NCBI RefSeq assembly: GCF_044324875.1 | Contig: NZ_CP172185.1 | Direction: 5' to 3' (one strand) | Origin: Escherichia coli | GTDB lineage: Bacteria; Pseudomonadota; Gammaproteobacteria; Enterobacterales; Enterobacteriaceae | Length of the DNA: 64,000 nt | Shown here: positions 1-64,000 of the stretch, piece by piece | Layout of the letters: every line of letters begins with the position of its first letter | Position numbering within the stretch: position 1 is the first letter of the stretch | Position numbers and translations under genes: made by a program | Notes under the pieces: model-generated | What the model was told of the DNA's origin: nothing | The model's input: only the letters and a program-made list of their open reading frames with translations | The model's database searches: none

Positions 1-1338
1 GGTATGCTGGTGCGCAGTTACAACCTCAACCAGCAATTGCTGCAGCGCCATTATGAAGAACAGAACGAAAACGCGATGCGCTTCCCGGTGTCGGATTTGC
101 CGAACAAAGCCTTGCTGATGGAGATGCTGGAGCAGGTTGTCGCGCGTAAACAAACCACCGCGCTGATGATCATCACCTGTGAAACCCTGCGTGATACTGC
201 GGGCGTGCTGAAAGAGGCGCAACGAGAAATTCTGCTGCTGACGCTGGTGGAAAAACTCAAATCGGTACTGTCGCCACGTATGATCCTCGCGCAGATTAGT
301 GGTTATGACTTTGCTGTCATTGCCAATGGTGTACAGGAACCGTGGCACGCAATCACTTTAGGTCAGCAAGTGCTCACTATCATGAGCGAGCGCCTGCCGA
401 TTGAACGTATTCAACTCCGTCCGCACTGTAGCATTGGCGTGGCGATGTTCTACGGCGATCTCACCGCCGAACAGCTTTACAGTCGTGCTATTTCTGCGGC
501 ATTTACCGCTCGCCATAAAGGCAAGAATCAGATTCAGTTCTTTGATCCGCAGCAGATGGAAGCCGCCCAACAGCGGTTGACGGAAGAGAGCGATATCCTT
601 AATGCACTGGAAAATCATCAGTTTGCGATTTGGTTACAGCCACAGGTCGAGATGACCAGCGGTAAACTGGTCAGTGCGGAAGTGTTACTGCGTATCCAGC
701 AACCGGATGGCAGTTGGGATCTGCCGGATGGCTTAATCGATCGCATTGAATGCTGTGGGCTGATGGTTACCGTTGGTCACTGGGTGCTGGAAGAGTCCTG
801 TCGACTGCTTGCTGCCTGGCAAGAGCGCGGCATTATGCTGCCCTTGTCGGTAAACCTCTCAGCGCTGCAACTGATGCACCCGAATATGGTGGCGGATATG
901 CTGGAACTGTTAACCCGCTATCGCATTCAGCCGGGAACACTGATTCTGGAAGTGACAGAAAGCCGACGTATTGACGACCCTCATGCTGCGGTGGCAATCC
1001 TCCGTCCGCTGCGCAATGCCGGAGTTCGGGTGGCGCTGGATGATTTCGGCATGGGCTATGCGGGGCTGCGTCAGCTGCAGCATATGAAATCGTTGCCAAT
1101 CGACGTACTGAAAATCGACAAAATGTTTGTTGAAGGCTTGCCGGAAGATAGCAGCATGATTGCTGCAATTATCATGTTGGCGCAAAGCCTGAACTTACAA
1201 ATGATTGCCGAAGGCGTGGAGACTGAAGCACAACGCGACTGGCTGGCAAAAGCGGGCGTTGGTATTGCCCAGGGCTTCCTTTTTGCTCGCCCACTCCCTA
1301 TTGAAATCTTCGAAGAGAGTTACCTGGAAGAAAAGTAG
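1..1338 (+). CDS. pdeK: c-di-GMP phosphodiesterase PdeK (YhjK), 3' portion; 5' end lies outside the window
   Basis: ORF 4..1338 is open to the window edge; EAL-domain motifs (EVLLR, DDFG) after a degenerate GGDEF-like segment; sits directly upstream of dctA as in K-12. Confidence 0.85.
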
Positions 1339-1484
1339 CTACCCCAAACTGATTACAAAACTTTAAAAAGTGCTGGTTTGTGCGAGCCAGCTCAAACTTT
1401 TTAACCTTTTTGTTTCAATTATGATCCAGGTACATTTCTGTGATGTTGTCTGGGTGTTATTTTAAGGCCGCAGGTACCCCATAA

Positions 1485-2807
<1,323 letters not shown>

Positions 2808-2821
2808 TCTCACCACTTATG

Positions 2822-2855
2822 CCCGCACTCCCTTCCCCGAGTGCGGGTGTTTGCG
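2822..2855 (+). terminator. Rho-independent terminator downstream of dctA
   Basis: GC-rich hairpin cccgcactc...gagtgcggg followed by tgtttgcg; a second hairpin (cctgaactt...agttcagg + tttattt) follows. Confidence 0.55.
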
Positions 2856-3026
2856 CATAATTGACCCTTGTGCCTGAACTTACCACCTGGGTGAGTTCAG
2901 GTTTATTTCACTTCTTCCGTGACATTTTCATGTTCTTGCGGTCTAACACGAAGTGTTTTTAACGTCATTTAGACTGACCGACAACGGGCAGTTTTTTATT
3001 ACCAGGATAGTTGATCAGGGGTTCAC

Positions 3027-4523
3027 ATGCAGGGCACAAAAATTCGACTTTTAGCGGGCGGTTTGCTGATGATGGCCACTGCTGGCTATGTGCAGGCAGA
3101 TGCGCTCCAGCCTGATCCAGCATGGCAACAGGGGACGCTTTCCAACGGTTTACAGTGGCAAGTGCTGACCACGCCCCAGCGTCCCAGCGATCGTGTTGAA
3201 ATTCGCCTGCTGGTTAATACCGGTTCGCTCGCCGAAAGTACACAACAGAGCGGTTACAGTCACGCCATCCCTCGTATTGCGTTAACGCAAAGTGGTGGCC
3301 TTGAAGCAGCACAGGCGCGTTCATTGTGGCAGCAGGGGATCGACCCTAAACGCCCGATGCCGCCGGTAATTGTCTCTTATGACACCACGCTGTTTAATCT
3401 GAGTTTGCCCAATAACCGTAACGACTTGCTGAAAGAAGCGCTCTCTTATCTGGCAAATGCCACTGGCAAACTGACTATCACGCCAGAAACCATCAACCAC
3501 GCGCTGCAAAGTCAGGACATGGTGGCAACCTGGCCTGCCGATACTAAAGAGGGCTGGTGGCGCTATCGTCTGAAAGGATCAACCTTGTTAGGTCACGATC
3601 CTGCCGATCCGCTGAAACAACCCGTTGAAGCGGAAAAGATTAAAGATTTCTATCAGAAATGGTACACCCCGGATGCAATGACGCTGCTGGTGGTGGGAAA
3701 CGTGGATGCGCGCTCGGTCGTCGACCAAATCAATAAAACGTTTGGCGAACTGAAAGGCAAACGTGAAACACCGGCTCCGGTGCCGACGCTTTCTCCGCTG
3801 CGTGCGGAAGCGGTGAGTATTATGACTGACGCGGTGCGTCAGGACCGGTTATCCATCATGTGGGATACGCCGTGGCAGCCGATTCGTGAATCAGCCGCAC
3901 TGCTGCGCTACTGGCGTGCGGACCTGGCCCGTGAGGCGCTGTTCTGGCATGTTCAGCAAGCGTTAAGCGCCAGTAACAGCAAAGATATCGGTCTTGGATT
4001 TGACTGTCGTGTGCTGTATCTGCGTGCGCAGTGTGCCATTAACATCGAATCACCAAACGACAAGCTGAGCAGCAACCTTAATCTGGTGGCGCGTGAACTG
4101 GCGAAGGTTCGCGATAAAGGTCTGCCGGAAGAGGAGTTCAATGCGTTAGTGGCGCAAAAGAAACTGGAGCTGCAGAAACTGTTTGCCGCCTATGCGCGAG
4201 CTGATACCGATATTCTGATGGGTCAGCGGATGCGTTCGTTGCAAAATCAGGTCGTTGATATCGCGCCGGAGCAATATCAGAAACTGCGCCAGGACTTCCT
4301 TAACAGCCTGACGGTGGAGATGTTAAATCAGGATCTGCGTCAGCAGTTGTCGAATGATATGGCGTTAATACTCCTGCAGCCGAAAGGCGAGCCGGAATTT
4401 AACATGAAAGCGTTGCAGGCGGCCTGGGATCAAATCATGACCCCATCTACTGCCGCTGCGACCACCTCTGTCGCCACGGATGACGTACATCCTGAAGTGA
4501 CGGATATTCCACCTGTACAGTAA
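3027..4523 (+). CDS. yhjJ: Periplasmic M16-family peptidase-like protein YhjJ
   Basis: 498-aa ORF with N-terminal signal peptide (LLAGGLLMMATAGYVQA); recognised as YhjJ; position between dctA and kdgK. Confidence 0.9.
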   Translation: MQGTKIRLLAGGLLMMATAGYVQADALQPDPAWQQGTLSNGLQWQVLTTPQRPSDRVEIRLLVNTGSLAESTQQSGYSHAIPRIALTQSGGLEAAQARSLWQQGIDPKRPMPPVIVSYDTTLFNLSLPNNRNDLLKEALSYLANATGKLTITPETINHALQSQDMVATWPADTKEGWWRYRLKGSTLLGHDPADPLKQPVEAEKIKDFYQKWYTPDAMTLLVVGNVDARSVVDQINKTFGELKGKRETPAPVPTLSPLRAEAVSIMTDAVRQDRLSIMWDTPWQPIRESAALLRYWRADLAREALFWHVQQALSASNSKDIGLGFDCRVLYLRAQCAINIESPNDKLSSNLNLVARELAKVRDKGLPEEEFNALVAQKKLELQKLFAAYARADTDILMGQRMRSLQNQVVDIAPEQYQKLRQDFLNSLTVEMLNQDLRQQLSNDMALILLQPKGEPEFNMKALQAAWDQIMTPSTAAATTSVATDDVHPEVTDIPPVQ

Positions 4524-4618
4524 TGCCTGATGGTGATGAGTTAGCACAACCATCAGGTATTTATGGATGAGCTGGATAGAGGGGTAACACTCTATCCAGC
4601 CTTTTGCATATGCTGCTT

Positions 4619-5548
4619 TTACGCTGGCATCGCTTCACGCGGGATAATCGCGCCGCGATACTGAATAACGGTACTTGCGGTCAGGTGCCCGCGTTTCGCC
4701 GCGTTTTCCGCACTGCCGCCCGTCAAACGTACCGCCAGATAACCGGCACTGAAAGAGTCGCCAGCTGCGGTGGTATCGATCACTTTTTCTTTCGGCAGTT
4801 TCACCGCTGGAACATCCACTAACCCTTCGCCAGCAATGGACACCAGGCAAGAATCCGCCCCGCGTTTCACCACCACTTCTTTCACGCCCGCGTTATGGGT
4901 GCGCGCAATGACATCTTCCACCGGCTGTTGACCCCACAGCGCGTCTTCGTCGTCCAGCGTCAGGAAGGCGATATCCGTGCATTCCAGCATTTGCTGGTAC
5001 ACCTGCTGTGTCTCTTCTTTGCTGGCCCACAGGCGCGGACGATAGTTATTGTCGAAAATCACTTTTCCGCCGTTGGCGCGGCATTCGCGCAGCAGAGAAA
5101 GCAGCTTTTCGCGGCTGGTCGGGCTTAAGATCGCCAGGCTAATCCCGCTCAGGTAGAGATAATCGAAATTCGCCAGCTCTTCGCAAATCGCCGCAGACTG
5201 CTCGCTCTCCAGCCAGAATTTGGCGGCGGCTTCGTTACGCCAGTAGTAGAACGTACGTTCGCCGGTGCTGTCGGTTTCAATGTAGTAAAGGCCCGGCAGA
5301 CGGTTTTCCATCCGTTGGGTCAGGGAAGTATCAACGTTCTCGCCGTGCCAGGCGTCCAGCATCTGCTGGCTAAAACTGTCCGTTCCCAGCGCCGTTACGT
5401 AATGAACGGTTAATTCCGCAGGATCGACCTGACGGGCGATATAGACGGAAGTGTTCAGGGTATCGCCGCCGAAACCGCGCTTAACGTCCGCGCCTTTCTC
5501 GGAAAGCTCAATCATGCATTCGCCAATCACGGCAATCTTTTTGGACAT
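4619..5548 (-). CDS. kdgK: 2-dehydro-3-deoxygluconokinase KdgK
   Basis: ORF 4619..5896 trimmed to the ATG at 5548 (MSKKIAVIGECMIEL...), giving 309 aa; PfkB-family sugar kinase. Confidence 0.92.
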   Translation of the reverse strand: MSKKIAVIGECMIELSEKGADVKRGFGGDTLNTSVYIARQVDPAELTVHYVTALGTDSFSQQMLDAWHGENVDTSLTQRMENRLPGLYYIETDSTGERTFYYWRNEAAAKFWLESEQSAAICEELANFDYLYLSGISLAILSPTSREKLLSLLRECRANGGKVIFDNNYRPRLWASKEETQQVYQQMLECTDIAFLTLDDEDALWGQQPVEDVIARTHNAGVKEVVVKRGADSCLVSIAGEGLVDVPAVKLPKEKVIDTTAAGDSFSAGYLAVRLTGGSAENAAKRGHLTASTVIQYRGAIIPREAMPA

Positions 5549-5779
5549 AGTCGTGAACCTGATCTGTAAAAAATTAGCGTTAGTTTGCGCTGTGGTGGTT
5601 TGCTGGTCAACCATATTAAAACAGTGTTCCATTATTTTTTTGAGCCAGAACGTATTCCTGAAAGATTCCGTTGTGGAGTGGGGAAATTTACCCCGGCCAG
5701 GCGGTAAAGTTCTGCCCTTGCGCGCCGATAATCTTTGTCGAGTCCGGGCAGCATCACTTTTAAACACAGGACATCTTTG

Positions 5780-6547
5780 ATGATAAGGCAGGTTATCCAG
5801 CGAATAAGCAACCCTGAAGCAAGCATCGAGAGCTTGCAGGAACGGCGTTTTTGGTTGCAGTGTGAGCGTGCTTACACCTGGCAGCCGATCTATCAAACAT
5901 GCGGGCGGTTAATGGCCGTGGAGCTATTAACGGTGGTCACGCATCCCTTGAACCCTTCGCAACGCCTGCCGCCAGATCGCTATTTTACTGAAATCACCGT
6001 CAGCCATCGGATGGAGGTTGTGAAAGAGCAGATTGATTTGCTGGCGAAAAAAGCCGACTTCTTTGTAGAGCACGACCTGCTGGCATCGGTCAATATTGAT
6101 GGCCCTACGCTCATCGCCCTGCGTCAGCAACCAAAAATCCTGCGCCAGATTGAGCGTCTTCCCTGGCTGCGTTTCGAACTGGTGGAGCATATCCGTCTGC
6201 CGAAAGATTCAACCTTTGCCTCGATGTGTGAATTTGGCCCGCTGTGGCTGGATGATTTTGGCACCGGGATGGCAAATTTCTCTGCGCTAAGTGAAGTGCG
6301 TTATGACTACATCAAAATCGCGCGAGAACTGTTTGTGATGCTGCGTCAGTCGCCGGAAGGCCGCACACTCTTTTCTCAGCTTTTACATCTCATGAATCGC
6401 TATTGTCGCGGGGTGATTGTCGAGGGCGTAGAAACACCGGAAGAGTGGCGCGATGTACAGAACTCGCCCGCATTCGCCGCACAAGGCTGGTTTCTTTCAC
6501 GCCCGGCACCGATAGAAACGCTGAATACGGCGGTTCTGGCGCTATAA
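5780..6547 (+). CDS. pdeH: c-di-GMP phosphodiesterase PdeH (YhjH), EAL domain
   Basis: ORF 5735..6547 trimmed to ATG at 5780 (MIRQVIQRISNPEAS...), 255 aa; stand-alone EAL domain. Confidence 0.92.
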   Translation: MIRQVIQRISNPEASIESLQERRFWLQCERAYTWQPIYQTCGRLMAVELLTVVTHPLNPSQRLPPDRYFTEITVSHRMEVVKEQIDLLAKKADFFVEHDLLASVNIDGPTLIALRQQPKILRQIERLPWLRFELVEHIRLPKDSTFASMCEFGPLWLDDFGTGMANFSALSEVRYDYIKIARELFVMLRQSPEGRTLFSQLLHLMNRYCRGVIVEGVETPEEWRDVQNSPAFAAQGWFLSRPAPIETLNTAVLAL

Positions 6548-6616
6548 GCTGCCTCATTTTCCGACTGGCTGGACTATCTTTAGGACTGGCACAGGAAGAA
6601 TATGAGGAAGCGAACG

Positions 6617-8677
6617 ATGAGCAAGGCAGGCAAAATAACCGCTGCGATTTCAGGGGCTTTCTTGTTGTTGATTGTCGTGGCGATCATTTTGATTGCAACT
6701 TTTGACTGGAATCGACTCAAACCGACCATCAACCAGAAAGTCTCTGCGGAGTTGAATCGTCCGTTCGCTATCCGTGGCGATCTGGGCGTGGTGTGGGAGC
6801 GGCAAAAGCAAGAAACTGGCTGGCGCAGCTGGGTGCCGTGGCCTCATGTGCATGCAGAAGACATCATTCTCGGCAATCCACCGGATATTCCCGAAGTCAC
6901 AATGGTGCATTTGCCACGCGTAGAGGCAACGCTGGCACCGTTGGCGCTGCTGACCAAAACGGTCTGGCTACCGTGGATCAAACTGGAAAAGCCCGACGCA
7001 CGCCTGATTCGCCTCTCAGAAAAGAACAACAACTGGACATTTAATCTCGCCAGCGATGACAACAAAGACGCGAATGCAAAGCCGTCGGCATGGTCGTTTC
7101 GGCTGGATAATATTCTTTTCGATCAAGGGCGGATCGCCATTGATGACAAAGTAAGCAAAGCGGATCTGGAAATTTTTGTCGATCCGTTAGGCAAGCCGCT
7201 GCCGTTCAGCGAAGTTACTGGATCGAAAGGTAAAGCGGATAAAGAAAAGGTGGGTGATTACGTTTTTGGCCTGAAGGCGCATGGACGTTATAACGGTGAA
7301 CCGCTCACTGGTACGGGAAAAATAGGCGGTATGCTGGCGCTGCGTGGCGAAGGTACACCATTTCCGGTACAGGCTGATTTTCGCTCTGGTAACACCCGTG
7401 TTGCTTTTGATGGCGTTGTGAATGACCCAATGAAGATGGGTGGTGTCGATTTACGGCTTAAATTTTCTGGCGATTCACTGGGTGATCTCTATGAACTGAC
7501 GGGCGTTCTGCTGCCCGATACCCCGCCGTTTGAAACGGATGGTCGGCTGGTAGCGAAAATCGACACTGAAAAATCGTCGGTCTTTGATTATCGCGGTTTT
7601 AATGGGCGCATTGGCGATAGCGATATCCACGGTTCTCTGGTCTATACCACCGGCAAGCCACGGCCAAAACTGGAAGGTGATGTCGAGTCGCGGCAATTGC
7701 GGCTGGGGGACTTGGGACCGTTGATTGGCGTTGATTCCGGGAAAGGAGCTGAAAAGTCGAAACGGTCTGAACAGAAGAAGGGTGAAAAAAGCGTTCAGCC
7801 TGCGGGCAAAGTGCTGCCTTATGACCGCTTCGAAACCGATAAATGGGACGTCATGGATGCCGATGTTCGCTTCAAAGGGCGGCGCATTGAGCATGGCAGT
7901 AGCCTGCCGATTAGCGATCTTTCTACTCATATCATCCTCAAAAATGCTGACCTGCGCCTGCAACCGCTGAAATTTGGCATGGCGGGCGGCAGCATTGCGG
8001 CGAATATTCATCTGGAAGGTGATAAAAAACCGATGCAAGGGCGGGCAGATATTCAGGCTCGTCGGCTGAAACTGAAAGAACTGATGCCCGATGTAGAACT
8101 GATGCAGAAGACGCTGGGGGAAATGAACGGTGACGCGGAACTACGCGGTAGCGGTAACTCGGTGGCGGCGCTTTTAGGCAACAGTAACGGCAACCTGAAA
8201 CTGTTGATGAATGACGGGCTGGTGAGCCGCAACCTGATGGAGATTGTCGGGCTGAATGTCGGTAACTACATTGTCGGTGCGATATTTGGTGACGATGAGG
8301 TGCGGGTGAACTGCGCGGCGGCGAATCTTGATATTGCCAACGGCGTGGCGCGCCCGCAGATCTTTGCTTTCGATACTGAGAATGCGTTGATCAATGTTAC
8401 CGGCACGGCAAGTTTTGCTTCGGAGCAACTGGATTTGACTATTGATCCGGAGAGTAAAGGGATTCGGATTATCACGCTGCGTTCGCCGCTGTATGTGCGT
8501 GGGACATTTAAAAATCCGCAGGCTGGGGTGAAAGCCGGGCCGTTGATTGCCCGAGGAGCCGTTGCGGCGGCACTGGCAACGCTGGTTACGCCAGCGGCGG
8601 CGTTACTGGCGCTGATCTCACCTTCCGAAGGGGAGGCTAATCAGTGCCGGACGATTTTGTCGCAGATGAAGAAGTGA
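6617..8677 (+). CDS. yhjG: AsmA-family protein YhjG
   Basis: ORF 6602..8677, start taken at ATG 6617 (MSKAGKITAA...), 686 aa; N-terminal membrane anchor; recognised as YhjG. Confidence 0.9.
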   Translation: MSKAGKITAAISGAFLLLIVVAIILIATFDWNRLKPTINQKVSAELNRPFAIRGDLGVVWERQKQETGWRSWVPWPHVHAEDIILGNPPDIPEVTMVHLPRVEATLAPLALLTKTVWLPWIKLEKPDARLIRLSEKNNNWTFNLASDDNKDANAKPSAWSFRLDNILFDQGRIAIDDKVSKADLEIFVDPLGKPLPFSEVTGSKGKADKEKVGDYVFGLKAHGRYNGEPLTGTGKIGGMLALRGEGTPFPVQADFRSGNTRVAFDGVVNDPMKMGGVDLRLKFSGDSLGDLYELTGVLLPDTPPFETDGRLVAKIDTEKSSVFDYRGFNGRIGDSDIHGSLVYTTGKPRPKLEGDVESRQLRLGDLGPLIGVDSGKGAEKSKRSEQKKGEKSVQPAGKVLPYDRFETDKWDVMDADVRFKGRRIEHGSSLPISDLSTHIILKNADLRLQPLKFGMAGGSIAANIHLEGDKKPMQGRADIQARRLKLKELMPDVELMQKTLGEMNGDAELRGSGNSVAALLGNSNGNLKLLMNDGLVSRNLMEIVGLNVGNYIVGAIFGDDEVRVNCAAANLDIANGVARPQIFAFDTENALINVTGTASFASEQLDLTIDPESKGIRIITLRSPLYVRGTFKNPQAGVKAGPLIARGAVAAALATLVTPAAALLALISPSEGEANQCRTILSQMKK

Positions 8678-8749
8678 TGATAATTGCCGGATGTCTGACA
8701 TCCGGCAATTAAACAGATTTAGAGTGTTGGCAAAGTGTGCTTTGTTCAT

Positions 8750-8783
8750 GCCGGATGCGGCGTGAACGCCTTATCCGTCCTAC
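8750..8783. repeat. REP (repetitive extragenic palindrome) element
   Basis: gccggatgcggcgtgaacgccttatccgtcctac matches the classic E. coli REP consensus; in the yhjG-yhjE convergent gap. Confidence 0.8.
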
Positions 8784-8820
8784 AAATCTTTGCGAATTCA
8801 ATATATTGTATGGAAATTCA

Positions 8821-8846
8821 GGCCTGATAAGCGTAGCGCATCAGGC
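8821..8846. repeat. REP element, second copy
   Basis: ggcctgataagcgtagcgcatcaggc, a REP-type imperfect palindrome. Confidence 0.75.
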
Positions 8847-8858
8847 TTTTCACTCTTA

Positions 8859-10181
8859 TTACAACGATTGATGTCGCGTCTCATGGGTCAGCAGCAGGGC
8901 GATTAACGTCAAGCCAGCCATCGCCGCCAGATATAACCCCACCGCACCTAACCCGTAGTTAGTCTGCAACCAGGCTGCGATATACGGCGCAACGGAAGCC
9001 CCGAGAATCGACGCTACGTTGTAAGAGAACGATGCTCCGGTGTAACGCACTTCTGTCGGGAACAGCTCTGGTAACAGCGCGCCCATCGGCCCGAAGGTCA
9101 GTCCCATCAGACTTAATCCCAGCAGCAGGAAGGCAAAAACCAGAATCGGGTTGCCAGAACCGAGTAGCGGGTTAAAGGCGAACAGCGCGAACAGGATGAT
9201 CAGCGTGGTGATGATTACCATGCTTTTACGGCGACCAAAGGCATCAGCCAGTAATCCGGCGACTGGTACCATCACGCCAAAACCAATCACTGCCATCATC
9301 AGCATCCACAACACTTCGTTACGCGGCAGGCCAAGCCCAACTGGCGCGGCGGCGGTACTAAAGGTCATAGAGTAGACCGTCATGATGTAAAACAGCGTAT
9401 AGGTTGCCAGCATGATGAAGGTACCGAGCACCGTGACGCGTACGTGTTTGGTCAGCAGCGTACCCAGCGGGATCTTCACCTGCTTTTTCGCTTTAGCGAC
9501 TTTCTCAAACACCGGCGACTCATGCAGCGACACGCGAACATACAGGCCGATAATGACCAGCACCGCCGAGAAGATAAACGGCACACGCCAGCCCCAGCTC
9601 ATAAACTGCTCGTCGGTCAGTAGCCAGGAAAGCAGCAAGAAAGTGCCGTTGGCAAAGAAGAAGCCAATCGGTGCGCCCAGCTGCGGGAAGGAGCCATACA
9701 GTGCACGTTTGCGCGGTGGGGCGTTTTCAGTCGCCAGCAGCGCCGCGCCGCCCCATTCACCGCCTAAGCCCAGACCCTGACCAAATCGAGCCAGCGCCAG
9801 CAGCAGCGGGGCGAAAATACCAATCGTGGCATAGCCCGGCAGCAGACCAATCACCACGGTCGAAATCCCCATCGTTAGCAACGAGGCGACCAGCGTCGCT
9901 TTACGCCCAACGCGATCGCCAAAATGACCAAAAACGGCAGAGCCAATGGGGCGCGCGACGAAGGCGATGGCGAAGGTGGCGAGCGACTGGAGCGTTGCTG
10001 CCGTAGGATCGCCCTGCGGGAAGAAGATATGCGGAAACACAATAACGGCCGCAGTGGCGTAAATGTAAAAGTCGAAGAACTCAATGGCCGTGCCAATGAG
10101 AGAGGCGACAAGGACTTTATTACGCGAGTTGATCGGCGTGTATTCTTGCTCGTGGTCGAGTGTTGTGGCTGTTGCTTGCAT
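8859..10181 (-). CDS. yhjE: MFS metabolite:H+ symporter family transporter YhjE
   Basis: 440-aa ORF, 12-TM major facilitator architecture; recognised as YhjE. Confidence 0.92.
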   Translation of the reverse strand: MQATATTLDHEQEYTPINSRNKVLVASLIGTAIEFFDFYIYATAAVIVFPHIFFPQGDPTAATLQSLATFAIAFVARPIGSAVFGHFGDRVGRKATLVASLLTMGISTVVIGLLPGYATIGIFAPLLLALARFGQGLGLGGEWGGAALLATENAPPRKRALYGSFPQLGAPIGFFFANGTFLLLSWLLTDEQFMSWGWRVPFIFSAVLVIIGLYVRVSLHESPVFEKVAKAKKQVKIPLGTLLTKHVRVTVLGTFIMLATYTLFYIMTVYSMTFSTAAAPVGLGLPRNEVLWMLMMAVIGFGVMVPVAGLLADAFGRRKSMVIITTLIILFALFAFNPLLGSGNPILVFAFLLLGLSLMGLTFGPMGALLPELFPTEVRYTGASFSYNVASILGASVAPYIAAWLQTNYGLGAVGLYLAAMAGLTLIALLLTHETRHQSL

Positions 10182-10572
10182 AATCTTTTCTTATTTTTTG
10201 GCTAACGAATAGCCATATTACGCACAGCAAAAGTGATATTTCAATGTGTAACAAATCGCGGAAATGGTCAAAAACCAGGCAAAAAGGGGATAATGTTTAG
10301 GCCAGTGATTTTTCTTCTATGAAATGCTTCACATAATTTTATAAATAGTGGATAAAACTGGTTTCAGGTTAAATAAAAGTTACCAACTGGATTTATATGC
10401 TGGGGTTATGAGTTGGTATGAAATTGTTTGCTCCTGAAGAGATGTAGTTTCAGGTGGTTATGTGCATGTCGTTGCCTGGTCTCTGGCTGGCTTGTACCCC
10501 CTCACCCTAATCCTCTCCCCGAAGGGGCGAGGGGATCGACCGTGCGTTTATCAGGCATTATAAACCAATGAA

Positions 10573-11586
10573 TTACCGCTGCGTTTTCCCCGGCATTCGC
10601 GGGTCGTCTTTATATTCGGCGGTGGCAATCCACGCCGCGCAAAACAGCGTCAAACGGGCGAAGAAGTAGAAAAACGCCATCAGCCCCAGCACGGAACCAA
10701 ATGCTGCGCCAGAGGGGGATTTCATCAGCGATGGCAGGGTGTAGGTCATCACGATTTTAATCACTTCAAAACCAATCGCAGCCAGAAATGTTCCGCGAAT
10801 CAGGGCTTTTTTGCGCGGACGGTGGCGCGGCAAGCGCCAGAAGATCCAGAAGAAAAGCAGATAGTTGGCGAAGATGGAAATCGCCAGGCCAATCAACCGC
10901 CACGTCGGTTTCAGCCACTCAATGCTGTTCAGGTGCAGGGCGCTAATAATCATTTGCTGCGCCGAACCGGCAACCGAGGTGATCGAAAGCGTCACAATCA
11001 GTGCAATCAACAAACCAATCAGTGAAATAAAATCACGCAGATATTTTACCCAGAACTTCTCCTGATCTTGCGGCGAGCGTTCCCAGACATCGCGTGACTG
11101 GGCGCGAATCGCTTCACGCAGGTTACCCATCCAGTTGATGCCGGAATAAAGCGCCACCGCCAGGCCGACAAGCCCTACGGTAGTACGCTGCTGAACGGCG
11201 GTGTTGATGGTGTTTTTCAACGTGGCGGCTAGCGTCGGATCGCTGATGTTTTGCAGAATTTTGTCGAAGATATCCTGTAGCAACATCGGATGGGAGGCCA
11301 GCACAAAGCCCCCTGCGGCAAACGACACCATCAAAATCGGGATCATCGACAAAAATGAGAAATAGGTGATAGCCGCGCCAAACTGGTTACCCAGCCGATC
11401 GTTAAAGCGCTCTGTTGCGCGAATCAGGTGCGCAATAACCGGTTGGCGTTGGACTTTCTCGGCAGTAGTGGTGACGGTTTCCAGCGCCTGGCTAACTTTG
11501 CCGCCTTTCTCGCTATTATCCAACTGCTTAATCGGCTCGTGCTCCAGATCCTGGGTGGGACGTTTGATCTCGTTTTCCTGCGTCAT
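10573..11586 (-). CDS. yhjD: Inner membrane protein YhjD (YihY/virulence factor BrkB family)
   Basis: 337-aa ORF, multi-TM protein; recognised as YhjD. Confidence 0.9.
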   Translation of the reverse strand: MTQENEIKRPTQDLEHEPIKQLDNSEKGGKVSQALETVTTTAEKVQRQPVIAHLIRATERFNDRLGNQFGAAITYFSFLSMIPILMVSFAAGGFVLASHPMLLQDIFDKILQNISDPTLAATLKNTINTAVQQRTTVGLVGLAVALYSGINWMGNLREAIRAQSRDVWERSPQDQEKFWVKYLRDFISLIGLLIALIVTLSITSVAGSAQQMIISALHLNSIEWLKPTWRLIGLAISIFANYLLFFWIFWRLPRHRPRKKALIRGTFLAAIGFEVIKIVMTYTLPSLMKSPSGAAFGSVLGLMAFFYFFARLTLFCAAWIATAEYKDDPRMPGKTQR

Positions 11587-11634
11587 CCGCTCTTTTGTCC
11601 TTCTGTCGTGGTCATTCTTAAAAAGTATAGTCGG

Positions 11635-12534
11635 TCAGTCCAGGTACTCTTTCATTACGCCAGCCAGCCACTGCATAAACAGGTTTACACGCCGGGAAAG
11701 CTCCCGACGCTGCGGATAAATCAGCGAAAGGGAGAGCGGCTCGGCACGGTAGCCAGGTAATACTTCAATAAGCCTCCCGGCACGCAGGGCTTCGCGCACG
11801 GCAATGCGCGGGATCTGAATAATCCCCAGACCGGCAAGACCGGCGGCGAGATAGTTTTCGCGACTGTTTACCGTCAACATGCCGCCAGACTTAAACCACT
11901 GGACGCCATTAACGCTGGCAACCTCAAAACCTAACGGATGTACACCCAGGTGCGGTGTGTAGCGCACTATTGCGTGCGAAGTCAGATCGTCGGGGCTTTG
12001 CGGATAACCAAAGCGCGTCAGATAGTGTGGACTGGCACAATTGACCACGGTCAGTTTGCCGAGGGGACGGGCGATAACGCCATCTTCCGGTGACGCGCCA
12101 GTGCGTATCACGCAATCAAAACCATCGTGAAGAATATCTACCGGACGGTCATGGCTACTCAGCTCCAGCTCAATTCCCGGATGCAGATAGAGAAATTCCG
12201 ACAGACGCGGCAGTAACAGGCTTTTCGCGATTCCTGGCGGGATGTCGATGCGTAATTTACCGCTGATACTGGTGGCATCCTGTTGAAACAGACCGTCCAG
12301 TTCGTTGAGATTACTCAACACATCTTTTGCCCGTTGATAATAGGTCATGCCTTCTGGCGTGAGTTTGACCCGCCGCGTGGTGCGCTGGAGAAGCTGGGTG
12401 CCAAGTTGATGTTCCAGTGCCTGTATCTGGCGCGAAACACTTCCCTTTGGCAAAGCAAAGAAATCCGCCGCGCGGGAAAAACTTTCCAGCTCCGCGACTT
12501 TGATGAACAACTGCATTGCGTGAATTTTATCCAT
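11635..12534 (-). CDS. yhjC: LysR-family transcriptional regulator YhjC
   Basis: ORF 11635..12606 trimmed to ATG 12534 (MDKIHAMQLFIKVAELESFSRAA...), 299 aa; N-terminal LysR HTH. Confidence 0.9.
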   Translation of the reverse strand: MDKIHAMQLFIKVAELESFSRAADFFALPKGSVSRQIQALEHQLGTQLLQRTTRRVKLTPEGMTYYQRAKDVLSNLNELDGLFQQDATSISGKLRIDIPPGIAKSLLLPRLSEFLYLHPGIELELSSHDRPVDILHDGFDCVIRTGASPEDGVIARPLGKLTVVNCASPHYLTRFGYPQSPDDLTSHAIVRYTPHLGVHPLGFEVASVNGVQWFKSGGMLTVNSRENYLAAGLAGLGIIQIPRIAVREALRAGRLIEVLPGYRAEPLSLSLIYPQRRELSRRVNLFMQWLAGVMKEYLD

Positions 12535-13054
12535 TTCTTTGACCGATTGTTGTTCACAGCGAAACAGTAACGCGCATATCGCATTGTTTATTGTTTTTTC
12601 TAACATCTAATGCCGGGTTTCACAATGTTGTCATGACGAATGTGGCGATTTCTCAGCAGGAAAAGGGCGGAATAGCTTTATGAGAAAGGTGAATTTCCCT
12701 AAACAGAGCGTTTTTTTTCAGCGATTCCCTTTAAAGTGAACAGAGGACGTGTTGGCTATTTGTGCTTATTTTTGTCTCATTGCCATTTGTTATTTTTGCT
12801 TGTGGTCGCGGAATTTCATTTTTAATTGCATGCGTACTAACCATCAATATAAGGAAATCCTCAAAATTGTTTTAAATAGTGCCCTCGACATGTAATTTCA
12901 GGCGTTTAGCTGTAACGATTTATATCGGCAACTATTTTCTACGCGTCATCTCTGTAGAATGGCCACCGCCAAATGGCGAATTCTTATTTTTTCTCGCGGG
13001 TAATACCCTTCCACTACTTAAGTCTTTTTAACGTATTCAGGTGGAGATTCAGTT

Positions 13055-13657
13055 ATGCAAATAGTCATGTTTGACAGGCAGTCAATATTTATTCATGGAA
13101 TGAAAATCAGTTTACAGCAACGTATTCCAGGAGTGAGTATTCAGGGGGCCAGTCAGGCAGATGAGTTATGGCAAAAGCTGGAAAGTTACCCTGAAGCCTT
13201 AGTGATGCTCGATGGCGATCAGGATGGTGAGTTTTGTTACTGGTTGCTGCAAAAAACCGTGGTGCAATTTCCTGAGGTTAAGGTGTTAATTACGGCGACG
13301 GATTGCAATAAACGGTGGTTACAGGAAGTTATCCATTTTAATGTGCTGGCCATTGTGCCTCGTGATTCAACCGTCGAGACATTTGCGTTGGCGGTAAATA
13401 GTGCGGCGATGGGGATGATGTTTCTGCCTGGAGACTGGCGGACGACGCCGGAAAAGGACATTAAAGATCTCAAATCGTTAAGCGCCCGCCAGCGGGAGAT
13501 TTTAACCATGTTAGCGGCGGGCGAATCAAATAAGGAGATCGGCAGGGCGCTGAATATCAGTACCGGAACGGTAAAAGCGCATCTGGAATCCCTGTATCGC
13601 CGTCTGGAAGTGAAAAATCGCACCCAGGCGGCAATGATGTTAAATATCTCCTCCTGA
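13055..13657 (+). CDS. yhjB: LuxR/FixJ-family response-regulator-like protein YhjB
   Basis: 200-aa ORF; C-terminal LuxR-type HTH (LSARQREILTMLAAGESNKEIGRALNISTGTVKAH). Confidence 0.9.
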   Translation: MQIVMFDRQSIFIHGMKISLQQRIPGVSIQGASQADELWQKLESYPEALVMLDGDQDGEFCYWLLQKTVVQFPEVKVLITATDCNKRWLQEVIHFNVLAIVPRDSTVETFALAVNSAAMGMMFLPGDWRTTPEKDIKDLKSLSARQREILTMLAAGESNKEIGRALNISTGTVKAHLESLYRRLEVKNRTQAAMMLNISS

Positions 13658-13707
13658 AGAGGATAATTTTACAGCCAGCAGGAAGTTAGCGGCTGGCTGT
13701 AAAAATA

Positions 13708-15387
<1,680 letters not shown>

Positions 15388-15640
15388 TTATCGGGCTTTT
15401 CTTTAAGGGTAGTCATTCGCTCCGCCTGGTGGGCGACAAAGCGTGCGGTGGATCACGTTTATTAACCTGTCAAAAAATATAACGCACTAATATCCATGGA
15501 ATTTATAAAAATACAGATTTCGTGTTGTTTTTCATTTTCAGAACATTCAATCCTGCTCTCGCCGCAATCATGATATGCCATTCCTGATCTGGATAATAGG
15601 CATAGGCTATCTTATTGATAGTTTATATTCATGTAATTGA

Positions 15641-15654
15641 TTGATTCCTATCAA
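15641..15654. promoter_or_regulatory. FNR-consensus site upstream of yhjA
   Basis: ttgattcctatcaa is an exact TTGAT-N4-ATCAA match about 108 bp upstream of the yhjA start; yhjA is reported to be FNR/OxyR-regulated. Confidence 0.6.
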
Positions 15655-15761
15655 AAAGCGTATCTCCCTGTTTTTTATGATGGCTTTGTCTCGCAGAGAC
15701 GTTTGCAGCATTCTGGAAAATTTTCTGGGTCACAATAACTCACCACCGTGAGGGAAGAATA

Positions 15762-17159
15762 ATGAAAATGGTCTCACGTATTACCGCGATCGGCCTGGCT
15801 GGCGTCGCGATTTGCTATTTAGGGTTATCTGGTTATGTGTGGTACCACGATAATAAACGCAGTAAACAGGCCGATGTTCAGGCATCTGCTGTCAGTGAAA
15901 ATAATCAGGTTTTAGGCTTTCTCCGCGAAAAAGGATGCGACTATTGCCACACGCCTTCGGCAGAATTACCCGCCTATTATTATATTCCTGGCGCGAAACA
16001 GTTGATGGATTACGACATTAAGCTTGGATATAAATCTTTTAACCTCGAGGCCGTGCGTGCGGCTCTGCTGGCTGATAAACCCGTTTCGCAAAGCGATCTG
16101 AATAAGATTGAATGGGTGATGCAGTATGAAACCATGCCACCAACGCGTTATACCGCGCTACACTGGGCGGGTAAGGTGAGTGATGAAGAGCGGGCGGAAA
16201 TACTCGCCTGGATTGCAAAACAGCGCGCGGAATATTACGCCAGCAATGACATTGCTCCGGAGCATCGCAATGAACCGGTGCAGCCCATCCCGCAAAAACT
16301 GCCTACCGATGCGCAAAAAGTGGCGTTGGGCTTTGCGCTGTATCACGATCCCCGTTTATCGGCGGATAGCACCATTTCATGCGCTCATTGCCATGCGTTG
16401 AATGCGGGGGGCGTCGATGGCAGAAAAACATCGATTGGTGTTGGTGGCGCAGTGGGGCCGATTAACGCGCCGACGGTATTTAACTCAGTATTTAACGTTG
16501 AGCAGTTCTGGGATGGTCGTGCGGCAACATTGCAGGATCAGGCTGGTGGACCGCCGTTGAATCCGATTGAAATGGCGTCGAAATCCTGGGACGAAATTAT
16601 TGCTAAGCTGGAAAAAGATCCGCAGCTTAAAGCGCAGTTCCTTGAAGTCTATCCGCAAGGTTTCAGTGGCGAAAATATTACTGATGCCATTGCTGAATTT
16701 GAGAAAACATTAATTACGCCGGATTCCCCATTTGATAAATGGTTGCGTGGAGATGAGAATGCGCTGACGGCACAACAGAAAAAAGGCTATCAATTATTCA
16801 AAGATAATAAATGTGCAACTTGTCATGGTGGTATTATTCTCGGCGGACGTTCCTTCGAACCGTTGGGGCTGAAAAAAGACTTTAACTTTGGTGAAATTAC
16901 GGCGGCGGATATTGGTCGTATGAATGTTACTAAAGAAGAGCGCGATAAATTGCGTCAGAAAGTACCCGGTTTACGTAACGTTGCACTAACGGCACCGTAC
17001 TTCCATCGCGGTGATGTGCCGACGCTGGACGGGGCGGTGAAACTGATGTTGCGCTATCAGGTAGGCAAAGAGCTGCCGCAGGAGGATGTGGATGATATCG
17101 TAGCTTTCCTGCACAGTCTGAACGGGGTTTACACGCCGTATATGCAGGATAAACAATAA
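15762..17159 (+). CDS. yhjA: Cytochrome c peroxidase YhjA (Ccp), di/tri-heme
   Basis: 465-aa ORF with CXXCH heme motifs (CDYCH, CAHCH, CATCH) and N-terminal membrane anchor. Confidence 0.93.
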   Translation: MKMVSRITAIGLAGVAICYLGLSGYVWYHDNKRSKQADVQASAVSENNQVLGFLREKGCDYCHTPSAELPAYYYIPGAKQLMDYDIKLGYKSFNLEAVRAALLADKPVSQSDLNKIEWVMQYETMPPTRYTALHWAGKVSDEERAEILAWIAKQRAEYYASNDIAPEHRNEPVQPIPQKLPTDAQKVALGFALYHDPRLSADSTISCAHCHALNAGGVDGRKTSIGVGGAVGPINAPTVFNSVFNVEQFWDGRAATLQDQAGGPPLNPIEMASKSWDEIIAKLEKDPQLKAQFLEVYPQGFSGENITDAIAEFEKTLITPDSPFDKWLRGDENALTAQQKKGYQLFKDNKCATCHGGIILGGRSFEPLGLKKDFNFGEITAADIGRMNVTKEERDKLRQKVPGLRNVALTAPYFHRGDVPTLDGAVKLMLRYQVGKELPQEDVDDIVAFLHSLNGVYTPYMQDKQ

Positions 17160-17171
17160 TTAATTTAATCG

Positions 17172-17200
17172 CCCGAACAGGAATGTTCGGGTGATTTTTA
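17172..17200 (+). terminator. Rho-independent terminator after yhjA
   Basis: hairpin cccgaacaggaatgttcggg followed by tgattttta. Confidence 0.7.
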
Positions 17201-17270
17201 TTGCGATAATAAAGTCTGTTTTTAATATTATCATGTTAAATGTTTATATTATAAAAAGTCGTTTTTCTGC

Positions 17271-17290
17271 TTAGGATTTTGTTATTTAAA
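17271..17290. promoter_or_regulatory. GAD box (GadE/GadX binding site) upstream of gadA
   Basis: ttaggattttgttatttaaa is an exact match to the 20-bp GAD box as I recall it, about 80 bp upstream of the gadA ATG. Confidence 0.8.
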
Positions 17291-17369
17291 TTAAGCCCGT
17301 AATGCCTTGCTTCCATTGCGGATAAATCCTACTTTTTTATTGCCTTCAAATAAATTTAAGGAGTTCGAA

Positions 17370-18770
17370 ATGGACCAGAAGCTGTTAACGGATTTCCGCT
17401 CAGAACTACTCGATTCACGTTTTGGCGCAAAGGCCATTTCTACTATCGCGGAGTCAAAACGATTTCCGCTGCATGAAATGCGCGATGATGTCGCATTCCA
17501 GATTATCAATGATGAATTATATCTTGATGGCAACGCTCGTCAGAACCTGGCCACTTTTTGCCAGACCTGGGACGACGAAAACGTCCATAAATTGATGGAT
17601 TTGTCGATCAATAAAAACTGGATCGACAAAGAAGAATATCCGCAATCTGCAGCCATCGACCTGCGTTGCGTAAACATGGTTGCCGATCTGTGGCATGCGC
17701 CTGCGCCGAAAAATGGTCAGGCCGTTGGCACCAACACCATTGGTTCTTCCGAGGCCTGTATGCTCGGCGGGATGGCGATGAAATGGCGTTGGCGCAAGCG
17801 TATGGAAGCCGCAGGTAAGCCGACCAACAAACCAAACCTGGTGTGCGGTCCGGTACAAATCTGCTGGCATAAATTTGCCCGCTACTGGGATGTGGAGCTG
17901 CGTGAGATCCCTATGCGCCCCGGTCAGTTGTTTATGGACCCGAAACGCATGATTGAAGCCTGCGACGAAAACACCATCGGCGTGGTGCCGACTTTTGGCG
18001 TGACCTACACCGGTAACTATGAGTTCCCGCAGCCGCTGCACGATGCGCTGGATAAATTCCAGGCCGACACCGGTATCGACATCGACATGCACATCGACGC
18101 TGCCAGCGGTGGCTTCCTGGCACCGTTCGTTGCCCCGGATATCGTCTGGGACTTCCGCCTGCCGCGTGTGAAATCGATCAGTGCTTCAGGCCATAAATTC
18201 GGTCTGGCTCCGCTGGGCTGCGGCTGGGTTATCTGGCGTGATGAAGAAGCGCTGCCGCAGGAACTGGTGTTCAACGTTGACTACCTCGGTGGTCAGATTG
18301 GGACTTTCGCCATCAACTTCTCCCGCCCGGCGGGTCAGGTAATTGCACAGTACTATGAATTCCTGCGCCTCGGTCGTGAAGGCTATACCAAAGTACAGAA
18401 CGCCTCTTACCAGGTTGCCGCTTATCTGGCGGATGAAATCGCCAAACTGGGGCCGTATGAGTTCATCTGTACCGGTCGCCCGGACGAAGGCATCCCGGCG
18501 GTTTGCTTCAAACTGAAAGAGGGTGAAGATCCGGGATACACCCTGTACGACCTCTCTGAACGTCTGCGTCTGCGCGGCTGGCAGGTTCCGGCCTTCACTC
18601 TCGGCGGTGAAGCCACCGACATCGTGGTGATGCGCATTATGTGTCGTCGCGGCTTCGAAATGGACTTTGCTGAACTGTTGCTGGAAGACTACAAAGCCTC
18701 CCTGAAATATCTCAGCGATCACCCGAAACTGCAGGGTATTGCCCAGCAGAACAGCTTTAAACACACCTGA
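17370..18770 (+). CDS. gadA: Glutamate decarboxylase A (PLP-dependent)
   Basis: ORF 17307..18770 trimmed to ATG 17370 ([21 protein letters not shown]...), 466 aa; adjacent to gadX, so the gadA rather than gadB paralog. Confidence 0.95.
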
Positions 18771-18789
18771 TAACATAACGTTGTAAAAA

Positions 18790-18836
18790 CCGAATGCCCA
18801 ACCTTTAAAAAACAGTTGGGCATTCGGTTGCTTATT
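18790..18836 (+). terminator. Rho-independent terminator after gadA
   Basis: hairpin ccgaatgcccaac...gttgggcattcgg followed by ttgcttatt. Confidence 0.7.
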
Positions 18837-19129
18837 AATCGCAATAATATATTGGCTGTCTATTCATCGTGTTGATAAGATATATGTTATATGAATGTTT
18901 ATTCAGTGTAACGGATATTTTTAATGTCACTACAAGGTATTATTTGCTTGCTATTAATTTCACTGCGTTCTTAAGCACGCCTTTTGTATTATAAATCCAG
19001 TCATCCTGCCCGTAGATTATCATCCTGTTTTCCCGCTTCGTTAAAATTTATTTATCAATCAATTTGACTTAAGAGGGCGGCGTGCTACATTAATAAACAG
19101 TAATATGTTTATGTAATATTAAGTCAACT

Positions 19130-19954
19130 ATGCAACCACTACATGGTAATTGTCTAATTGCGTACGCAAGACATAAATATATTCTCACCATGGTTAATGG
19201 TGAATATCGCTATTTTAATGGCGGTGATCTGGTTTTTGCGGATGCAAGCCAAATTCAAGTGGATAAGTGTGTTGAGAATTTCGTATTAGTTTCAAGAGAC
19301 ACGCTTTCATTATTTCTCCCGATGCTCAAGGAGGAGGCATTAAAACTTCATGCACATAAAAAAGTTCCTGCATTACTCGTTCATCACTGTACCAGAGATA
19401 TTCCTGTTTTTCAGGAAGTTGCGCAACTATCGCAGAATAAGAATCTTCGCTATGCAGAAATGCTACGTAAAAGGGCATTAATCTTTGCGTTGTTATCTGT
19501 TTTTCTTGAGGATACGCAGTTTATACCGTTACTTCTGAACGTGTTGCAACCGAATATGCGAACACGAGTTTGTACGGTCATCAATAATAATATCGCCCAT
19601 GAGTGGACATTAGCCCGAATCGCTAGCGAATTGTTGATGAGTCCAAGCCTGTTAAAGAAAAAATTGCGCGAAGAAGGTACGTCATATTCACAGTTGCTTA
19701 CTGAGTGTAGAATGCAGCGTGCTTTACAACTTATTGTTATATATGGTGTTTCAATTAAGCGAGTTGCAGTATCCTGTGGATATCACAGCGTGTCGTATTT
19801 CATTTACGTTTTTCGAAATTATTATGGGATGACGCCCACAGAGTATCAGGAGCGATCGGCGCAGGAATTACCGAACTGTGGCTCGGCGGCAAGTATGGCT
19901 GCGCAAGGGAATTTTTACGGCACTGACCGTTCTACGGAAGGAATAAGATTATAG
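19130..19954 (+). CDS. gadX: AraC-family acid-resistance regulator GadX
   Basis: 274-aa ORF with C-terminal AraC-type HTH; recognised as GadX with several substitutions relative to my recollection of the K-12 protein. Confidence 0.93.
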   Translation: MQPLHGNCLIAYARHKYILTMVNGEYRYFNGGDLVFADASQIQVDKCVENFVLVSRDTLSLFLPMLKEEALKLHAHKKVPALLVHHCTRDIPVFQEVAQLSQNKNLRYAEMLRKRALIFALLSVFLEDTQFIPLLLNVLQPNMRTRVCTVINNNIAHEWTLARIASELLMSPSLLKKKLREEGTSYSQLLTECRMQRALQLIVIYGVSIKRVAVSCGYHSVSYFIYVFRNYYGMTPTEYQERSAQELPNCGSAASMAAQGNFYGTDRSTEGIRL

Positions 19955-19970
19955 AGTTTTACTCAGACAT

Positions 19971-20076
19971 AAAAAAAACCCGGCATAGGGGACCGGGAAG
20001 AGGATAGTCTGCCGTCTCCAGACTAATAAACCGTTATAACACTCCCTGTTGGCACGGGAAACTTTGTGCTCTCAGT
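19971..20076 (-). ncRNA. gadY: GadY small RNA, antisense to the gadX 3' end
   Basis: minus strand reads actgagagcacaaagtttcccgtgccaacagggagtgttataacgg...cccggtcccctatgccgggtttttttt, matching the GadY sequence I recall, with an intrinsic terminator. Confidence 0.8.
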
Positions 20077-20322
20077 AAGTTAAATATAACTTTTACTGGA
20101 AATAAGATCAGCCATTTTTTTATAAACATAAGCTATACGCTGTGCGAAAATATATTCGTGCTGCATTTACTTATTATCAATTAACTGTTATGCAAAACTA
20201 CTTTGTGGATAAATTTTGGTCCTACCAAATCTGGCAGTTTTTGCGCTAAGAAACAGTCTGGCATCATTTCATTAGTATACTGAAATTGAAATAATCGCAG
20301 TAATGAAATATAAGGGATAGTC

Positions 20323-21051
20323 ATGACTCATGTCTGCTCGGTGATCCTCGTTCGTCGTTCATTCGATATTTATCATGAACAGCAAAAAATATCGTTGCAC
20401 AACGAGAGTATCCTGTTACTGGATAAAAATTTGGCAGACGATTTTACGTTTTGTTCACCGGATACGCGACGACTGGATATCGATGAGCTGACAGTTTGCC
20501 ATTACTTACAAAATATTCGTCAGATACCACGCAATTTAGGGTTACATAGCAAAGACCGTCTGTTAATTAACCAGTCACCCCCCATGCCGCTGGTGACGGC
20601 GATTTTTGATAGTTTCAATGACTCCGGGGTAAATTCGCCGATACTGAGCAAAATGCTCTATCTTTCCTGTTTATCGATGTTTTCTCATAAGAAAGAACTG
20701 ATCCCCTTACTTTTCAATAGTATCAGTACTGTTTCAGGAAAAGTTGAACGCCTTATTAGCTTTGATATCGCCAAACGTTGGTATCTGCGCGATATTGCGG
20801 AAAGAATGTATACCAGCGAGAGTCTAATCAAAAAAAAGTTGCAGGATGAAAATACCTGTTTCAGTAAAATATTACTCGCCTCCAGGATGTCGATGGCCAG
20901 ACGATTACTCGAGTTACGTCAAATTCCTCTGCATACTATTGCGGAAAAATGTGGCTATAGCAGTACATCGTACTTTATAAACACATTTCGACAATATTAT
21001 GGTGTAACGCCACATCAGTTTGCGCAACATTCGCCAGGTACCTTTTCCTGA
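20323..21051 (+). CDS. gadW: AraC-family acid-resistance regulator GadW
   Basis: 242-aa ORF (MTHVCSVIL...), AraC-type HTH; recognised as GadW. Confidence 0.93.
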   Translation: MTHVCSVILVRRSFDIYHEQQKISLHNESILLLDKNLADDFTFCSPDTRRLDIDELTVCHYLQNIRQIPRNLGLHSKDRLLINQSPPMPLVTAIFDSFNDSGVNSPILSKMLYLSCLSMFSHKKELIPLLFNSISTVSGKVERLISFDIAKRWYLRDIAERMYTSESLIKKKLQDENTCFSKILLASRMSMARRLLELRQIPLHTIAEKCGYSSTSYFINTFRQYYGVTPHQFAQHSPGTFS

Positions 21052-21413
21052 CATATTTTGCATTTGAATATTGGTCAGGATCTCACACCTGCTTCATGTG
21101 AAACTCTTCCCTGATGATTTCTGCCGGGCTACCGGCTAGTTCTCTTTCGCAGTTTGCCAGGCGGTATAGGTATTTTCAGGAGGAAAAGACTCGGCATGTT
21201 TGGGATTATTAAGCTGACAATTCATACGATTACGGGAATGTGGGTCAGTATTGTGTTGTTTAAATTGATGACGAATGGCTGGAGTGGTTTCTACTTTCAG
21301 TGCTGTGTACTAAGCCTGGTATTCCTGACGGTTAGCTGGTTGTTGAGTGGTGAATGGTTAGCAGGAAAGAGTAAGGCTGAACCCTCACGTTCAACCTTAC
21401 TCTCATTTACACG

Positions 21414-24400
21414 TTACGCTTTTTTAAAGCGGGCAAAGAGATGTTCCACTACAACGAAAAAGACCGGAACGAAGTAAATTGCCAGCACTGTTGCGGCAAA
21501 CATCCCGCCCATCACGCCGGTACCTACCGCGTTTTGCGCGCCAGAACCGGCACCATGACTGATAACCAGCGGCAGCACGCCGAGAATAAAGGCCAGAGAG
21601 GTCATCAGGATTGGGCGTAAACGCATTCGCGCCGCTTCGATGATCGCCTCTATCGGCGTTTTCCCTTCTTTCTGCATCATCTCAACGGCAAATTCGACAA
21701 TCAGGATGGCGTTTTTGGCGGAAAGCCCGATGGTGGTCAGCAAACCAACCTGGAAGTAGACGTCATTACTTAAGCCGCGTAGATCGGTGGCCAGTAATGC
21801 GCCAACGACGCCTAACGGTACAACCAACATCACCGAGAACGGAATTGACCAGCTCTCATAAAGTGCGGCGAGGGCGAGGAACACCACGACCAGTGAAATG
21901 GCATACAGCGCGGGAGCCTGGTTTGAGGATAACGCTTCCTGATACGACAGTCCGGTCCATGAGTAGCCGACGCCTGCCGGAAGTTTAGCGACCAGGTCTG
22001 CCATAAATTTCATGGCGTCACCGGTACTTTTCCCGGCCGCCGCTTCACCTAAAATCTCCATTGACGGGATGCCGTTGTAGCGTTCCAGTCGCGGTGAACC
22101 ATAGGTCCATTCGGTAGACGAATAGGCAGAAAGCGGTGCCATCGTGCCAGAGGCGTTGCGTACATACCACTGGTTGATGTTATCCGGCAACATACGGAAC
22201 GGCGTGCCTGCCTGGACATACACTTTTTTCACCCGCCCCTGGTTGAGGAAGTCGTTCACGTAGCTGCTGCCGAAGGCGGTGGAAATTGTCTGGTTGATAT
22301 CAGACAGCGCCACACCCATTGCCTCGGCTTTCGCGGCGTTGACGTTCACTTTGAACATCGGTGTATCTTCCAGGCCGTTCGGGCGTACCCCGGTGACTTG
22401 ATTCGGTGATTGCGCTGCCAGTGATAATAGCTCGTTTCGCGCCTGGGTCAGTTTTTCGTGTCCCAGGTTGCCGTTGTCCAGCAGTTCCATATCAAAACCT
22501 GACGCGGTACCCAGTTCAGCCACCGCGGGTAAGTTGAACGGGAAGACGACGGCTTTATTGATACTGCTTAACGCAATCATTGCCCGCTGAATGATCGCGG
22601 TAACCGAGTTTTCCTCACCGACACGTTCAGACCACGGTTTGAGGCTGATAAACGCCAGACCGTTGTTTTGCCCCTGGCCGCTGAAGCCAAAGCCGCCAAC
22701 GGTAAACACCGACTGAACATTATCTTTCTCTTTAGTCAGATAATAATCCGTCACCTGTTGCAGCACTTTCGTGGTGTTAACCATGGTGGCACCGGAAGGT
22801 AACTGCGCGGTGGTCATAAATACCCCCTGATCCTCTTCTGGTAAGAAAGAGGTCGGCGTGCGCAGGAACAGCACCGCCATCCCGGCGCAAATCAGCAGGT
22901 AGACCACCATGTAGCGACCGGTACAACGCAACAGCGAGCGGGTGCTGTCGGTATAGTGCTGAGTTGATTTTTCAAACAGTGTGTTGAAGCGTGCGAACAG
23001 GGCGTTAGGTTTGTGACCACCTTCCGGCGCGGCTTTCAGAATGGTGGCGCACAGGGCAGGGGTCAGGCTCATTGCCACAAATACTGAAAGCAGCATGGAG
23101 GAGATCAGCGTGATGGAGAACTGGCGGTAGATCTCCCCGGTTGCACCGCTCATAAAGGCCATCGGCATAAACACTGCGGAAAGAACAACGGCAATCCCGA
23201 CCAGCGCACGTTGGATCTGCCCCATCGATTTATGCGTCGCTTCCTTCGGCGGTAGCTTATCTTCTGCAATGACACGCTCGACGTTCTCCACCACCACGAT
23301 GGCGTCATCCACCAGTAACCCTATCGCCAGCACCATCCCGAACATAGTTAACGTGTTGATGGTGAAACCGACCGCCGACAAGATCGCAAACGTCCCGAGA
23401 ATAACCACCGGTACGGCAATCGTCGGGATGATTGTGGCACGGAAATTCTGCAAAAACAGATACATGACCAGGAAGACGAGGATGATAGCCTCAACCAGTG
23501 TTTTAAAAACTTCCTGAATAGAAATTTCGATAAACGGCGTGGTGTCGTAAGGATAAACCGTCTTCAGACTTGCGGGGAAATAGGCTGATAAGCGGTTCAG
23601 CTCCTCTTTGACTGCCCGTGAGGTATCCAGGGCGTTTGCTCCGGTAGCCAGTTTGATGGCGATCCCGGCAGCAGGTTTGCCGTTATAGCGCGCCACGGTG
23701 GAATAATCTTCCGCTCCAAGTTCGACGCGGGCGACATCACGCAGCAGCACTTGCGAACCATCTTGCTGAACTTTCAACAGGATTTTGCCAAATTCTTCCG
23801 GCGTTTGCAGACGCGTCTGCACAATGATCGAGGCGTTTAGTTGCTGGTCTGCCGCCTGTGGCATGCCACCCAGTTGACCACCGGAAATCTGGTTGTTTTG
23901 CACCTTAATCTGGGAAATAACATCGGAAGGTACCAGATTGTATTTATTGAGTTTTTGCGGGTCCAGCCAGATACGCATGGCGTACTCGGAACCAAAGAGC
24001 TGTACGCTACCAACGCCCGCGGTACGGCTTAGCGGGTCTTTGATATTAGACGCTACATAGTCCGCGATATCGTACTGGTTGAGGCTGCCGTTATCAGAAA
24101 TAAACGCCGCTACCATCAGGATATTACTGCTCGACTTATCGACGCTAATCCCCTGCTGCTGCACCGCTTCAGGTAATGAAGGCATAGCGAGTTGCAGTTT
24201 ATTTTGCACCTGAACCTGTGCGATATCAGGCGATGTCCCAGTCTCGAAGGTCAGAGTAATAGAGGCATTACCCGCCGCATCACTGGTTGAAGACATGTAC
24301 ATCAGGCCATCAAGCCCATTCATATTTTGCTCAATCACCTGAGTGACCGAGTCTTCTACCGTTTGCGCATCGGCACCTGGATAGGTAGCGCTGATGGTAA

Positions 24401-24527
24401 TGGTCGGTGGCGCAATCTGCGGATACTGCGCAACCGGTAAGTTCATGATTGCCAGACCGCCTGCAAGCATCATAATAATGGCAAGTACCCAGGCAAAAAC
24501 CGGGCGATCAATAAAATAGTTAGCCAT
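21414..24527 (-). CDS. mdtF: RND multidrug efflux pump inner-membrane subunit MdtF
   Basis: 1037-aa ORF, AcrB-like RND transporter; follows mdtE in the same orientation. Confidence 0.95.
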
Positions 24528-24551
24528 GAAAGTCCCCTTAAGCCTGCAACG

Positions 24552-25709
24552 TTATTGTTTCGATTCGGTGCTGGCGTTTTCCTGGCTGGAGGAAATTGCT
24601 CGTGCTTTGATACCCGGACGAATGCGTTGCAAACCGGAAACGATCACCCGATCGCCAGCCTGTAAGCCAGAGGTGACGACCCACTGGTCGCCGATGGCTT
24701 TGCTGGCTTCAATTTCACGTAGCTGCACGACATCGTCTTTATCCAGAATGAGCGCCGTTGCTTTACCCTGGGCGTTGTGGGTGACGCCTTCCTGCGGCAC
24801 CAGTAATACATTCTGGCGGCTACCTTCATCCACTAATGCCGTGACATACATGCCAGGCAGCAAGTCACCATTTGGGTTGGGGAAAATCGCCCGTAACGTC
24901 ACGGAGCCCGTGGTTTCATCCACCGTCGGGTCGGAGAATTTCAGCGTGCCGGTCTGGCTGTAACGTTTACCATTTTCCAGATTGAGCTGTACTGGCGTAC
25001 TGCCCTGAACCTGTTTGATTTGCCCACTGGCGACCTCTTCTTTCATACGCAAGAAATCCTGCACCGACTGCGTGAGATCGACATAAATCGGGTCCAGACG
25101 TTGTACGGTAACCAGCGAATCTGCCTGATTAGCGGTAACGAGTGCGCCGACGGTCACCGACGATTTCCCGCTGACGCCCGTAATCGGCGAGGTGACATTT
25201 GCGTATTGCAGGTTGATAGTCGCCTGTTCAACAGCCGCTTTGGCGACGGTGACATTGGCTTCTGCTTCATTCAACTGGGTGCGCGCGGTGTCGTAATCCT
25301 GACGGCTAACGTAGTTGGTCTTCAGCAACGATGCCTGGCGGTTAAAGGTGATGCGGGCATTGCTGGCGGTAGAGAGCGCTTTCGCCAGCGTGCCTTTGGC
25401 GGAGTTCAGCTCGGCCTGTAAAGGTGCAGGGTCAATCTGGTAAAGCGAATCGCCCTGGTTCACTTTATCGCCTTCGATAAAGTTGCGTTTAATGATAATA
25501 CCGCCCACCTGGGGACGTATCTCGGCAACTTCATAAGGAACGGTTCTACCGGGCAATTCGCTCAACACATTGACCGAACCGGGGGAGAGTGTGACGACAC
25601 CGACCTCAGGCGTCATGGCTGCGGCGTTTTCCGCCGATTTGTCATCGCAGGCGGTGAGCATCGCGCCGCAGAATAACAACGGTATTAACAGCTTTCTTCT
25701 TCTGTTCAT
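24552..25709 (-). CDS. mdtE: RND efflux membrane fusion (periplasmic adaptor) protein MdtE
   Basis: 385-aa ORF with lipoprotein signal (LLFCGAMLTAC); AcrA-like adaptor. Confidence 0.95.
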   Translation of the reverse strand: MNRRRKLLIPLLFCGAMLTACDDKSAENAAAMTPEVGVVTLSPGSVNVLSELPGRTVPYEVAEIRPQVGGIIIKRNFIEGDKVNQGDSLYQIDPAPLQAELNSAKGTLAKALSTASNARITFNRQASLLKTNYVSRQDYDTARTQLNEAEANVTVAKAAVEQATINLQYANVTSPITGVSGKSSVTVGALVTANQADSLVTVQRLDPIYVDLTQSVQDFLRMKEEVASGQIKQVQGSTPVQLNLENGKRYSQTGTLKFSDPTVDETTGSVTLRAIFPNPNGDLLPGMYVTALVDEGSRQNVLLVPQEGVTHNAQGKATALILDKDDVVQLREIEASKAIGDQWVVTSGLQAGDRVIVSGLQRIRPGIKARAISSSQENASTESKQ

Positions 25710-26047
25710 TTTAGTCCCTGAAAATTCTTGAGAAATAACGGTTCTTTAAATTGCGCGCGAGGAGAGATATGAGGGATTTACAGACCAGCGGCATAGTGGG
25801 GTTGTCAGCCAGTAAGGTGGGATACAGGCATAGTGATCGACATGGTGAGGTCAACGACAAAAAAAATGTTGCCGTTCTGCCAACAGTTCCTGCCAGCATT
25901 CGGGCAACGAAGGGTTCTACTGGTGGATACATATACCAGGGGAATAAAGTCGTTTTCGCCTCTCCTTTAGTAATCACCGGGGGTAATGAAATCAGCATCT
26001 GCATCCCTCGTCATGCCAGCCATCAATTTCAGTTGCTTATGTCCTGA

Positions 26048-26575
26048 CTAAAAATAAGATGTGATACCCAGGGTGACGATGTCGCTCATACGTCTTAGTT
26101 TCAGCTTGTACATAATGTTGAATTTCTGAATCTTTAATGTTTGTTGCGAAATATTGAGCGTCGACGTGATATTGCTTTCATTTTTATTTTTCAGAATCAG
26201 TTGCATAATTTTGAACTGATTATGTGAAAAACATAATTGTGAATTCTTATGGGGCAAGTGTTTACCATAAGTAATCTCAAGAAGATTTTTGATACTTTCT
26301 TTGCGGCTAACAAAATAAATAGGCGCTTTAGCTTTTAGTTTACTGATGTGATAAGGTGCCAAAACAATAATTCTCTCGGCATCTAATTTCTCCAGAAATT
26401 TAATCGCTTCTTCATCAAGGATATGATTGTGATAGGTATCAATGATAACCTTGAAGGGTTTATTGCCTACTTTTTTGATCTCTGACAGGGAATTGATTTT
26501 TATCATTTCGTGATTATCTTTCAACTGCCAAAAGCCCTGTAAAAGAAAAGAATCTTTCGTCATGAGAAAAATCAT
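26048..26575 (-). CDS. gadE: LuxR-family acid-resistance master regulator GadE
   Basis: ORF 26048..26653 trimmed to ATG 26575 (MIFLMTKDSFLLQGFWQLKD...), 175 aa. Confidence 0.93.
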   Translation of the reverse strand: MIFLMTKDSFLLQGFWQLKDNHEMIKINSLSEIKKVGNKPFKVIIDTYHNHILDEEAIKFLEKLDAERIIVLAPYHISKLKAKAPIYFVSRKESIKNLLEITYGKHLPHKNSQLCFSHNQFKIMQLILKNKNESNITSTLNISQQTLKIQKFNIMYKLKLRRMSDIVTLGITSYF

Positions 26576-26884
26576 AACTTGCTCCTTAGCCGTTATCGTT
26601 TCGAACATGTCATCCTTTTCATTATTTACATCCTTGTCCGAATCGTTGTTCAATATAGTAAACGCCTATAAGAACTTTGCCCTTCGTGAACTAATACGTC
26701 TATTAACACTAATCAATACTTCAGATTTATCCATCACGCACTCCATATATTGATCCTAAGTAAGATTCCTGGTTGTTATCAATTTGTAAATGGTAAACAA
26801 AAAGTTAACGTTTGCGGATTACTGCCCAAGAATAAGTTATCAATAACCAGTTTGTGATCTCTGAAGAATATTACTAAAGTTAAA

Positions 26885-26956
26885 ATGTAATCCGATTTAA
26901 ATATCGAGTCTCCTTGTTTCGACTTAAGCTGGCAATTGGATTGCCAGCTTTCTTTT
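26885..26956 (+). ncRNA. Candidate antisense sRNA in the gadE leader (ArrS/GadF-like); 5' end uncertain
   Basis: plus-strand hairpin agctggcaattggattgccagct followed by ttctttt at 26927..26956 would terminate a transcript antisense to the long gadE 5' UTR; ArrS is reported at such a position in K-12. Confidence 0.35.
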
Positions 26957-27373
26957 AACGCATTGAAATTACCTGAGTAAATAACGCATTCATGTCTTCA
27001 GGTTTTTATATAGCGTCTGGAGACACGGATATTTATGCAATGTAATCAACGCCTGTTGCAAAAAAATGAACCCGGATTACTTATTTAACCGCCCATAGCA
27101 TCAACGCTTACGGAACTCTTTGTTCACTTTCCCACAGCACTTTTAAAACATTAAACCTGACTACGGAAAATATCAGCCATGATAATGTTTGAAATGGCTA
27201 ATTTGCCATGGAATGAAAAAAATTAGATGAAATTCAGTAGGTTGAAATAATCATCAGCAGGTAATTATTTCAATGATAGTGCGCAATTGATCTACAACGC
27301 TGTGTAGCGGAGAGAGTATTAATCGGATCATAGTCACATCAAGTGACTATGATCCGGGTGACAACAGGAATAA

Positions 27374-27946
27374 TTATTGCTGCTTAACGAACAAACTGGC
27401 GAAGCTGAACAGGCTGGCGGCGCTAAATATCAGTTCAATACCCACCAGTGTGGAAACCAAAGTTACAGACACCATCGGCGTTGCACCAAGGAATATCCAT
27501 GCAATGACGATATCCAGCACACCAATAACGAGCTGTAGCCAGCTGCCTTTCATTGAACGCTGACGATACCAACTCATCAGGCGAATAACCCCTGCAACAC
27601 AGAACAAACCGGCAATAAATGCCGCAATGGCAAAAATGCCCAGCTCCGGTGCGCGGATGAAGAAATAGCCGATCAATAAATAGGCGACTGCGACGAGGAA
27701 ACCGGATAATACCGGCCAGAAATTATGACTGCGGTTGCTGAATAATCCAACAATAAGCGCAACGCCCGAGCAGATTAATAATGCACCCACTACCGTGCTT
27801 AAAATATCGCCAGAGACGAACGGGAAACTGATACACAGCAACCCGACGATAAACAGTAGCACGGCAATAAACTGGATTGCTCTGCGATGCTTTTTCAGCA
27901 TCTCCAGATCAAACTTCAAAATTGTTGCCTTATCTATATATAACAT
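27374..27946 (-). CDS. hdeD: Acid-resistance inner membrane protein HdeD
   Basis: 190-aa ORF, multi-TM protein; divergent from hdeA. Confidence 0.93.
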   Translation of the reverse strand: MLYIDKATILKFDLEMLKKHRRAIQFIAVLLFIVGLLCISFPFVSGDILSTVVGALLICSGVALIVGLFSNRSHNFWPVLSGFLVAVAYLLIGYFFIRAPELGIFAIAAFIAGLFCVAGVIRLMSWYRQRSMKGSWLQLVIGVLDIVIAWIFLGATPMVSVTLVSTLVGIELIFSAASLFSFASLFVKQQ

Positions 27947-28200
27947 AGAACCACCCTATAAAATTAAGAAGAAAATCCCCTGCTATCAATCTATGCCAAA
28001 AACGCGTCTAAGAATGCAGTCGATTTAATAAAAATTTCCTAATTACAGTATCTGATGCATCTGTAACTCATTGTATTGAAATAAAAATATCTGATTTTGA
28101 TATTTTCCATCAACATGACATATACAGAAAACCAGGTTATAACCTCAGTGTCGAAATTGATTCGTGACGGCTCTTTCACTTTATAGTTGAGGATATTACG

Positions 28201-28533
28201 ATGAAAAAAGTATTAGGCGTTATTCTTGGTGGTCTGCTTCTTCTGCCAGTTGTGAGCAATGCAGCGGATGCGCAAAAAGCAGCTGATAACAAAAAACCGG
28301 TCAACTCCTGGACCTGTGAAGATTTCCTGGCTGTGGACGAATCCTTCCAGCCAACTGCAGTTGGTTTTGCTGAAGCGCTGAACAACAAAGATAAACCAGA
28401 AGATGCGGTTTTAGATGTTCAGGGTATTGCAACCGTAACCCCAGCTATCGTTCAGGCTTGTACTCAGGATAAACAAGCCAACTTTAAAGATAAAGTTAAA
28501 GGCGAATGGGACAAAATTAAGAAAGATATGTAA
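28201..28533 (+). CDS. hdeA: Periplasmic acid-stress chaperone HdeA
   Basis: 110-aa ORF with signal peptide (MKKVLGVILGGLLLLPVVSNA); recognised as HdeA. Confidence 0.95.
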   Translation: MKKVLGVILGGLLLLPVVSNAADAQKAADNKKPVNSWTCEDFLAVDESFQPTAVGFAEALNNKDKPEDAVLDVQGIATVTPAIVQACTQDKQANFKDKVKGEWDKIKKDM

Positions 28534-28648
28534 TTCCGGGAATGCGTTACATCGTACTTCCTTGCATATTGAACAGGCCGGAATATCTTCTTTAAAAGCA
28601 GCTATTCCTCCTGTTTGTATATAATCTCTATATTGAATGGGTTACAAA

Positions 28649-28975
28649 ATGAACATTTCATCTCTCCGTAAAGCGTTTATTTTTATGGGCGCTGTAGCGG
28701 CTTTGTCACTGGTGAACGCACAATCTGCGCTGGCAGCCAATGAATCCGCTAAAGATATGACCTGCCAGGAATTTATTGATCTGAATCCAAAAGCAATGAC
28801 ACCGGTTGCATGGTGGATGCTGCATGAAGAGACAGTATATAAAGGTGGCGATACCGTTACTTTAAATGAAACCGATCTCACTCAAATTCCTAAAGTGATC
28901 GAATACTGCAAGAAAAACCCGCAGAAAAATTTGTATACCTTCAAAAATCAAGCATCTAATGACTTGCCGAATTAA
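28649..28975 (+). CDS. hdeB: Periplasmic acid-stress chaperone HdeB
   Basis: ORF 28637..28975 trimmed to ATG 28649 (MNISSLRKAFIFMGAVAALSL...), 108 aa. Confidence 0.93.
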   Translation: MNISSLRKAFIFMGAVAALSLVNAQSALAANESAKDMTCQEFIDLNPKAMTPVAWWMLHEETVYKGGDTVTLNETDLTQIPKVIEYCKKNPQKNLYTFKNQASNDLPN

Positions 28976-28991
28976 TGAGGTACAAGTAAAA

Positions 28992-29036
28992 AGGAGTAGC
29001 AAGTTGAGCCATCTTGCTGCTCCTTTTTGCTTTTTT
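28992..29036 (+). terminator. Intrinsic terminator/attenuator between hdeB and yhiD
   Basis: hairpin aggagtagcaag...cttgctgctcct followed by ttttgcttttttat, ending 3 bp before the yhiD start. Confidence 0.6.
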
Positions 29037-29038
29037 AT

Positions 29039-29686
29039 ATGACAGCAGAATTTATTATACGTCTTATACTCGCAGCAATTGCCTGTGGCGCTATTGGCAT
29101 GGAAAGGCAAATGCGCGGCAAAGGAGCAGGGTTACGCACACATGTATTAATTGGCATGGGAAGCGCCCTGTTTATGATTGTTTCGAAATATGGTTTTGCT
29201 GACGTGCTGTCTTTAAATCACGTCGGACTGGACCCCAGCCGTATTGCAGCTCAGGTGGTGACGGGCGTCGGGTTTATCGGCGCAGGTAACATTCTCGTTC
29301 GTAACCAAAATATTGTAGGTCTGACGACAGCAGCGGATATCTGGGTGACCGCCGCCATTGGTATGGTTATTGGTAGCGGTATGTACGAACTGGGCATTTA
29401 TGGTTCAGTGATGACCTTGCTGGTGCTGGAAGTCTTCCATCAATTAACCTTCCGCCTGATGAACAAAAATTACCATTTACAGCTGACATTAGTGAACGGT
29501 AATACGGTATCAATGCTCGACTGGTTTAAGCAGCAAAAAATAAAAACGGATTTAGTTTCGTTGCAGGAAAGTGAAGATCATGAAGTGGTCGCCATTGATA
29601 TCCAGCTTCATGCCACAACGTCGATAGAAGATCTGTTGCGATTATTAAAAGGTATGGCAGGGGTGAAAGGCGTTTCAATTAGCTAA
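29039..29686 (+). CDS. yhiD: MgtC-family inner membrane protein YhiD
   Basis: ORF 29027..29686 trimmed to ATG 29039 (MTAEFIIRLILAAIACGAIGMERQ...), 215 aa. Confidence 0.92.
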   Translation: MTAEFIIRLILAAIACGAIGMERQMRGKGAGLRTHVLIGMGSALFMIVSKYGFADVLSLNHVGLDPSRIAAQVVTGVGFIGAGNILVRNQNIVGLTTAADIWVTAAIGMVIGSGMYELGIYGSVMTLLVLEVFHQLTFRLMNKNYHLQLTLVNGNTVSMLDWFKQQKIKTDLVSLQESEDHEVVAIDIQLHATTSIEDLLRLLKGMAGVKGVSIS

Positions 29687-29737
29687 TCTTTATAGTTATT
29701 TATTCACAGGAGTACCAGAGCGGTACTCCTGTTGGTT

Positions 29738-30508
29738 TTAATGATCGAGGACGATCAGTGGTGAATGGTTGGCAGGATCTTTAAGTACGGTAATATCCGC
29801 GCCGTAGAGCATTGTCAGCGCCTGCTGTGTCAATACGTCCTGCGGTTTACCATTTGCGATAACCTTTCCTTTTTGCATTAATACAATACGGTCTGCATAA
29901 CGCGCGGCAAGATTTAGATCGTGCAATACGCAGCAAACATTGAACTGCCGTTCGTGAACTAACTGGCGTAATAAACGGAACAAGTGCTGCTGATGGTGAA
30001 TATCCAGCGCCGAAGTTGGTTCATCAAGAAATAACCATTTCGGTGAGGGAGTAGGTTCCCAGAGTTGCACCAGCAGGCGCGCTAATTGTACGCGCTGTTG
30101 TTCACCACCGGATAATTGCCGATAGTCGCGGTTTGCTAACGCCTGACAGTCACATAACGCCATTATTTGTGCTGTTTCATTATCCTGATTACCAGTACGA
30201 TGCGGATGCCGACCCATCTGGATAACTTCTTGTACGCTGAATGGAAACGCCATGTGGCTATTTTGACGCATCACGGCCCGGTGTTTCGCCAGTTCAGTAA
30301 TCGACCATTCATTTAATGGCTTATTAAACAACCGACATTCGCCGCTATCAGGTTGAAGATAGCCGGTTAACTGGCGAAGCAGCGTAGATTTTCCCGCACC
30401 ATTAGGGCCGAGAATGGCAACAATTTCCCCACCGGGAAAAGTCAGCGAGACATTGTCAGTCAGACGCCGCCCCTGAAGGCTATAAACCAGATTCTGGGCG
30501 CTGATCAT
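29738..30508 (-). CDS. chuV: Hemin ABC transporter ATP-binding protein ChuV (HmuV)
   Basis: ORF 29738..30661 trimmed to ATG 30508 ([16 protein letters not shown]...); Walker [13 protein letters not shown] signature LSGGEQQR; 4-bp overlap with chuU. Confidence 0.88.
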
Positions 30509-31497
30509 GTGATCCTCCGGTTGCGCAGAATCAACCACATAAAATAAGGACCGCCAAGCAGGCTGGTTAATAATCCCACGGGCATTTCTGCTGGCTGTAC
30601 CAGCGTGCGGGCAAGCGTGTCTGCCATCAGCAATAAACAGGCTCCGGCGAGGGCGGAGCAAGGGATTAGCCAGCGGTGATTTGCCCCGGTAGTCATACGA
30701 ATCAGATGCGGGATCACCAGGCCAATAAAGCCGATAATGCCGCTTACCGATACGGCGGCACCAACGAGCAGTGAGCTCACTAACAGTAATTGCTGGCGTT
30801 TACGCTTAACGTTCACGCCGAGGTAGTGGGCTTCTTCATCACCGAGCTGCAGTAAATTCAGCGTTCCGGCGAGACAAGTTGTTGCGATAATGGCCGGTAG
30901 GATGAATGAACTGGCAACCAATAACGTCGGCCATTGCGCCTGTCCAAGATTGCCCATCATCCACAATGTGAGTTGTCGTAGCTGCTGCTCATCGCCGATA
31001 TAGCTCAGGATGCCGATCGCTGCGCCGCACAGGGCATTGATGGCGATACCGGCGAGTAATAATTGCATCATGCTGCCATCGCGATGGCGCTGCGTGATGA
31101 GAAAAATGATGGTGCAGACCACTAAACTTCCGGCAATGGCAAACACCATTTGCTCATAGAGCACCAGCACCACTGGGAAGGAGAAGGGCAGCACAATAGC
31201 AACGCCAACCATTAATGCAGAACCGCTACTGACGCCGAGTAATCCAGGGTCAGCCATTGGGTTGCGAAAAAGCCCCTGCATAATTACCCCTGCGGTTGCC
31301 AACGCTGCACCTACCAGCACCGCCAGCAAAACCCGTGGTAGACGAATATTGAGCCAGATATCGCGGTATTCCTCATCAAAAAGGGCATCAAAACTGATCT
31401 TTAACGCTCCCTGACTGGCACCGAACAGCACCAGAGCGAGCAATAATAGTGATAGCCCCATAAAGACCCTGGCGGAAGAGAGTGAATCCTTGAGCAC
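30505..31497 (-). CDS. chuU: Hemin ABC transporter permease ChuU (FecCD family)
   Basis: 330-aa polytopic ORF, FecCD/BtuC-type permease; translationally coupled to chuV. Confidence 0.88.
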
Positions 31498-31545
31498 GCA
31501 AAACTCCGTTACGACATTACGGCGCGGAGATTCCGCGTCGGGGGA

Positions 31546-32169
31546 TCACGCCGGTTTCAGGTCCGGTTCAATCAGACTGTAGACCTGCTGGTTAAGTGCT
31601 GGCGCATTTGCCAGTTCATGGATATGTGCGGCGACATCGGCACGGTTAACAAAACCATGACACTCCTGATTTTGTATCCGTTGTGCTTTGCCCGTTGCCG
31701 CCCCATCAAGCAGACCGCCAGGGCGGAGAATGGCGTAATCAAGCTGGCTGGTTTGCAACCAGCTTTCCGCCAGCGTTTTTTCCCGTACCGCCTGACCAAA
31801 CGCAGCCTTTGCCCGCTCCGATAAAAACGGCCAGCTATCGCCGCATCCCAAAGAGGTCACCAGAATCATGCGACTAATGCCGGCCTTTTCGGCCTCATCA
31901 ATCACTGTTCTGTGCGCCAGATAATCCTGAGCTCCGCCCATTGTTGAGATGATAAGCGCATCCGGGCCAGCTGCGCGGCAAGCATCCGCGACTACGCTGG
32001 CATCACAGGCGTCGCCTGTAAAAAACTGTACGCCTTGTTGCGCCAGTTTCGTGGCGGCATCGGCATGACGAACGACAGCAACGACCGGACGTTGCTCTGC
32101 CAGCGCCAGTTCAAGCGTTCTGGCACCCACACCTTTTCCGCCTGCGCCAAAGAGTAGCCACGGCGTCAT
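31546..32169 (-). CDS. chuY: ChuY, NAD(P)-binding Rossmann-fold protein of the heme utilisation locus
   Basis: 207-aa ORF in chuW-chuX-chuY order; N-terminal glycine-rich motif (LLFGAGGKGVG). Confidence 0.8.
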   Translation of the reverse strand: MTPWLLFGAGGKGVGARTLELALAEQRPVVAVVRHADAATKLAQQGVQFFTGDACDASVVADACRAAGPDALIISTMGGAQDYLAHRTVIDEAEKAGISRMILVTSLGCGDSWPFLSERAKAAFGQAVREKTLAESWLQTSQLDYAILRPGGLLDGAATGKAQRIQNQECHGFVNRADVAAHIHELANAPALNQQVYSLIEPDLKPA

Positions 32170-32663
32170 CAGGCGTGTTCCTTTAACGATGCTGCCAGAG
32201 CATGGAAGGCGCTGACTTGTTCGCTCAGGAGCTGACGATGGTCATCCCTGCCGAGGAAGATTTTCAGCATTGCGCTGCCTTCTTTGTTGAAAAAGAGAAT
32301 GGATGCGGTGTCCATGCCCATAAATTTACGTTCGATCAAGGCAATATGTGTGCAGTTTTCTGCTTTGATATGCCCGGACATGCCGTGCTTTCCGCGTAGG
32401 TTGAAATAGCCGTGGCGGTGGAAACCCGAAGGCAGTTCGCCGCTAAATTCGAGGATTACATCGGCAGTATGTACTAACGTGGTGACGTTGCCCCATTCGC
32501 AGACGGTATCCCAGACAGTATCGAATTTATCGCCTGACACTATGGTAGAGGAGGGCAGATTTTTCACTACTTCCAGCAGTGTGGTGTTGTATTGTTCGGC
32601 TACTACCTCCAGCGTACCGTCCGGCTCCGTTTTCAAAAATTCTTGTAACGAGACATGGCTCAT
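32169..32663 (-). CDS. chuX: ChuX heme-binding/utilisation protein
   Basis: 164-aa ORF between chuW and chuY, abutting chuY. Confidence 0.8.
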   Translation of the reverse strand: MSHVSLQEFLKTEPDGTLEVVAEQYNTTLLEVVKNLPSSTIVSGDKFDTVWDTVCEWGNVTTLVHTADVILEFSGELPSGFHRHGYFNLRGKHGMSGHIKAENCTHIALIERKFMGMDTASILFFNKEGSAMLKIFLGRDDHRQLLSEQVSAFHALAASLKEHA

Positions 32664-32675
32664 AAATCACTCCTG

Positions 32676-34013
32676 TTATGGTTTTTCACGCACAATCGCT
32701 GGCGCATTAAGGACCTGAATTAGTTCATTAAGAGACTGCAAAATATTGCTTGCCCAGAAACGACCTTCATTAGTCAGCCGCAGGCAAGTTGAAGCATCGC
32801 GGCTTAAGCCTTTTTGGTGCCATTGAGCCAGTAACGGCGCGAGTTTTTCGGCATGTGGCGTAAGTTCATCCAGCGGTACACGCGCTGTTTCAACACCTGA
32901 CTGCAAGGTATGACGCCATTGCGCATTACGTTCGGCGTTACGCATGATCATCATCAGCGGTTTTTTGCCTGCCGCGACGGATTCATGCCAGGTCTGAAGA
33001 TTGCGTTCGTTCATCCAGGAGTAACCATTAATCGAACCGCCAGCTCCGGAACCAAAGGCCAGACAATCGGCACCTTGTTTAATCAGCAGGTTATAGAGAT
33101 TGCGTTCGCGTGTGGTACGGCCCCAGTGGCTGTTACTGATACAGCGCCAACCGGCTTCGTCCATGAAGTCACACCCTTGCAGATAAAGATCGCGTCGTTC
33201 TGCCGGAGAGGGCACGGTAGTACGCCCATTTTCCACGGCTTTGCCCAGCGGTGTGTTGGGCAGGACATTGAGTGCATAGAGATCGACGCCGTCGAGACCG
33301 ATATCGCGGGCAATAGTCAGATCTTCTCCCCAGGTTTGCGCATCCTGACCCGGCAGGCCAAACAGCAGGTCACAGACCACCGCAGCACGGTCGCGTTTGA
33401 CCAGGCTTTCCATAAACGCAATGGCGGTTGGGCCATCCGAGGTGCGGGCCATTTTCTTGCGGATTTTGCTGTTAAACGACTGAATACCAATTGAGAAGCG
33501 GTTTGCTCCTGCATCAAGGCAAGCATCGATTCGCTCAGCGTCAAAATTCAGTACCCGGCCTTCGATAGTGATTTCACAATCAGGGGCCAGTGGCAGCTTT
33601 TCTCGTAATGTGTTGATAATTCTGGCCAAATCGTGTGCCGAAAGCGCGGAAGGCGTGCCGCCACCGAAATAGACCGCGTGGATGGGGGCAGACTGATGCA
33701 ATACGCTGTCCGCTTCCATTTCTATTTCACGAATCAGGGCGTCGGTATAATGAGCACACGCATCTTCATTAAAACGGTTCTGATAAAAACCACAAAACGT
33801 GCAGTGTGTTGCACAAAAAGGAATGTGTTGATAAACCAGTCGCTTACGTGGTGATACCGTTTGATTGAGCATCTCTTGCCAGGTCTGTGCCAGTTGCTCT
33901 TTGGCAACTGGAATGGCCCCACGAAACGGCATCATGGCGCGCCTGTCTTTAAATGGCTGATCACCGTCTAAAGCAAAATGTGGCGTGAGATCCAGGGTGT
34001 TATTTGTGTTCAT
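32676..34013 (-). CDS. chuW: ChuW radical-SAM enzyme (HemN-like, anaerobic heme degradation)
   Basis: 445-aa ORF with CxxxCxxC radical-SAM motif (CATHCTFCGFY); HemN-like. Confidence 0.88.
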   Translation of the reverse strand: MNTNNTLDLTPHFALDGDQPFKDRRAMMPFRGAIPVAKEQLAQTWQEMLNQTVSPRKRLVYQHIPFCATHCTFCGFYQNRFNEDACAHYTDALIREIEMEADSVLHQSAPIHAVYFGGGTPSALSAHDLARIINTLREKLPLAPDCEITIEGRVLNFDAERIDACLDAGANRFSIGIQSFNSKIRKKMARTSDGPTAIAFMESLVKRDRAAVVCDLLFGLPGQDAQTWGEDLTIARDIGLDGVDLYALNVLPNTPLGKAVENGRTTVPSPAERRDLYLQGCDFMDEAGWRCISNSHWGRTTRERNLYNLLIKQGADCLAFGSGAGGSINGYSWMNERNLQTWHESVAAGKKPLMMIMRNAERNAQWRHTLQSGVETARVPLDELTPHAEKLAPLLAQWHQKGLSRDASTCLRLTNEGRFWASNILQSLNELIQVLNAPAIVREKP

Positions 34014-34032
34014 TCGTCTGATTTAAATCCAT

Positions 34033-34947
34033 TTATTGCGGCCAAAGCTGCTGGTGTAAAGACTCAACGACATCAGCAATACGCGGACCCATTCCCAGAA
34101 TCAGGTTTTGATCAACGGTGATAATGCGCTGGTTTTTCCATGCGGCAGTGTGGGTAATTCCGGCAATAGAACGTAGCCGATTAATATCGCCATCGACCAT
34201 TTGTGAGGTTACGACAATCACTTCTGGATTGGCCGCAATCAGTGATTCTGCACTGTAGCTTTTGTACTGCTGGTGGGTTGCGACGTTTTCTGCTCCGGCA
34301 AGCGAAAGAATGGCGTCCGCGACGCTGCCTTTACCGGCAACCTGTGGCGCACTTCTGCCTGCGGAGAGAATAAACATGGCTTTAACCGGGGCTTTTTTGG
34401 CCGCCACGTTTTGCTGTACTCGCTCCAGGCGTTGGCTGATTTGTGTCACCAGCGCGTCCCCTTGTTCAGGAACCTGTAACGTTTTTGCCAGTTGGCGAAT
34501 GTTGGCGTACATCTGCTCAAGGGTGGCAGGCACACGCGGCAGGGTAACGACGTTGACTTTCTGCGCCCGCAGCTGGTCGAGCACAATTTGTGGCCCGGCA
34601 TCCTGCCAGGTAATTACGCTATCCGGGCGAAGTGACAAAATGCCTTCGCTGCTGAGTTGTTTCCAGTAGCCAATATGCGGCAGTTTGGCGGTTTCTGGTG
34701 GGTAAGATGTCGTTTCATCGACACCAACCACGCGTTCGCCAGCGCCCATCGCGTAGATTAGCTCCGTCAGCGATCCTCCTGCGACCACGATACGTTCGGC
34801 AGCCGTTACGCTAAAAGCCCAGCTAAGAGCCAGTACTGCCGTAAACAATTTTTTTCGTTTTACCGCGGTCTTCGCGGCAGAGGCCACGGCTGAAATACAT
34901 AACGTCAGTGGGGAAAAAAGAAACGGCCTGGTGATGATCCTTGGCAT
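34033..34947 (-). CDS. chuT: Periplasmic hemin-binding protein ChuT (start uncertain; ORF extends to 35025)
   Basis: ORF 34033..35025; an internal ATG at 34947 (MPRIITRP...) gives 304 aa; a Fur-box-like sequence lies inside the longer N-terminal extension, favouring the shorter start; class III periplasmic binding protein. Confidence 0.8.
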   Translation of the reverse strand: MPRIITRPFLFSPLTLCISAVASAAKTAVKRKKLFTAVLALSWAFSVTAAERIVVAGGSLTELIYAMGAGERVVGVDETTSYPPETAKLPHIGYWKQLSSEGILSLRPDSVITWQDAGPQIVLDQLRAQKVNVVTLPRVPATLEQMYANIRQLAKTLQVPEQGDALVTQISQRLERVQQNVAAKKAPVKAMFILSAGRSAPQVAGKGSVADAILSLAGAENVATHQQYKSYSAESLIAANPEVIVVTSQMVDGDINRLRSIAGITHTAAWKNQRIITVDQNLILGMGPRIADVVESLHQQLWPQ

Positions 34948-34970
34948 AATATGAGAACTCTTATCAAGTT

Positions 34971-34989
34971 GAGAATGATCATGATTATC
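34971..34989. promoter_or_regulatory. Fur box at the chuT promoter
   Basis: gagaatgatcatgattatc matches 16 of 19 positions of the Fur consensus GATAATGATAATCATTATC. Confidence 0.6.
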
Positions 34990-35320
34990 ATTTGAGTTAT
35001 ATATGAAATACAACCGTCGATTCAATACGCACGGCGTTACAAGCGTATTTATTTTTGATTTTTATCAAGATGCTTCGTCAGCTAACGTTCTTGTTACCGA
35101 CTAAATTTCAGCGCGGGAAAAAGCTGAGAACCCAGAGATATCGAGGCTTGCAGAGCAAAGCGAAGAGGAAATTATCACTGTTAACGACAAAGTTTAGTGA
35201 TGAGGTCATGGGGGAATAACCATAAAAATAAAGTGGTTTTCAGGGCGCGGGATAGGTTTCATAACCCCCTGTTTATTGTGTTAATGGCGGTTAAAAAAAG
35301 CTTGATCATAAAAAATTGAT

Positions 35321-35339
35321 CGATAATAATTCTCATTAT
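35321..35339. promoter_or_regulatory. Fur box upstream of chuA
   Basis: gataataattctcattatc matches 16 of 19 positions of the Fur consensus; about 290 bp upstream of the chuA ATG. Confidence 0.6.
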
Positions 35340-35629
35340 CACGTTTGCGCTTAACAAAACACGACCATATGGATAACAAAACCATAGCATTTGCAAGGGA
35401 TAACGCACAGCGCTCTTCACTCCTGATGGGGCATATCGTTTTGCCTGACAAAGAGGGCGTGCTTTTGCGTATTTGCCGAGATACCAGGCAATTTCATGGG
35501 ATATAAACGCCTGTAAACTCACCCGGCGAATATTATCGCTCTGAATTTTAAATAAATTTATTTTTCGCCAGCCACCCCGGTATTAACCCAGGCAGCCAGC
35601 ATTTTTTATTTTCCTCATGGAGAATCGCT

Positions 35630-45960: not shown

Positions 45961-46108
45961 CAATACTATTAGCCAGTGGCTAACATTGCAAGAATTAGCG
46001 ATTTCTTCAGCTGGCGGAGGGAGCACTTCGGTATACATGGCAGTGAAAGAGGATTTATATACTTTCACCGGATTATCGCCGTACTAAGCCTTGTCCGAAT
46101 CCGGATGT

Positions 46109-46195
46109 AAAAAAACCGACTTCGCGTCGGTTTTTTTACTGTTCAGCCCTGAGTTGGTGGCTCTGGCTGGAGTGAGAATGCCATCATCTAACTTT
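46109..46195 (-). ncRNA. agrA: AgrA-like sRNA (dinQ antitoxin repeat); 5' end approximate
   Basis: second near-identical repeat unit with the same terminator hairpin and the ctctggctggagtgaga block; dinQ-proximal copy. Confidence 0.55.
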
Positions 46196-46252
46196 TCCAT
46201 GCTATTACCTTAAAAGAGACATTGCAAGGTTATGCTGGTTATTTAGCCTAAT

Positions 46253-46274
46253 TACACTGTATGATTATCCAGTT
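46253..46274. promoter_or_regulatory. LexA (SOS) box upstream of dinQ
   Basis: tacactgtatgattatccagtt contains CTGT-N8-CCAG, one mismatch from the CTGT-N8-ACAG core; about 190 bp upstream of the dinQ ORF. Confidence 0.55.
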
Positions 46275-46465
46275 AGCTCTGAGGCATTTTCACTCTGGCA
46301 ATGCGCATAAACGCTTTCAAAGTCCTGATCAGTGGTACGGGTGGTGCCGTTAACTGATGCTCTGGCCGGAGTGAGAGAGTTCTTATCTAACAATGAGACA
46401 TGCGCCGTGACAGGCAGTGGATGAGTAAGCGGATGCATTCTCACTCCATCGCATGGAGAAAACGG

Positions 46466-46549
46466 GTGATTGATAAAGCAATCATCGTTCTTGGGGCGTT
46501 AATTGCGCTACTGGAACTGATCCGCTTCCTGCTTCAGCTTCTGAACTGA
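46466..46549 (+). CDS. dinQ: DinQ, SOS-induced type I toxin (single-TM peptide)
   Basis: 27-codon ORF from GTG encoding (M)IDKAIIVLGALIALLELIRFLLQLLN, matching the DinQ peptide; preceded by the LexA box and the agr-complementary leader. Confidence 0.75.
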   Translation: MIDKAIIVLGALIALLELIRFLLQLLN

Positions 46550-46566
46550 TAGCGGAAACGTAGCTA

Positions 46567-46600
46567 AGGGCAAAGAGCACACCACTCTTTGCCCTTTAAC
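46567..46600. terminator. Bidirectional intrinsic terminator between dinQ and gor
   Basis: hairpin agggcaaagag...ctctttgccct flanked by T/A-rich tracts in the convergent gap. Confidence 0.6.
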
Positions 46601-46602
46601 AT

Positions 46603-47955
46603 TTAACGCATGGTCACGAACTCTTCTGCCGCCGTCGGGTGAATGGCGACGGTATTGTCGAAGTCTTTTTTGGTCGCCCCCATCTTCAGCGCCACCGCGA
46701 AGCCCTGCAACATTTCATCCATACCAAAACCAATGCCGTGAATACCGACAATCTTCTCTTCTGGCCCAACGCACACCAGCTTCATGCGGCACGGCTGGCG
46801 GTGAGTGGTGACGGCGGTATACATCGCGGTGAAAGAGGATTTATACACTTTCACCTGATCGTCGCCGTACTGCTCGCGCGCCTGCGGTTCCGTTAAACCA
46901 ACAGTCCCAATCGGCGGATGGCTGAAGACCACGGTCGGAATATTGCTGTAATCCAGATGCTCATCCGGCTTGTTATTAAACAGGCGTTCAGAGAGACGGC
47001 GACCCGCTGCAACTGCTACCGGTGTCAGTTCCACTGCACCCGTGTTATCGCCCACCGCGTAAATACCTTCAACGTTGGTATTTTGATATTTATCGACGAC
47101 GATATAGCCTTTTTCGTTAGTTTTAACGCCAGCGGCTTCCAGGTTGATGTTGTCATTGGCAGGCTCGCGACCAATCGCCCAAATCAGGCAATCCACCGTT
47201 TTACTGCGACCATCTTCCAGCTCCAGCGTCAGGCTACCATCGGCATTTTTCACTACCGCTTTCGGGATGGCGTTGGTGTGCAGCTGCGGGCCTTCGGCGT
47301 TCATCACTTCGACCAGCGTTTCAGAGATCATCGGGTCGAAGCTGCGCAGCGGCGCATGTTTACGCACAAACAGATGCGTTTTCGCGCCGAGGCCGTTAAT
47401 CACGCCCGCCAGTTCAACGGCGATGTAACCCGCGCCAACAACCGCTACGCGCTCTGGCAGCGCCGGAAGGGCGAAGAAGCCATCAGAATCAATACCGTAT
47501 TCCACGCCCGGAATATCCGGGTGGCTCGGACGACCGCCGGTGGCGATCAGGATATGATCGGCCGTGATGGTTTCGCCGTTTACCTCCAGCGTTTTGGCAT
47601 CAACGAAGCGGGCAAAGCCTTTGATTACATCAACGTTATTTTTACCGAGCACGTTTTCATAGGAAGTATGAATACGGTCGATATAGGCGGTACGGCTGGC
47701 GATCAACGTTTCCCAGTTGAACTTATTGATGGTGGTATCGAAACCATAATCCGGGCCGTACATATGGATCGCTTCACGGATTTGCGCCGCGTGCCACATC
47801 ACTTTTTTCGGCACGCAGCCGACGTTCACGCAGGTGCCACCCAGTTCTTTGGCTTCAATCAGTGCGCATTTCTGACCGTACATAGCCGCGCGGTTAATGG
47901 AGGCGATACCGCCGCTGCCGCCGCCGATGGCGATGTAATCATAGTGTTTAGTCAT
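46603..47955 (-). CDS. gor: Glutathione reductase (NADPH)
   Basis: 450-aa ORF; FAD-binding GGGSGG and redox-active disulfide motif [13 protein letters not shown]. Confidence 0.96.
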
Positions 47956-48026
47956 GACATATTGTCCTTATCGTTGATTACCGCGATTGTAGCGCGAGAC
48001 GTAATAGGTGCCAGCAATGGCTGCAA

Positions 48027-48869
48027 TTACTCCGGCACGATCCAGCTTACGGTGGCATGCCCGGTACCAGCCGGAACCAGTTTGCTGTGCAGCCACGGCA
48101 GCACGTTATTCATCTGCTGTTCCAGCTTCCACGGCGGGTTAATCACAATCATGCCGGAAGCGGTCATGCCACGGCGATCGCTGTCTGGCAGTACCGCCAG
48201 TTCAATTTGCAGAATTTTGCGAATGCCGGTCGCTTCCAGGTCGTGGATCATGCGCTTAATTTGCTGGCGCAGCACCACCGGATACCACAGTGCGTAAGTG
48301 CCAGTGGCGAAACGTTTGTAACCTTCTGCTATCCCGCTGACCACCGCCTGATAGTCGGTTTTCATTTCATACGGCGGGTCGATAAGGATTAAACCACGGC
48401 GGGAAACCGGCGGCAGTTTGGCCTTAAGCTGCTGGAAACCGTCGGCTTTTTCCACGCGCGCACGATTGTCTTTCTGAAATTCAGAACGCAGCAACGGGTA
48501 ATCGCTCGGGTGCAGTTCGGTCAGTTGCAGGCTGTCCTGTTCACGCAGTAACTGACGAGCAATCAACGGCGAACCGGGGTAGTAACGCAACTGACCGCTA
48601 CGGTTGAAGTGTTTTACCACATTGATGTACGCCTCCAGCTCTGCAGGCAAATCGTCCTGCTGCCAGATACGGGCGATACCTTCGAGATATTCGCCGGTAC
48701 GCTCGGCATGTTCGCTGCCTAACTGATAACGCCCGGCCCCTGCGTGGGTATCGAGATAGAGAAACGGTTTATCTTTCTCTTTCAGCGACTCGATGATCAG
48801 GCTCTGAACGGTATGTTTAAGGACGTCGGCGTGGTTGCCAGCGTGAAAGCTGTGGCGATAACTGAGCAT
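48027..48869 (-). CDS. rlmJ: 23S rRNA (adenine2030-N6)-methyltransferase RlmJ
   Basis: ORF 48027..48920 trimmed to ATG 48869 (MLSYRHSFHAGNHADVLKH...), 280 aa. Confidence 0.92.
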   Translation of the reverse strand: MLSYRHSFHAGNHADVLKHTVQSLIIESLKEKDKPFLYLDTHAGAGRYQLGSEHAERTGEYLEGIARIWQQDDLPAELEAYINVVKHFNRSGQLRYYPGSPLIARQLLREQDSLQLTELHPSDYPLLRSEFQKDNRARVEKADGFQQLKAKLPPVSRRGLILIDPPYEMKTDYQAVVSGIAEGYKRFATGTYALWYPVVLRQQIKRMIHDLEATGIRKILQIELAVLPDSDRRGMTASGMIVINPPWKLEQQMNNVLPWLHSKLVPAGTGHATVSWIVPE

Positions 48870-49071
48870 GGGTAAAGGTGTTCCGGTAAGTAAAAATCGG
48901 CCCGTATTCGGGGCGCACAAAAGCCTATCAGGACAGTATACCGAAAAGAGGCCGCCGCCGCGAAAGCGTAACGTTTCTCATTGAAATTCACTACACTTAA
49001 CCCCATGCTACACACATTATGTAAAGCGCCTGTTGAGCGCTTCCTTAACCTCTTTAACCAGGACTGCGCTA

Positions 49072-51114
49072 ATGACGAATCCGTTACTGACTCCCTTTGA
49101 ATTGCCTCCGTTTTCTAAAATTCTCCCGGAACATGTCGTTCCAGCCGTGACTAAGGCGCTGAACGACTGCCGCGAAAATGTGGAGCGCGTAGTAGCGCAA
49201 GGGGCACCGTACACCTGGGAAAATCTATGCCAGCCGTTGGCGGAAGTGGACGATGTGCTGGGGCGTATCTTCTCCCCGGTCAGCCATCTGAACTCGGTGA
49301 AAAATAGCCCGGAACTGCGTGAAGCGTACGAACAAACCCTGCCGCTGCTGTCAGAATACAGCACCTGGGTAGGACAACATGAAGGGCTGTATAAAGCATA
49401 TCGCGACCTGCGCGATGGCGATCATTACGCCACGCTGAACACGGCGCAGAAGAAAGCGGTTGATAACGCACTGCGCGACTTCGAACTCTCTGGCATCGGT
49501 CTGCCAAAAGATAAACAACAACGCTACGGTGAGATTGCCACTCGTCTTTCCGAGCTGGGCAACCAGTACAGCAACAACGTCCTCGATGCGACAATGGGCT
49601 GGACCAAACTCGTTACCGACGAAGCGGAGCTGGCGGGGATGCCAGAAAGCGCGCTGGCTGCGGCAAAAGCCCAGGCCGAAGCGAAAGAGCTGGAAGGTTA
49701 TTTGCTGACGCTGGATATCCCAAGCTACTTGCCGGTAATGACCTACTGCGACAACCAGGCTCTGCGCGAAGAGATGTATCGCGCTTACAGCACCCGCGCC
49801 TCCGATCAAGGTCCGAACGCCGGTAAGTGGGACAACAGCAAGGTGATGGAAGAGATCCTCGCGCTGCGTCACGAACTGGCGCAACTGCTGGGTTTTGAAA
49901 ACTACGCCTTTAAATCCCTTGCCACTAAAATGGCAGAAAATCCGCAGCAGGTGCTTGATTTCTTAACCGATCTGGCAAAACGCGCGCGTCCGCAAGGTGA
50001 AAAAGAGCTGGCGCAACTGCGTGCCTTCGCTAAAGCCGAATTTGGCGTGGATGAGTTGCAGCCGTGGGATATCGCGTACTACAGCGAAAAACAAAAACAG
50101 CACCTCTACAGCATCAGTGACGAACAACTGCGTCCGTACTTCCCGGAAAACAAAGCGGTTAACGGCTTGTTTGAAGTGGTGAAACGTATTTACGGCATCA
50201 CCGCTAAAGAGCGTAAAGATGTTGATGTCTGGCATCCGGATGTACGTTTCTTCGAACTGTATGACGAGAACAACGAACTGCGCGGCAGCTTCTACCTCGA
50301 CCTGTATGCCCGTGAGAACAAGCGCGGCGGGGCGTGGATGGATGACTGCGTAGGCCAGATGCGTAAAGCCGACGGTTCGCTGCAAAAACCGGTCGCGTAT
50401 CTGACCTGTAACTTCAACCGCCCGGTGAATGGTAAACCGGCGCTGTTTACCCATGACGAAGTGATCACCCTGTTCCACGAGTTCGGTCACGGCCTGCACC
50501 ATATGCTGACCCGCATTGAAACTGCTGGTGTATCTGGTATCAGCGGGGTGCCGTGGGATGCGGTCGAACTGCCGAGCCAGTTTATGGAAAACTGGTGCTG
50601 GGAGCCTGAGGCGCTGGCGTTTATCTCCGGTCACTATGAAACCGGCGAACCGCTGCCGAAGGAGCTGCTGGATAAAATGCTGGCGGCTAAGAACTACCAG
50701 GCGGCGCTGTTTATTCTGCGCCAGCTGGAGTTCGGCCTGTTTGATTTCCGCCTCCATGCCGAGTTCCGCCCGGATCAGGGAGCGAAAATCCTCGAAACTC
50801 TGGCAGAAATCAAGAAACTGGTTGCCGTAGTACCGTCTCCATCCTGGGGCCGTTTCCCGCACGCTTTCAGCCATATTTTCGCCGGTGGTTATGCCGCAGG
50901 TTACTACAGCTACCTGTGGGCCGACGTGCTGGCGGCAGATGCCTTCTCGCGCTTTGAGGAAGAGGGCATTTTCAACCGTGAAACCGGACAGTCGTTCCTC
51001 GACAACATTCTGAGCCGTGGCGGTTCAGAAGAGCCGATGGATCTGTTCAAACGCTTCCGTGGTCGTGAACCGCAGCTGGATGCGATGCTGGAGCATTACG
51101 GCATTAAGGGCTGA
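49072..51114 (+). CDS. prlC: Oligopeptidase A (M3-family zinc metallopeptidase)
   Basis: ORF 49033..51114 trimmed to ATG 49072 ([14 protein letters not shown]...), 680 aa; zinc-binding HEFGH motif. Confidence 0.95.
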
Positions 51115-51121
51115 TCATTCA

Positions 51122-51874
51122 GTGAAAATCTGCTTAATTGATGAAACAGGCACCGGAGACGGTGCCTTATCTGTTCTGGCGGCCCGCTGGGGGCTGGAAC
51201 ATGATGAAGACAACCTGATGGCGCTGGTATTAACGCCGGAGCATCTGGAACTGCGCAAGCGTGATGAGCCAAAACTTGGCGGCATCTTTGTTGATTTTGT
51301 TGGCGGGGCGATGGCGCACCGTCGCAAATTCGGCGGCGGACGTGGGGAGGCAGTGGCGAAAGCGGTGGGTATTAAAGGCGATTATTTGCCAGACGTGGTG
51401 GACGCTACCGCAGGGCTGGGGCGCGATGCCTTTGTGCTGGCTTCGGTCGGCTGCCGCGTGCGGATGCTGGAGCGTAATCCGGTGGTTGCTGCATTGCTCG
51501 ACGACGGCCTGGCGCGTGGTTATGCGGATGCGGAAATCGGCGGCTGGTTGCAGGAGCGGTTGCAGTTAATTCACGCTTCCAGCCTGACGGCGCTGACCGA
51601 TATTACTCCGCGCCCGCAGGTGGTCTATCTCGATCCGATGTTCCCGCATAAGCAGAAAAGCGCGTTGGTGAAAAAAGAGATGCGAGTCTTTCAGTCGCTG
51701 GTGGGGCCGGATCTTGATGCCGATGGATTACTGGAGCCTGCACGCTTGCTGGCGACCAAACGCGTGGTGGTAAAGCGCCCGGACTACGCGCCGCCGCTGG
51801 CGAATGTCGCCACGCCAAACGCGGTAGTGACCAAAGGGCATCGCTTTGATATTTATGCCGGAACGCCGGTGTAA
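51122..51874 (+). CDS. rsmJ: 16S rRNA (guanine1516-N2)-methyltransferase RsmJ
   Basis: ORF 51017..51874, start taken at GTG 51122 ((M)KICLIDETG...), 250 aa; 8 bp after the prlC stop. Confidence 0.88.
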
Positions 51875-51878
51875 AAGT

Positions 51879-51910
51879 AAAGCAGGGTAGCGTTATCGCT
51901 ACCCTGCTTT
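51879..51910. terminator. Bidirectional intrinsic terminator between rsmJ and dtpB
   Basis: perfect hairpin aaagcagggtagcg ttat cgctaccctgcttt in the convergent gap. Confidence 0.7.
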
Positions 51911-51922
51911 CTGCAAGAATAA

Positions 51923-53392
51923 TTAATGGCTTTCGGGCGTCGCAATCATTCGTTTCAGCCACGGCACCATCAGCAGCATCACCACCGCAACGCCCAGCGT
52001 AACCAGGCCAATCTTACCAAACACGTTGGTATAGACGGGCAACGTCTCAAGTGGATCGGTAATGTTGTCTGGTACTGCGGTAAATGTTGCCACATAGCCG
52101 CCCAGCAAGAACGCGGCAGCCTGCGTCAGGAACCACATCCCGAGAATAAAGCCCATCAAATGCTGCGGCACCAGGGCAGCAATCATCGCCAGGCCAAGGG
52201 CGCTAATAAACAATTCACCCAGGCTCTGGAACAAGTAAACCAGCACGATAAACCACGGCGATGTCAGTCCTTGTGCATCAGCAAACCACATTCCCGCAGC
52301 GGCGGCTGTAAGAAAGCCCAGCGAGCACATAAACATTCCGAGAGTAAATTTCATCGGCATCGAGAGGTCTTTGCCTTTGTTACCCAGATGCGTGTAAATG
52401 CCTGCCAGTATTGGGCTGGCGAGTACCACCCAGAACGGGTTAAGCGCCTGGAAGCTGACCGGGTTGATGGAAAAGCCGAGAATTTCATGATGCACGTTGT
52501 TGATGGCAAAGAAGTTCAGCGACGTTGGCATCTGGGCGTAGAGAATGTAAAACACCACCGCTTCGAGCATCAGGACAAAGGCGACAAACATTTTATTGCG
52601 CCCGGTTTTATCCAGCTTGAATGCCTGACGAAAGAAAATGATGGTGACGACGATGGAGAGAACAATCAGCACCAGATTGGCGACTTCTACGTTGTGCATC
52701 AGCCATGCACAGACGAAGATCATCACCACGCTACCAAGTAACACGTACAACAGTTTGCTGAAGCTCATCGGCCGGAAGTCGGGCTCAGAACCAATGTCTT
52801 TCACCATTCCGCGACAGGCGATGTAAACCAATAGCGCGATAATTAATCCCGCACCGCACAGGTTGTAGGTGACTGAATAGCCGAATCTATCAGCGATCAC
52901 AGGGGCCAGCGATAACGCTATCAACGAGCCGATGTTGATCGACATATAGAACAGGGTAAATGCGCCATCAAGCCGCGGATCTTTCGGCGGATAGCACTTC
53001 GAAAGCAAGCTGGCTGGGTTAGCTTTAAACAGGCCGTTACCGACAGCGATAGTCCCCAGGGCGATGAAAATCAGGTCAGGCTTAAGTAGCGACAGGCCGG
53101 TCATGAAGTAGCCAATCGCCAGCACAAGTGCTCCGAGGACAATGGTGCGTTTGGTCCCCAGCAGGTGGTCGCCGACATAGCCGCCAATGGAAATGAGGCC
53201 ATAGACCAGCGCAGCAAAAGCACCAAAAGTGACAAAAGCCTGTTCTTGCGAGAATCCAAGCTGCTTAACGAAGAAAACCGCCAGTACGCCCTGCACGCCG
53301 TAGTAGCCGAATCGCCCCCATAACTCGACAAAAAAGATCATGAAAAATGGGCGAGGTTGCTGCAGCATCCCCATGGGTGTTGTTGTATTCAT
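51923..53392 (-). CDS. dtpB: Dipeptide/tripeptide:H+ symporter DtpB (POT family)
   Basis: 489-aa polytopic ORF of the POT/PTR2 family; recognised as DtpB. Confidence 0.93.
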
Positions 53393-53651
53393 ATTTATTA
53401 ACCTTCCAATACCATCCTGAAAAGTATGAACGCGTAAGGGATAACGCGCGAAAAAGTTTACATCTGTCAGAGATTCTTAATATTGATGCGGTGAATAGAT
53501 TAATACACTATTACAACAGAAAATAACCAGCTGATCACACTAATGATGGAAAATATGATGGTGTTAAATGTTGTATTGGCAGGGGATTTTGATTGCGTAC
53601 GCAGACCGTAGGCCAGATAAGGTGTTTACGCTGCAAGGTAACAAGGCGCGC

Positions 53652-53682
53652 CAAAAAGCAAAACGCCCGCATATGCGGGCGT
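53652..53682 (-). terminator. Rho-independent terminator of uspA
   Basis: minus-strand hairpin cgcccgcatatgcgggcg followed by a U-rich tract, just downstream of the uspA stop. Confidence 0.7.
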
Positions 53683-53707
53683 TCAGGAACACGTCGTAGA
53701 GGGAAGA

Positions 53708-54142
53708 TTATTCTTCTTCGTCGCGCAGCGGAACAATCAGCATATCAACGTGAACGGTGTTGATCAGCTGACGTGCGGAAGACATCAGTTTGCTCCAGAA
53801 GTCCTGGTGGTGACCACAAACCACCAAATCCATATCGTATTTCTTGATTGCATCGACCAGAACCTGACCCAGGTCGCCGCTGCCGCTCAGGGTTTCAGTG
53901 ATTGGGTAGCCTGCATTAGTGGAAAGCTCGGTCAGCGCATGATGTGTCTCTTCAGAGATGCGTTTCTGCATATCACCCAGATTCACATCAATAAGCCCGG
54001 TGTATAGGTCAGAGTAGTTTACATCTACGTGGATCAGAGAAACTTTCGCATTGTAGGGGCGAGCCATAGAGACTGCTTTCTCTACCAGAACTTTGCTTTC
54101 CGGGGAGAGATCGACCGCGATGAGAATGTGTTTATAAGCCAT
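53708..54142 (-). CDS. uspA: Universal stress protein A
   Basis: 144-aa ORF ([24 protein letters not shown]...). Confidence 0.96.
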
Positions 54143-54532
54143 AGTGTTACTCCTTCCATAAAGTTGTCGATGACTGGCCAGCTAGCGTTTCTTGTGCCGT
54201 TACGTCACCCGCGTCCTGCGAACTACGTGCGCGGGGCTAACCCAGCCGTAAAGATTCAGTGTTAAGACCATCCTTACCTTATAGCGACCCGGATGATCCG
54301 TCAATCCGCCTTGCTTACCCGTTAGATAAACAAATTTTCGACATGAATATATTGATAGTGGTTAACCTTCTGGAAAAAAAACAACCTGATCTCCTACACT
54401 ATCTATAGAGCCGCTCGGATGTTGGTCACCACAAAAGCGGTTTCTCCAGGACCTGGTGTTAACTGATTGGCAGCGTATCGGGAGCGGTAGCCCCGGGGTG
54501 GAACTCCGCGGGCAGGTCGCCGGGGAGGAGGT

Positions 54533-54868
54533 ATGATAAGCACCGTCGCATTATTTTGGGCTTTATGTGTCGTTTGCATTGTTAACATGGCGCGCTATTT
54601 CTCATCACTACGCGCGTTGTTAGTGGTACTGCGTAACTGCGATCCATTGCTCTATCAATATGTTGATGGAGGGGGCTTTTTTACCTCACATGGCCAACCC
54701 AACAAACAGGTGCGTCTCGTTTGGTATATCTATGCCCAACGTTATCGCGATCATCACGATGATGAGTTTATTCGCCGCTGTGAGCGGGTGCGTCGGCAGT
54801 TTATTCTGACCAGCGCATTGTGTGGTCTGGTGGTGGTCAGTCTGATTGCATTGATGATTTGGCATTAA
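54533..54868 (+). CDS. uspB: Universal stress protein B (small inner-membrane protein)
   Basis: 111-aa ORF with two TM segments, divergent from uspA. Confidence 0.95.
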
Positions 54869-54938
54869 GCACTTCAGCAAAAATAACGCATAAAAAAAGC
54901 GGGCCAGTAAACTGACCCGCTCGTTTTGGTGCGTGCGA

Positions 54939-56438
54939 TTACAGGAACTGCAAGGAGAGCCAGTAAAGCCCGCCGGAAAGCAGTACCGCAGCCGGAAGGG
55001 TAAACACCCAGGCCATCAGAATACTGGTCACGGTTTTACGCTGTAAGCCGCCGCCATCTACCACCATCGTCCCCGCGACAGAAGAGGAGAGTACGTGGGT
55101 AGTGGAAACCGGCATCCCGGTATAACTCGCCAGGCCGATAGACACTGCCGCAGTCATCTGGGCAGACATCCCCTGAGCGTAGGTCATGCCTTTCTTACCG
55201 ATTTTCTCACCGATAGTCGTTGCCACACGACGCCAGCCAATCATCGTACCGATACCTAACGCCAGCGCGACCGCCATGATGATCCACACCGGTGCATACT
55301 CGATGGTGCTAAGCATGTCAGACTTCAGTTTCTTCAACAGGCGCTGATCGTCAGCACTCACGCCAGGCATCTTCACCACTTTGTCGATAGTGTCAGAAAC
55401 GCACAGCATAATGCGGCGCATCTGGCTACGTTGATCAAGCGACAGCTTATCGTAGCTTTCCACATCGGTAGTCAACATGCCTTTCAGGCGGTTGAGCGCG
55501 TTAATGGTATTCGACGGATGGCAATGGAACTCCGCAGGTTGCGTTGCGCCAGCTTCCGGAGCCGGTACTAACTGATCAGCACCGGTAGCCTGTTTCAGCA
55601 GCGCAGGGTGCTGCTCAAAGTAAGCTTCCACGTTGTTGATGGCATCACGGGTACGGGTGATTTCGTAGCCAGTGGCATTCATGTTCACCACGAAGCCTGC
55701 TGGTGCGACGCCAATCAATACCAACATAACCAGACCAATGCCTTTCTGACCATCGTTCGCGCCGTGCGAAAACGCCACGCCGATAGCGGAAAGGATCAGC
55801 GCAATACGCGTCCAGAACGGCGGCTTTTTCTTGCCGTCTTTCTTTTCACGCTCCGCTGGGGTCAGGTGGATACGGGCGCGTTTCTTGGTGCCGCTCCAGT
55901 AGCGACGCAGCAAGAAAATCAGACCGCCAGCAAACACCAGGCCGACAATAGGGGAAACGATCAGAGAACCGAAAATACTTAATACTTTCGGGATATTGAG
56001 TGCATCCACCACTGACGTCCCGGTCATCAACGCATTGGTTAAACCAATCCCGATGATCGCGCCAATCAGCGTATGAGAGCTGGATGCAGGTAAACCAAAG
56101 TACCAGGTACCCAGGTTCCAGATAATCGCCGCCAGCAACATAGAGAACACCATGGCAAGGCCATGAGACGATCCCATATTAAGCAGCAGATCCGTCGGCA
56201 GCATATGCACAATGGCATAGGCAACACTCAGACCACCCAGCAAAACACCCAAAAAGTTGAACACCGCCGCCATAACCACGGCGAGCTGAGAACGCATCGC
56301 GCGGGTATAGATAACGGTTGCCACGGCGTTGGCTGTGTCATGGAAACCATTGATGGCTTCGTAGAACAGCACAAAAGCCAGTGCAAGCAATAATAACAGC
56401 CCGGTATGCAAATCCAGGCCAGCAAACAAATGTAGCAT
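54939..56438 (-). CDS. pitA: Low-affinity inorganic phosphate/metal-phosphate:H+ symporter PitA
   Basis: 499-aa polytopic ORF; recognised as PitA. Confidence 0.95.
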
Positions 56439-56669
56439 AGGACGTTACGCCATTTTGAGGACATGAACGCGGCGCATTATCAGTGACTTTCGCGGCGCGG
56501 GCAAAGTGAAATATAGACTTTTTTTGATTTGCCTCCTGTATGGATTTCACTCAAAAAATAATTATCTTATATAATTCAGGTAAATACTTCCTTTTAGTAA
56601 TATTGATGCTGGTGCGACCACTGAGGAATCTTTACAATTCACGCCCGTTTTTTCTTAGAGGAGCGCAAC

Positions 56670-57872
56670 GTGGAAAGGTTTGATGCCATTATTATAGGCG
56701 CTGGTGCGGCGGGTATGTTCTGTTCTGCGCTGGCAGGTCAGGCAGGACGCCGGGTTCTGCTGATCGATAATGGTAAAAAACTAGGGCGCAAAATCCTCAT
56801 GTCTGGCGGTGGGCGCTGCAACTTTACCAATCTTTATGTCGAACCGGGCGCTTATCTGAGCCAGAATCCGCATTTTTGTAAGTCTGCACTCGCGCGTTTT
56901 ACCCAGTGGGATTTCATTGATCTGGTCAATAAACACGGCATCGCCTGGCACGAGAAAACGTTAGGGCAACTCTTCTGCGATGACTCCGCTCAGCAGATTG
57001 TCGACATGCTGGTGGATGAGTGCGAGAAGGGCAATGTGACCTTCAGATTGCGTAGCGAAGTGCTGAGTGTGGCGAAGGATGAAACAGGCTTCACGCTTGA
57101 ACTGAACGGCATGACTGTCGGTTGCGAAAAGCTAGTCATCGCGACCGGTGGACTGTCAATGCCGGGGCTGGGCGCGTCGCCATTTGGTTATAAGATTGCC
57201 GAACAATTTGGCCTCAACGTGCTGCCGACCCGTGCGGGTCTGGTGCCATTCACTCTGCATAAACCGTTGCTCGAAGAGTTACAGGTGCTGGCAGGCGTGG
57301 CGGTGCCTTCCGTGATTACCGCTGAAAACGGCACCGTTTTCCGTGAGAACTTACTCTTCACCCACCGCGGCTTATCTGGACCGGCGGTGTTGCAAATTTC
57401 CAGCTACTGGCAACCGGGTGAATTTGTCAGTATCAATCTGCTACCGGATGTGGACCTCGAAACCTTCCTGAATGAGCAGCGTAATGCACATCCGAATCAG
57501 AGCCTGAAAAACACACTGGCGGTTCATCTACCGAAGCGGTTGGTTGAACGTTTACAACAACTCGGGCAAATCCCGGATGTTTCGCTAAAACAGCTCAACG
57601 TGCGTGACCAACAGGCACTGATTAGCACATTGACCGACTGGCGCGTACAACCCAACGGCACTGAAGGCTATCGCACTGCCGAAGTGACGCTCGGCGGCGT
57701 GGACACCAACGAACTCTCTTCACGGACGATGGAAGCGCGCAAAGTGCCTGGGCTGTACTTCATCGGCGAAGTGATGGACGTCACCGGTTGGCTGGGGGGC
57801 TATAATTTCCAGTGGGCGTGGTCGAGTGCGTGGGCTTGTGCGCAGGATTTGATTGCAGCGAAGTCGTCCTGA
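56670..57872 (+). CDS. yhiN: FAD-dependent oxidoreductase YhiN (HI0933-like family)
   Basis: 400-aa ORF with N-terminal FAD-binding GxGxxG (IIGAGAAG). Confidence 0.92.
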   Translation: MERFDAIIIGAGAAGMFCSALAGQAGRRVLLIDNGKKLGRKILMSGGGRCNFTNLYVEPGAYLSQNPHFCKSALARFTQWDFIDLVNKHGIAWHEKTLGQLFCDDSAQQIVDMLVDECEKGNVTFRLRSEVLSVAKDETGFTLELNGMTVGCEKLVIATGGLSMPGLGASPFGYKIAEQFGLNVLPTRAGLVPFTLHKPLLEELQVLAGVAVPSVITAENGTVFRENLLFTHRGLSGPAVLQISSYWQPGEFVSINLLPDVDLETFLNEQRNAHPNQSLKNTLAVHLPKRLVERLQQLGQIPDVSLKQLNVRDQQALISTLTDWRVQPNGTEGYRTAEVTLGGVDTNELSSRTMEARKVPGLYFIGEVMDVTGWLGGYNFQWAWSSAWACAQDLIAAKSS

Positions 57873-58186
57873 GCTATTTCCTAAAGATGAAAATTATTAG
57901 AGTCGCATTAAAAATGAGCTAATTTTGATAGTGGTTATCTTGTGATTATTTTCTAATGAGCCTGTGAACTGAGACCCTCCATGCTTAATATAAGATGGAG
58001 GTAAAGGTGATTAAAACTCCCCCAGTGGCCAGATCTTTATAAAATATGAACAGGCTGAAAAAATCAGCAACTTTGCTGTTTTTTTATACTTAACCACTAT
58101 GCATTAATGCTGCGTTATTTCATGATACCTAAGAAAAACCAGCGTTACGCAAATAATCAACGCTGGTTTTATCCGGTACGTTGCAA

Positions 58187-64000: not shown

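Follow-up and report, generated by a model that had tools for sequence, protein, structure and literature searches.

A hairpin at the 3' ends of the convergent genes yhjG and yhjE of Escherichia coli and the BIME-1 unit beside it

Why do several palindromes lie between the convergent genes yhjG and yhjE of Escherichia coli, and which of them marks the ends of the two transcripts? The question is raised by a stretch of 64,000 nucleotides (the window), in whose list of open reading frames the two genes are separated by a gap of 181 bp. Both flanking genes carry these names in the RefSeq annotation of matching genomes, and the best match of the gap region is strain NRZ14408 (99.7%). A first, sequence-only reading had placed a hairpin and two REP-type palindromes here, and had taken the cluster to be a routine feature that acts as a terminator and is a site of genome rearrangement. 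Counted from the yhjG stop codon, the gap holds the hairpin, a spacer, a REP of the y type, a linker, an inverted REP of the short z (z1) type, and 12 nt before the yhjE stop codon (Table 1). The explanation favoured here, with a probability of roughly 80%, is an old hairpin shared by both 3' ends, serving as a barrier rather than as an intrinsic terminator, and a BIME-1 unit inserted later into the 3'UTR of yhjE. Two program-made open reading frames in the region (8618-8749 on the - strand and 8737-8871 on the + strand) have no coding support, and a promoter-like site at 8657-8684 (1 match against 0.7 expected) was attributed to chance.

The feature is an ordinary one that had been annotated and published before. 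The window gap is 98.3% identical to the K-12 sequence at the same locus, and 8725 and 8778 are among the few bases that differ. The comparison with K-12 REP/BIME annotation that the sequence-only reading proposed as a check leads to an element labelled REP264 (Harris et al., 2026, supplement; bioRxiv 10.64898/2026.03.23.713779), and the first reading holds, including its view of the feature as routine. REP264 overlaps a bidirectional terminator by 29 nt (Harris et al., 2026, supplement), so the annotated element reaches K-12 position 3676281, which is window position 8686 and the very start that the first reading had given. The hairpin string quoted there, tgccggatgtctgacatccggca, is present, but it occupies 8685-8707, so that its start was one base off, and the perfect palindrome found in the gap is longer than the string; the end given, 8846, is exactly the end of REP z1. 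Darling et al. (2010, PMC2892488) chose the yhjG-yhjE gap to illustrate hypervariable intergenic regions and described it as a RIP with a 'REPt' terminator. In E24377A and S. boydii, they reported, unrelated sequence takes the place of the RIP; the distribution of alleles does not follow phylogeny, and regulatory divergence at the locus was suggested as a possibility (Darling et al., 2010, PMC2892488). The RefSeq record of K-12 has no repeat features at the gap, nor at another BIME site, so that their absence is uninformative, and the RepRanger supplement has no entry for yhjG or yhjE. What the present analysis adds is the anatomy of the gap, the location of the mapped ends at the hairpin instead of the REPs, the decomposition into 40 and 141 bp, and the allele series.

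Table 1. Coordinates, in the window, of the features in and around the yhjG-yhjE gap.
Feature	Position	Strand	Remarks
yhjG stop codon, TGA	8675-8677	+	ORF 6602..8677; AsmA family protein, named in matching RefSeq genomes
yhjE mRNA 3' end, inferred	8678-8679	-	overlap end K-12 3676289 and Term-seq 3676288(+); 2-3 nt downstream of the stem
Perfect 31-nt palindrome, TAATTGCCGGATGTC-T-GACATCCGGCAATTA	8681-8711	both	15-nt arms, 1-nt centre; shared yhjG/yhjE 3'-end hairpin, REP-like 'REPt' type
Direct repeat TGCCGGATG, copy 1	8685-8693	+	left arm of the hairpin; spacing of 64 to copy 2
Spacer between hairpin and REP y, 37 nt	8712-8748		fold z +0.5 and 0.0, no significant structure
yhjG mRNA 3' end, inferred	8714 (about)	+	SEnd-seq overlap start K-12 3676253; 3 nt past the stem
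141-bp insertion	8718-8858		spacer, BIME-1 and 12-nt tail, relative to the 40-bp gaps of E. whittamii and B2 E. coli
Direct repeat TGCCGGATG, copy 2	8749-8757	+	head of REP y
REP, y type	8750-8783	+	head toward yhjG; CTAC tail at 8780-8783; orientation GCCGGATG...CCTAC
L-type BIME-1 linker, 36 nt	8784-8819		Rfam ES036/CssrF match; aligns with the K-12 yaaX-yaaA BIME linker
IHF-like 13-mer ATTCAATATATTG	8796-8808	+	predicted site; 12/13 match to the IHF consensus WATCAANNNNTTR
REP, short z (z1) type	8820-8846	-	inverted; dG -13.4/-14.3
yhjE stop codon, TAA	8859-8861	-	12 nt from the foot of REP z1; MFS transporter
Rho termination region, centre (approximate)	9047	+ (yhjG strand)	K-12 3675920(-), Rho score 3.08; inside antisense yhjE

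The two palindromes next to yhjE are both imperfect, extragenic and of high copy number, and their lengths fall within the 20-40 nt expected of a REP. REP y has one mismatch to the y consensus and REP z1 none to the short z consensus; for each pattern, the number of matches expected by chance in the window is zero. Independently of these consensus sequences, each REP used as sole query finds at least 40 places in 5425 of the 5426 complete E. coli genomes. The two REP-type palindromes of the first reading, which was to be given up if no REP consensus could be matched, are therefore confirmed. No other REPs of the y/z1 kind occur elsewhere in the 64-kb window. A hairpin at 4525-4558, GCCTGATGGTGATGAGTTAGCACAACCATCAGGT, has the head GCCTGATG in common with z-type REPs, yet is not a REP.

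By definition a REP has the tetranucleotide GTAG just 5' of its stem foot, read as CTAC on the opposite strand, together with one or more stem mismatches, and GTAG is needed for recognition by the REP-associated transposase (Ton-Hoang et al., PMC3333891). REP y folds as RNA with a dG of -14.8 and possesses both CTAC and internal stem mismatches, among them a C.T mismatch at the second stem pair (8751/8778) in this strain, where K-12 has G at 8778. REP z1 reads TCAG (8818-8821, + strand) in place of the conserved GTAG, as it does in K-12, and shows a 2-nt gap against the ES036 consensus. Because z1 lacks GTAG and the y stem pair of this strain is broken, it seems doubtful that the pair is active with the REP transposase.

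A BIME-1 consists of one y and one z1 REP in inverse orientation, occurs singly, and has a long, well conserved linker L, frequently with an IHF site (Ton-Hoang et al., PMC3333891). In the window, a y and a z1 REP, as identified by the type-specific consensus sequences, stand in inverse orientation, tail to tail. The short rather than long z type is supported by alignment, the z REP of the yaaX-yaaA gap being 7 nt longer. There is one unit in the window and no tandem array. The linker scores 34.8 bits (E = 8e-5) against Rfam ES036/CssrF, just under the gathering score of 37.6, and contains the 13-mer ATTCAATATATTG, identical to that in the independent K-12 yaaX-yaaA BIME linker; the ES036 consensus reads AUUCAAUAAAUUG at this place. 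The 12/13 score of the 13-mer refers to WATCAANNNNTTR, which we take to be the IHF consensus. Classified by sequence, 8750-8846 is one BIME-1 (RIP/RIB) unit with the layout y-L-z1, tail to tail. Rfam matches at gathering score elsewhere in the window are GadY (19966-20079, -), ES205 (25859-25930, -), the shuA/chuA 5'UTR thermoregulator (35601-35632, +) and two AgrB copies (45872-45955 and 46107-46191, both -); the chuA element places the chu haem-uptake locus in this strain, which is therefore not K-12.

The hairpin beside the yhjG stop codon is identical in K-12. The RNA of each strand folds with a dG of -20.9 kcal/mol (z -7.0 and -7.5), and none of 200 shuffled sequences folds as well. Of the 5426 complete E. 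coli genomes, 3808 have it, at a single locus in each; the copy search gave a median of two places because a palindrome is matched once per strand. Nothing but its 9-10-nt arms is repeated, in REP y and in the hairpin of the hpt-can gap. Because it is not dispersed, and has neither GTAG/CTAC nor a stem mismatch, the hairpin is not a canonical REP in sequence terms; it is REP-type in behaviour, for which 'REP-like terminator (REPt)' is a fair label.

The history of the gap can be followed in a survey of the same 5426 complete E. coli genomes. About 3600 have the window-type gap, 1494 have instead 233 bp of unrelated, GC-rich inverted-repeat sequence that lacks both the hairpin and the BIME, and about 190 B2 strains (UTI89, APEC O1, ATCC 11775 and others) have a 40-bp gap made up of the hairpin alone, which is also the state in E. 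whittamii. In this ancestral 40-bp gap the hairpin, which starts 3 nt after the yhjG stop codon, also stands 6 nt after that of yhjE. Relative to it the window carries an insertion of 141 bp, with a junction that is ambiguous by 2 nt (TT); 40 and 141 bp give the 181 bp observed, and in this sense the cluster does explain a gap of about 180 bp, as the sequence-only reading had held. Full-length copies of the 37-nt spacer occur only at the yhjG-yhjE locus (3578 genomes), other matches being partial and at chance level. Whichever strand is folded, the pentamers GAGTG (8722-8726) and CACTC (8851-8855) at the two ends of the insert are predicted to pair with each other. The insert ends TTAGAGTG and CACTCTTA, which pair in the fold, were considered as terminal inverted repeats of a transposon and judged to be probably due to chance, since K-12 has T at 8725 and the left spacer is not repeated elsewhere.

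Other alleles point to further rearrangement. E. coli E600003 is without exactly the 64 bp between the two TGCCGGATG 9-mers (starting at 8685 and 8749), and in its 117-bp gap (extracted locus 121-277) the hairpin is lost, the left arm is fused to REP y, and REP y abuts the yhjG stop codon. Escherichia sp. MOD1-EC7003 has a gap of 409 bp (extracted locus 2403-2812) with four near-identical tandem BIMEs, which start at the same TAATTGCCGGATG fusion point and have a shortened linker with the IHF half lost; these tandem units would be an atypical BIME class. Together there are at least five gap alleles (hairpin only, hairpin plus BIME, 64-bp deletion, four tandem BIMEs, and full replacement), which bears out the description of the locus as a site of genome rearrangement. 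On the other side of yhjE, the yhjD-yhjE gap (10496-10535) contains a GC-rich palindromic repeat, CCCCCTCACCCTAATCCTCTCCCCGAAGGGGCGAGGGGA, labelled REP263 in K-12. As an inverted pair, the CCCCCTCACCCTAATCCTCTCCCCGAAGGGGCGAGGGGA family replaces hairpin and BIME in O111 11128 (extracted locus 420-470 and 560-600) and in the 1494 E. coli genomes, and it also fills the yhjG-yhjE gap in many Enterobacter and Kosakonia species.

In 72 orthologous gaps from other Enterobacteriaceae, the shortest has 36 bp and the longest 1197 bp. Those no longer than 60 nt, 24 in number and each from a different species-representative genome, all consist of one strong hairpin (median z -4.7), and these hairpins belong to three unrelated sequence types (GCCGGAT-type, CCGGG-type and CCCTCTCC-type). 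In Citrobacter and Salmonella, full-size REP-like palindromes occupy the position of the hairpin. What is conserved is therefore the presence of a hairpin and not its sequence, which speaks for a functional 3'-end element common to both genes. A B2 E. coli hairpin variant (extracted locus 378-408) has two A-to-G changes on opposite arms (TAgTTGCC...GGCAgTTA), each giving a G.U pair in the RNA of the yhjG strand and a C.A mismatch in that of the yhjE strand; this is a weak hint that the hairpin structure may be selected on the yhjG strand.

About a third of E. coli genomes either lack the BIME or have other sequence in its place. Because natural alleles without it exist, it is probably dispensable, near-neutral repeat DNA. 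An explanation in which the BIME has no function at all and, as selfish or neutral repeat DNA, settled in a 3' gap that tolerates it has about an even chance of being correct; the five or more alleles, the independence of their distribution from phylogeny (Darling et al., 2010, PMC2892488), the loss of GTAG from z1 and the mismatched y stem of this strain all agree with it. It leaves the hairpin unexplained, however, which is kept, or swapped for another hairpin, in every short orthologous gap. It is compatible with the main explanation, by which it is largely adopted for the BIME.

The role of the hairpin can be judged from mapped transcript ends. Like the anatomy, copy numbers and alleles, the K-12 ends are directly observed; they come from published data, all of them obtained in K-12 and transferred to this strain by coordinates (K-12 position k corresponds to window position w = 8677 + 3676290 - k, as checked on the K-12 sequence). 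The SEnd-seq ends of both strands derive from a list of 306 bidirectional terminators (reference 47 of the Harris et al. study) that we take to be the SEnd-seq set of Ju et al. 2019. Entry 290 of the list is yhjG:yhjE, with an overlap at K-12 3676253-3676289, a dG of -20.9, and 8-nt flanks that contain 2 A and 3 U (Harris et al., 2026, Table S16); stationary phase is the only condition in which it was detected (Harris et al., 2026, supplement). A Term-seq 3' end with a read count of 753 lies at K-12 3676288(+), at the sequence ...GGCAAUUAUC (Adams et al., 2021, PMC7815308, supplementary file 1), and was recorded in one of three growth conditions (PMC7815308); on the K-12 sequence the position was verified as ...GGCAATTATC. 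The yhjG strand has no dominant Term-seq end in the PMC7815308 list, and no mapped 3' ends fall at either REP in the K-12 Term-seq and SEnd-seq lists. On the published K-12 data, therefore, the convergent 3' ends overlap across one hairpin, as is characteristic of a bidirectional terminator, and the terminator role is assigned to the hairpin because the mapped 3' ends are there and not at the REPs. The view of the cluster as a terminator thus holds, with the hairpin as the part that has this role. With the yhjG end at about 8714, the yhjG 3'UTR is about 37 nt long and stops before the BIME; with the yhjE end at about 8678, that of yhjE is about 181 nt long and holds the whole BIME. A Rho termination region lies further on along the yhjG strand (Table 1); it is taken from supplementary file 2 of PMC7815308, where the resolution is coarse (800-nt windows).

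An intrinsic terminator has a GC-rich stem and then a U-tract; here the stem is present, and a T-run is found on neither strand (flanks AAACAGAUUU on the + strand and UCAUCACUUCUU on the - strand), with a terminator scan reporting 0 sites. For this reason, and because no more than 2-3 nt separate the mapped ends from the stem, we infer a barrier role rather than intrinsic termination. Ends at this distance are compatible with exonuclease trimming and also with real termination. A classical Rho-independent bidirectional terminator, with the REPs as irrelevant passengers, is rather unlikely: the GC-rich stem is very stable, the hairpin is among the 306 listed elements with the 3' ends of both strands flanking it, and the K-12 annotation as a REPt transcription terminator is quoted by Darling et al. 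(2010, PMC2892488), but the consensus scan is empty, the ends are not placed in a U-run, and the Rho signal downstream on the yhjG strand indicates read-through.

That it is the two REPs which terminate transcription or stabilise the mRNAs, the hairpin being no more than a third REP, is improbable. REPs can be partial Rho-dependent terminators and decay blocks, as described for REP325 by Harris et al. (2026), the annotated REP264 extends 29 nt into the hairpin, the TGCCGGATG arm is common to hairpin and REP y, and Citrobacter and Salmonella have their REP-like palindromes at the same position. Against this stand the mapped ends, which avoid both REPs, the sequence and single-copy nature of the hairpin, and the B2 strains, which manage without REPs. 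Equally improbable is that the BIME-1 would act mainly at the DNA level, as a topological or nucleoid-organising site with IHF on the linker and gyrase or Pol I nearby: the IHF-type site of the linker (12/13) recurs unchanged in another K-12 BIME, IHF sites are frequently reported in BIME-1 linkers (PMC3333891), and RIBs lie at 3' ends of transcription units (Boccard and Prentki, 1993, as cited in PMC12306157), but Harris et al. (2026) found neither long-range REP-REP contacts nor a nucleoid effect of REP325, and the element is missing or replaced in roughly one E. coli genome in three.

According to the preferred explanation, of an old barrier hairpin and a later BIME-1 insertion, the hairpin would define the 3' ends of both convergent transcripts, mainly as a pause or collision site for converging polymerases, and would also block 3'-exonucleases that trim read-through RNA terminated by Rho further on. 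The 141-bp BIME-1 segment would have been inserted later between the hairpin and the yhjE stop codon, so that the 3'UTR of yhjE, about 40 nt long before, now has about 181 nt. The REP stems would then be internal 3'UTR hairpins in yhjE mRNA. Polymerases on the yhjG strand that pass the hairpin would probably meet them as further barriers before Rho stops transcription, about 190 nt inside antisense yhjE. As DNA, the linker may bind IHF at its predicted site. Three of these elements we infer: that the hairpin is a barrier and not a true terminator, that the BIME influences expression, and that IHF occupies the linker.

Effects on the two genes may be considered by analogy. Translation is reported to be lower where a REP is situated 15 nt or less from the stop codon (Liang et al., 2015, cited through PMC12306157). 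REP z1 begins 12 nt after the yhjE stop codon and the hairpin 3 nt after that of yhjG, both within 15 nt, and the effect could extend to yhjE and yhjG. REPs overlap 78 of the 306 bidirectional terminators, and the presence of a REP between convergent genes correlates with higher average expression of both (Harris et al., 2026); on mRNA half-life, the same study reports no general REP effect. It is tempting, if rather far-fetched, to regard the gap alleles as a natural regulatory switch, in which REP-mediated recombination, in the deleted allele between the two TGCCGGATG 9-mers, would add or remove a shared bidirectional terminator. If so, lineage-specific expression of yhjG (AsmA-family) and yhjE (MFS transporter), and of their mutual antisense transcription, would follow. 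The locus otherwise matters little beyond correct annotation. Its lesson is that the transcript-end element within a 'REP cluster' can be a plain single-copy hairpin, the REP pair being a later, dispensable insertion, and the allele series of 40, 117, 181 and 409 bp, together with the replaced gap, is a ready-made natural experiment on REP/BIME insertions and the expression of their neighbours.

Several known systems resemble parts of this gap. K-12 REP264 has the same y-L-z1 layout and the IHF-type site, and differs from the window by a G-to-T change at 8778 in y. In the K-12 yaaX-yaaA gap (extracted locus 332-483) the layout is likewise the same, with a GCCGG-type hairpin, ATGCCGGGTAACAATCCGGCAT, beside the stop codon, followed by a REP of the longer z type, the L linker with ATTCAATATATTG, and an inverted REP y. 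REP325 (yjdM-yjdN), the source of the Rfam naRNA4 model, has been proposed to play a dual role as terminator and stabiliser in a 3'UTR, according to Harris et al. (2026; bioRxiv 10.64898/2026.03.23.713779). REP y aligns to the first 32 positions of the naRNA4 model (E = 0.0025), but its 31.4 bits are far below the gathering score of 59.5, and REP325 comprises six tandem BIME-2-type units between tandem genes, whereas the window has one BIME-1 between convergent genes. The nearest relative of the hairpin is that of the K-12 hpt-can gap, UUGCCGGAUGUGUUGCAUCCGGCA (REP11), a near twin with the same UUGCCGGAUG and CAUCCGGCA arms and a short loop, which also lies between convergent genes and is also counted in the K-12 REP annotation; the stem in the window is lengthened by AT pairs to 15 bp, and the hairpin adjoins a BIME-1. 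With the bidirectional terminators of Table S16 it shares a symmetrical hairpin in a convergent gap and a transcript overlap, here of 37 nt, and the dG of -20.9 is the same in that table and in our own fold.

Follow-up and report, generated by a model that had tools for sequence, protein, structure and literature searches.

Genetic organization of the treF-ccp region

The window, that is, the whole 64-kb stretch of DNA analysed, was an E. coli chromosomal segment with yhjB, treF, ccp, gadA, and gadX. The ccp (yhjA) gene (15762..17159, + strand) corresponded to an open reading frame of 465 aa with the Pfam domains Haem_bd, CCP_MauG, and Cytochrom_C, and its name was taken from E. coli genomes with an identical intergenic region. 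These domains and the ccp annotation confirmed the first-pass annotation, which had recognized the gene as the cytochrome c peroxidase gene yhjA. The product is a tri-haem membrane-anchored cytochrome c/quinol peroxidase. An intergenic region of 404 bp separated ccp from the divergent trehalase gene treF (549 aa, ATG at 15357). Of 5426 complete E. coli genomes, 5422 carried this region, with gadA and gadX then following after ccp.

A palindromic FNR site, TTGATTCCTATCAA, was identified at 15641..15654 (read here on the + strand) on the basis of its consensus, weight-matrix score, conservation, and entry in Table S6 of Myers et al. (2013). All 10 of the 10 specified positions fitted TTGAT-N4-ATCAA, with TCCT as the spacer, so the exact half-sites noticed in the first-pass annotation were indeed present. 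The distance of about 108 bp to the yhjA start codon given there also held: the last base of the motif was 108 bp from the A of the ccp ATG (15762), and the motif centre was 114.5 bp from the ATG.

Two exact TTGAT-N4-ATCAA matches were observed in the 64 kb of the window. Dinucleotide shuffles gave an expectation of 0.15 matches, and two matches were reached in 1 of 100 shuffles. A position weight matrix (PWM) was derived from 63 ChIP-seq-positive FNR sites (Myers et al., 2013, Table S6), which themselves scored from 11.5 to 20.6 bits with a median of 14.95 bits. The yhjA site scored 14.5 bits and was thus of about median quality (rank 36 of 63 relative to the training sites), and it was the second-best match in the window. 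In Markov-1 random sequence, about 0.56 sites scoring at least as high would be expected per 64 kb. Taken alone, the FNR motif is suggestive and moderately unusual, not decisive; its significance comes from its placement in the 404-bp intergenic region and from its conservation.

An OxyR-type site (15596..15632, + strand) was found directly upstream of the FNR site. It comprised ATAG (15596-99), CTAT (15607-10), ATAG (15618-21), and a degenerate TCAT (15629-32), with three of the four tetrads exact and 16 of the 20 specified positions fitting ATAGnTnnnAnCTAT-N7-ATAGnTnnnAnCTAT by manual count. The site was 37 bp long, abutted the FNR site, and would extend from about -92 to -56 relative to the putative transcription start described below. 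Two matches to ATAG-N7-CTAT-N7-ATAG were present in the window, against 0.00 expected. The other match (27934-27959, minus strand) lay over the hdeD start in the hdeD/hdeAB divergent region, and may be a site of the OxyR type or a chance match in AT-rich DNA. In addition, a block CATTTTCAGAACATTC(A/G)AT at about 15533-15552, approximately 45 bp upstream of the OxyR site, was common to Escherichia and Citrobacter. This block could be part of the treF promoter or an element for a further regulator.

Promoter geometry

A putative -10 hexamer of the ccp promoter, TATGAT, was located at 15676..15681 (+ strand) and was conserved across orthologues. Its position would place the transcription start at 15688..15689 (+ strand). 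The -35 position (15653-15658) read AAAAAG, unlike TTGACA. The ccp promoter was not called in a generic sigma-70 scan, but this silence was not counted against it, because an activator-dependent promoter lacking a -35 element is expected to escape such a scan. The gap between the FNR site and the -10 hexamer was 21 nt in E. coli and 22 nt in many other genera. In nearly all orthologues, a [T/C]AnnAT hexamer was present 21-23 nt 3' of the FNR site, which would set FNR at -40.5 to -42.5.

For the E. coli promoter, the conserved -10 hexamer suggests that the centre of the FNR site (15647.5) lies at -40.5 or -41.5 from the start. The first-pass annotation presupposed a start site compatible with class I or class II activation, and the conserved -10 hexamer at 21-23 nt, which puts FNR at about -40.5/-41.5, points to class II. 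The ccp promoter therefore probably has a class II FNR layout without a -35 element. No yhjA promoter or start-site positions were found in the literature searched.

Further, no match to the NarL heptamer (TACYYMT) was found in the treF-ccp intergenic region. The predicted fold of the ccp 5' UTR was no more stable than those of shuffled sequences (z = -0.73), and no RNA element is claimed there since the fold was not exceptional. An inverted repeat, CTCAC-N4-GTGAG, was present at 15739-15752, immediately 5' of the start codon of ccp, with its 3' arm overlapping the Shine-Dalgarno sequence (GAGG). Among Escherichia, Citrobacter, and Pluralibacter, the loop varied but the stem did not, and the repeat was missing in Providencia and Yersinia; compensatory changes in the stem were not found in the aligned orthologues. 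The repeat might form a small hairpin acting in translation or serve as a palindromic site for a protein.

Conservation of the operator

The comparative set consisted of 40 loci encoding YhjA relatives (one genome per species), and alignments A1 and A3 supplied the sequences for the orthologue statistics. In alignment A1, six genera (Escherichia, Citrobacter, Pluralibacter, Trabulsiella, Entomohabitans, and Buttiauxella) were represented by 18 upstream regions. Its invariant columns were the ATAG/CTAT/ATAG tetrads of the OxyR site, TTGA (15641-44) and CAA (15652-54) of the FNR site, the Shine-Dalgarno/start-codon region, and four scattered single columns (T25, A103, G177, and T229). The TATGAT hexamer at 15676-81 was nearly invariant (A166, T167, A169, and T170). 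The half-sites were conserved beyond their surroundings: TTGA and CAA were fixed while the flanks and the 4-bp spacer were free to vary, the latter reading TCCT, TCTT, ACTT, TAAC, ACCC, GGTG, or AGCC.

The order of OxyR site, FNR site, and -10 hexamer was also kept in Providencia, Hafnia, Enterobacillus, Yersinia, and an Enterobacteriaceae MAG. In 31 fetched loci, ATAG-N7-CTAT-N7-ATAG-N19-TTGA-N6-TCAA had a single occurrence per locus, 5' of ccp. The distance from the first OxyR tetrad to the FNR site was 45 bp in every orthologue with both sites except Providencia burhodogranariea, in which it was 56 bp (+11, one helical turn). In P. heimbachae and the second Entomohabitans paralogue, the OxyR and FNR sites were missing together. 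The gene upstream of the ccp module differed by genus, namely treF in Escherichia and Citrobacter, an acyltransferase gene in Providencia, a TonB-dependent receptor gene in Yersinia, an MFS transporter gene in Hafnia, and a GHL10 hydrolase gene in Trabulsiella. The OxyR-FNR module therefore belongs to ccp, not to treF.

Within E. coli, the 30-mer at 15628-15657, which includes the FNR site, was found exactly in 5392 of 5426 complete genomes. When the 30-mer was moved 5 bp downstream, exact matches fell to only 3964 of 5426, a difference due to SNPs at 15660/15661, just outside the FNR site. Compared with K-12, the intergenic region of the window strain carried a 1-bp indel and a few SNPs, none of them in the FNR site; the two differences in the OxyR region (15593 and 15603) were both outside the tetrads. 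In E. coli O169:H41 strain 2014EL-1345-2, ccp was annotated as a pseudogene (internal stop), with the FNR site and promoter intact.

Published evidence for FNR and OxyR control

Control of yhjA by FNR and OxyR was described by Partridge, Poole & Green (2007, Microbiology 153:1499), as summarised in PMC10301912, and according to the published statement both factors are required for yhjA expression. Both regulators are curated as activators of the gene in PMC4207228 ("FNR yhjA Activator Anaerobiosis" and "OxyR yhjA Activator"). The same 14-mer is listed as its reverse complement, TTGATAGGAATCAA, in Table S6 of Myers et al. (2013), with its centre at K-12 position 3667319, the label "yhjA/treF", and a PatSer score of 14.16. 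As the 14-mer, the intergenic region, and the gene are identical, the K-12 site (Partridge et al., 2007; Myers et al., 2013) and the site in the window are the same element in different strains. The regulation cited in the first-pass annotation is thus on record, as far as the summary of the 2007 paper, the curated entries, and the listed 14-mer convey it. The yhjA FNR site is already known, in the literature since 2007, and the FNR/OxyR interpretation is supported.

Direct binding data, which the first-pass annotation had proposed as a check, were divided. In vivo FNR binding at yhjA and treF was positive by ChIP-qPCR (Lemmens et al., 2009), while the yhjA site had no ChIP-seq peak in anaerobic glucose minimal medium (marked "-" in Table S6; Myers et al., 2013). 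No FNR peak coordinate fell within 3667100-3667499 in the wild-type and hns/stpA-deletion peak tables of the latter study. There, yhjA was absent from the FNR-dependent operon table and occurred only in Tables S6 and S12. The Table S12 ratio for yhjA was 0.50 (Myers et al., 2013), which, by comparison with marker genes in those tables, probably means about 2-fold higher expression anaerobically. The supplements of Federowicz (2014; FNR ChIP-exo) that were searched contained no mention of yhjA, b3518, or treF. The adjacent OxyR site, the probable class II (not class I) geometry, and the negative genome-wide FNR ChIP-seq result had not been mentioned in the first-pass annotation.

The yhjA site was one of 124 "silent" predicted FNR sites in Myers et al. 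(2013), only five of which were given there as having prior evidence of FNR regulation. It was not on that list of five, yet its regulation by FNR had been published in 2007. By our own count from Table S6, a peak was recorded at only about 12 of the roughly 21 K-12 sites that match TTGAT-N4-ATCAA exactly. The yhjA site lies inside a 5.4-kb H-NS ChIP-chip region (K-12 3661953-3667384), and both IHF and H-NS ChIP-chip enrichment were reported over it (Myers et al., 2013, Table S6). In the window, an exact match to the IHF core consensus, AATCAATCAATTA (WATCAANNNNTTR), was found at 15634..15646 (- strand), overlapping the left FNR half-site, which fits the reported IHF enrichment. It was the only such match in the treF-ccp intergenic region, with six in the whole window on both strands. 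By eye, the IHF core at the left half-site was also present in Citrobacter and Pluralibacter, but not in Trabulsiella or Providencia. The local GC content around the FNR site dropped to 34%. Since no H2O2 was added, OxyR was inactive in the ChIP-seq cultures, and the missing FNR peak is compatible with an AND gate of FNR and OxyR.

Assignment of the site to FNR and ccp

Taking these lines of evidence together, TTGATTCCTATCAA is very probably the FNR operator of the ccp (yhjA) promoter. The site could instead serve mainly the divergent treF, or both genes, since it is located in the intergenic region common to the two. treF is a high-confidence predicted FNR target that was positive by ChIP-qPCR (Lemmens et al., 2009), in an assay that cannot separate treF from ccp, and it is listed in Table S11 of Myers et al. 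(2013; ratio 0.498) among genes that responded to O2 only when hns and stpA were deleted. However, the centre of the FNR site is 290 bp from the treF ATG, whereas its spacing to a conserved -10 hexamer facing ccp fits class II. Moreover, in genera where the neighbour is not treF, the OxyR-FNR-(-10) module is still at the same distance from ccp, and a main role in treF expression is thus unlikely. A more general doubt is whether the site is occupied at all: it might be a good consensus match that is kept unoccupied by H-NS and IHF and has little regulatory role. The absent ChIP-seq peak, the nucleoid-protein enrichment, the IHF core over the left half-site, the low local GC content, and the modest fraction of exact K-12 consensus sites with a peak all fit that explanation. 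It accounts poorly for half-sites conserved around a variable spacer over several Enterobacterales families, and for the rigidly maintained distances to the OxyR site and the -10 hexamer. It also runs against the published FNR dependence and the ChIP-qPCR binding, and the ChIP-seq cultures were without H2O2 and active OxyR. We therefore consider it very improbable that the site has little function.

The 5-4-5 or 5-6-5 inverted-repeat layout is common among sites of the CRP/FNR family, and the palindrome might accordingly be bound by another member, CRP or YeiL, instead of FNR. Both half-sites are of the FNR type (TTGAT), not the CRP-type GTGA, and the PWM score is close to the median of ChIP-validated FNR sites. 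TGTGA-N6-TCACA was not found in the treF-ccp intergenic region. In addition, the literature assigns yhjA regulation to FNR, the dependence being indicated by the title of Partridge et al. (2007). Binding by CRP or YeiL in place of FNR has hardly any likelihood on these grounds.

Proposed mechanism

With FNR as the activator of ccp, the promoter would operate as follows. In the absence of O2, the [4Fe-4S] FNR dimer would bind TTGATTCCTATCAA, about 40.5-41.5 bp upstream of the start, in place of the missing -35 element. It would then recruit and activate sigma-70 RNA polymerase at the TATGAT -10 hexamer through contacts presumed to be those of class II activation. Oxidised OxyR would occupy the four-element site directly upstream (about -92 to -56) in a fixed helical register with FNR, a phase requirement suggested by the spacing. 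With both activators needed, the promoter would act as an AND gate, the model with the best support, so that the peroxidase is made only without O2 and with H2O2, and the cell would then be able to respire on H2O2.

The OxyR and FNR sites may further form one rigid Enterobacterales operator, in which oxidised OxyR clears or remodels an H-NS/IHF complex and thereby permits FNR binding. We put this forward tentatively, as a possibility with the odds somewhat against it. If H-NS and IHF held the site in the absence of oxidised OxyR, the lack of an FNR ChIP-seq signal in plain anaerobic culture would be explained. Were it true, the AND gate would operate at the level of FNR occupancy, which is more than the published requirement for both factors implies.

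That synthesis of the peroxide-respiring enzyme of E. coli is confined to oxic/anoxic interfaces is explained by the FNR/OxyR control published in 2007. What the present analysis adds is comparative only, namely an FNR-OxyR-(-10) module with fixed spacing in several Enterobacterales families. Being "silent" yet of high quality, the yhjA site also offers a convenient test case for FNR binding that depends on a co-activator or is gated by nucleoid proteins.

Comparison with known systems

The nirB and narG promoters are class II FNR promoters at which NarL/NarP binds upstream of FNR at -41.5. The ccp promoter resembles them in having an FNR site over the -35 position, no recognisable -35 hexamer, a putative -10 hexamer 21-22 nt after the FNR site, and a second, signal-specific activator upstream. 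In contrast to nirB and narG, the predicted co-activator at ccp is OxyR, which binds a 37-bp site as a LysR-type tetramer, and not a response regulator. Further, the 21-nt gap to the -10 hexamer in E. coli ccp suggests -40.5 rather than the canonical -41.5.

Another E. coli operon, hcp-hcr, is OxyR-activated (PMC4207228), and its FNR site, TTGATTTAGCGCAA at 913134, had a ChIP-seq peak (Myers et al., 2013, Table S6). Like ccp, it is thus listed both as OxyR-activated and as FNR-bound. The FNR site of hcp is further upstream, in a class I-type position, unlike the ccp site. FNR-dependent cytochrome c peroxidase genes occur in other bacteria as well. In Neisseria gonorrhoeae, for example, ccp encodes a periplasm-facing haem c peroxidase and, like E. 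coli ccp, is expressed anaerobically in dependence on FNR. The gonococcal Ccp is a di-haem lipoprotein, whereas the E. coli enzyme is a tri-haem membrane-anchored quinol peroxidase, and we know of no conserved OxyR-FNR composite element at N. gonorrhoeae ccp.

Other FNR-type sites in the window

The best FNR PWM match in the window was not the yhjA site but a perfect TTGATAAAAATCAA at 35055-35068 in the chuT/chuA intergenic region (17.8 bits). Its centre was 114.5 bp upstream of the chuT (shuT) ATG at 34947. FNR control of chuT would be physiologically sensible, because the gene heads an operon with chuW/hutW, which encodes an anaerobic haem-degrading radical SAM enzyme. No good -10 hexamer was found at class II distance from this site; a candidate TTGAAT-N16-TATATA promoter would put FNR near -70.5, and a Fur-box-like sequence was present at about 34971-34989. 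The exact 30-mer containing the site was found in 2227 of 2236 genomes carrying the locus. Conservation specific to the site was ruled out by pairwise alignment, in which the whole chuT-proximal stretch of about 160 bp was conserved. In the literature searched, no direct link between FNR and chuT was found, and only repression of chuS by FnrS was described.

In addition, the sequence TTGATTTTTATCAT at 26493-26506 (14.3 bits) corresponded to a ChIP-seq-positive FNR site, ATGATAAAAATCAA at K-12 position 3656458, upstream of gadE (Myers et al., 2013, Table S6). The window therefore contains a bound FNR site about equal in score to the unbound yhjA site (14.5 bits) in the same experiment.

Follow-up and report, generated by a model that had tools for sequence, protein, structure and literature searches.

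GadY, a small regulatory RNA of E. coli, has been characterised since 2004. In K-12, it accumulates in the stationary phase and at low pH, its own promoter is RpoS-dependent, and a chromosomal gadY-promoter mutant reportedly regains both gadXW processing and acid resistance when a plasmid supplies GadY in trans. It is described as an Hfq-binding sRNA that is encoded between gadX and gadW on the opposite strand (PMC11300174), occurs at acidic pH as 105-, 90-, and 59-nt species, and activates the glutamate decarboxylase genes (PMC5686845); the sizes of approximately 105, 90, and 59 nt go back to Opdyke 2004, as cited in PMC5686845 and PMC11300174. Co-transcription of gadX and gadW, i.e., read-through from the former into the latter, is reported as experimentally shown in K-12 only (Opdyke 2011, as cited in PMC5694010 and PMC5029454). 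Although RNase III contributes to the cleavage, the reaction still proceeds in its absence, which suggests a further double-strand endonuclease (PMC3919570, PMC5029454), and the cleaved gadX and gadW transcripts are stated to be more stable in K-12 (PMC5029454). Double-stranded RNA fragments from the gadY locus are captured by p19 (PMC7373196), and repression of GadY by dCas13a is reported to render cells acid-sensitive (PMC10783499). Additionally, K-12 GadY is reported to bind CsrA with high affinity, with GGA motifs noted (PMC5694010), to contribute to AppY-dependent biofilm formation (PMC10057817), and to target sdiA (PMC11300174). The passages on mechanism drawn on here from PMC5029454, PMC5694010, PMC3919570, PMC10057817, PMC10783499, PMC5686845, and PMC7373196 summarise Opdyke et al. 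2004, 2011 and Tramonti et al. 2008.

The window analysed here is a stretch of 64,000 nt from the E. coli contig NZ_CP172185.1 (assembly GCF_044324875.1). A whole-window Rfam scan revealed a full-length minus-strand match to the GadY family, RF00122, at 20079..19966 (model positions 1-114 of 114). This match reaches 150 bits (E = 8.3e-32; gathering score 45) and agrees with the family consensus at every position. With K-12 MG1655 gadY (b4452) as the query, BLASTN returned 106/106 identity at window positions 20076..19971, and the agreement is far greater than chance would give. In the K-12 MG1655 RefSeq record, b4452 occupies NC_000913.3 3664864..3664969 (106 nt) on the strand opposite to gadW (b3515) and gadX (b3516), between which it lies. 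Taken between these RefSeq boundaries, the full-length form measures 106 nt; the literature gives 105 nt, and the exact position of the 3' end in the U-run carries an uncertainty of approximately 1 nt. The initial annotation had placed GadY on the minus strand at positions that prove to coincide exactly with the transferred K-12 annotation, and the alignment to K-12 gadY that it proposed as a check is complete rather than poor. The locus is an already known sRNA gene at its usual place, 100% identical to the reference, and it can be read with high confidence as gadY, the cis-encoded antisense sRNA of the E. coli acid fitness island (Table 1).

The surrounding island is arranged as in K-12. Window positions of approximately 15050-29640 are colinear with K-12 3655000-3670000 in reversed orientation, and the order gadA-gadX-(gadY)-gadW-mdtF-mdtE-gadE-hdeD-hdeAB-yhiD corresponds to the canonical synteny. 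All of ccp, gadA, gadX, gadW, mdtF, mdtE, gadE, hdeD, hdeA, hdeB, and yhiD are full length and contain no internal stops. The spacing between the gadX stop and GadY is the same in K-12, in which gadY ends at 3664969 and the gadX CDS at 3664986. Between window positions 19940 and 20330, only 2 differences from K-12 occur in 391 nt, both beside the gadW start codon. The short ORFs that overlap the gadX-gadW intergenic region encode only 26-47 aa, and a coding reading of this region was rejected, as none of them has support.

Table 1. Features of the gadX-gadY-gadW locus and of the related sRNA loci in the window; the last column gives the variable alignment columns among five E. coli genomes.
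Feature	Coordinates	Strand	Basis or description	Variable columns
gadX, AraC-family acid-resistance activator, 274 aa, intact	19130..19954	+	ORF, stop TAG 19952-19954	7.5%
Spacer from gadX stop to GadY-complementary stretch, 16 nt	19955..19970	+	ORF end 19954, GadY 3' end 19971	
gadX-gadW intercistronic region, 368 nt	19955..20322	+	366/368 positions identical to K-12	
Block of spacer, GadY, and 60 nt of gadY promoter, 182 nt	19955-20136			0
Rest of gadX-gadW intergenic spacer				6.5%
gadY, small regulatory RNA GadY	19971..20076	-	Rfam RF00122 and 106/106 identity to K-12 b4452	
gadY Rho-independent terminator	19971..19997	-	Terminator scan; present in MFE and consensus folds	
GadY stem-loop 2, RNA 52-72, GGA at RNA 58-60	20005..20025	-	MFE and alignment folds	
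GadY stem-loop 1 (5'), RNA 1-47, GGA at RNA 32-34	20030..20076	-	MFE fold, Rfam consensus structure, alignment fold	
gadY -10 hexamer TATATT, -12 to -7 from 5' end 20076	20083..20088	-	Read from sequence; identical to K-12; putative assignment	
gadY weak -35-like hexamer CTGATC, 3/6 matches, 17-nt spacer	20106..20111	-	Read from sequence; putative assignment	
gadW, AraC-family regulator, 242 aa, intact, downstream gadXW cistron	20323..21051	+	ORF without internal stops; 98% aa identity to K-12	6.6%
gadF sRNA	25859-25949	-	K-12 comparison, 98.9% identity; annotated just downstream of gadE	
arrS sRNA	26887-26956	+	K-12 comparison, 100% identity; K-12 annotates it between hdeD and gadE	

The putative promoter hexamers of gadY were assigned by hand, counting back from the annotated 5' end. 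A generic sigma-70 scan did not call the gadY promoter, since its -35 element is weak. In K-12, an 8-bp AppY motif is reported to overlap the gadY -35 element, and AppY to bind the gadY promoter (PMC10057817). At the opposite end, the terminator scan found a terminator-like hairpin on the minus strand, CCCGGTCCCCTATGCCGGG at 19997..19979, followed by T8/U8, TTTTTTTT at 19978..19971. The hairpin consists of a GC-rich 6-bp stem with a 7-nt loop at RNA positions 80-98, and together with the T8 tract it is likely the Hfq-binding 3' module of the RNA, by analogy with other Hfq-dependent sRNAs and in keeping with the accounts of Hfq binding in PMC11300174 and PMC5694010.

The predicted fold of GadY agrees with the Rfam consensus structure. 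Its minimum free energy of -28.6 kcal/mol is not significantly more stable than that of shuffled sequence (z = -0.73). In stem-loop 2, the motif GGAGACG occupies the top of the stem and the loop; its GGA, which begins with the final stem pair and continues into the loop, is a candidate CsrA-binding site.

A mechanism can be proposed for this strain on the model of K-12. GadY would be transcribed from its own promoter, with TATATT as the -10 and the weak hexamer as the -35 element, towards gadX. Transcription would end at the terminator of hairpin and U8, whose final position, 19971, is the 17th base after the gadX stop codon, so the distance of 17 bp given by the initial annotation is accurate. 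Since the gadX-gadW intercistronic region lies opposite the GadY gene, the RNA is complementary over its entire length to the gadX 3' UTR or gadXW mRNA. The previously described overlap with the 3' end of gadX thus applies to the transcript, i.e., the 3' UTR or gadX-gadW intercistronic RNA; it does not apply to the coding sequence, from which GadY is separated by 16 nt. Likewise, the full complementarity claimed for the gadX 3' UTR and GadY follows from their antisense encoding and matters only if gadX transcription reads through. From the gadX stop to the gadW start, the terminator scan found no terminator-like site on the plus strand, in agreement with read-through of gadX into gadW; the gadXW mRNA would then carry the full GadY complement. 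Pairing of GadY with this mRNA would lead to endonucleolytic cleavage inside the duplex, in which RNase III and at least one other nuclease would participate. The cleavage would, in turn, yield more stable gadX and gadW transcripts and higher acid resistance. From the K-12 experiments, we infer expression, Hfq binding, cleavage, and the physiological effect in this strain. The K-12 mechanism is by far the most likely one to operate here, because the RNA, the promoter, and the target site are identical to those of K-12.

Of the 5426 complete E. coli genomes, 5412 carry the 114-nt GadY element with at least 99% identity, always on the chromosome; the whole 368-nt gadX-gadW spacer is more variable, with 95-99% identity in 2154 genomes. 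Positions 19938-20237 of the window contain zero differences from K-12, against a background of synonymous divergence from K-12 of 0.06-0.09 in neighbouring genes and 0.16 in gadX. The variable columns in Table 1 come from an alignment of five diverse E. coli, namely the window, K-12, ATCC 25922, UPEC132, and O157:H7, in which the block of spacer, GadY, and promoter is the invariant part.

Among the matches listed, non-K-12 RefSeq genomes (e.g., NZ_CP023820.1 and NZ_AP018488.1) carry no annotated feature under the GadY match, which makes GadY easy to miss. The gene is near-universal in E. coli, yet appears to be routinely unannotated.

Beyond the species, an exact 20-mer scan of 100,044 bacterial and archaeal species representatives (one genome each), which by its exact matching cannot prove the absence of GadY outside Escherichia, returned five loci, all in Escherichia: two E. 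coli records, E. whittamii, sp. E1V33, and sp. MOD1-EC7003, each with an Rfam GadY score of 123-150 bits. The linkage of GadY to gadX/gadW is kept in every Escherichia locus recovered. In the other Escherichia lineages, conservation starts at GadY +1 and stops directly after the U-run, with divergence in the spacer and immediately upstream of +1. This pattern is good evidence for purifying selection acting on the transcribed unit, in one or both strands. Among six Escherichia sequences, which are too similar for covariation analysis with only 2 substitutions and 1 indel, 0 of the 28 predicted pairs display a compensatory change, and both GadY substitutions, in E. whittamii and sp. E1V33, break predicted pairs. 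With pair-breaking and without compensatory changes, conservation argues for a constraint on primary sequence rather than on structure specifically. The sense gadXW RNA or DNA sites could be the object of such a constraint just as well.

It may accordingly be asked whether the invariant block is kept mainly for reasons other than the sRNA, with GadY as a secondary passenger. The candidates are a processing or stability element of the sense gadXW RNA, the gadY and gadW promoters, and DNA sites for GadX/GadW and AppY. Within E. coli, the invariance does exceed the transcript, since it takes in the 16-nt spacer and 60 nt of promoter as well, and the lack of covariation, the structure-breaking substitutions in other Escherichia, and the non-significant fold z-score all fit this reading. 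In distant Escherichia, however, conservation tracks the transcribed unit from GadY +1 to the U-run, and K-12 phenotypes on overexpression, repression, and deletion of GadY, as reported in PMC5029454, PMC10783499, and PMC10057817, speak for a role of the RNA itself. Moreover, both kinds of constraint are compatible, given that an antisense pair constrains both strands, and a mainly non-sRNA origin of the conservation is considered improbable.

A comparably small probability is assigned to the view that GadY acts mainly in trans rather than on the gadX 3' UTR, either by titration of CsrA, with consequences for biofilm and pgaABCD, or by pairing with mRNAs such as sdiA. Both GGA motifs are intact in this RNA (RNA 32-34 and 58-60), and the available accounts describe CsrA binding (PMC5694010), a role in AppY-dependent biofilm (PMC10057817), and sdiA targeting (PMC11300174). 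However, perfect complementarity to the gadXW RNA over the whole length, along with the linkage to gadX/gadW, argues that the cis target is primary and that the trans roles are additional. A cis-acting antisense RNA on the K-12 model thus remains the preferred reading of GadY in this strain.

The allele of gadX departs from that of K-12. Its identity to K-12 gadX is 94.2% at the nucleotide level and 93% at the amino acid level, with 19 amino acid differences, so the downstream output of the circuit could differ. By nucleotide differences, it lies 7 from ATCC 25922, 9 from UPEC132, 48 from K-12, and 50 from O157, and on this sequence basis gadX here is a B2-type allele. Identity to the gadX of the window is bimodal across 5415 genomes, at least 99% in 1344 and 90-95% in 3794. 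The flanks compared, 18755-19042 with the gadA-gadX spacer and 20093-21142 with the distal gadX-gadW spacer and gadW, are closer to K-12 and O157 than to B2. The locus therefore appears to be a recombination mosaic that has one junction close to the start of gadX and the second within the invariant GadY block; a literature search found no earlier description of this gadX allele mosaic. It is conceivable, if unlikely, that recombination exchanges gadX alleles among lineages by using the 182-nt block as a constant anchor of homology. Were the two GadX classes functionally distinct, GadY would represent a universal post-transcriptional adaptor for either class.

The gadA-gadX intergenic region at 18848-19042 is the most diverged stretch of the island, with 83-90% identity to K-12 and an 11-nt indel, and 31 differences per 140 nt separate it from ATCC 25922. 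This agrees with a published survey that places the most variable non-coding base pair of E. coli at 222 bp upstream of gadX (PMC11106028).

At the protein level, dN/dS relative to K-12 is 0.215 for gadX, 0.12 for gadW, and 0.01-0.05 for the other island genes. The initial annotation had called the gadX/gadY/gadW circuit complete, and this stands for the intact sequence of gadX, gadY, gadW, gadE, gadA, and the other island genes in the window; it does not extend beyond the window, outside which rpoS, hfq, rnc, csrA, and gadBC are located. Functional decoupling of the circuit in the presence of gadY, through the divergent B2-type GadX (19 amino acid changes and a dN/dS well above that of neighbouring non-regulator genes) or through differences in outside factors such as rpoS, which is frequently mutated in E. 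coli isolates, hfq, or rnc, is very improbable, as gadY with its promoter, gadW, gadE, and gadA are intact and the B2-type gadX, full length and at least 99% identical in 1344 genomes including ATCC 25922 and Nissle, points to a maintained rather than a decaying allele.

Two further sRNAs of the island, ArrS and GadF, are present in the window. ArrS is antisense to the gadE 5' UTR, and GadF is derived from the gadE 3' UTR. The arrS locus has no Rfam match at the gathering threshold. An Rfam match to ES205 (105 bits) at 25859-25930 on the minus strand coincides with gadF, such that the Rfam and RefSeq names refer to one locus. In E. coli strain 7/2 (NZ_CP023820.1), a CDS annotated as 'hypothetical protein', at positions 11815-12093 of the locus compared, lies between mdtE and gadE on the strand opposite to both; as it occupies the place of K-12 gadF, an annotation artefact is probable.

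Colinearity with K-12 ends near 29640, and an RNA thermometer of the shuA/chuA 5' UTR is matched by Rfam with 60 bits at 35601-35632 on the plus strand. The chu haem-uptake locus adjoins the acid fitness island, with hutW/chuW in the matches. With chu next to the island, the strain is not K-12-like (phylogroup A). Among complete RefSeq E. coli genomes, the best match over 24 kb reaches 99.6% (strain MEW). Farther along, the AgrB family sRNA occurs in two tandem minus-strand copies at 45872-45955 and 46107-46191, with 108 and 92 bits; these are the counterparts of the agrA/agrB antisense sRNAs at the dinQ locus of the arsR-gor region.

As GadY is identical to the reference, the finding has little meaning beyond annotation. 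It shows that, as far as sequence goes, a non-K-12, chu-positive E. coli has an intact post-transcriptional arm of the GadX/GadW acid-resistance circuit. The invariant GadY block between polymorphic flanks illustrates purifying selection on an antisense pair, and no new kind of system is involved.

The closest described system is K-12 gadY itself (RF00122; b4452 = IS183), with which the RNA of the window shares its sequence, promoter, terminator, and both GGA motifs, in addition to its position between gadX and gadW and its spacing to the gadX stop. The RNA displays no differences, and only the context differs, by the B2-type gadX and the 2 substitutions beside the gadW start. ArrS and GadF belong to the same island and the same regulon; however, they are associated with gadE rather than with gadX/gadW, and their sequences are unrelated to that of GadY. 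More distantly, the lambda OOP/cII-O pair and the type I antitoxin sRNAs that are cleaved together with their targets by RNase III resemble GadY in forming a long perfect antisense-mRNA duplex with RNase III involved in its cleavage, as described in PMC3919570. Unlike these systems, GadY is reported to have a positive outcome, in which the gadX and gadW transcripts become more stable (PMC5029454), and it is further set apart by Hfq binding and by additional interactions in trans and with CsrA, as outlined in PMC5694010 and PMC11300174.

Follow-up and report, generated by a model that had tools for sequence, protein, structure and literature searches.

Purifying selection on a small predicted membrane-protein gene between gadW and mdtF in the acid fitness island of Escherichia

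The gadW-mdtF gap and its reading frame

The window analyzed here is a stretch of 64,000 nucleotides of Escherichia coli DNA that contains the acid fitness island, with gadX, the small RNA GadY, gadW and mdtF. The gap between gadW and the convergent mdtF measures 362 nt, and a small open reading frame (ORF) starts within it, on the same strand as gadW and with its ATG 145 nt beyond the end of that gene. The features to which we refer are the following (positions are those of the window).

19130-19954, plus strand: gadX
19966-20079, minus strand: sRNA GadY, identified by an Rfam match
20323-21051, plus strand: gadW, upstream of the ORF and the likely source of its transcript
21123-21136, plus strand: short G+C hairpin GCCGG-N4-CCGGC with a poor T-run, 3' of gadW; probable weak gadW terminator
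21178-21183, plus strand: Shine-Dalgarno sequence AGGAGG, 12 nt before the ATG at 21196 and within the near-invariant block 21171-21198
21196-21477, plus strand: full ORF, 93 codons and stop; sORF15 of Schumacher et al. (2023) and XECs371 of Hücker et al. (2017)
21196-21366, plus strand: conserved core, codons 1-57; two predicted membrane helices joined by the invariant loop TNGWSGFYFQCC
21367-21413, plus strand: tail codons 58-73, which traverse the mdtF terminator hairpin
21367-21404, minus strand: terminator or stabilizer hairpin of mdtF with a 16-bp stem, called from its folding energy and also present in a terminator scan
21414-21477, plus strand: tail codons 74-93 and stop, antisense to the final 21 codons of mdtF and its stop
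21414-24527, minus strand: mdtF, the convergent RND efflux permease gene

An earlier, sequence-only reading of this DNA had reported the AGGAGG, the ATG at 21196, an in-frame TTG at 21154 and a product of about 93 amino acids, and all of these are present in the sequence as claimed. The frame closes with a TAA at 21475-21477, and the product, which begins MFGIIKLTIH, is 93 aa long if read from the ATG and 107 aa if read from the TTG. The same reading had described the Shine-Dalgarno sequence as strong; the AGGAGG is there, but it lies 12 nt from the ATG, beyond the E. coli optimum of 5-9 nt, and the description is therefore somewhat overstated. The AGGAGG motif is not enriched in the window (11 occurrences observed, 16 expected), and an ATG-initiated ORF of at least 93 codons arose in 25 of 2000 dinucleotide shuffles of positions 21052-21480 (about 1%). 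It is conservation, not sequence motifs, that raises this ORF above chance, because block 21171-21198 hardly varies and no indel interrupts the frame across 14 Escherichia genomes (described below).

Kyte-Doolittle hydropathy places two hydrophobic stretches at approximately residues 7-26 and 30-52, and AlphaFold2 models helices at residues 2-26, 31-58 and 65-87, with a pLDDT of 64 that corresponds to modest or low confidence. Hydropathy and structure prediction thus agree on the two transmembrane (TM) helices that had been proposed from sequence. The region from residue 53 onwards carries a net charge of +9, and this basic C-terminal tail overlaps the 3' end of mdtF on the opposite strand by 64 nt, again in line with the earlier description. 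Since the N-terminus is basic and the C-terminus very basic, the positive-inside rule suggests a hairpin with both termini in the cytoplasm and a GWSGFxFxCC turn in the periplasm.

Annotation, published translation and expression

The gap contains no annotated feature in the K-12 reference NC_000913.3 or in 30 RefSeq genomes among the matches listed, while 5408 of 5426 complete E. coli genomes carry the region in one piece at no less than 95% identity. Many GenBank and UniProt entries from E. coli and Shigella do contain the exact protein, under the label "hypothetical" or "uncharacterized protein". The claim that the ORF is unannotated consequently holds for RefSeq and for the K-12 reference, but not for GenBank and UniProt, and the ORF also appears in two papers. 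We also noted an O121 strain with an IS insertion in the ORF.

[quoted passage not shown] 2023, mSystems 8:e01037-23, PMC10746267). Its coordinates in Table S7 of that study are NC_000913.3:3663464-3663745 on the minus strand. Mapping the window to NC_000913.3 recovers the same coordinates and sequence, with R65C as the sole difference in the K-12 protein. At pH 4.4 relative to pH 7.6, sORF15 footprints changed by a log2 fold change of 4.21 (about 18-fold, adjusted p 1e-38) and sORF15 RNA by 4.03 (about 16-fold) (PMC10746267). The authors assigned sORF15 to the gadW 3' UTR and stated that the two are co-transcribed, predicted a membrane protein with two TM helices, and speculated on a link to GadC or MdtF (PMC10746267). 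A Western blot signal was obtained from pBAD24-sORF15::3xFLAG, a construct with the tag after codon 93 and 15 nt of native leader; the protein was expressed from this arabinose-driven plasmid, not from the chromosome, with 1 h of pBAD induction (PMC10746267). The sequence is that of the ORF described here, and the paper does not include an analysis of selection. It does list sORF15 homologs of more than 80% identity in Vibrio, Klebsiella, Salmonella and Enterococcus (PMC10746267). Because the searches made here recovered the gene only in Escherichia and Shigella and found none outside them, these records are probably mislabelled or contaminated assemblies.

The other, earlier paper, on E. coli O157:H7 Sakai, detected the same frame by RIBOseq and lists it as XECs371 (Hücker et al. 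2017, PLoS One 12:e0184119, PMC5597208). [quoted passage not shown] Its sequence includes all 93 residues, although it is drawn as a 118-aa protein from an upstream non-ATG start, whereas we take the ORF from the ATG at 21196. A literature search returned no later functional study of sORF15 or XECs371, and the sources consulted gave no other data sets on the start site at ATG 21196.

The ORF is a real gene that has been published twice as a translated reading frame. Ribosome profiling and epitope tagging had both been suggested as checks on it, and published data already answer to each: footprints were reported for sORF15 (PMC10746267) as well as for XECs371 (PMC5597208), and plasmid-borne sORF15 was detected on a FLAG Western blot (PMC10746267). 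What is new here is the evidence for selection, the ortholog in E. fergusonii, the separation of core and tail, the restriction to Escherichia and the finding that the neighboring sORF14 of the same 2023 study is not conserved.

Comparison of sequences between species points to ATG 21196 as the likely start. We rejected the TTG at 21154, as well as the longer start drawn for XECs371, because the codons upstream of the ATG evolve neutrally, with no protein-level constraint, and the frame further upstream carries indels in other species.

A search for an ORF-specific promoter gave no sigma-70-like site in 20900-21600. The hairpin at 21123-21136 retains its pairing through G-U-compatible changes, and its 3' arm is deleted in one lineage (L003). 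Since the gap has no promoter-like site and only this weak hairpin follows gadW, read-through from gadW is the simplest route to expression of the ORF. The RNA of gadW, calculated from rpkm values, rises about 5-fold at pH 4.4, compared with about 16-fold for that of the ORF, and simple co-transcription with gadW may therefore not be the whole story. The mismatch could reflect regulated read-through, differential stability or an unrecognized promoter. We also considered an RNA structure that would hide the Shine-Dalgarno sequence and start codon, in which UCUUCCCUG, located within sORF14, pairs with CAGGAGGAAAAGA and is opened by translation of sORF14. This pairing is not supported: it shows no covariation, shuffled sequences equal the observed value, and the folding z-scores are -0.8 and +1.2.

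Selection on the core, the E. fergusonii ortholog and the tail

For the analysis of selection we used GadW to search a single genome of each species, which yielded six further Escherichia loci, from a divergent E. coli, three unassigned or cryptic lineages, E. whittamii and E. albertii. Together with the window, K-12 and six diverse E. coli these form a set of 14 sequences, corresponding to about eight independent lineages. All 14, spanning E. coli to E. albertii, keep the frame free of indels and stop codons.

Codons 1-57 overlap no other gene. Over these codons dN/dS relative to the window ranges from 0.06 to 0.19, with dS as high as 0.89 for the other Escherichia species. Changes counted by parsimony on a neighbor-joining tree fall at codon positions 1, 2 and 3 in the numbers 22, 12 and 53 (chi-square p 1e-7), and of the codon changes 50 are synonymous versus 32 non-synonymous, against an expectation of approximately 20% synonymous (p about 2e-15). 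The 144 nt upstream of the ATG, treated in the same way, give 37, 28 and 32 changes by position, and 21 synonymous versus 62 non-synonymous, which is the neutral pattern. All five other frames over codons 1-57 are closed by stops; they are near neutral, except for the opposite-strand "shadow" frame, an expected exception, which contains three stops. Thus dN/dS is well below 1 in the proposed frame only, and no frame-breaking change was found in codons 1-57. For comparison, dN/dS is 0.06-0.15 for gadW and 0.02-0.03 for mdtF, so that purifying selection constrains codons 1-57 to about the same degree as gadW and less tightly than mdtF. Conservation of the reading frame had been named as a further check on the ORF, and within Escherichia the frame is intact in this set. 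Over codons 58-93 selection is inseparable from other constraints.

A profile search over 1.84 billion representative proteins matched only Escherichia variants and fragments and one diverged protein of 54 aa. The latter is encoded in E. fergusonii ATCC 35469 at the equivalent position, between a gadW-like gene and mdtF. Its ORF begins 20 nt after the gadW-like gene (62% identical to GadW), a spacing that fits read-through from gadW, and it precedes a convergent mdtF (93% identical), ending 42 nt short of it. There is no Shine-Dalgarno or AGGAGG sequence in front of the E. fergusonii ORF, and a GGCCGG-N4-CCGGCC hairpin is located downstream of its stop codon. The E. fergusonii and E. coli proteins are identical at 21 of 52 residues, including GIIKL and GWSGFxFxCC, and nucleotide identity at the three codon positions is 0.58, 0.79 and 0.23, which is a coding signature. 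As this diverged ortholog is 54 aa long and stops before mdtF, the sequence comparison indicates that the conserved unit is a two-helix hairpin of about 55 aa with the GWSGFxFxCC loop. We found no homolog outside Escherichia in Pfam, NCBIfam or the profile search (no Pfam or NCBIfam family matched at E <= 10), and no paralogous copies. In Rfam only GadY matched, and it is located outside the gadW-mdtF gap.

The C-terminal tail behaves differently from the core. In codons 74-93 the third codon positions of the ORF and of mdtF share the same bases (at coordinates divisible by 3), and all 13 of 13 changes are at these shared positions; none is non-synonymous, and all are silent in both genes. Conservation of codons 74-93 is explained by mdtF and, because the changes are silent in both overlapping genes, is uninformative about a function of the tail. 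The ORF takes its stop codon from mdtF, where conserved Ile-Tyr codons provide it. Codons 58-73 give a mixed signal, with 13 synonymous and 10 non-synonymous changes. Codons 58-70 run through the mdtF terminator hairpin (-32.1 kcal/mol, z-score -5.7), in which variation preserves pairing of the minus-strand RNA. Conservation of the tail is therefore explained by mdtF and its terminator, and the basic tail is lineage-specific. In practical terms, the tail cannot be altered without touching either the mdtF terminator or the mdtF coding sequence.

It had been cautioned that the overlap with mdtF might mean a shorter product or an ORF that is not expressed. This doubt is justified in part. A tag placed after codon 93 was detected, so that all 93 aa, tail included, are made in K-12 from a plasmid; the protein-level constraint that belongs to the ORF itself, however, is confined to about its first 57 codons, and the ortholog of E. 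fergusonii has 54 aa. Frameshifted database variants (P0032, P0024 with 76 aa and P0039 with 54 aa) were considered as evidence that the tail is dispensable, and rejected as such. They are 1-nt deletions in homopolymer runs, and most of their source assemblies also have a fragmented gadW or mdtF. The AAA>AA deletion occurs in 0 of 5143 complete-genome records and the GG>G allele has no match. Since such homopolymer deletions are absent from all complete genomes, the variants are most likely sequencing errors.

Interpretation and comparison with AcrZ and SafA

Taken together, these results make it very probable that the ORF, identical to sORF15 and XECs371, is a genuine protein-coding gene for a small inner-membrane protein restricted to Escherichia. 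The original proposal of a small two-helix membrane-protein gene is borne out by published translation, by selection on codons 1-57 and by the syntenic ortholog in E. fergusonii.

An improbable alternative is that the function resides in the RNA, with the gadW 3' UTR serving as a regulatory or antisense RNA on the 3' end of mdtF and the ORF being incidental or part of a dual-function transcript. Any transcript that completes the ORF must overlap the mdtF mRNA by at least 64 nt, the island already has a 3'-end antisense RNA in GadY, which acts on gadX, and the invariant blocks 21074-21086 and 21171-21198 exceed what a Shine-Dalgarno sequence needs. Constraint on RNA, however, does not produce an excess of change at third codon positions. 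The leader shows neither covariation nor unusual stability and no Rfam family is present in the gap, and because the E. fergusonii ORF stops short of mdtF, the overlap is not a conserved feature. Beside the coding role there may nevertheless be an additional antisense effect on the mdtF mRNA.

We regard as less probable still the explanation that the ORF is translated without function, through chance loading of ribosomes in a long gadW 3' UTR (pervasive translation). Its location in a 3' UTR without a promoter of its own, the long spacing from AGGAGG to ATG, the lack of conservation of sORF14 from the same study and the IS insertion in the O121 strain would all suit such an origin. Pure translational noise is hard to reconcile with the evidence from selection and from the ortholog: change in codons 1-57 is period-3 and biased to synonymous sites next to flanking non-coding DNA that is neutral, the frame is intact in every genome of the set, and the diverged syntenic ortholog in E. 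fergusonii keeps the motif.

Type I toxins are mostly single-helix peptides of less than 60 aa. A peptide of this kind held down by antisense transcription is the least likely of the explanations considered and has little support, for although the protein is small, hydrophobic, membrane-located and stress-induced, with an mRNA that overlaps an antisense transcript, it has two helices and 93 aa, we found neither a dedicated antisense sRNA, nor a known sRNA family in the gap, nor paralogous copies, and after 1 h of pBAD induction its product was detected with no toxicity reported (PMC10746267).

Returning to the ORF as a protein-coding gene, we propose that most of its transcripts would come from gadW by reading through the weak hairpin, so that it would follow the acid and stationary-phase program of gadXW. 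The protein would insert into the membrane as a helical hairpin, with both ends on the cytoplasmic side and the invariant turn on the periplasmic side. The functional unit may be the hairpin of about 55 aa, and the E. coli/E. albertii lineage would have gained its 36-aa basic tail for want of a stop codon ahead of the overlap with mdtF. By analogy with other small membrane proteins we tentatively suggest, as a possibility short of even likelihood, that the protein binds and modulates a larger membrane protein of the acid response, with MdtF, GadC and a sensor kinase as candidates. A more specific form of this idea, which we consider rather unlikely as a whole, is that the 55-aa hairpin is a genus-specific accessory or regulatory subunit that is switched on with GadW at severe acid and tunes the membrane protein to which it is bound. 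Candidate partners for such a subunit would be MdtF, an efflux pump of acid and anaerobic conditions, in an AcrZ-like arrangement, or again GadC or a sensor kinase.

The gene is absent from RefSeq and K-12 annotation although the acid fitness island is among the most-studied loci of E. coli. Selection and the E. fergusonii ortholog make it more than a candidate sORF: it is a gene worth naming and annotating. They also direct mutagenesis away from the tail and towards codons 1-57, which encode the hairpin with its GWSGFxFxCC turn. If the protein does modulate MdtEF or GadC, it would be an extra component of acid resistance and stress-induced efflux.

Two known small membrane proteins offer points of comparison: AcrZ, whose target is AcrB, and SafA, whose target is PhoQ. 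The ORF protein gave no BLASTP alignment to either of them at E <= 100. AcrZ is a small inner-membrane protein tied to the RND pump AcrB, of which MdtF is a homolog, and in one study MdtF co-purified with AcrZ (PMC11539335). AcrZ has 49 aa and one helix, whereas the ORF product has two helices, and acrZ adjoins the mod genes in K-12 and not the pump genes. SafA (B1500) resembles the ORF in its setting, as this small membrane-protein gene is located beside, and on the same strand as, ydeO, which encodes an AraC-family acid regulator. SafA connects EvgAS to PhoQP by binding a sensor kinase. It is a 65-aa single-pass protein whose gene is upstream of the regulator gene, whereas the ORF encodes a predicted two-helix hairpin and is located downstream of gadW.

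Distribution and natural interruption of the 93-aa ORF

A contiguous copy of the region is missing in just 7 of 5415 matching records. In locus L016 (NZ_CP119441.1, E. coli O121) the ORF is split at about 21236, near codon 14, by an IS66 element adjoined by IS1, and this strain is a natural knock-out of the ORF. Near-identical "homologs" have been listed for Vibrio, Klebsiella, Salmonella, Enterococcus or Staphylococcus (PMC10746267 Fig. S9C; PMC5597208 supplementary table). Genome and protein searches did not find the gene outside Escherichia/Shigella, and the listed records from other genera probably stem from assemblies that are contaminated or carry the wrong label.

Neighboring small ORFs and the start region

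Two further small ORFs lie beside the 93-aa ORF:

21098-21139, + strand: sORF14 of Schumacher 2023, GTG start, 13 aa, VKLFPDDFCRATG
21114-21212, + strand: 32-aa ORF (MISAGLPASS...), in another frame than the 93-aa ORF and overlapping its Shine-Dalgarno sequence and start

When compared across Escherichia lineages, conservation of sORF14 is limited to E. coli proper; in the other lineages its frame has lost the stop, is frameshifted or carries GTA in place of GTG, with lengths ranging from 6 to 126 codons. On this comparison, sORF14 probably does not encode a conserved protein. The 32-aa ORF is apparently the one that Hücker 2017 lists as XECs372, matched by length and relative position rather than by sequence; XECs372 was reported as translated, yet was assigned to the class "pseudo" (PMC5597208).

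The consensus fold pairs UCUUCCCUG, located within sORF14 (21105-21113), with CAGGAGGAAAAGA (21177-21189, + strand), which includes the Shine-Dalgarno sequence of the 93-aa ORF, and in the same predicted fold CAUGU possibly pairs with GCAUG at its start codon. The predicted 21105-21113/21177-21189 pairing was supported by neither the covariation test nor the shuffle test.

Flanking repeats and acid induction

Repeat or hairpin elements were identified at both flanking genes:

21046-21052 (TCCTGAC) and 21074-21080 (GTCAGGA), + strand: invariant 7-bp inverted repeat, its 5' arm spanning the gadW stop codon
21367-21404, - strand: mdtF terminator hairpin, very stable, 16-bp stem, z -5.7

The arms of the gadW-end repeat enclose a variable loop of 21 nt, and the 3' arm lies within GGTCAGGATCTC, a non-coding block that does not vary. 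A G-U pair is preserved by one C>U change; since no covariation was seen within 21046-21080, the repeat may represent a stem in the RNA or a site bound by a protein. The U-run after the mdtF hairpin is poor (UCUUUCCUGC). The hairpin carries a compensatory T>C/A>G pair in one lineage (L005), and a change in E. albertii keeps pairing on the minus-strand RNA only.

Within K-12 3663464-3664618, RNA of the 93-aa ORF rises about 16-fold at pH 4.4, as against about 5-fold for gadW (gadW rpkm ~1147 vs 223; PMC10746267 Tables S3, S8). This gap may point to read-through that is regulated, to transcript parts that differ in stability, or to a separate promoter induced by acid.

Follow-up and report, generated by a model that had tools for sequence, protein, structure and literature searches.

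Identification of the hairpin as the 3' end of arrS

The terminator-like hairpin upstream of gadE is almost certainly the 3' end of arrS, the known gene for the 70-nucleotide (nt) Escherichia coli small regulatory RNA (sRNA) ArrS. Within the 64,000-nt stretch of E. coli DNA that was analyzed here (referred to as the window), positions 26887 to 26956 on the plus strand are identical at 70 of 70 nucleotides to the noncoding RNA arrS of K-12 MG1655 (b4704, "small regulatory RNA ArrS"), and the sequence of this gene is GTAATCCGATTTAAATATCGAGTCTCCTTGTTTCGACTTAAGCTGGCAATTGGATTGCCAGCTTTCTTTT. In the curated RefSeq record, the K-12 gene occupies positions 3657985 to 3658054 of NC_000913.3 on the minus strand, opposite gadE. 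The original prediction, which had been made without database searches, proposed that an ArrS-like antisense sRNA ends at this hairpin and that an alignment with the ArrS sequence would be informative. The alignment to the K-12 record supported the proposal, with 70/70 matches over the gene and 115/115 when the flanks were included. Because of this identity, and because the hairpin lies in the same hdeD/gadE interval as in K-12, we conclude that it is the Rho-independent terminator of ArrS. The interval originally proposed, 26885 to 26956, was exact at its 3' end, while its 5' end lay 2 nt upstream of the annotated position 26887. An sRNA terminator was thus recoverable from raw sequence alone, with nearly exact boundaries.

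The feature is already known, ArrS being a well-studied antisense sRNA encoded upstream of the acid-resistance regulator gene gadE. Its description dates to 2011 to 2014 and it is present in the K-12 reference annotation, so that it carries little weight as a discovery. It is very unlikely that the K-12 annotation lacks a real transcript, a reading which is disfavored by published northern, RIL-seq and RNase III data. Compared with K-12 ArrS, the RNA encoded in the window shows no difference whatsoever: it has the same sequence, strand, position between hdeD and gadE, terminator and seed residue C7, and it is the same gene. The host, by comparison, is a non-K-12 E. coli whose neighboring genes are 97.5 to 100% identical to those of K-12. 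A 774-bp intergenic query was 100% identical to strains such as WP8-S18-ESBL-07.

In PGAP-annotated E. coli genomes, the arrS locus carries no feature, and these genomes therefore omit the gene. Since PGAP leaves the locus blank, the annotation of arrS rests on the curated K-12 record. Similarly, an Rfam search of positions 24000 to 30000 (E ≤ 1) returned no family at the arrS locus.

Position of arrS within the gadE leader

The window includes the E. coli acid fitness island, and K-12 MG1655 features were mapped onto it. The gene order hdeD-arrS-gadE-gadF-mdtE is the same as in K-12. On the minus strand, we located mdtE (24552 to 25709, 98.5% identity to K-12), gadF (25859 to 25949, 98.9%, or 90/91), the coding sequence of the cis target gene gadE (26048 to 26575, 528/528 or 100%, also present in the open reading frame listing) and hdeD (27374 to 27946, 97.9%). 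The plus strand carries hdeA (28201 to 28533, 100%) and hdeB (28649 to 28975, 98.5%). The intergenic region between hdeD and gadE is 798 bp long, in agreement with the literature (PMC3708157).

The hairpin lies 351 to 375 nt upstream of the gadE ATG (position 26575) on the opposite strand, which bears out the initial estimate of about 350 bp. In PMC3708157, which cites Sayed and Foster 2009, gadE transcripts are described as starting at −21, −124 (T1), −324/−317 (T2) and −566 (T3) from the start codon; with the ATG at 26575, these starts correspond to window positions 26596, 26699, 26899/26892 and 27141. On the basis of that T3 start, the T3 5' untranslated region (UTR), the sense RNA complementary to ArrS, covers positions 26576 to 27141 on the minus strand. 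ArrS itself spans −312 to −381 relative to the gadE ATG and hence lies within the T3 leader, so that the predicted overlap with a long gadE 5' UTR was borne out. The 5' ends of T2 lie within the stretch that is complementary to ArrS. Full complementarity to ArrS is thus found in T3 only, since ArrS covers −312 to −381 and T3 starts at −566.

Structure of the ArrS terminator

Direct reading of the sequence showed agctggcaattggattgccagct at 26927 to 26949, followed by ttctttt at 26950 to 26956. The terminator scan reported a plus-strand hairpin, AAGCTGGCAATTGGATTGCCAGCTT, at 26926 to 26950; five of its 11 pairs are G-C, the loop has 3 nt, and the tail reads TCTTTTAACG. In the layout of the scan, AAGCTGGCAAT-TGG-ATTGCCAGCTT, the stem is one pair longer on each side than in agctggcaattggattgccagct; it is a perfect 11-bp stem, with UGG as the loop of the RNA. 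The U-rich tail TCTTTT occupies positions 26951 to 26956, and its last T is the annotated 3' end of arrS. The 3' end of the gene thus carries a Rho-independent terminator with an 11-bp stem, a 3-nt loop and TCTTTT, and the intrinsic terminator that had been proposed from the hairpin and ttctttt was confirmed by both scan and folding. When folded alone, the hairpin reached −15.0 kcal/mol, compared to −5.4 ± 2.1 kcal/mol for shuffled sequences (z = −4.5), and 0 of 200 shuffles were equally stable. For the entire 70-nt ArrS RNA, the folding energy was −20.2 kcal/mol (z = −3.84), and in the predicted fold two weak hairpins of 4 bp each precede the strong terminator hairpin and its U-tail.

We considered whether the hairpin might have arisen by chance and have no function. 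A+T-rich intergenic DNA does give random terminator-like matches, with 2.5 expected per 3 kb, and between 25500 and 28500 we counted 7 terminator-like sites, compared to 2.5 ± 1.4 in shuffles. The stem at 26926 to 26950 was, however, the longest of these by far, its stability was not reached by any shuffle, the sequence is near-invariant in 5411 genomes and several species (see below), and it is the exact sequence of a curated gene that has been studied experimentally. A chance hairpin is thus effectively refuted by fold statistics, conservation and literature.

When read along the gadE strand, the palindrome runs into AAGUCGAAAC instead of a U-run, and termination is therefore expected on the plus strand only. 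Such a one-way terminator is in keeping with T3 transcription of gadE, which has to pass through the palindrome.

Putative promoter and regulation of arrS

Taking the sequence together with the annotated 5' end, we infer a putative arrS promoter at 26852 to 26880 on the plus strand. Read by eye, it would consist of TTGTGA (26852 to 26857), a 17-nt spacer and C-TAAAGT (26874 to 26880). The TAAAGT hexamer (26875 to 26880) is located at −12 to −7 from G26887, which places C26874 at −13; sigma-S promoters typically have a C there, and the putative promoter may therefore have a sigma-S-like feature. TTGTGA/TAAAGT matches the sigma-70 consensus at 8 of 12 positions, which is below the threshold of the promoter scan, and it is absent from the scan list. 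Divergent Escherichia species have kept both GTTTGTGAT and the CTA-A-T core.

Induction of ArrS by sigma-S and GadE is described in bioRxiv 10.1101/271551. RNA sequencing of a gadE mutant confirmed that GadE activates arrS, and OmpR was proposed as a further activator (PMC11230228). A search of the 798-bp intergenic region with the 20-bp GAD-box consensus (TTAGGATTTTGTTATTTAAA) gave a best match of 13/20, and shuffled sequences usually reached 13 as well. Since no GAD box stands out above chance, the GadE dependence of the arrS promoter is not visible in the sequence, and the scan carries no information on GadE binding.

The same search bears on the idea that a dimeric transcription factor uses the 11-bp inverted repeat as its DNA operator in this 798-bp gadE sensory integration region. 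The repeat is perfect, with a 3-bp spacer, and the region is bound by many regulators (PMC3708157; promoter occupancy peaks in PMC11230228). Nevertheless, we regard an operator as highly improbable: the literature examined names no regulator with such a half-site, the GAD-box matches do not exceed chance, and the G+C-rich stem with a T-run at the annotated 3' end of an sRNA is fully explained as a terminator.

Function of ArrS and proposed mechanism

The identity, position, strand, terminator structure and conservation of arrS were established in the present analysis; its expression, regulators, dependence on RNase III and Hfq, and targets are taken from the literature. For K-12, PMC5145812 and the work of Aiso et al. 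that it cites document an ArrS RNA of approximately 70 nt that binds Hfq and is induced in acidic stationary phase. According to PMC5145812, PMC6212723, 10.1101/271551 and PMC8708148, which summarize the primary work, the duplex of ArrS and T3 is cut by RNase III, and overproduced ArrS increases both gadE expression and acid resistance. In a transcriptome-wide map of RNase III sites, ArrS has a cleavage site, consistent with RNase III-dependent control of gadE mRNA (PMC6212723; also PMC8708148).

ArrS was also recovered by RIL-seq as an Hfq-bound sRNA whose trans targets are enriched in acid-response genes (PMC5145812). Pairing of the ArrS 5' end activates cfa; this activation was abolished by the C7G exchange and restored by the compensatory G101C exchange in cfa (bioRxiv 10.1101/271551). 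In the window, the 5' region of ArrS that includes this cfa 5' UTR pairing residue corresponds to approximately 26887 to 26900 on the plus strand. The seed residue C7 is present at 26893 by virtue of the K-12 sequence identity, and cfa itself lies outside the window. Mutation of the terminator loop strongly impaired the repression of fepA without lowering ArrS levels (PMC11979758), and the terminator hairpin has thus already been studied experimentally. Deletion of arrS caused no phenotype in acid-shock and cfa assays (10.1101/271551).

In the mechanism that we propose, plus-strand transcription would start at G26887 and proceed away from gadE towards hdeD, and it would stop at the 11-bp stem-loop at 26926 to 26950 and the U-tail ending at 26956. 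Since its gene faces −312 to −381 of the gadE leader, the resulting ArrS would pair perfectly with T3, and RNase III would cut the duplex. In trans, ArrS would bind Hfq, activate cfa through its 5' end (C7) and repress fepA through its terminator loop.

Conservation of arrS

Of 5426 complete E. coli genomes, 5411 contain the 70 nt of arrS, and the match was chromosomal in every case. Identity was at least 99% in 4095 genomes and between 95 and 99% in the other 1316. In all three E. coli genomes sampled from the 95 to 99% band, we observed the exchange A26927G, a common E. coli variant, which changes the second pair of the stem, near its base, from A-U to G-U and so keeps the pair.

When one genome of each species was scanned for exact matches to the 25-nt hairpin, hits came from E. 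coli, Escherichia sp. E1V33, Escherichia sp. MOD1-EC7003, E. whittamii and a contig assigned to "Flavobacterium paronense". Since such a scan finds unchanged hairpins only, the fact that E. fergusonii, E. albertii and others were not returned is uninformative about variant arrS in these species. In Escherichia sp. E1V33 and E. whittamii, arrS is identical at 69 of 70 positions. Identity amounts to 29 to 31 of 40 in the 40 nt upstream of arrS and to 117/146 in the gadE leader segment from −126 to −271, and no alignment is possible for the 70 nt beyond the T-tract. In these species, different DNA has taken the place of the adjacent leader, and the long T3 leader may perhaps be absent there in the same form.

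The conserved block ends at the 3' end of ArrS, which provides independent support for a constrained plus-strand transcript. This island of conservation hints, as modest independent support, that the whole ArrS sequence is under selection beyond its complementarity to gadE. It is conceivable, if somewhat doubtful, that selection on ArrS is mainly for its trans action as an Hfq sRNA and less for a cis-antisense role. The argument for this is that antisense complementarity survives any mutation at the locus, and yet 69 of 70 positions, including the terminator loop, are conserved. If ArrS indeed had a mainly trans-acting role, its cis effect on gadE would be secondary.

These comparisons also bear on the possibility that the palindrome is chiefly a structure of the sense gadE T3 leader RNA, for example a stability or processing element, and that the plus-strand terminator is incidental. 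The RNA of the gadE strand does fold just as readily into a mirror-image hairpin (−22.5 kcal/mol over 89 nt, z = −3.5), and PMC3708157 places the T2 5' ends (−324/−317) nearby. In contrast, conservation in divergent Escherichia stops exactly at the ArrS T-tract, a boundary that is meaningful only for the plus strand. Moreover, Hfq-bound ArrS has been observed as an RNA in its own right (PMC5145812), and mutations in the terminator loop have effects (PMC11979758). We therefore consider it improbable that the palindrome serves primarily as a T3 leader element. A structural role in the leader could coexist with arrS, but it could not replace it, and the identification of the hairpin as the ArrS terminator is retained.

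Two of the genomes showed peculiarities at this locus. On the "Flavobacterium paronense" CECT 8460 contig (NZ_JAUFQN010000010.1, 8635 bp), the arrS region is identical to that of E. coli over the 130 nt compared, most likely due to E. coli contamination of the assembly. In E. coli AH21H052 (NZ_CP196264.1, ∼4762521 to 4763123), an IS200C element with an annotated tnpA is located at the U-tail of the arrS terminator, where it replaces the last 2 nt. The insertion thereby cuts arrS and gadE off from P3 and the rest of the upstream part of the gadE regulatory region.

GadF, GadY and other elements in the vicinity

The original prediction had described the antisense RNA as ArrS/GadF-type, and the second part of this label was incorrect. 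The sRNA GadF belongs to the sense strand and comes from the gadE 3' UTR; it is located at 25859 to 25949 on the minus strand, and published work describes it as processed from that UTR on the gadE strand, and not as an antisense RNA (PMC5145812). We thus rejected GadF as an identity for the hairpin, which lies upstream of gadE on the opposite strand. The only genuine match of the Rfam search was the family ES205 (RF02754), at 25859 to 25930 with 105 bits, compared to a gathering score of 86, and the GadF gene carries a terminator hairpin of its own, with an 8-U tail. GadF (b4718; ES205, RF02754) resembles ArrS in its location at the acid-resistance locus, Hfq binding, cfa as a target and an intrinsic terminator. 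It differs in that it derives from the gadE 3' UTR, ∼940 nt away, and is antisense to nothing in the leader.

GadY, encoded in the gadX-gadW region, differs from ArrS in both locus and sequence, and it overlaps the 3' UTR of gadX rather than a 5' leader. Like ArrS, it is a cis-antisense RNA of the acid fitness island with Hfq-dependent trans interactions (PMC5145812).

In strain AH21H052, PGAP annotates a "hypothetical protein" (WP_001205317.1; L010 837 to 1166, plus strand) opposite the 3' end of gadE and GadF. This protein probably corresponds to the 98-amino-acid open reading frame at window positions 25751 to 26047 on the plus strand, and it looks like an over-call across the known sRNA GadF.

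Two additional inverted repeats were observed on the hdeD side of arrS. At 27324 to 27356, 18 nt downstream of the hdeD stop codon, a perfect 14-bp inverted repeat present on both strands (cggatcatagtcac / gtgactatgatccg, 5-nt loop) folds with −25 kcal/mol (z = −6.4) and lacks an obvious U-run on the hdeD strand; either the hdeD terminator or a protein-binding palindrome would be a possible reading. Between hdeB and yhiD, a hairpin of ∼22 bp (28984 to 29032, plus strand; −30.1 kcal/mol, z = −6.8) is followed by TTTTTT and is probably the hdeAB terminator. Sub-threshold Rfam matches to mir-5928 and mir-761 fell on this latter hairpin and were dismissed as spurious.

Follow-up and report, generated by a model that had tools for sequence, protein, structure and literature searches.

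A stem-loop at the mapped 3' end of the Escherichia coli hdeD mRNA and its probable place in Rho-dependent termination

Between hdeD and gadE, in the acid fitness island of Escherichia coli, lies a perfect inverted repeat, and the question that it raises is whether it works as DNA or as RNA, and for which of the two genes. The initial annotation, made on a 64,000-nucleotide stretch of E. coli DNA (RefSeq assembly GCF_044324875.1, contig NZ_CP172185.1; hereafter the window), had offered two kinds of answer, i.e., a protein operator or distal gadE promoter element, or a hairpin at the hdeD 3' end that stabilizes the RNA. The island is inverted in the window relative to K-12, and the strain is not a K-12 strain; identity to K-12 is 95.7% over 27200–27480. 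Positions are those of the window unless K-12 coordinates are named, and the features under discussion are collected in Table 1.

Table 1 Features of the hdeD–gadE locus in window coordinates
Feature	Position	Strand	Basis and remarks
mdtE	24552–25709	−	ORF list; name from RefSeq
gadE	26048–26575	−	ORF list; name from RefSeq; ATG at 26575
gadE distal transcription start T3	27141	−	−566 from the gadE ATG; literature as cited in PMC3708157, converted by arithmetic
C-rich, G-poor, weakly conserved spacer; candidate Rho loading (rut)/termination zone	27169–27323	−	Composition and identity
Bicyclomycin-sensitive (Rho) region, best-scoring coordinate	27208	−	K-12 3657733, PMC7815308 Supplementary file 2; 800-nt windows, coarse
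Steady-state hdeD mRNA 3' end	27320	−	K-12 MG1655 3657621; Term-seq (PMC7815308) and TRS (PMC10687069)
Stem-loop	27324–27356	−	In hdeD-sense direction: 5' arm 27356–27343, loop 27342–27338, 3' arm 27337–27324
hdeD CDS (190 aa; stop codon included in span)	27374–27946	−	ORF list; homologous loci in RefSeq are acid-resistance protein HdeD
hdeA	28201–28533	+	ORF list; followed by hdeB (+)

Geometry and copy number of the inverted repeat

The inverted repeat ggatcatagtcac-atcaa-gtgactatgatcc is present at 27325–27355 with the perfect 13-bp arms and 5-nt spacer first described, and a repeat search adds one further pair, giving 14-nt arms that are 100% complementary around the same spacer (Table 1). 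This fourteenth, outermost pair differs among strains, the C-G pair being replaced within E. coli by U-A or by a mismatch, and the conserved unit is therefore the 13-bp core. The stem begins 18 nt past the hdeD stop codon on the minus strand, and relative to the gadE ATG the hairpin occupies −781 to −749. With G-C in 6 of its 14 pairs the stem is AU-rich; the energy of the stem-loop is about −25 kcal/mol, an RNA fold of the 111-nt context gives −35.6 kcal/mol (z = −5.0), and the opposite strand is about as stable. The repeat is real and far above chance: in 200 first-order Markov simulations of the 64-kb window, searched for perfect inverted repeats with arms of at least 13 and loops of 3–10, the expectation was 0.005 repeats per window, and none of the simulations produced arms of at least 14.

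Three further perfect hairpins with 14-bp arms occur in the window, at 8681–8711, 46107–46139 and 51879–51910, where 0.005 are expected by chance. The one at 46107–46139, flanked by A7...T7, resembles an intrinsic terminator that works in both directions, and its core has a related copy at 45875–45901.

Copy number was determined with a 49-nt query (blastn, word size 11, E ≤ 10) in 5426 complete E. coli genomes, each locus being counted on both strands since the palindrome matches itself. Exactly one locus per genome was found in 5412 of the 5426, and the conservation among strains on which the initial annotation had made its reading depend is thereby established. No plasmid copy occurs among the 5412 genomes with a match. 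The 49 nt are identical to the window in 3528 genomes, K-12 and O157:H7 among them, and a further 1175 carry exactly a second allele that is typical of B2/ExPEC strains, which brings the genomes holding one of two exact 49-mers to 4703. The search for other copies of the half-site that had been proposed with the annotation returned none elsewhere in E. coli genomes, and within the window, at up to 2 mismatches, it gave one extra match, which is within chance expectation.

RefSeq places no feature under the hairpin, and Rfam gives no match at 27290–27400 (E ≤ 1). The only Rfam family above its gathering score in 25500–29500 is the sRNA ES205, at 25859–25930 on the minus strand (105 bits versus a gathering score of 86); it lies just 3' of gadE, and we tentatively take it to be GadF, the sRNA of the gadE 3' UTR.

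A single copy per genome in 5412 genomes eliminates the hairpin as a REP, BIME, MITE or other repeat-family element. It shares with REP/BIME sequences the position of an extragenic palindrome 3' of a gene and the ability to stall 3' exonucleases, but the many dispersed copies with a consensus that characterize those elements are absent, and its sequence is unrelated to the REP consensus. In one strain, Z1324SEC0014 (locus L004, 3292–4215), IS903B is inserted at the hdeD 3' end and has displaced the hairpin by about 1 kb from hdeD; in this naturally occurring mutant, the 3' end of hdeD has to arise in some other way.

The mapped hdeD 3' end and its probable origin

The M63 sheet of the Term-seq data of Adams et al. 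2021 (PMC7815308, Supplementary file 1) holds a 3' end at MG1655 3657621 (+), with 1150 reads, between the flanks CCCCGGTTGTCACCCGGATCATAGTCACTTGATGTGACTATGATCCGATTA and ATACTCTCTC. An independent K-12 dataset, TRS (PMC10687069, Supplementary Data 2), has a peak at 3657617–3657627 with its dominant position at the same 3657621, a signal of 0.9355 and the label 'Primary hdeD'. The hdeD start, 3656995, was derived from an internal 3' end at 3657126 that is listed 131 nt from the start codon (PMC7815308), and conversion by arithmetic from hdeD = 3656995–3657567 places the stem at 3657585–3657617, so that in both datasets the RNA ends 4 nt past the last paired base. Because the two maps coincide there, the hairpin shows where the hdeD mRNA ends in vivo. 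The Term-seq table labels this end 'orphan' for no other reason than that its 'primary' class stops at 50 nt beyond the stop codon and the end is found at 54 nt (PMC7815308). In the curated Term-seq file the end belongs to M63 only, with low reads, and is absent from the LB data; the Term-seq entries covered for this region hold no antisense-strand 3' end at the hairpin (PMC7815308).

The TERMITe supplements make no mention of hdeD, the CyaR/RprA paper covers the hdeD 5' UTR only, and no data for hdeD from exonuclease or rho mutants were found in the literature. The comparison with hdeD 3'-end data that had been suggested for this repeat gives a simple hdeD 3' end in both maps, and by the refuting condition set with the annotation the simple reading applies.

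No U-tract follows the stem on either strand (hdeD-sense tail AUUAAUACUCUCUCC, other-strand tail GGGUGACAACAGG), and a consensus terminator scan made no call at the hairpin, while the same scan called the arrS terminator at 26926–26950 (+); the initial view that this is not a canonical intrinsic terminator agrees with both results. In place of the ~5 or more U in 8 nt that follow the G+C-rich stem of a canonical terminator, there are 3 U in the first 8 nt of the hdeD tail, and 5 of its first 6 bases are A or U. An A-tract before the stem is likewise absent, both in the window (upstream flank UGUUGUCACC) and in the nine lineages compared. The tails of these nine lineages, AUUAAUAC, GUUAAUAC, UAUAACAC, GCUAACAC, UAUAAUAC and CGUCAUAC, hold no U-tract, and the last of them, from E. 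albertii, has 2 U in its first 8 bases.

What follows the hairpin instead is RNA of biased composition. The ratio of C to G in 78-nt windows climbs to 2.29 between 27286 and 27169 and then reverses to an excess of G over C, and the 110 nt on the 3' side of the stem have a ratio of 2.0, the 110 nt on its 5' side one of about 1.1. All nine lineages have a ratio of 1.5–3.1 in the 110 nt after the hairpin, at a sequence identity there of only 0.4–0.6.

A region sensitive to the Rho inhibitor bicyclomycin (BCM) has been published for this stretch of the chromosome. Upstream and downstream reads are 101 and 28 without BCM and 251 and 475 with it, which corresponds to a Rho score of 6.83 (p = 2e-20; PMC7815308, Supplementary file 2), and the reported coordinate lies 112 nt past the hdeD 3' end. 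The signal is confounded, however, since the 800-nt downstream window takes in gadE T3 (~3657800, ~67 nt past the reported coordinate) and other gadE promoters, and the effect could in part be derepression of H-NS-silenced gadE promoters and not read-through from hdeD. No paper that deals with both bicyclomycin and hdeD was found.

An anatomy of this kind has been described by Dar and Sorek 2018 (PMC6061677) for Rho-dependent E. coli transcripts, which have precise steady-state 3' ends right after stable stem-loops, without U-tracts and followed by C-over-G enrichment; termination takes place further downstream, and PNPase and RNase II trim the RNA back to the stem. The hdeD hairpin agrees with this class in that a stable stem-loop stands right before a precise and dominant 3' end, in that a U-rich tail and an upstream A-tract are both missing, and in the rut-like C-over-G bias just downstream; the published bicyclomycin-sensitive region lies beyond it, in a window confounded by the gadE promoters. 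It differs in its stem, which at 14 bp is unusually long and perfect, and in that Rho dependence and trimming are putative for hdeD.

The reading that we favor, with moderate confidence, is that the hairpin is the 3'-terminal protective stem-loop of a Rho-terminated hdeD transcript. The palindrome would act as RNA, as a stem-loop of 13–14 bp at the end of the hdeD message that sets its steady-state 3' end. With no U-tract to stop it, RNA polymerase would pass the hairpin; Rho would then load on the untranslated, C-rich and G-poor RNA just downstream and stop transcription diffusely within ~100–150 nt, upstream of gadE P3; and the 3'-to-5' exonucleases PNPase and RNase II would trim the tail until they are blocked by the hairpin, leaving a precise, protected end. 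A side effect of such an arrangement would be to keep GadE-activated hdeD transcription out of gadE. Rho is the probable terminating factor, with a single, confounded BCM data point in its favor, and for exonuclease trimming at hdeD we infer from the general model that it may apply here.

The main rival, which we regard as possible but rather unlikely, is a non-canonical intrinsic (Rho-independent) terminator, in which a stable hairpin and a weak A/U-rich RNA:DNA hybrid (AUUAAUAC) would release RNA polymerase, the end at +4 being the product of release, slightly nibbled back. In favor of this rival, the stem is perfect and very stable, and in vivo the RNA ends sharply, with little signal beyond (TRS signal 0.9355); against it, the end lies 4 nt from the stem, whereas intrinsic terminators usually release ~7–9 nt after it. 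An A/U-rich start of the tail fits this rival; the U count, on the other hand, is low, and a U-tract is absent and unselected in every lineage, with 2 U in E. albertii, and the hairpin fails the consensus terminator scan. Although 3'-end maps do not tell termination from trimming, and the gadE promoter blurs what the BCM data say about Rho, the conserved C-over-G tract and the BCM-sensitive region just downstream speak against intrinsic termination, and exactly this anatomy has been reported for Rho-dependent transcripts (PMC6061677).

The arrS terminator, 370 bp away, allows a direct comparison with the canonical type. In both cases a hairpin ends a transcription unit with a sharp 3' end near the stem, but the hdeD tail has its 3 U in 8 nt where arrS has TCTTTT, and compared with canonical terminators in general the hdeD end is closer to the stem and the stem is AU-rich.

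The terminator of the arrS antisense sRNA is a perfect 11-bp hairpin that precedes the TCTTTT, and it is 100% conserved across Escherichia; the RNA 3' end lies at ~26956, and the corresponding Term-seq 3' end, K-12 3657985 on the minus strand, is very abundant. Read in the gadE sense (~26922 (−)), the same hairpin coincides with a mapped 3' end within the long 5' UTR of the gadE T3 transcript (K-12 3658019/3658020, TRS label "5' UTR gadE"). With mapped 3' ends on both strands the arrS hairpin is a two-way 3'-end former, and it may end gadE T3 transcripts prematurely.

Conservation of pairing and the remaining readings

Within E. coli, the arms of the 13-bp core are unchanged in seven of eight sampled alleles, and in the eighth, from strain E7-1N7, a single C-to-U change yields a U.G wobble; the loop varies from UUGAU to AUUAA. 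A scan of species-representative genomes with HdeD covered E. whittamii, E. albertii, two unnamed Escherichia lineages, two divergent 'E. coli' and Kluyvera cryocrescens, and the hairpin is found at the same place in all Escherichia recovered. The lower stem, GGAU...AUCC in E. coli, is GCCU...AGGC in E. whittamii, E. albertii, E1V33 and E69, core positions 2–3 being swapped symmetrically in these four lineages (G-C to C-G and A-U to C-G). In an alignment of 14 Escherichia sequences, 95.4% of the pair cells are paired versus 88.9% in shuffles, none of 500 of which reaches the observed value, and sliding the partner by 1–3 columns leaves 21–45% paired. Three pairs are doubly changed and seven are invariant; the two inner swaps are common to related lineages and may be a single event. 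As judged from this alignment, the symmetric swaps indicate that it is the pairing that is conserved across Escherichia and not the sequence of the half-site.

Wobble pairs were also considered as an indicator of the strand on which the hairpin acts. The wobbles of E69 (G.U and U.G) and E7-1N7 (U.G) pair in the hdeD sense only, and the A.C mismatch that the group of E. whittamii, E1V33 and E. albertii has on that strand would be a G.U wobble on the opposite one; with two lineages favoring hdeD-sense and three related ones antisense, the result is mixed, and a strand call on this basis was dropped.

Across the genus, identity is 0.74 in the bin that holds the hairpin versus 0.45 and 0.39 in the flanking bins, and the strongly conserved gadE control blocks start only at ~27210, in the P3/T3 region. 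Within the hairpin, the upper stem CATAGTCAC/GTGACTATG shows good conservation of sequence. In Kluyvera cryocrescens an 11-bp hairpin, unrelated in sequence and without a U-tract, directly follows hdeD; a gadE-like gene of the LuxR family (locus L012, 2567–3154) is there convergent with hdeD, and the gap of 55 nt between the two holds the hairpin. Its presence despite the convergent gene ties the hairpin to the end of hdeD and not to a position upstream of gadE.

The arrangement of the genes differs between the two. In Escherichia, unlike Kluyvera, gadE lies 798 bp downstream of hdeD in the same direction, and the convergent order in Kluyvera makes the long 'sensory integration' region upstream of gadE an Escherichia-specific arrangement.

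The conservation of the upper stem bears on the proposal that the hairpin is the site of an RNA-binding protein or RNase (e.g., of the ProQ type), or a conditional switch for read-through from hdeD into gadE, which we hold to be improbable. The upper 9 pairs are conserved in sequence beyond what pairing needs, but stems evolve slowly for structural reasons alone, and no paper was found that links the hdeD 3' UTR to ProQ or another binder. Read-through increases 6.8-fold with BCM (PMC7815308), and expression of hdeD and gadE is tightly correlated in single cells (rho = 0.78; PMC9769608); activation of hdeD by GadE, however, already accounts for that correlation, and hdeD–gadE co-transcripts are hypothetical.

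The hairpin does lie between hdeD and gadE P3 and separates the two. On a reading to which we give little weight, hairpin and Rho zone together would form a conditional insulator, and weakened Rho, or a protein on the conserved upper stem CAUAGUCAC/GUGACUAUG, would let transcripts from the GadE-activated hdeD promoter extend into gadE. If so, a read-through arm would be added to the positive feedback of GadE, with a contribution to the bistable, heterogeneous phenotype of acid resistance.

A role as DNA operator, i.e., as a duplex palindrome bound by a dimeric transcription factor for distant control of gadE P3 or of hdeD, is very unlikely. The perfect dyad with its short, 5-bp spacer of variable sequence is indeed that of many operators of dimeric transcription factors, and the sequence of the upper stem is well conserved, but two half-site positions change symmetrically (GGAT/ATCC to GCCT/AGGC), which contact with a protein is not expected to tolerate, the half-site is not conserved in orthologous loci, and neither a second half-site in E. 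coli genomes nor significant extra copies in the window exist. The palindrome is located inside the 798-bp hdeD–gadE region and forms part of the 'P3' fragment of reporter and gel-shift work, which anaerobic activation requires and which, as a whole, is bound in vitro by ArcA-P (PMC3708157); it lies, however, 183–215 bp upstream of T3, outside the conserved P3 block and amid the least conserved DNA of the region, and it overlaps or adjoins no promoter. No binding data were found for it, and among the ChIP-exo sites covered for hdeD and gadE, those of GadE, GadW and GadX are at the hdeD promoter and near gadE P1, with none at the palindrome. Furthermore, the GATC sites of the arms are lost in divergent species, and the palindrome coincides precisely with an RNA 3' end. 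The initial proposal of an operator or distal gadE promoter element found no support, given the unconserved half-site, the distance from T3 and the location of the ChIP-exo sites covered; its alternative, a stabilizing RNA hairpin at the end of the hdeD message, has good support from the two maps 4 nt past the stem and from the compensatory changes.

Two more specific identities were discarded. The CRP arrangement is TGTGA..TCACA, and the arms of the hdeD repeat, TCAC..GTGA, have the reverse of that order; a CRP-like or other known operator was dropped on sequence. A Dam methylation switch, suggested by one GATC per arm, was rejected: E. albertii, E. whittamii, E1V33 and E69 have kept the hairpin but neither GATC.

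Template switching in quasi-palindromes can yield paired 'compensatory' changes without selection, and the two doubly changed inner pairs, shared as they are by related lineages, may be a single event of this sort; but that the palindrome is kept perfect in this way, with no selected function and an incidental RNA 3' end, is very unlikely for a hairpin that forms an island of conservation (0.74 versus 0.45 and 0.39), persists in 5412 of 5426 genomes and throughout the genus, has an unrelated counterpart at the same place in Kluyvera, and keeps wobbles and mismatches that show its arms not to be homogenised.

Consequences for the hdeD–gadE region

The feature is most likely of an ordinary, catalogued kind and not a new regulator-binding site for gadE. 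The 3' end itself, in two public tables, and the class of hairpin were already known; the conservation pattern and the assignment to that class are new here. The locus probably provides a clean, single-copy, non-REP example of the hairpins without U-tract that end Rho-terminated mRNAs, and one for which natural compensatory variants exist. Its practical value lies mainly in annotation and experimental design, and no new question on the control of acid resistance is opened. The first ~50 bp of the 798-bp hdeD–gadE region, which is treated as gadE promoter in the literature, belong to the hdeD transcript, so that any reporter starting from −798 contains the hdeD 3' hairpin and, upstream of P3, a probable Rho zone. 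Beyond the hairpin, the first transcription unit to follow is that of gadE T3.

Further along the spacer, an 80-bp block at 27210–27131 (−) is 90–100% identical in all sampled Escherichia species, E. albertii included; it coincides with the gadE P3 promoter and the T3 start, and no other non-coding block in the distal half of the hdeD–gadE intergenic region is as well conserved. The segment 27200–27480 is unusually polymorphic within E. coli, unlike the HdeD and GadE proteins, which are nearly invariant: about 1300 of 5410 genomes (B2-type) are only 80–90% identical to the window over these 281 bp, and the B2 allele is 89% identical. Such polymorphism suggests that allelic lineages of long standing, or recombination, have shaped the hdeD 3' region and the spacer.

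K-12-like hdeD–gadE DNA also occurs under another species name. The 8.6-kb contig NZ_JAUFQN010000010.1 (L010), deposited as Flavobacterium paronense CECT 8460, carries such E. coli DNA with single-base indels and is almost certainly contamination of that assembly.

Follow-up and report, generated by a model that had tools for sequence, protein, structure and literature searches.

The known divergent control region between chuT and chuA in Escherichia coli, with a conserved candidate FNR site beside the chuT promoter

The window, meaning the whole 64,000-nucleotide stretch of Escherichia coli DNA that was analysed (contig NZ_CP172185.1 of assembly GCF_044324875.1), contains the gene order hdeB-yhiD, chuVUYXWT, chuAS and dctR-slp, in which chuVUYXWT and chuAS are divergent. 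Between the ATG of chuT (shuT) on the minus strand at 34947 and the ATG of chuA on the plus strand at 35630 lies an intergenic region of 682 bp (34948-35629), in agreement with the divergent control region of about 680 bp that had been proposed in a sequence-only reading of this DNA. The RefSeq annotation of the identical sequence places shuT and chuA at the two flanks and nothing between them. An 801-base query (34900-35700) matched 2236 of 5426 complete E. coli genomes, the top matches being 100% identical, and the same two genes flank the region in 2236 of these 5426 genomes. A 701-base query of the region was 100% identical to an ST38 genome. At 39.7% GC, the intergenic region is AT-rich. 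It is very probably the known divergent control region of the chu/shu heme-uptake locus, working as published for Shigella dysenteriae and pathogenic E. coli. The start sites of chuT and chuA used here (34989 and 35339) were transferred by homology from experiments in S. dysenteriae and EHEC Sakai, respectively. Along the window, the features are as follows.

34945 to 34947, minus strand: start codon ATG of chuT (shuT), as in RefSeq; it lies 42 nt downstream of the published transcription start site, and the codon aligned with it in other genera is the ATG of the receptor driven by the homologous promoter.
34948 to 34989, minus strand: chuT 5' UTR of 42 nt, a published RNA thermometer; in its hairpin UUCUC pairs with the AAGAG Shine-Dalgarno sequence.
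34971 to 34995: chuT Fur operator, made up of a 19-mer at 34971-34989 (16 of 19) and an overlapping one at 34977-34995 (15 of 19); it spans +19 to -6 and agrees with the +1 to +19 site of Wei 2017.
34996 to 35025, minus strand: chuT promoter, with the -10 hexamer TATAAC at 35001-34996, an 18-nt spacer and the -35 hexamer TTGAAT at 35025-35020.
35055 to 35068: candidate class I FNR site, inside the conserved 35044-35090 block.
35095 to 35255: variable inter-promoter spacer, with substitutions and indels and with no conserved ORF.
35256 to 35301, plus strand: conserved block upstream of the chuA -35 hexamer, ending in an A-tract at 35293-35299 (-46 to -40).
35302 to 35330, plus strand: chuA promoter from a promoter scan, with the -35 hexamer TTGATC at 35302-35307, a 17-nt spacer and the -10 hexamer AATAAT at 35325-35330; it fits the published +1.
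35322 to 35340: chuA Fur operator, spanning -17 to +2 and lying over the -10 hexamer and the start site, the latter transferred from Sakai by indel-free alignment.
35339 to 35629, plus strand: chuA 5' UTR of 291 nt, from the Sakai dRNA-seq +1 and the indel-free alignment.
35405 to 35467, plus strand: imperfect hairpin followed by UUUUG; the hairpin proper is 58 nt long (35405-35462, -23 kcal/mol), and its 3' arm and the U-tract are conserved.
35515 to 35555, plus strand: the +177 to +217 segment of Sy & Tree 2022, the same as in Sakai.
35570 to 35593, plus strand, approximate: CyaR pairing region, placed in PMC9002310 some 15 nt ahead of the thermometer and Shine-Dalgarno sequence, with bounds estimated from the published text; the same as in Sakai.
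35601 to 35632, plus strand: FourU RNA thermometer with its hairpin at 35608-35625, in which UUUU at 35609-35612 faces the Shine-Dalgarno region (GGAG at 35619-35622).
35630 to 35632, plus strand: chuA start codon.

Ten alleles were aligned: those of the window, Sakai, three other D/E/F-type strains, two B2 strains, two divergent E. coli and E. albertii. Conserved blocks in this alignment are 34948-35030, which holds the chuT leader, Fur box and promoter; approximately 35044-35090; 35256-35345, which holds the chuA promoter and about 45 bp upstream of it; and 35548-35660, which holds the last 80 or so nt of the chuA leader together with the first codons. The chuA leader from +30 to +210 is variable and carries indels. 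The A-tract that closes the block upstream of the chuA -35 hexamer resembles a proximal UP-element subsite. A 54-aa ORF in the spacer (35055-35219) was considered and rejected, as indels in other alleles break its frame, among them a 10-nt deletion in one allele.

On the chuT side, 5' RACE in S. dysenteriae showed that the shuT transcript begins 42 nt ahead of its start codon (Wei, Kouse & Murphy 2017, PMC5458455), at a position that corresponds to 34989 in the window. The 42-nt leader, the Fur site at +1 to +19, U15/U16 and the start codon of S. dysenteriae shuT can be placed base for base on 34947-34989. The shuT leader acts as an RNA thermometer, and changes at U15/U16 destabilise its hairpin (PMC5458455); the chuT leader of the window reads GAUAAUCAUGAUCAUUCUCAACUUGAUAAGAGUUCUCAUAUU, with U present at both positions. 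Compared with the other alleles, which carry U at +22, the window carries C there (G at 34968 on the plus strand), within the hairpin loop. In the predicted hairpin, positions 14-18 pair with 29-33 at -5.8 kcal/mol, equal to shuffled sequences (z = 0.1). Since this energy is no better than that of shuffles, the fold of the chuT leader by itself would not have revealed the thermometer, and the Rfam search of the region returned no family for it.

The chuT promoter span of 36 nt agrees with the size implied by the 62-nt insert of the pT-lacZ construct of Wei 2017 (PMC5458455), and -10 and -35 hexamers of the chuT type have homologues in six other taxa. A longer chuT ORF can be read from a TTG at 35025-35023, and the sequence-only reading had argued for the internal ATG at 34947 instead. 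RefSeq uses the latter start. The TTG is half of the -35 hexamer, its first three bases, and lies upstream of where transcription was mapped to begin. Because of this position, the TTG is not transcribed from the chuT promoter, and the ATG at 34947 is therefore the correct start of chuT.

The comparison with other genera gives an indication of how this side of the region arose. ChuT homologues with 77-84% identity occur in Citrobacter freundii, C. koseri, Raoultella, Kluyvera, Dryocola and Klebsiella sp., where they sit in a co-linear receptor-T-W-X-Y-U operon. The single promoter region of that operon is homologous to the chuT side in E. coli, and the homology covers the -35 hexamer (TTGAAC), the -10 hexamer (TATA(T)AA), the Fur box, the ribosome-binding site, the ATG and the first 25 or so codons. 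In those operons, the promoter drives the gene of a receptor of about 710 aa and the T gene follows directly. In E. coli, by contrast, the receptor body is gone and its signal peptide is fused to ChuT, whereas a different receptor, ChuA (660 aa), is encoded divergently under its own promoter. Residues 1-25 of E. coli ChuT (MPRIITRPFLFSPLTLCISAVASAA) correspond to the receptor signal peptide elsewhere (e.g. MLPRISQRPFILSALTLCVSGAVSAA), and from about residue 30 onwards ChuT corresponds to the signal peptide of the T protein itself, followed by its mature part. ChuT/ShuT thus has a 30-residue N-terminal extension, with 304 aa compared to about 274 aa in the homologues. Because the homology runs through the ATG into the receptor signal peptide, the chuT promoter, leader and first codons are, judging from these alignments, the remnant of an ancestral receptor gene with a deleted body. 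Such an origin accounts for the N-terminal extension of ChuT/ShuT as well as for the "unusual" Fur site inside the leader, which is common to the other genera.

Within the conserved block next to the chuT promoter, TTGATTTTTATCAA at 35055-35068 is a perfect match to the FNR consensus TTGAT-N4-ATCAA (core 10/10), centred at -72.5 from the transferred chuT start site. Two perfect FNR sites are observed in the 64 kb against 0.15 expected, and among dinucleotide shuffles of the intergenic region a perfect site appeared in 61 of 20000 (chance 0.003). The other perfect site of the window lies 114 nt upstream of ccp/yhjA, and ccp is an FNR-dependent gene. None of the ten alleles, from E. coli and E. 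albertii, has a change in the box, and the 55-nt block around it is at least 94.5% identical in 2236 of 2236 chu+ complete E. coli genomes. Six other taxa have an FNR-type box with a core of 9-10/10, lying upstream of the base that corresponds to +1 at a distance of 69.5-73.5 nt. TTGA and ATC(A)A, the two half-sites, recur in 9/9 sequences from seven taxa, with seven different spacers and varying flanks, and the first half-site is in every case TTGA, of the FNR type, and not GTGA, of the CRP type. Conserved half-sites around a varying spacer are the footprint to be expected of a real operator. As for the distance, Wing, Williams and Busby are said to have found in 1995 that class I FNR sites work from -61.5, -71.5, -82.5 and -92.5, and the centre of the chuT box is one base off the second of these positions. 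A class II FNR promoter 41.5 nt from the box was also considered on either strand and rejected, no acceptable -10 hexamer being seen by eye.

The searchable literature yielded no description of an FNR site at 35055-35068 or of oxygen control of chuT. The shuT reporters of Wei 2017 end at -62 (PMC5458455), which excludes the box at -66 to -79, and those of Sy & Tree for chuA begin at +1 (PMC9002310); the box falls outside every reporter construct published for the region. On the chuA side, Barbieri et al. 2017 reported that an fnr mutant of APEC O1 has lowered chuA-lacZ expression and that FNR shifts a "chuA promoter" probe in EMSA. Their lacZ primers span the leader from +56 to about codon 27. 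The FNR site predicted in that study, TTGTAATGTTTCAA, was discarded as a candidate: it is absent from the window and the B2 alleles at up to two mismatches, and it was not found at up to three mismatches in 2.5 kb around chuA of APEC O1, where the perfect box is present. The coordinates given for it fall within the chuA coding sequence of the current APEC O1 record.

We put the chance that 35055-35068 is a functional FNR site at about one half. A reading that is somewhat less probable than even takes TTGATTTTTATCAA to be an AT-rich promoter element of chuT, UP-like or curved, or a site for some other protein, or else an FNR-type sequence kept inaccessible in vivo by nucleoid proteins. This would suit the AT-rich composition of the region, its horizontal acquisition and the silence of the searchable literature on oxygen control of chuT. 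It would also be in keeping with the survey of Myers 2013, in which few FNR promoters are of class I (of 23 that are activated, 19 have the site at -41.5 and one at -60.5) and 63 of 187 good predicted FNR sites in K-12 are bound, most of the silent ones being masked by H-NS, IHF or Fis. However, neither a promoter element nor a site of another type fits well with a perfect core of such low chance frequency both in the region and per 64 kb, nor with the retention of TTGA and ATCAA in six other taxa at the same distance from the homologous +1 while spacer and flanks vary, none of the nine sequences having GTGA. Likewise, the only other perfect site of the window precedes ccp, an FNR-dependent gene. 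The fuller proposal is that the chuTWXY(UV) promoter may be a Fur-repressed, FNR-activated class I promoter whose FNR site was inherited from the ancestral receptor-TWXYU operon and kept across Enterobacteriaceae, and which would switch on heme transport and anaerobic heme degradation when oxygen is absent; for this proposal the balance appears to be even.

On the chuA side, the +1 was mapped by dRNA-seq in EHEC Sakai and defines a leader of 291 nt (Sy & Tree 2022, PMC9002310). In the Sakai record, the chuA start (4391571) and the +1 (4391862) are 291 apart, and as the alignment of the window with Sakai has no indels downstream of the chuA Fur box, the +1 falls at 35339. As a cross-check, +273, the position of the U273A change of Sy & Tree, falls at 35611, which is the U at -19 from the ATG that was mutated by Kouse 2013. 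Seven substitutions separate the window from Sakai in the leader from +1 to +173, and the two are identical over 35512-35650, a span that includes the last 118 nt of the leader. Because of this identity, the Rho region, the CyaR site and the thermometer are present unchanged.

The sequence-only reading had suggested post-transcriptional control in the long chuA leader, by heme or by temperature, and the two halves of this suggestion fared differently. Temperature control is well founded. Rfam family RF02597 (shuA_thermo) matches 35601-35632 at 60.1 bits (gathering score 58; E = 9.5e-09), over its full length and identical to the family consensus; UUUU at 35609-35612 pairs with 35621-35624 in a 7-bp stem of -6.1 kcal/mol (z = -2.8). 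RF02597 is the element of Kouse et al. 2013, for which temperature-dependent translation was shown in both shuA and chuA, and the U273A change confirms the chuA thermometer (Sy & Tree 2022, PMC9002310). Further layers of leader control, by Rho-dependent termination and by CyaR activation, are also published (PMC9002310). Removal of +177 to +217 raised expression 9-fold and abolished the effect of bicyclomycin, and this segment was proposed to be the Rho loading site (PMC9002310); it is also the part of the leader that differs most between EHEC-type and B2-type alleles. The published Term-seq 3' ends at +129, +271 and +297 correspond to 35467, 35609 and 35635 of the window, and +271 is the Rho-dependent termination point. 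RyhB and Esr41 act at the chuA ribosome-binding site (PMC9002310). The +129 end falls five bases past the hairpin at 35405-35462, a point without discussion in Sy & Tree. Together with its U-tract, this hairpin (35405-35467) may be a weak intrinsic terminator or a pause site.

The heme-responsive half of the suggestion found no support. In structure prediction, which the sequence-only reading had proposed for the chuA leader, the FourU hairpin folds at z = -2.8 and the leader as a whole has no excess stability (z = -0.5). The search for a conserved structure or riboswitch in the leader gave an RNAalifold covariation term of 0.03 with one compensatory pair only, and no Rfam family besides RF02597 was found in the region searched. 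A heme-sensing RNA in the chuA leader was rejected on these three grounds. A regulatory leader peptide that tunes Rho termination, encoded by a uORF of 45 codons at 35369-35506, forms with the heme-sensing RNA a reading that we consider very unlikely. In 10/10 alleles the uORF is open (with ATG, or GTG in one), its length ranging over 34-53 codons and its N-terminal half being similar; its stop falls at +167, ten bases short of the +177 to +217 segment, and Sy & Tree consider it probable that an unknown factor modulates Rho at the chuA leader (PMC9002310). Against this, the uORF has no upstream Shine-Dalgarno sequence, its substitutions are spread over codon positions 1/2/3 as 15/12/17 with no coding signature, frameshifts alter its C-terminal half in two alleles, and the leader has no Pfam match in addition to the absence of any other Rfam family and of covariation.

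Two other possibilities were examined for the leader. A decayed hemP-like gene, as in Yersinia hemPR, was rejected: the Pfam HemP family was not matched, and the frame-1 ORF gave just sub-threshold, unrelated matches. The RfaH ops element GGCGGTAGnnTG does not occur at up to two mismatches in 34948-35629. An effect of RfaH on chuA is reported (Nagy 2001, as cited in PMC9002310), and this reported effect is therefore without a canonical ops element in the present region.

Compared to chuA (shuA) of EHEC and Shigella, the window is alike in promoter, Fur box and leader length and different in its chuA gene, which is interrupted by a premature TAG. This TAG allele is absent from the GTDB representative genomes, and over 6 kb no complete E. 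coli genome exceeds a 99.3% match to the window. Because chuA carries the stop codon, the gene that the rightward control elements now serve may be defective.

The two Fur boxes were scored against the 19-bp consensus GATAATGATAATCATTATC, which consists of three GATAAT-like hexamers. The box on the chuT side, GAGAATGATCATGATTATC at 34971-34989, matches at 16/19 on either strand, with the coordinates and score given in the sequence-only reading. The box on the chuA side, GATAATAATTCTCATTATC, matches at 16/19 on the plus strand and 17/19 on the minus strand; the earlier claim of a 16/19 match here is sound, but its coordinates (35321-35339) were one base too far left, the correct ones being 35322-35340. 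The first box ends 23 nt from the chuT ATG, and the second ends 289 nt before the chuA ATG, compared to an estimate of about 290 bp. No other site in the 64 kb comes within three mismatches of the consensus, for a shuffle expectation of 0.01. An exhaustive scan of the 64 kb found just three 19-mers of at least 15/19, all within the chuT/chuA region; the third, at 34977-34995 (15/19), overlaps the chuT box with a shift of 6 bp, as would be expected of a Fur hexamer array. Across the ten alleles, down to 79% identity, both boxes are unchanged except for one substitution in E. albertii.

On the published start sites as transferred by alignment, both operators overlap promoter or start (chuT, -6 to +19; chuA, -17 to +2), and the position at chuA is that of classical promoter occlusion. 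In shuT, the Fur site at +1 to +19, with three mismatches to the consensus, gives iron regulation, which is Fur-dependent and conferred by leader sequences and not by the promoter (Wei et al. 2017, PMC5458455). In window coordinates, this site is 34989-34971, exactly the first box. The direct ChIP-seq Fur regulon of CFT073 includes both chuAS and chuTWXYU (Banerjee et al. 2020, PMC7157518), so that the Fur ChIP proposed in the sequence-only reading as a check had already been published for an orthologue. Fur control on both sides is thus upheld, on orthologous sequences, by published reporter mutagenesis and by ChIP-seq. A reading in which the Fur-like 19-mers match by chance, in intergenic DNA that is AT-rich, and the long leader is a functionless spacer has next to no likelihood. 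The base composition and the poor conservation of the mid-leader and inter-promoter spacer would agree with it; against it stand the low number of matches expected per 64 kb, the constancy of the boxes among alleles, and the mutational, reporter and ChIP-seq data on orthologues, and published work has already refuted it.

According to the published work, the control of the region would proceed in two directions. Leftward, the sigma-70 promoter TTGAAT/TATAAC would start the chuTWXY transcript at 34989, Fe-Fur bound to the hexamer array from -6 to +19 would block this transcription, and the hairpin of the 42-nt leader would mask the ribosome-binding site at 25 C and open at 37 C. Rightward, the chuAS promoter TTGATC/AATAAT would start at 35339, with Fe-Fur covering the -10 hexamer and the +1. 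Within the 291-nt leader, Rho would attenuate transcription in a manner that needs +177 to +217 and terminates near +271; pairing of CyaR some 15 nt ahead of the ribosome-binding site would activate chuA, RyhB and Esr41 would repress it at that site, and the FourU hairpin would hold the leader closed at low temperature. To this scheme, the conserved FNR-type site at -72.5 may add oxygen control of an operon that encodes the oxygen-sensitive ChuW.

Control by Fur at the two promoters and by an RNA thermometer in each leader is already known and published. The proposals of the sequence-only reading were all previously known with the exception of heme sensing, which is without evidence here, and that reading re-derives the textbook regulation of a virulence-associated heme-uptake locus. 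Beyond the published picture, the present analysis adds the conserved FNR box and the recognition of the chuT promoter, leader and first 25 codons as a relic of an ancestral receptor gene. Novelty could come from the FNR box alone, as a further case of a known type of site and without a new mechanism.

Promoters of the feoABC type, which serve iron uptake, are Fur-repressed and FNR-activated. If the FNR box works, chuTWXY would be like them in combining Fur repression with FNR activation, and would differ from them in that the candidate chuT site lies at the class I position of -72.5 and not at -41.5. One class of FNR peaks in Myers 2013 is repressed by Fur. Under such control, anaerobic iron acquisition would be restricted to conditions of low iron and low oxygen.

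ChuW, encoded in chuTWXY, is an oxygen-sensitive radical-SAM heme degrader, and ChuS, the aerobic heme oxygenase, is a known target of repression by the FNR-induced FnrS. If the proposal is true, FNR would induce, in the absence of oxygen, both heme transport in the periplasm and anaerobic breakdown of heme by ChuW/X/Y. FNR at chuT and FnrS on ChuS would then form an oxygen switch between two routes of heme degradation, and direct oxygen control of the ChuW operon would complete the published regulatory logic of the locus.

The chuA gene of the window is interrupted by an in-frame TAG at codon 209 (36254-36256), which leaves a 208-aa plug fragment and a separate ORF of 437 aa. The allele of strain 746, whose sequence is the same as that of the window throughout the intergenic region, served for comparison and carries CAG at this codon. 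The TAG allele was present in none of the complete E. coli genomes searched, where the top match reached 99.0% over 201 bases, and it was not found among the GTDB representative genomes. Because the exact 208-aa ChuA product was called on 12 contigs of public runs (Logan/ENA), the TAG version is apparently a genuine null allele, specific to a lineage, rather than a sequencing error.

The identity to strain 746 is 100% over 1.46 kb (34703-36166), including the intergenic region, and the same intergenic allele also exists in ST38. Outside this segment, the two sequences diverge by roughly 1% on either side, and over a 6-kb comparison the complete genomes reach at most 99.3% identity to the window. 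Taken together, these sequence comparisons suggest that the chu locus is a mosaic, recombinant one, derived from a lineage missing in the complete-genome set.

Between the two divergent genes, three features can be seen on the chuA side:

35256-35301, upstream of the chuA -35 hexamer: block invariant in nearly all of the ten alleles compared
35369-35506, chuA leader: uORF beginning MDNKTIAFARDNAQ, open in 10 of 10 alleles, 34-53 codons
35405-35467, chuA leader: imperfect 58-nt hairpin followed by UUUUG

The upstream block contains a direct repeat, TGTTTA...TGTTAA, and ends in an A-tract at -46 to -40. In the leader, the end of the UUUUG-tailed hairpin coincides exactly with the published Term-seq 3' end at +129 (Sy & Tree 2022, PMC9002310). 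The hairpin could act as a weak intrinsic terminator or mark the 3' end of a leader-derived RNA of about 129 nt. The uORF stops just short of the Rho-dependence region (leader +177 to +217, window 35515-35555); neither a Shine-Dalgarno sequence nor a codon-position bias was detected for it across the ten alleles.

In Escherichia sp. MOD1-EC7003, an insertion of about 122 bp, with a sequence resembling an ERIC/IRU repeat, lies in the chuA leader (L020 156-277, approximately window 35505), immediately upstream of the Rho-dependence region. In E. coli WP4-S17-ESBL-03, homology to the window stops at approximately leader +20, and an IS26 copy (L009 3421-4190, corresponding to window 35359 onward) follows about 60 bp beyond; chuA and chuS are absent there, with a truncated rlmJ and gorA in their place.

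A second perfect FNR consensus, TTGATTCCTATCAA, is located at 15641-15654, and there is no third in the window. It lies 114 nt from ccp (cytochrome c peroxidase, 15762-17159), on the upstream side, and ccp is an FNR-dependent gene. Inspection by eye of the receptor promoters of Raoultella, Kluyvera and a Klebsiella sp. (L023, L024, L026) revealed a strong CRP-like site, e.g. TGTGATGAATCTCACA, with the FNR-like box some 40 nt downstream of it, and no counterpart of this CRP-like site was seen at that position in E. coli.

In Citrobacter, Dryocola and several further genera (L021-L026), a gene for a TonB-dependent receptor is the first of a co-linear receptor-TWXYU operon. Within chuT codons 1-30 (window 34857-34947), the N-terminal 25 residues of ChuT/ShuT show homology to this receptor's signal peptide, and the own signal peptide of ChuT comes after them, so that the predicted precursor has two signal-peptide-like segments in tandem. 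Because of this arrangement, the promoter, leader and start of chuT are, judged from sequence, a relic left by a deleted receptor gene.

Follow-up and report, generated by a model that had tools for sequence, protein, structure and literature searches.

The interval between the small RNA genes agrB and agrA contains a decayed copy of an internal segment of gor, and this relic is probably a non-functional pseudogene fragment, the scar of a tandem duplication that was followed by a deletion. In the window, the 64,000-nucleotide stretch of Escherichia coli DNA analyzed here, local alignment pairs positions 46010–46085 with 46794–46871 on the same strand, with 66 of 79 columns identical (83.5%, or 88% when the four gap columns are left out). 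The alignment score of 88 compares with 22.0 ± 2.4 (maximum 33) for shuffled sequences and with 28 for the opposite strand. An independent repeat search returns an ungapped core of 57 nt (46029–46085 versus 46815–46871; 89% identity, spacing 786), and this core has no match above noise elsewhere in the 64-kb window (score 25). The initial annotation had paired 46011–46087 with 46794–46870 at about 85% identity and a distance of 783 bp, which is right to within 1–3 bases, and had correctly placed the fragment between agrB and agrA, as seen from the matches to Rfam family RF02891 that flank it at 45872–45955(−) and 46107–46191(−).

The window carries the arsRBC / dinQ–agrAB / gor / rlmJ region of E. 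coli in reversed orientation relative to K-12. The features on which the following argument draws are listed below, with S and S′ denoting the two copies of the proposed duplication.

43587–45721, minus strand: arsC, arsB and arsR
45858–45992: agr unit of copy S′, comprising tail, terminator, AgrB and promoter to the −35 TTGCAAG; 84–89% identical to 46093–46228
45872–45955, minus strand: AgrB sRNA, the arsR-proximal copy (Rfam RF02891, 108.1 bits)
45986–45991: AgrB −35 hexamer TTGCAA, read directly from the sequence
45993–46009: filler of 17 nt between the AgrB −35 and the relic, site of the proposed internal deletion scar
46010–46085, minus strand: gor′ relic, decayed copy of gor codons 363–388
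46086–46092: junction AAGCCTT, 7 nt, between the gor′ start (S′) and the AgrA-unit tail (S), the proposed duplication joint
46093–46228: agr unit of copy S, comprising tail, terminator, AgrA and promoter to the −35 TTGCAAG (repeat search and collinear alignment)
46107–46191, minus strand: AgrA-type sRNA, the dinQ-proximal copy (Rfam RF02891, the AgrB model, 91.9 bits)
46359–46392, plus strand: repeat of the dinQ 5′ UTR that is complementary to agr and serves as target of the antitoxin (repeat search; PMC3567139)
46466–46549, plus strand: dinQ toxin ORF, 27 aa, GTG start; the presumed single surviving toxin gene of the duplicated unit
46603–47955, minus strand: gor (glutathione-disulfide reductase), 450 aa, intact
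46794–46871, minus strand: parent segment within functional gor (Q362/Y363 to P388)

The arsR-proximal sRNA copy is taken as AgrB and the dinQ-proximal copy as AgrA because of their complementarity to the repeat in the dinQ 5′ UTR: in the window the 23-nt core of AgrB has one mismatch to this target, versus six for AgrA. The AgrA-type tail reads TTGTCCGAATC. The relic starts 21 nt downstream of the AgrA terminator and stops 17 nt upstream of the AgrB −35. It had been asked whether the fragment falls within the AgrA or AgrB transcripts; it lies outside both Rfam-defined sRNAs, between the AgrA terminator and the AgrB promoter. It reads in the gor sense on the agr strand (−), and its coding integrity is lost, in that it spans only codons 363–388 of 450, is directly preceded by a TAG, degenerates through indels after codon 380 at its low-coordinate end, which is the 3′ part in the gor frame, and bears a 4-bp deletion in K-12. 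The parent segment is near-invariant among the gor genes of E. coli, E. whittamii, and E. albertii that were examined.

The arrangement of the repeats around the relic points to its origin. The segment 45858–45992 pairs with 46093–46228 and the relic pairs with its parent segment in gor in the same order, such that S′ is collinear with S. A gap-tolerant alignment of 45858–46085 with 46093–46871 accordingly shows the agr unit followed collinearly by the gor piece, and between these two blocks there are 17 nt of unmatched filler in S′ versus about 565 nt in S (the dinQ promoter, dinQ, and the last 190 nt of gor). S′ ends at 46085 and S begins at 46093, so that the two copies abut across a 7-nt joint. 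Because S′ is collinear with S and abuts it, one duplication and one deletion explain the AgrA/AgrB pair, the relic, its orientation, and the 783–786-bp offset. In E. albertii, a single agr gene is followed by a relic with a different pattern of deletion, which comprises 19 nt corresponding to gor 46853–46871, 17 nt of other sequence, and the final 30 nt of gor with its stop codon (score 40 versus 20 ± 2 for shuffled sequences). Since this relic retains the gor stop codon, the piece that was duplicated originally spanned gor from codon 363 through its end. Collinearity, abutment, and the E. albertii relic together support the suggestion of the initial annotation that duplication captured part of the gor 3′ region. 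Homology, orientation, and the collinearity and abutment of the blocks are direct readings of these alignments, as are the former reach of the relic to the gor stop codon in E. albertii and the decay and dispensability described below.

We infer the following order of events, which includes a former second dinQ. An ancestor shared by E. coli, E. albertii, and the cryptic Escherichia clades would have carried gor directly followed by a single dinQ/agr type I toxin-antitoxin cassette. A tandem duplication of about 0.78 kb would then have copied S, which consists of the last 269 nt of gor, dinQ, agr, and a short tail (46871 down to ~46086). The first copy would have kept the 5′ part of gor, leaving gor intact and followed by dinQ and AgrA, and the second copy, S′, would have opened with a promoterless, 5′-truncated gor′. 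In the E. coli lineage, an internal deletion of about 0.56 kb would have taken what else there was of gor′ together with the second dinQ and its promoter, after which 76 nt of gor′ would be joined via the 17-nt filler to the second agr gene, the present AgrB. The filler itself (45993–46009) was considered as leftover cassette sequence and rejected as such, with 365 of 500 shuffles scoring the same or better against S.

All relic alleles share derived states relative to gor (ATATAC for ATACAC, CCG for CAG, and GTA for GTG), which points to descent from one event. Beyond E. coli, a single scan of species-representative genomes with an agr-core pattern, which did not return E. fergusonii, located the AgrA–relic(–AgrB) layout in E. 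whittamii and in two divergent “E. coli” representatives. The event is thus old, as the relic-plus-AgrB layout is common to all three and to E. coli itself.

The distribution of the relic within E. coli was examined with a 96-nt query over the relic, counted at ≥80% length cover in 5426 complete genomes. The query matches at 9269 places in 5422 genomes; the relic is present in about 3841 of the 5426 (~71%), and the rest match gor only. A dispersed repeat of the REP, BIME, or ERIC type was rejected, as the window holds two copies only, one of them within gor, and the E. coli genomes hold one relic place in addition to gor. In single-agr strains, exactly 236 bp are gone between equivalent points of both agr units, the relic included, and the route of relic loss is unequal crossover between agrA and agrB. 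At least three deep alleles of the relic exist in E. coli, represented by the window, by K-12 and 042 (a 4-bp deletion and many transitions), and by O157 and GPEC strains, in which the gor-derived frame stays open and PGAP annotates a 71-aa hypothetical protein that runs through AgrA. Between the window and K-12, the relic differs at 13 of 83 positions, whereas the gor 3′ end does so at 11 of 348 and the AgrB unit at 1 of 153; among strains more widely, the relic differs by 16–22% and the gor 3′ ends by 2–3%. The relic thus behaves as neutral DNA that is dispensable and decays fast.

The window allele of the relic is the least derived relative to gor. None of the 5,426 complete RefSeq E. coli genomes has it (best match 87.5% over the 96-nt query), although two draft assemblies carry it unchanged. 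For the gor gene of the window, the identity reached among complete RefSeq E. coli genomes is at most 98.1%.

The hypothetical protein of the O157/GPEC allele class, WP_000968019.1 (positions 1048–1263(−) of the GPEC1165 locus examined, and in others), starts in AgrA, crosses its terminator, and reads on in the gor-derived frame. In all likelihood this is no real gene but a false call made on the relic, and a practical use of recognizing the relic is to flag this annotation.

Several observations are not readily accommodated by duplication followed by deletion. No genome examined keeps an intermediate with a second dinQ, and a search for one across E. coli returned none (5423 dinQ places in 5422 genomes). 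E. albertii has the relic without AgrB, the second cassette there being only presumed lost. Divergence is uneven: the ancestral core of the relic is about 9% from gor, and the low-coordinate 20 nt and the AgrA/AgrB promoter spacers are far more diverged. In the inferred ancestral core, four of five differences from gor are synonymous and two relic states are those of Citrobacter or Salmonella gor, which could hint, on too few sites for significance, that the relic stems from a once-functional, different gor allele. Finally, the endpoint at 46086–46092 is only a few bases away from where the cassette naturally ends, to judge by Escherichia sp. E1V33 and Serratia, a coincidence that an insertion model would predict and a random duplication endpoint would not.

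Such an insertion forms the principal alternative, in which the cassette arrived together with a replacement gor 3′ end, the relic is the displaced original 3′ end, and AgrB arose separately and later. The cassette could have entered by homology-facilitated illegitimate recombination or by Campbell-type integration of an excised circle carrying the gor 3′ end and the cassette. The cassette is indeed discrete and mobile. Homologues of roughly 46105–46601 occur on 2227 matching plasmid records, mostly conjugative, and in unrelated contexts in Serratia and Hafnia, and there is no cassette beside gor in Citrobacter and Salmonella. Escherichia albertii presents exactly the order expected of this process, gor–cassette–gor′ to the stop codon with a single agr, and the start of the relic close to the natural left end of the cassette and the mostly synonymous core differences, two of them outgroup gor states, point the same way.

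Against this, extra events are needed to place AgrB after the relic in the same order and orientation, and the collinearity of S′ with S would be a coincidence. A foreign origin of the present gor 3′ end was rejected, since codons 363–450 are no more diverged at third positions than codons 1–362 (third-position differences from Citrobacter and Salmonella of 0.31–0.36 in the 3′ part versus 0.38–0.41 in the 5′ part). No recombinase or integrase lies between the two gor copies, where there are only dinQ, AgrA, and short ORFs, and no att-like identical core is present. The other cassettes lack a flank duplication: around those of Serratia and Hafnia no duplication of flanking genes was found, and a flanking duplication thus appears, from these comparisons, specific to the gor locus. 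Apart from three full-length matches, of which the one listed is a chromosome-sized E. coli record, neither gor sequence nor the relic was found in the 2227 plasmid records.

The DNA past the E. albertii relic bears on the same question. It was considered as the native flank or terminator of gor and rejected, because it is a later, phage-plasmid-like insert of higBA DNA whose match begins 6 nt inside the relic end; it shows no similarity to the gor flanks of Citrobacter and Salmonella or to dinQ. Taken together, displacement of the original 3′ end by an inserted cassette is a possible but unlikely explanation of the relic, and it is rather doubtful that the Escherichia chromosome gained, or regained, a dinQ/agr cassette of plasmid type through homology-assisted capture with gor as the anchor, 269 bp of which would have been duplicated. 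Were capture true, type I toxin-antitoxin cassettes could colonize the 3′ ends of housekeeping genes without inactivating them.

Escherichia sp. E1V33 has gor–dinQ–agr without a relic, with cassette homology starting at 46091. This relic-less state is probably a secondary loss or replacement, since its gor distance puts E1V33 among the cryptic clades, inside the E. albertii split.

It is very improbable that the relic has a function, be it in RNA form (as a hairpin, or as an antisense or decoy transcript directed at gor mRNA), as an element upstream of the agrB promoter, or through an encoded small protein. The initial annotation had proposed that the fragment could let gor mRNA and agr-region transcripts base-pair, and this is not supported. 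The known transcripts AgrA and AgrB run on the gor-sense strand according to Rfam and PMC3567139, and read-through from AgrA cannot pair with gor mRNA because AgrA and AgrB share the gor strand and the relic in such a transcript would itself be gor-sense. A consensus scan, which also missed the known agr promoters and terminators, found no plus-strand promoter across the relic. The only plus-strand signal over the relic is an Rfam match at 46049–46139 (35.8 bits, below the gathering score of 40), and it is accounted for by the palindromic terminator. At the gathering score the relic has no match to RF02891 and is therefore not itself an AgrA/AgrB sRNA. In favor of a function, a 9-bp hairpin, GGTGAAAG...CTTTCACC, is present and all alleles seen share a 16-nt block, GATTTATATACTTTCA, without change; however, the hairpin is inherited from gor and destroyed by the 4-bp deletion of K-12, and the fold z-scores of −1.3 to +0.5 are unremarkable, with no significant or conserved fold. 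The 71-aa ORF that PGAP places over AgrA and the relic in some genomes would favor a small protein, but it crosses the AgrA terminator and is confined to one allele class, and the window allele has a TAG. About 29% of complete genomes do without the relic altogether, and its alleles are 16–22% apart with an indel, the K-12 allele being 16% diverged from that of the window.

Ongoing gene conversion between gor and the relic, as a means of maintaining their similarity, is equally hard to credit. It would be consistent with the window allele being nearer to gor than the K-12 or O157 alleles, with the presence in K-12 of A for G at one same position in both gor and relic, and with the far better conservation of the core than of the low-coordinate end. 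Strain 042, however, combines a K-12-type relic with a G-type gor, such that there is no co-variation, and the private changes of the window allele (CATG and GGATTATC) are not towards gor; the allele is simply the least derived. Relic and gor share no exact match longer than about 17–20 nt, a short stretch for conversion that depends on RecA.

Chance similarity or an assembly artefact, for which only the shortness of the match speaks, can be dismissed: the score lies about 27 standard deviations above the shuffles and the identity is thus beyond the random expectation against which the initial annotation had set it, homologous relics occur in ~3841 E. coli genomes and three other Escherichia species, and the artefact envisaged there is contradicted by two independent NCBI assemblies that carry the same allele base for base (1239 of 1239 positions over the whole region).

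Duplication followed by deletion, the reading we prefer, extends what is known of this locus. Weel-Sneve et al. (2013; PMC3567139) state that agrA and agrB “presumably ... have been tandemly duplicated” and describe agrA as partly degenerated. The retrieved passages of that paper and of Kristiansen et al. (2016) contain no mention of a gor-derived fragment, of the size of the duplicated unit, or of duplication and loss of dinQ, and wider literature searches found no description of the gor fragment. The locus is the same as that of the arsR–gor duplication in PMC3567139, to which the relic adds the size of the unit and, by implication, the duplication and loss of dinQ. The relic fixes how large the AgrA/AgrB duplication was and what it contained, namely about 0.78 kb that took in the end of gor and, it would follow, dinQ as well, which suggests that E. 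coli once carried two dinQ toxin genes. It further suggests that AgrB, the working antitoxin, was orphaned by the deletion in its copy, and that AgrA, beside the surviving toxin, is the one that is degenerate in K-12. The locus would thereby exemplify a type I system in which a toxin gene was lost and its antitoxin kept, and the relic would provide a marker for tracing rearrangements of a hypervariable locus across Escherichia. As a finding it is a small new detail of a known locus, an ordinary duplication scar that involves no new mechanism.

Comparison with other systems places the locus more precisely. In E. coli K-12, the e14 prophage generates the icd/icdC pair by site-specific integration; an integrase is present, the element supplies a new 3′ end, and the displaced fragment is complete. 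The gor locus resembles icd/icdC in having a short, diverged copy of the 3′ end of a housekeeping gene beyond an inserted element and in the same orientation as the intact gene, but it differs in lacking an integrase, in the internal deletion of the fragment, and in the partial second copy of the element (AgrB) that follows. The LDR repeats of ldr/rdl and the ibs/sib genes of E. coli are type I toxin-antitoxin cassettes that multiply by local tandem duplication and decay unevenly, with whole cassettes retained. At dinQ/agr, on the preferred reading, the second toxin is gone, only a copy of the antitoxin RNA is left, and a piece of the neighboring housekeeping gene was co-duplicated. The plasmid dqlB/agrB cassettes described in PMC12317039 and PMC5066626 are homologous and bounded by the same two terminators, and the plasmid matches stop short of the relic and gor. 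Experiments on dqlB/agrB of IncX3 plasmids have shown that it acts as a toxin-antitoxin system and as a plasmid-stability module (PMC12317039).

The antisense elements of the locus vary among strains as well. The 23-nt agr cores (45932–45954 and 46168–46190) and the dinQ 5′ UTR target (46367–46389) co-vary in the manner of specificity alleles. The copy that matches dinQ is AgrB in the window, K-12, and 042 (0–1 mismatch, against 5–6 for AgrA); in GPEC1165, AgrB is an exact match to a different dinQ allele, and in O157 strain NE92 the AgrA copy is closer to the dinQ target, with two versus four mismatches. To judge from these alignments, the working antitoxin copy may differ between lineages.

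The AgrA promoter/dinQ promoter segment 46190–46262, just upstream of the conserved LexA box, is hypervariable: of its 73 nt, 24 differ between K-12 and the window, and 22–24 when the comparison is with O157 and 042, against 1–3% in the flanks. This pattern suggests deep or imported alleles of the promoter region.

In strain DA61218, a larger repeat-mediated deletion fuses an agr copy to the agr-like repeat of the dinQ 5′ UTR. All agr promoters and the dinQ/LexA promoter are lost and arsR–arsB are gone too; the dinQ ORF is kept and looks promoterless, and the toxin-antitoxin system is probably dead in this lineage. DA61218 belongs to a class of matches with 62% coverage, which also holds a strain named ST-131. 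Strain 042 has arsD and arsA beside arsR, an arsRDAB-type operon rather than the arsRBC type of K-12, with the same dinQ/agr/relic arrangement.

On a larger scale, the interval 40119–46090, from the slp upstream region to the tail of the dinQ/agr cassette, varies in content from lineage to lineage. Escherichia coli has yhiS–arsCBR–AgrB–relic there, E. albertii has higBA-like DNA, and E1V33 has 450 bp of unique sequence. The interval resembles a hot spot of insertion or replacement whose borders are fixed at about 40118 and about 46091. The E. albertii DNA begins right after the relic stop codon, extends over about 1.7 kb with a higB/higA-like pair, and sits where E. coli has the ars/yhiS/AgrB stretch, upstream of slp. 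Its identity is 77–94% to E. coli plasmids of ~90 kb whose annotation includes phage tail proteins and which are perhaps P1-like phage-plasmids.

A contig from a metagenome bin, CAJMPC010000160.1, was considered as a transfer of the gor 3′ end with the cassette and rejected, being most likely an assembly chimera (1.7x coverage). Its agr–dinQ–gor 3′ portion resembles K-12, by eye rather than by count, where K-12 and the window differ, and its gor is only ~70% identical to that of E. coli from about 46855 onward; the two parts were probably joined at a highly conserved stretch of gor near the relic boundary.
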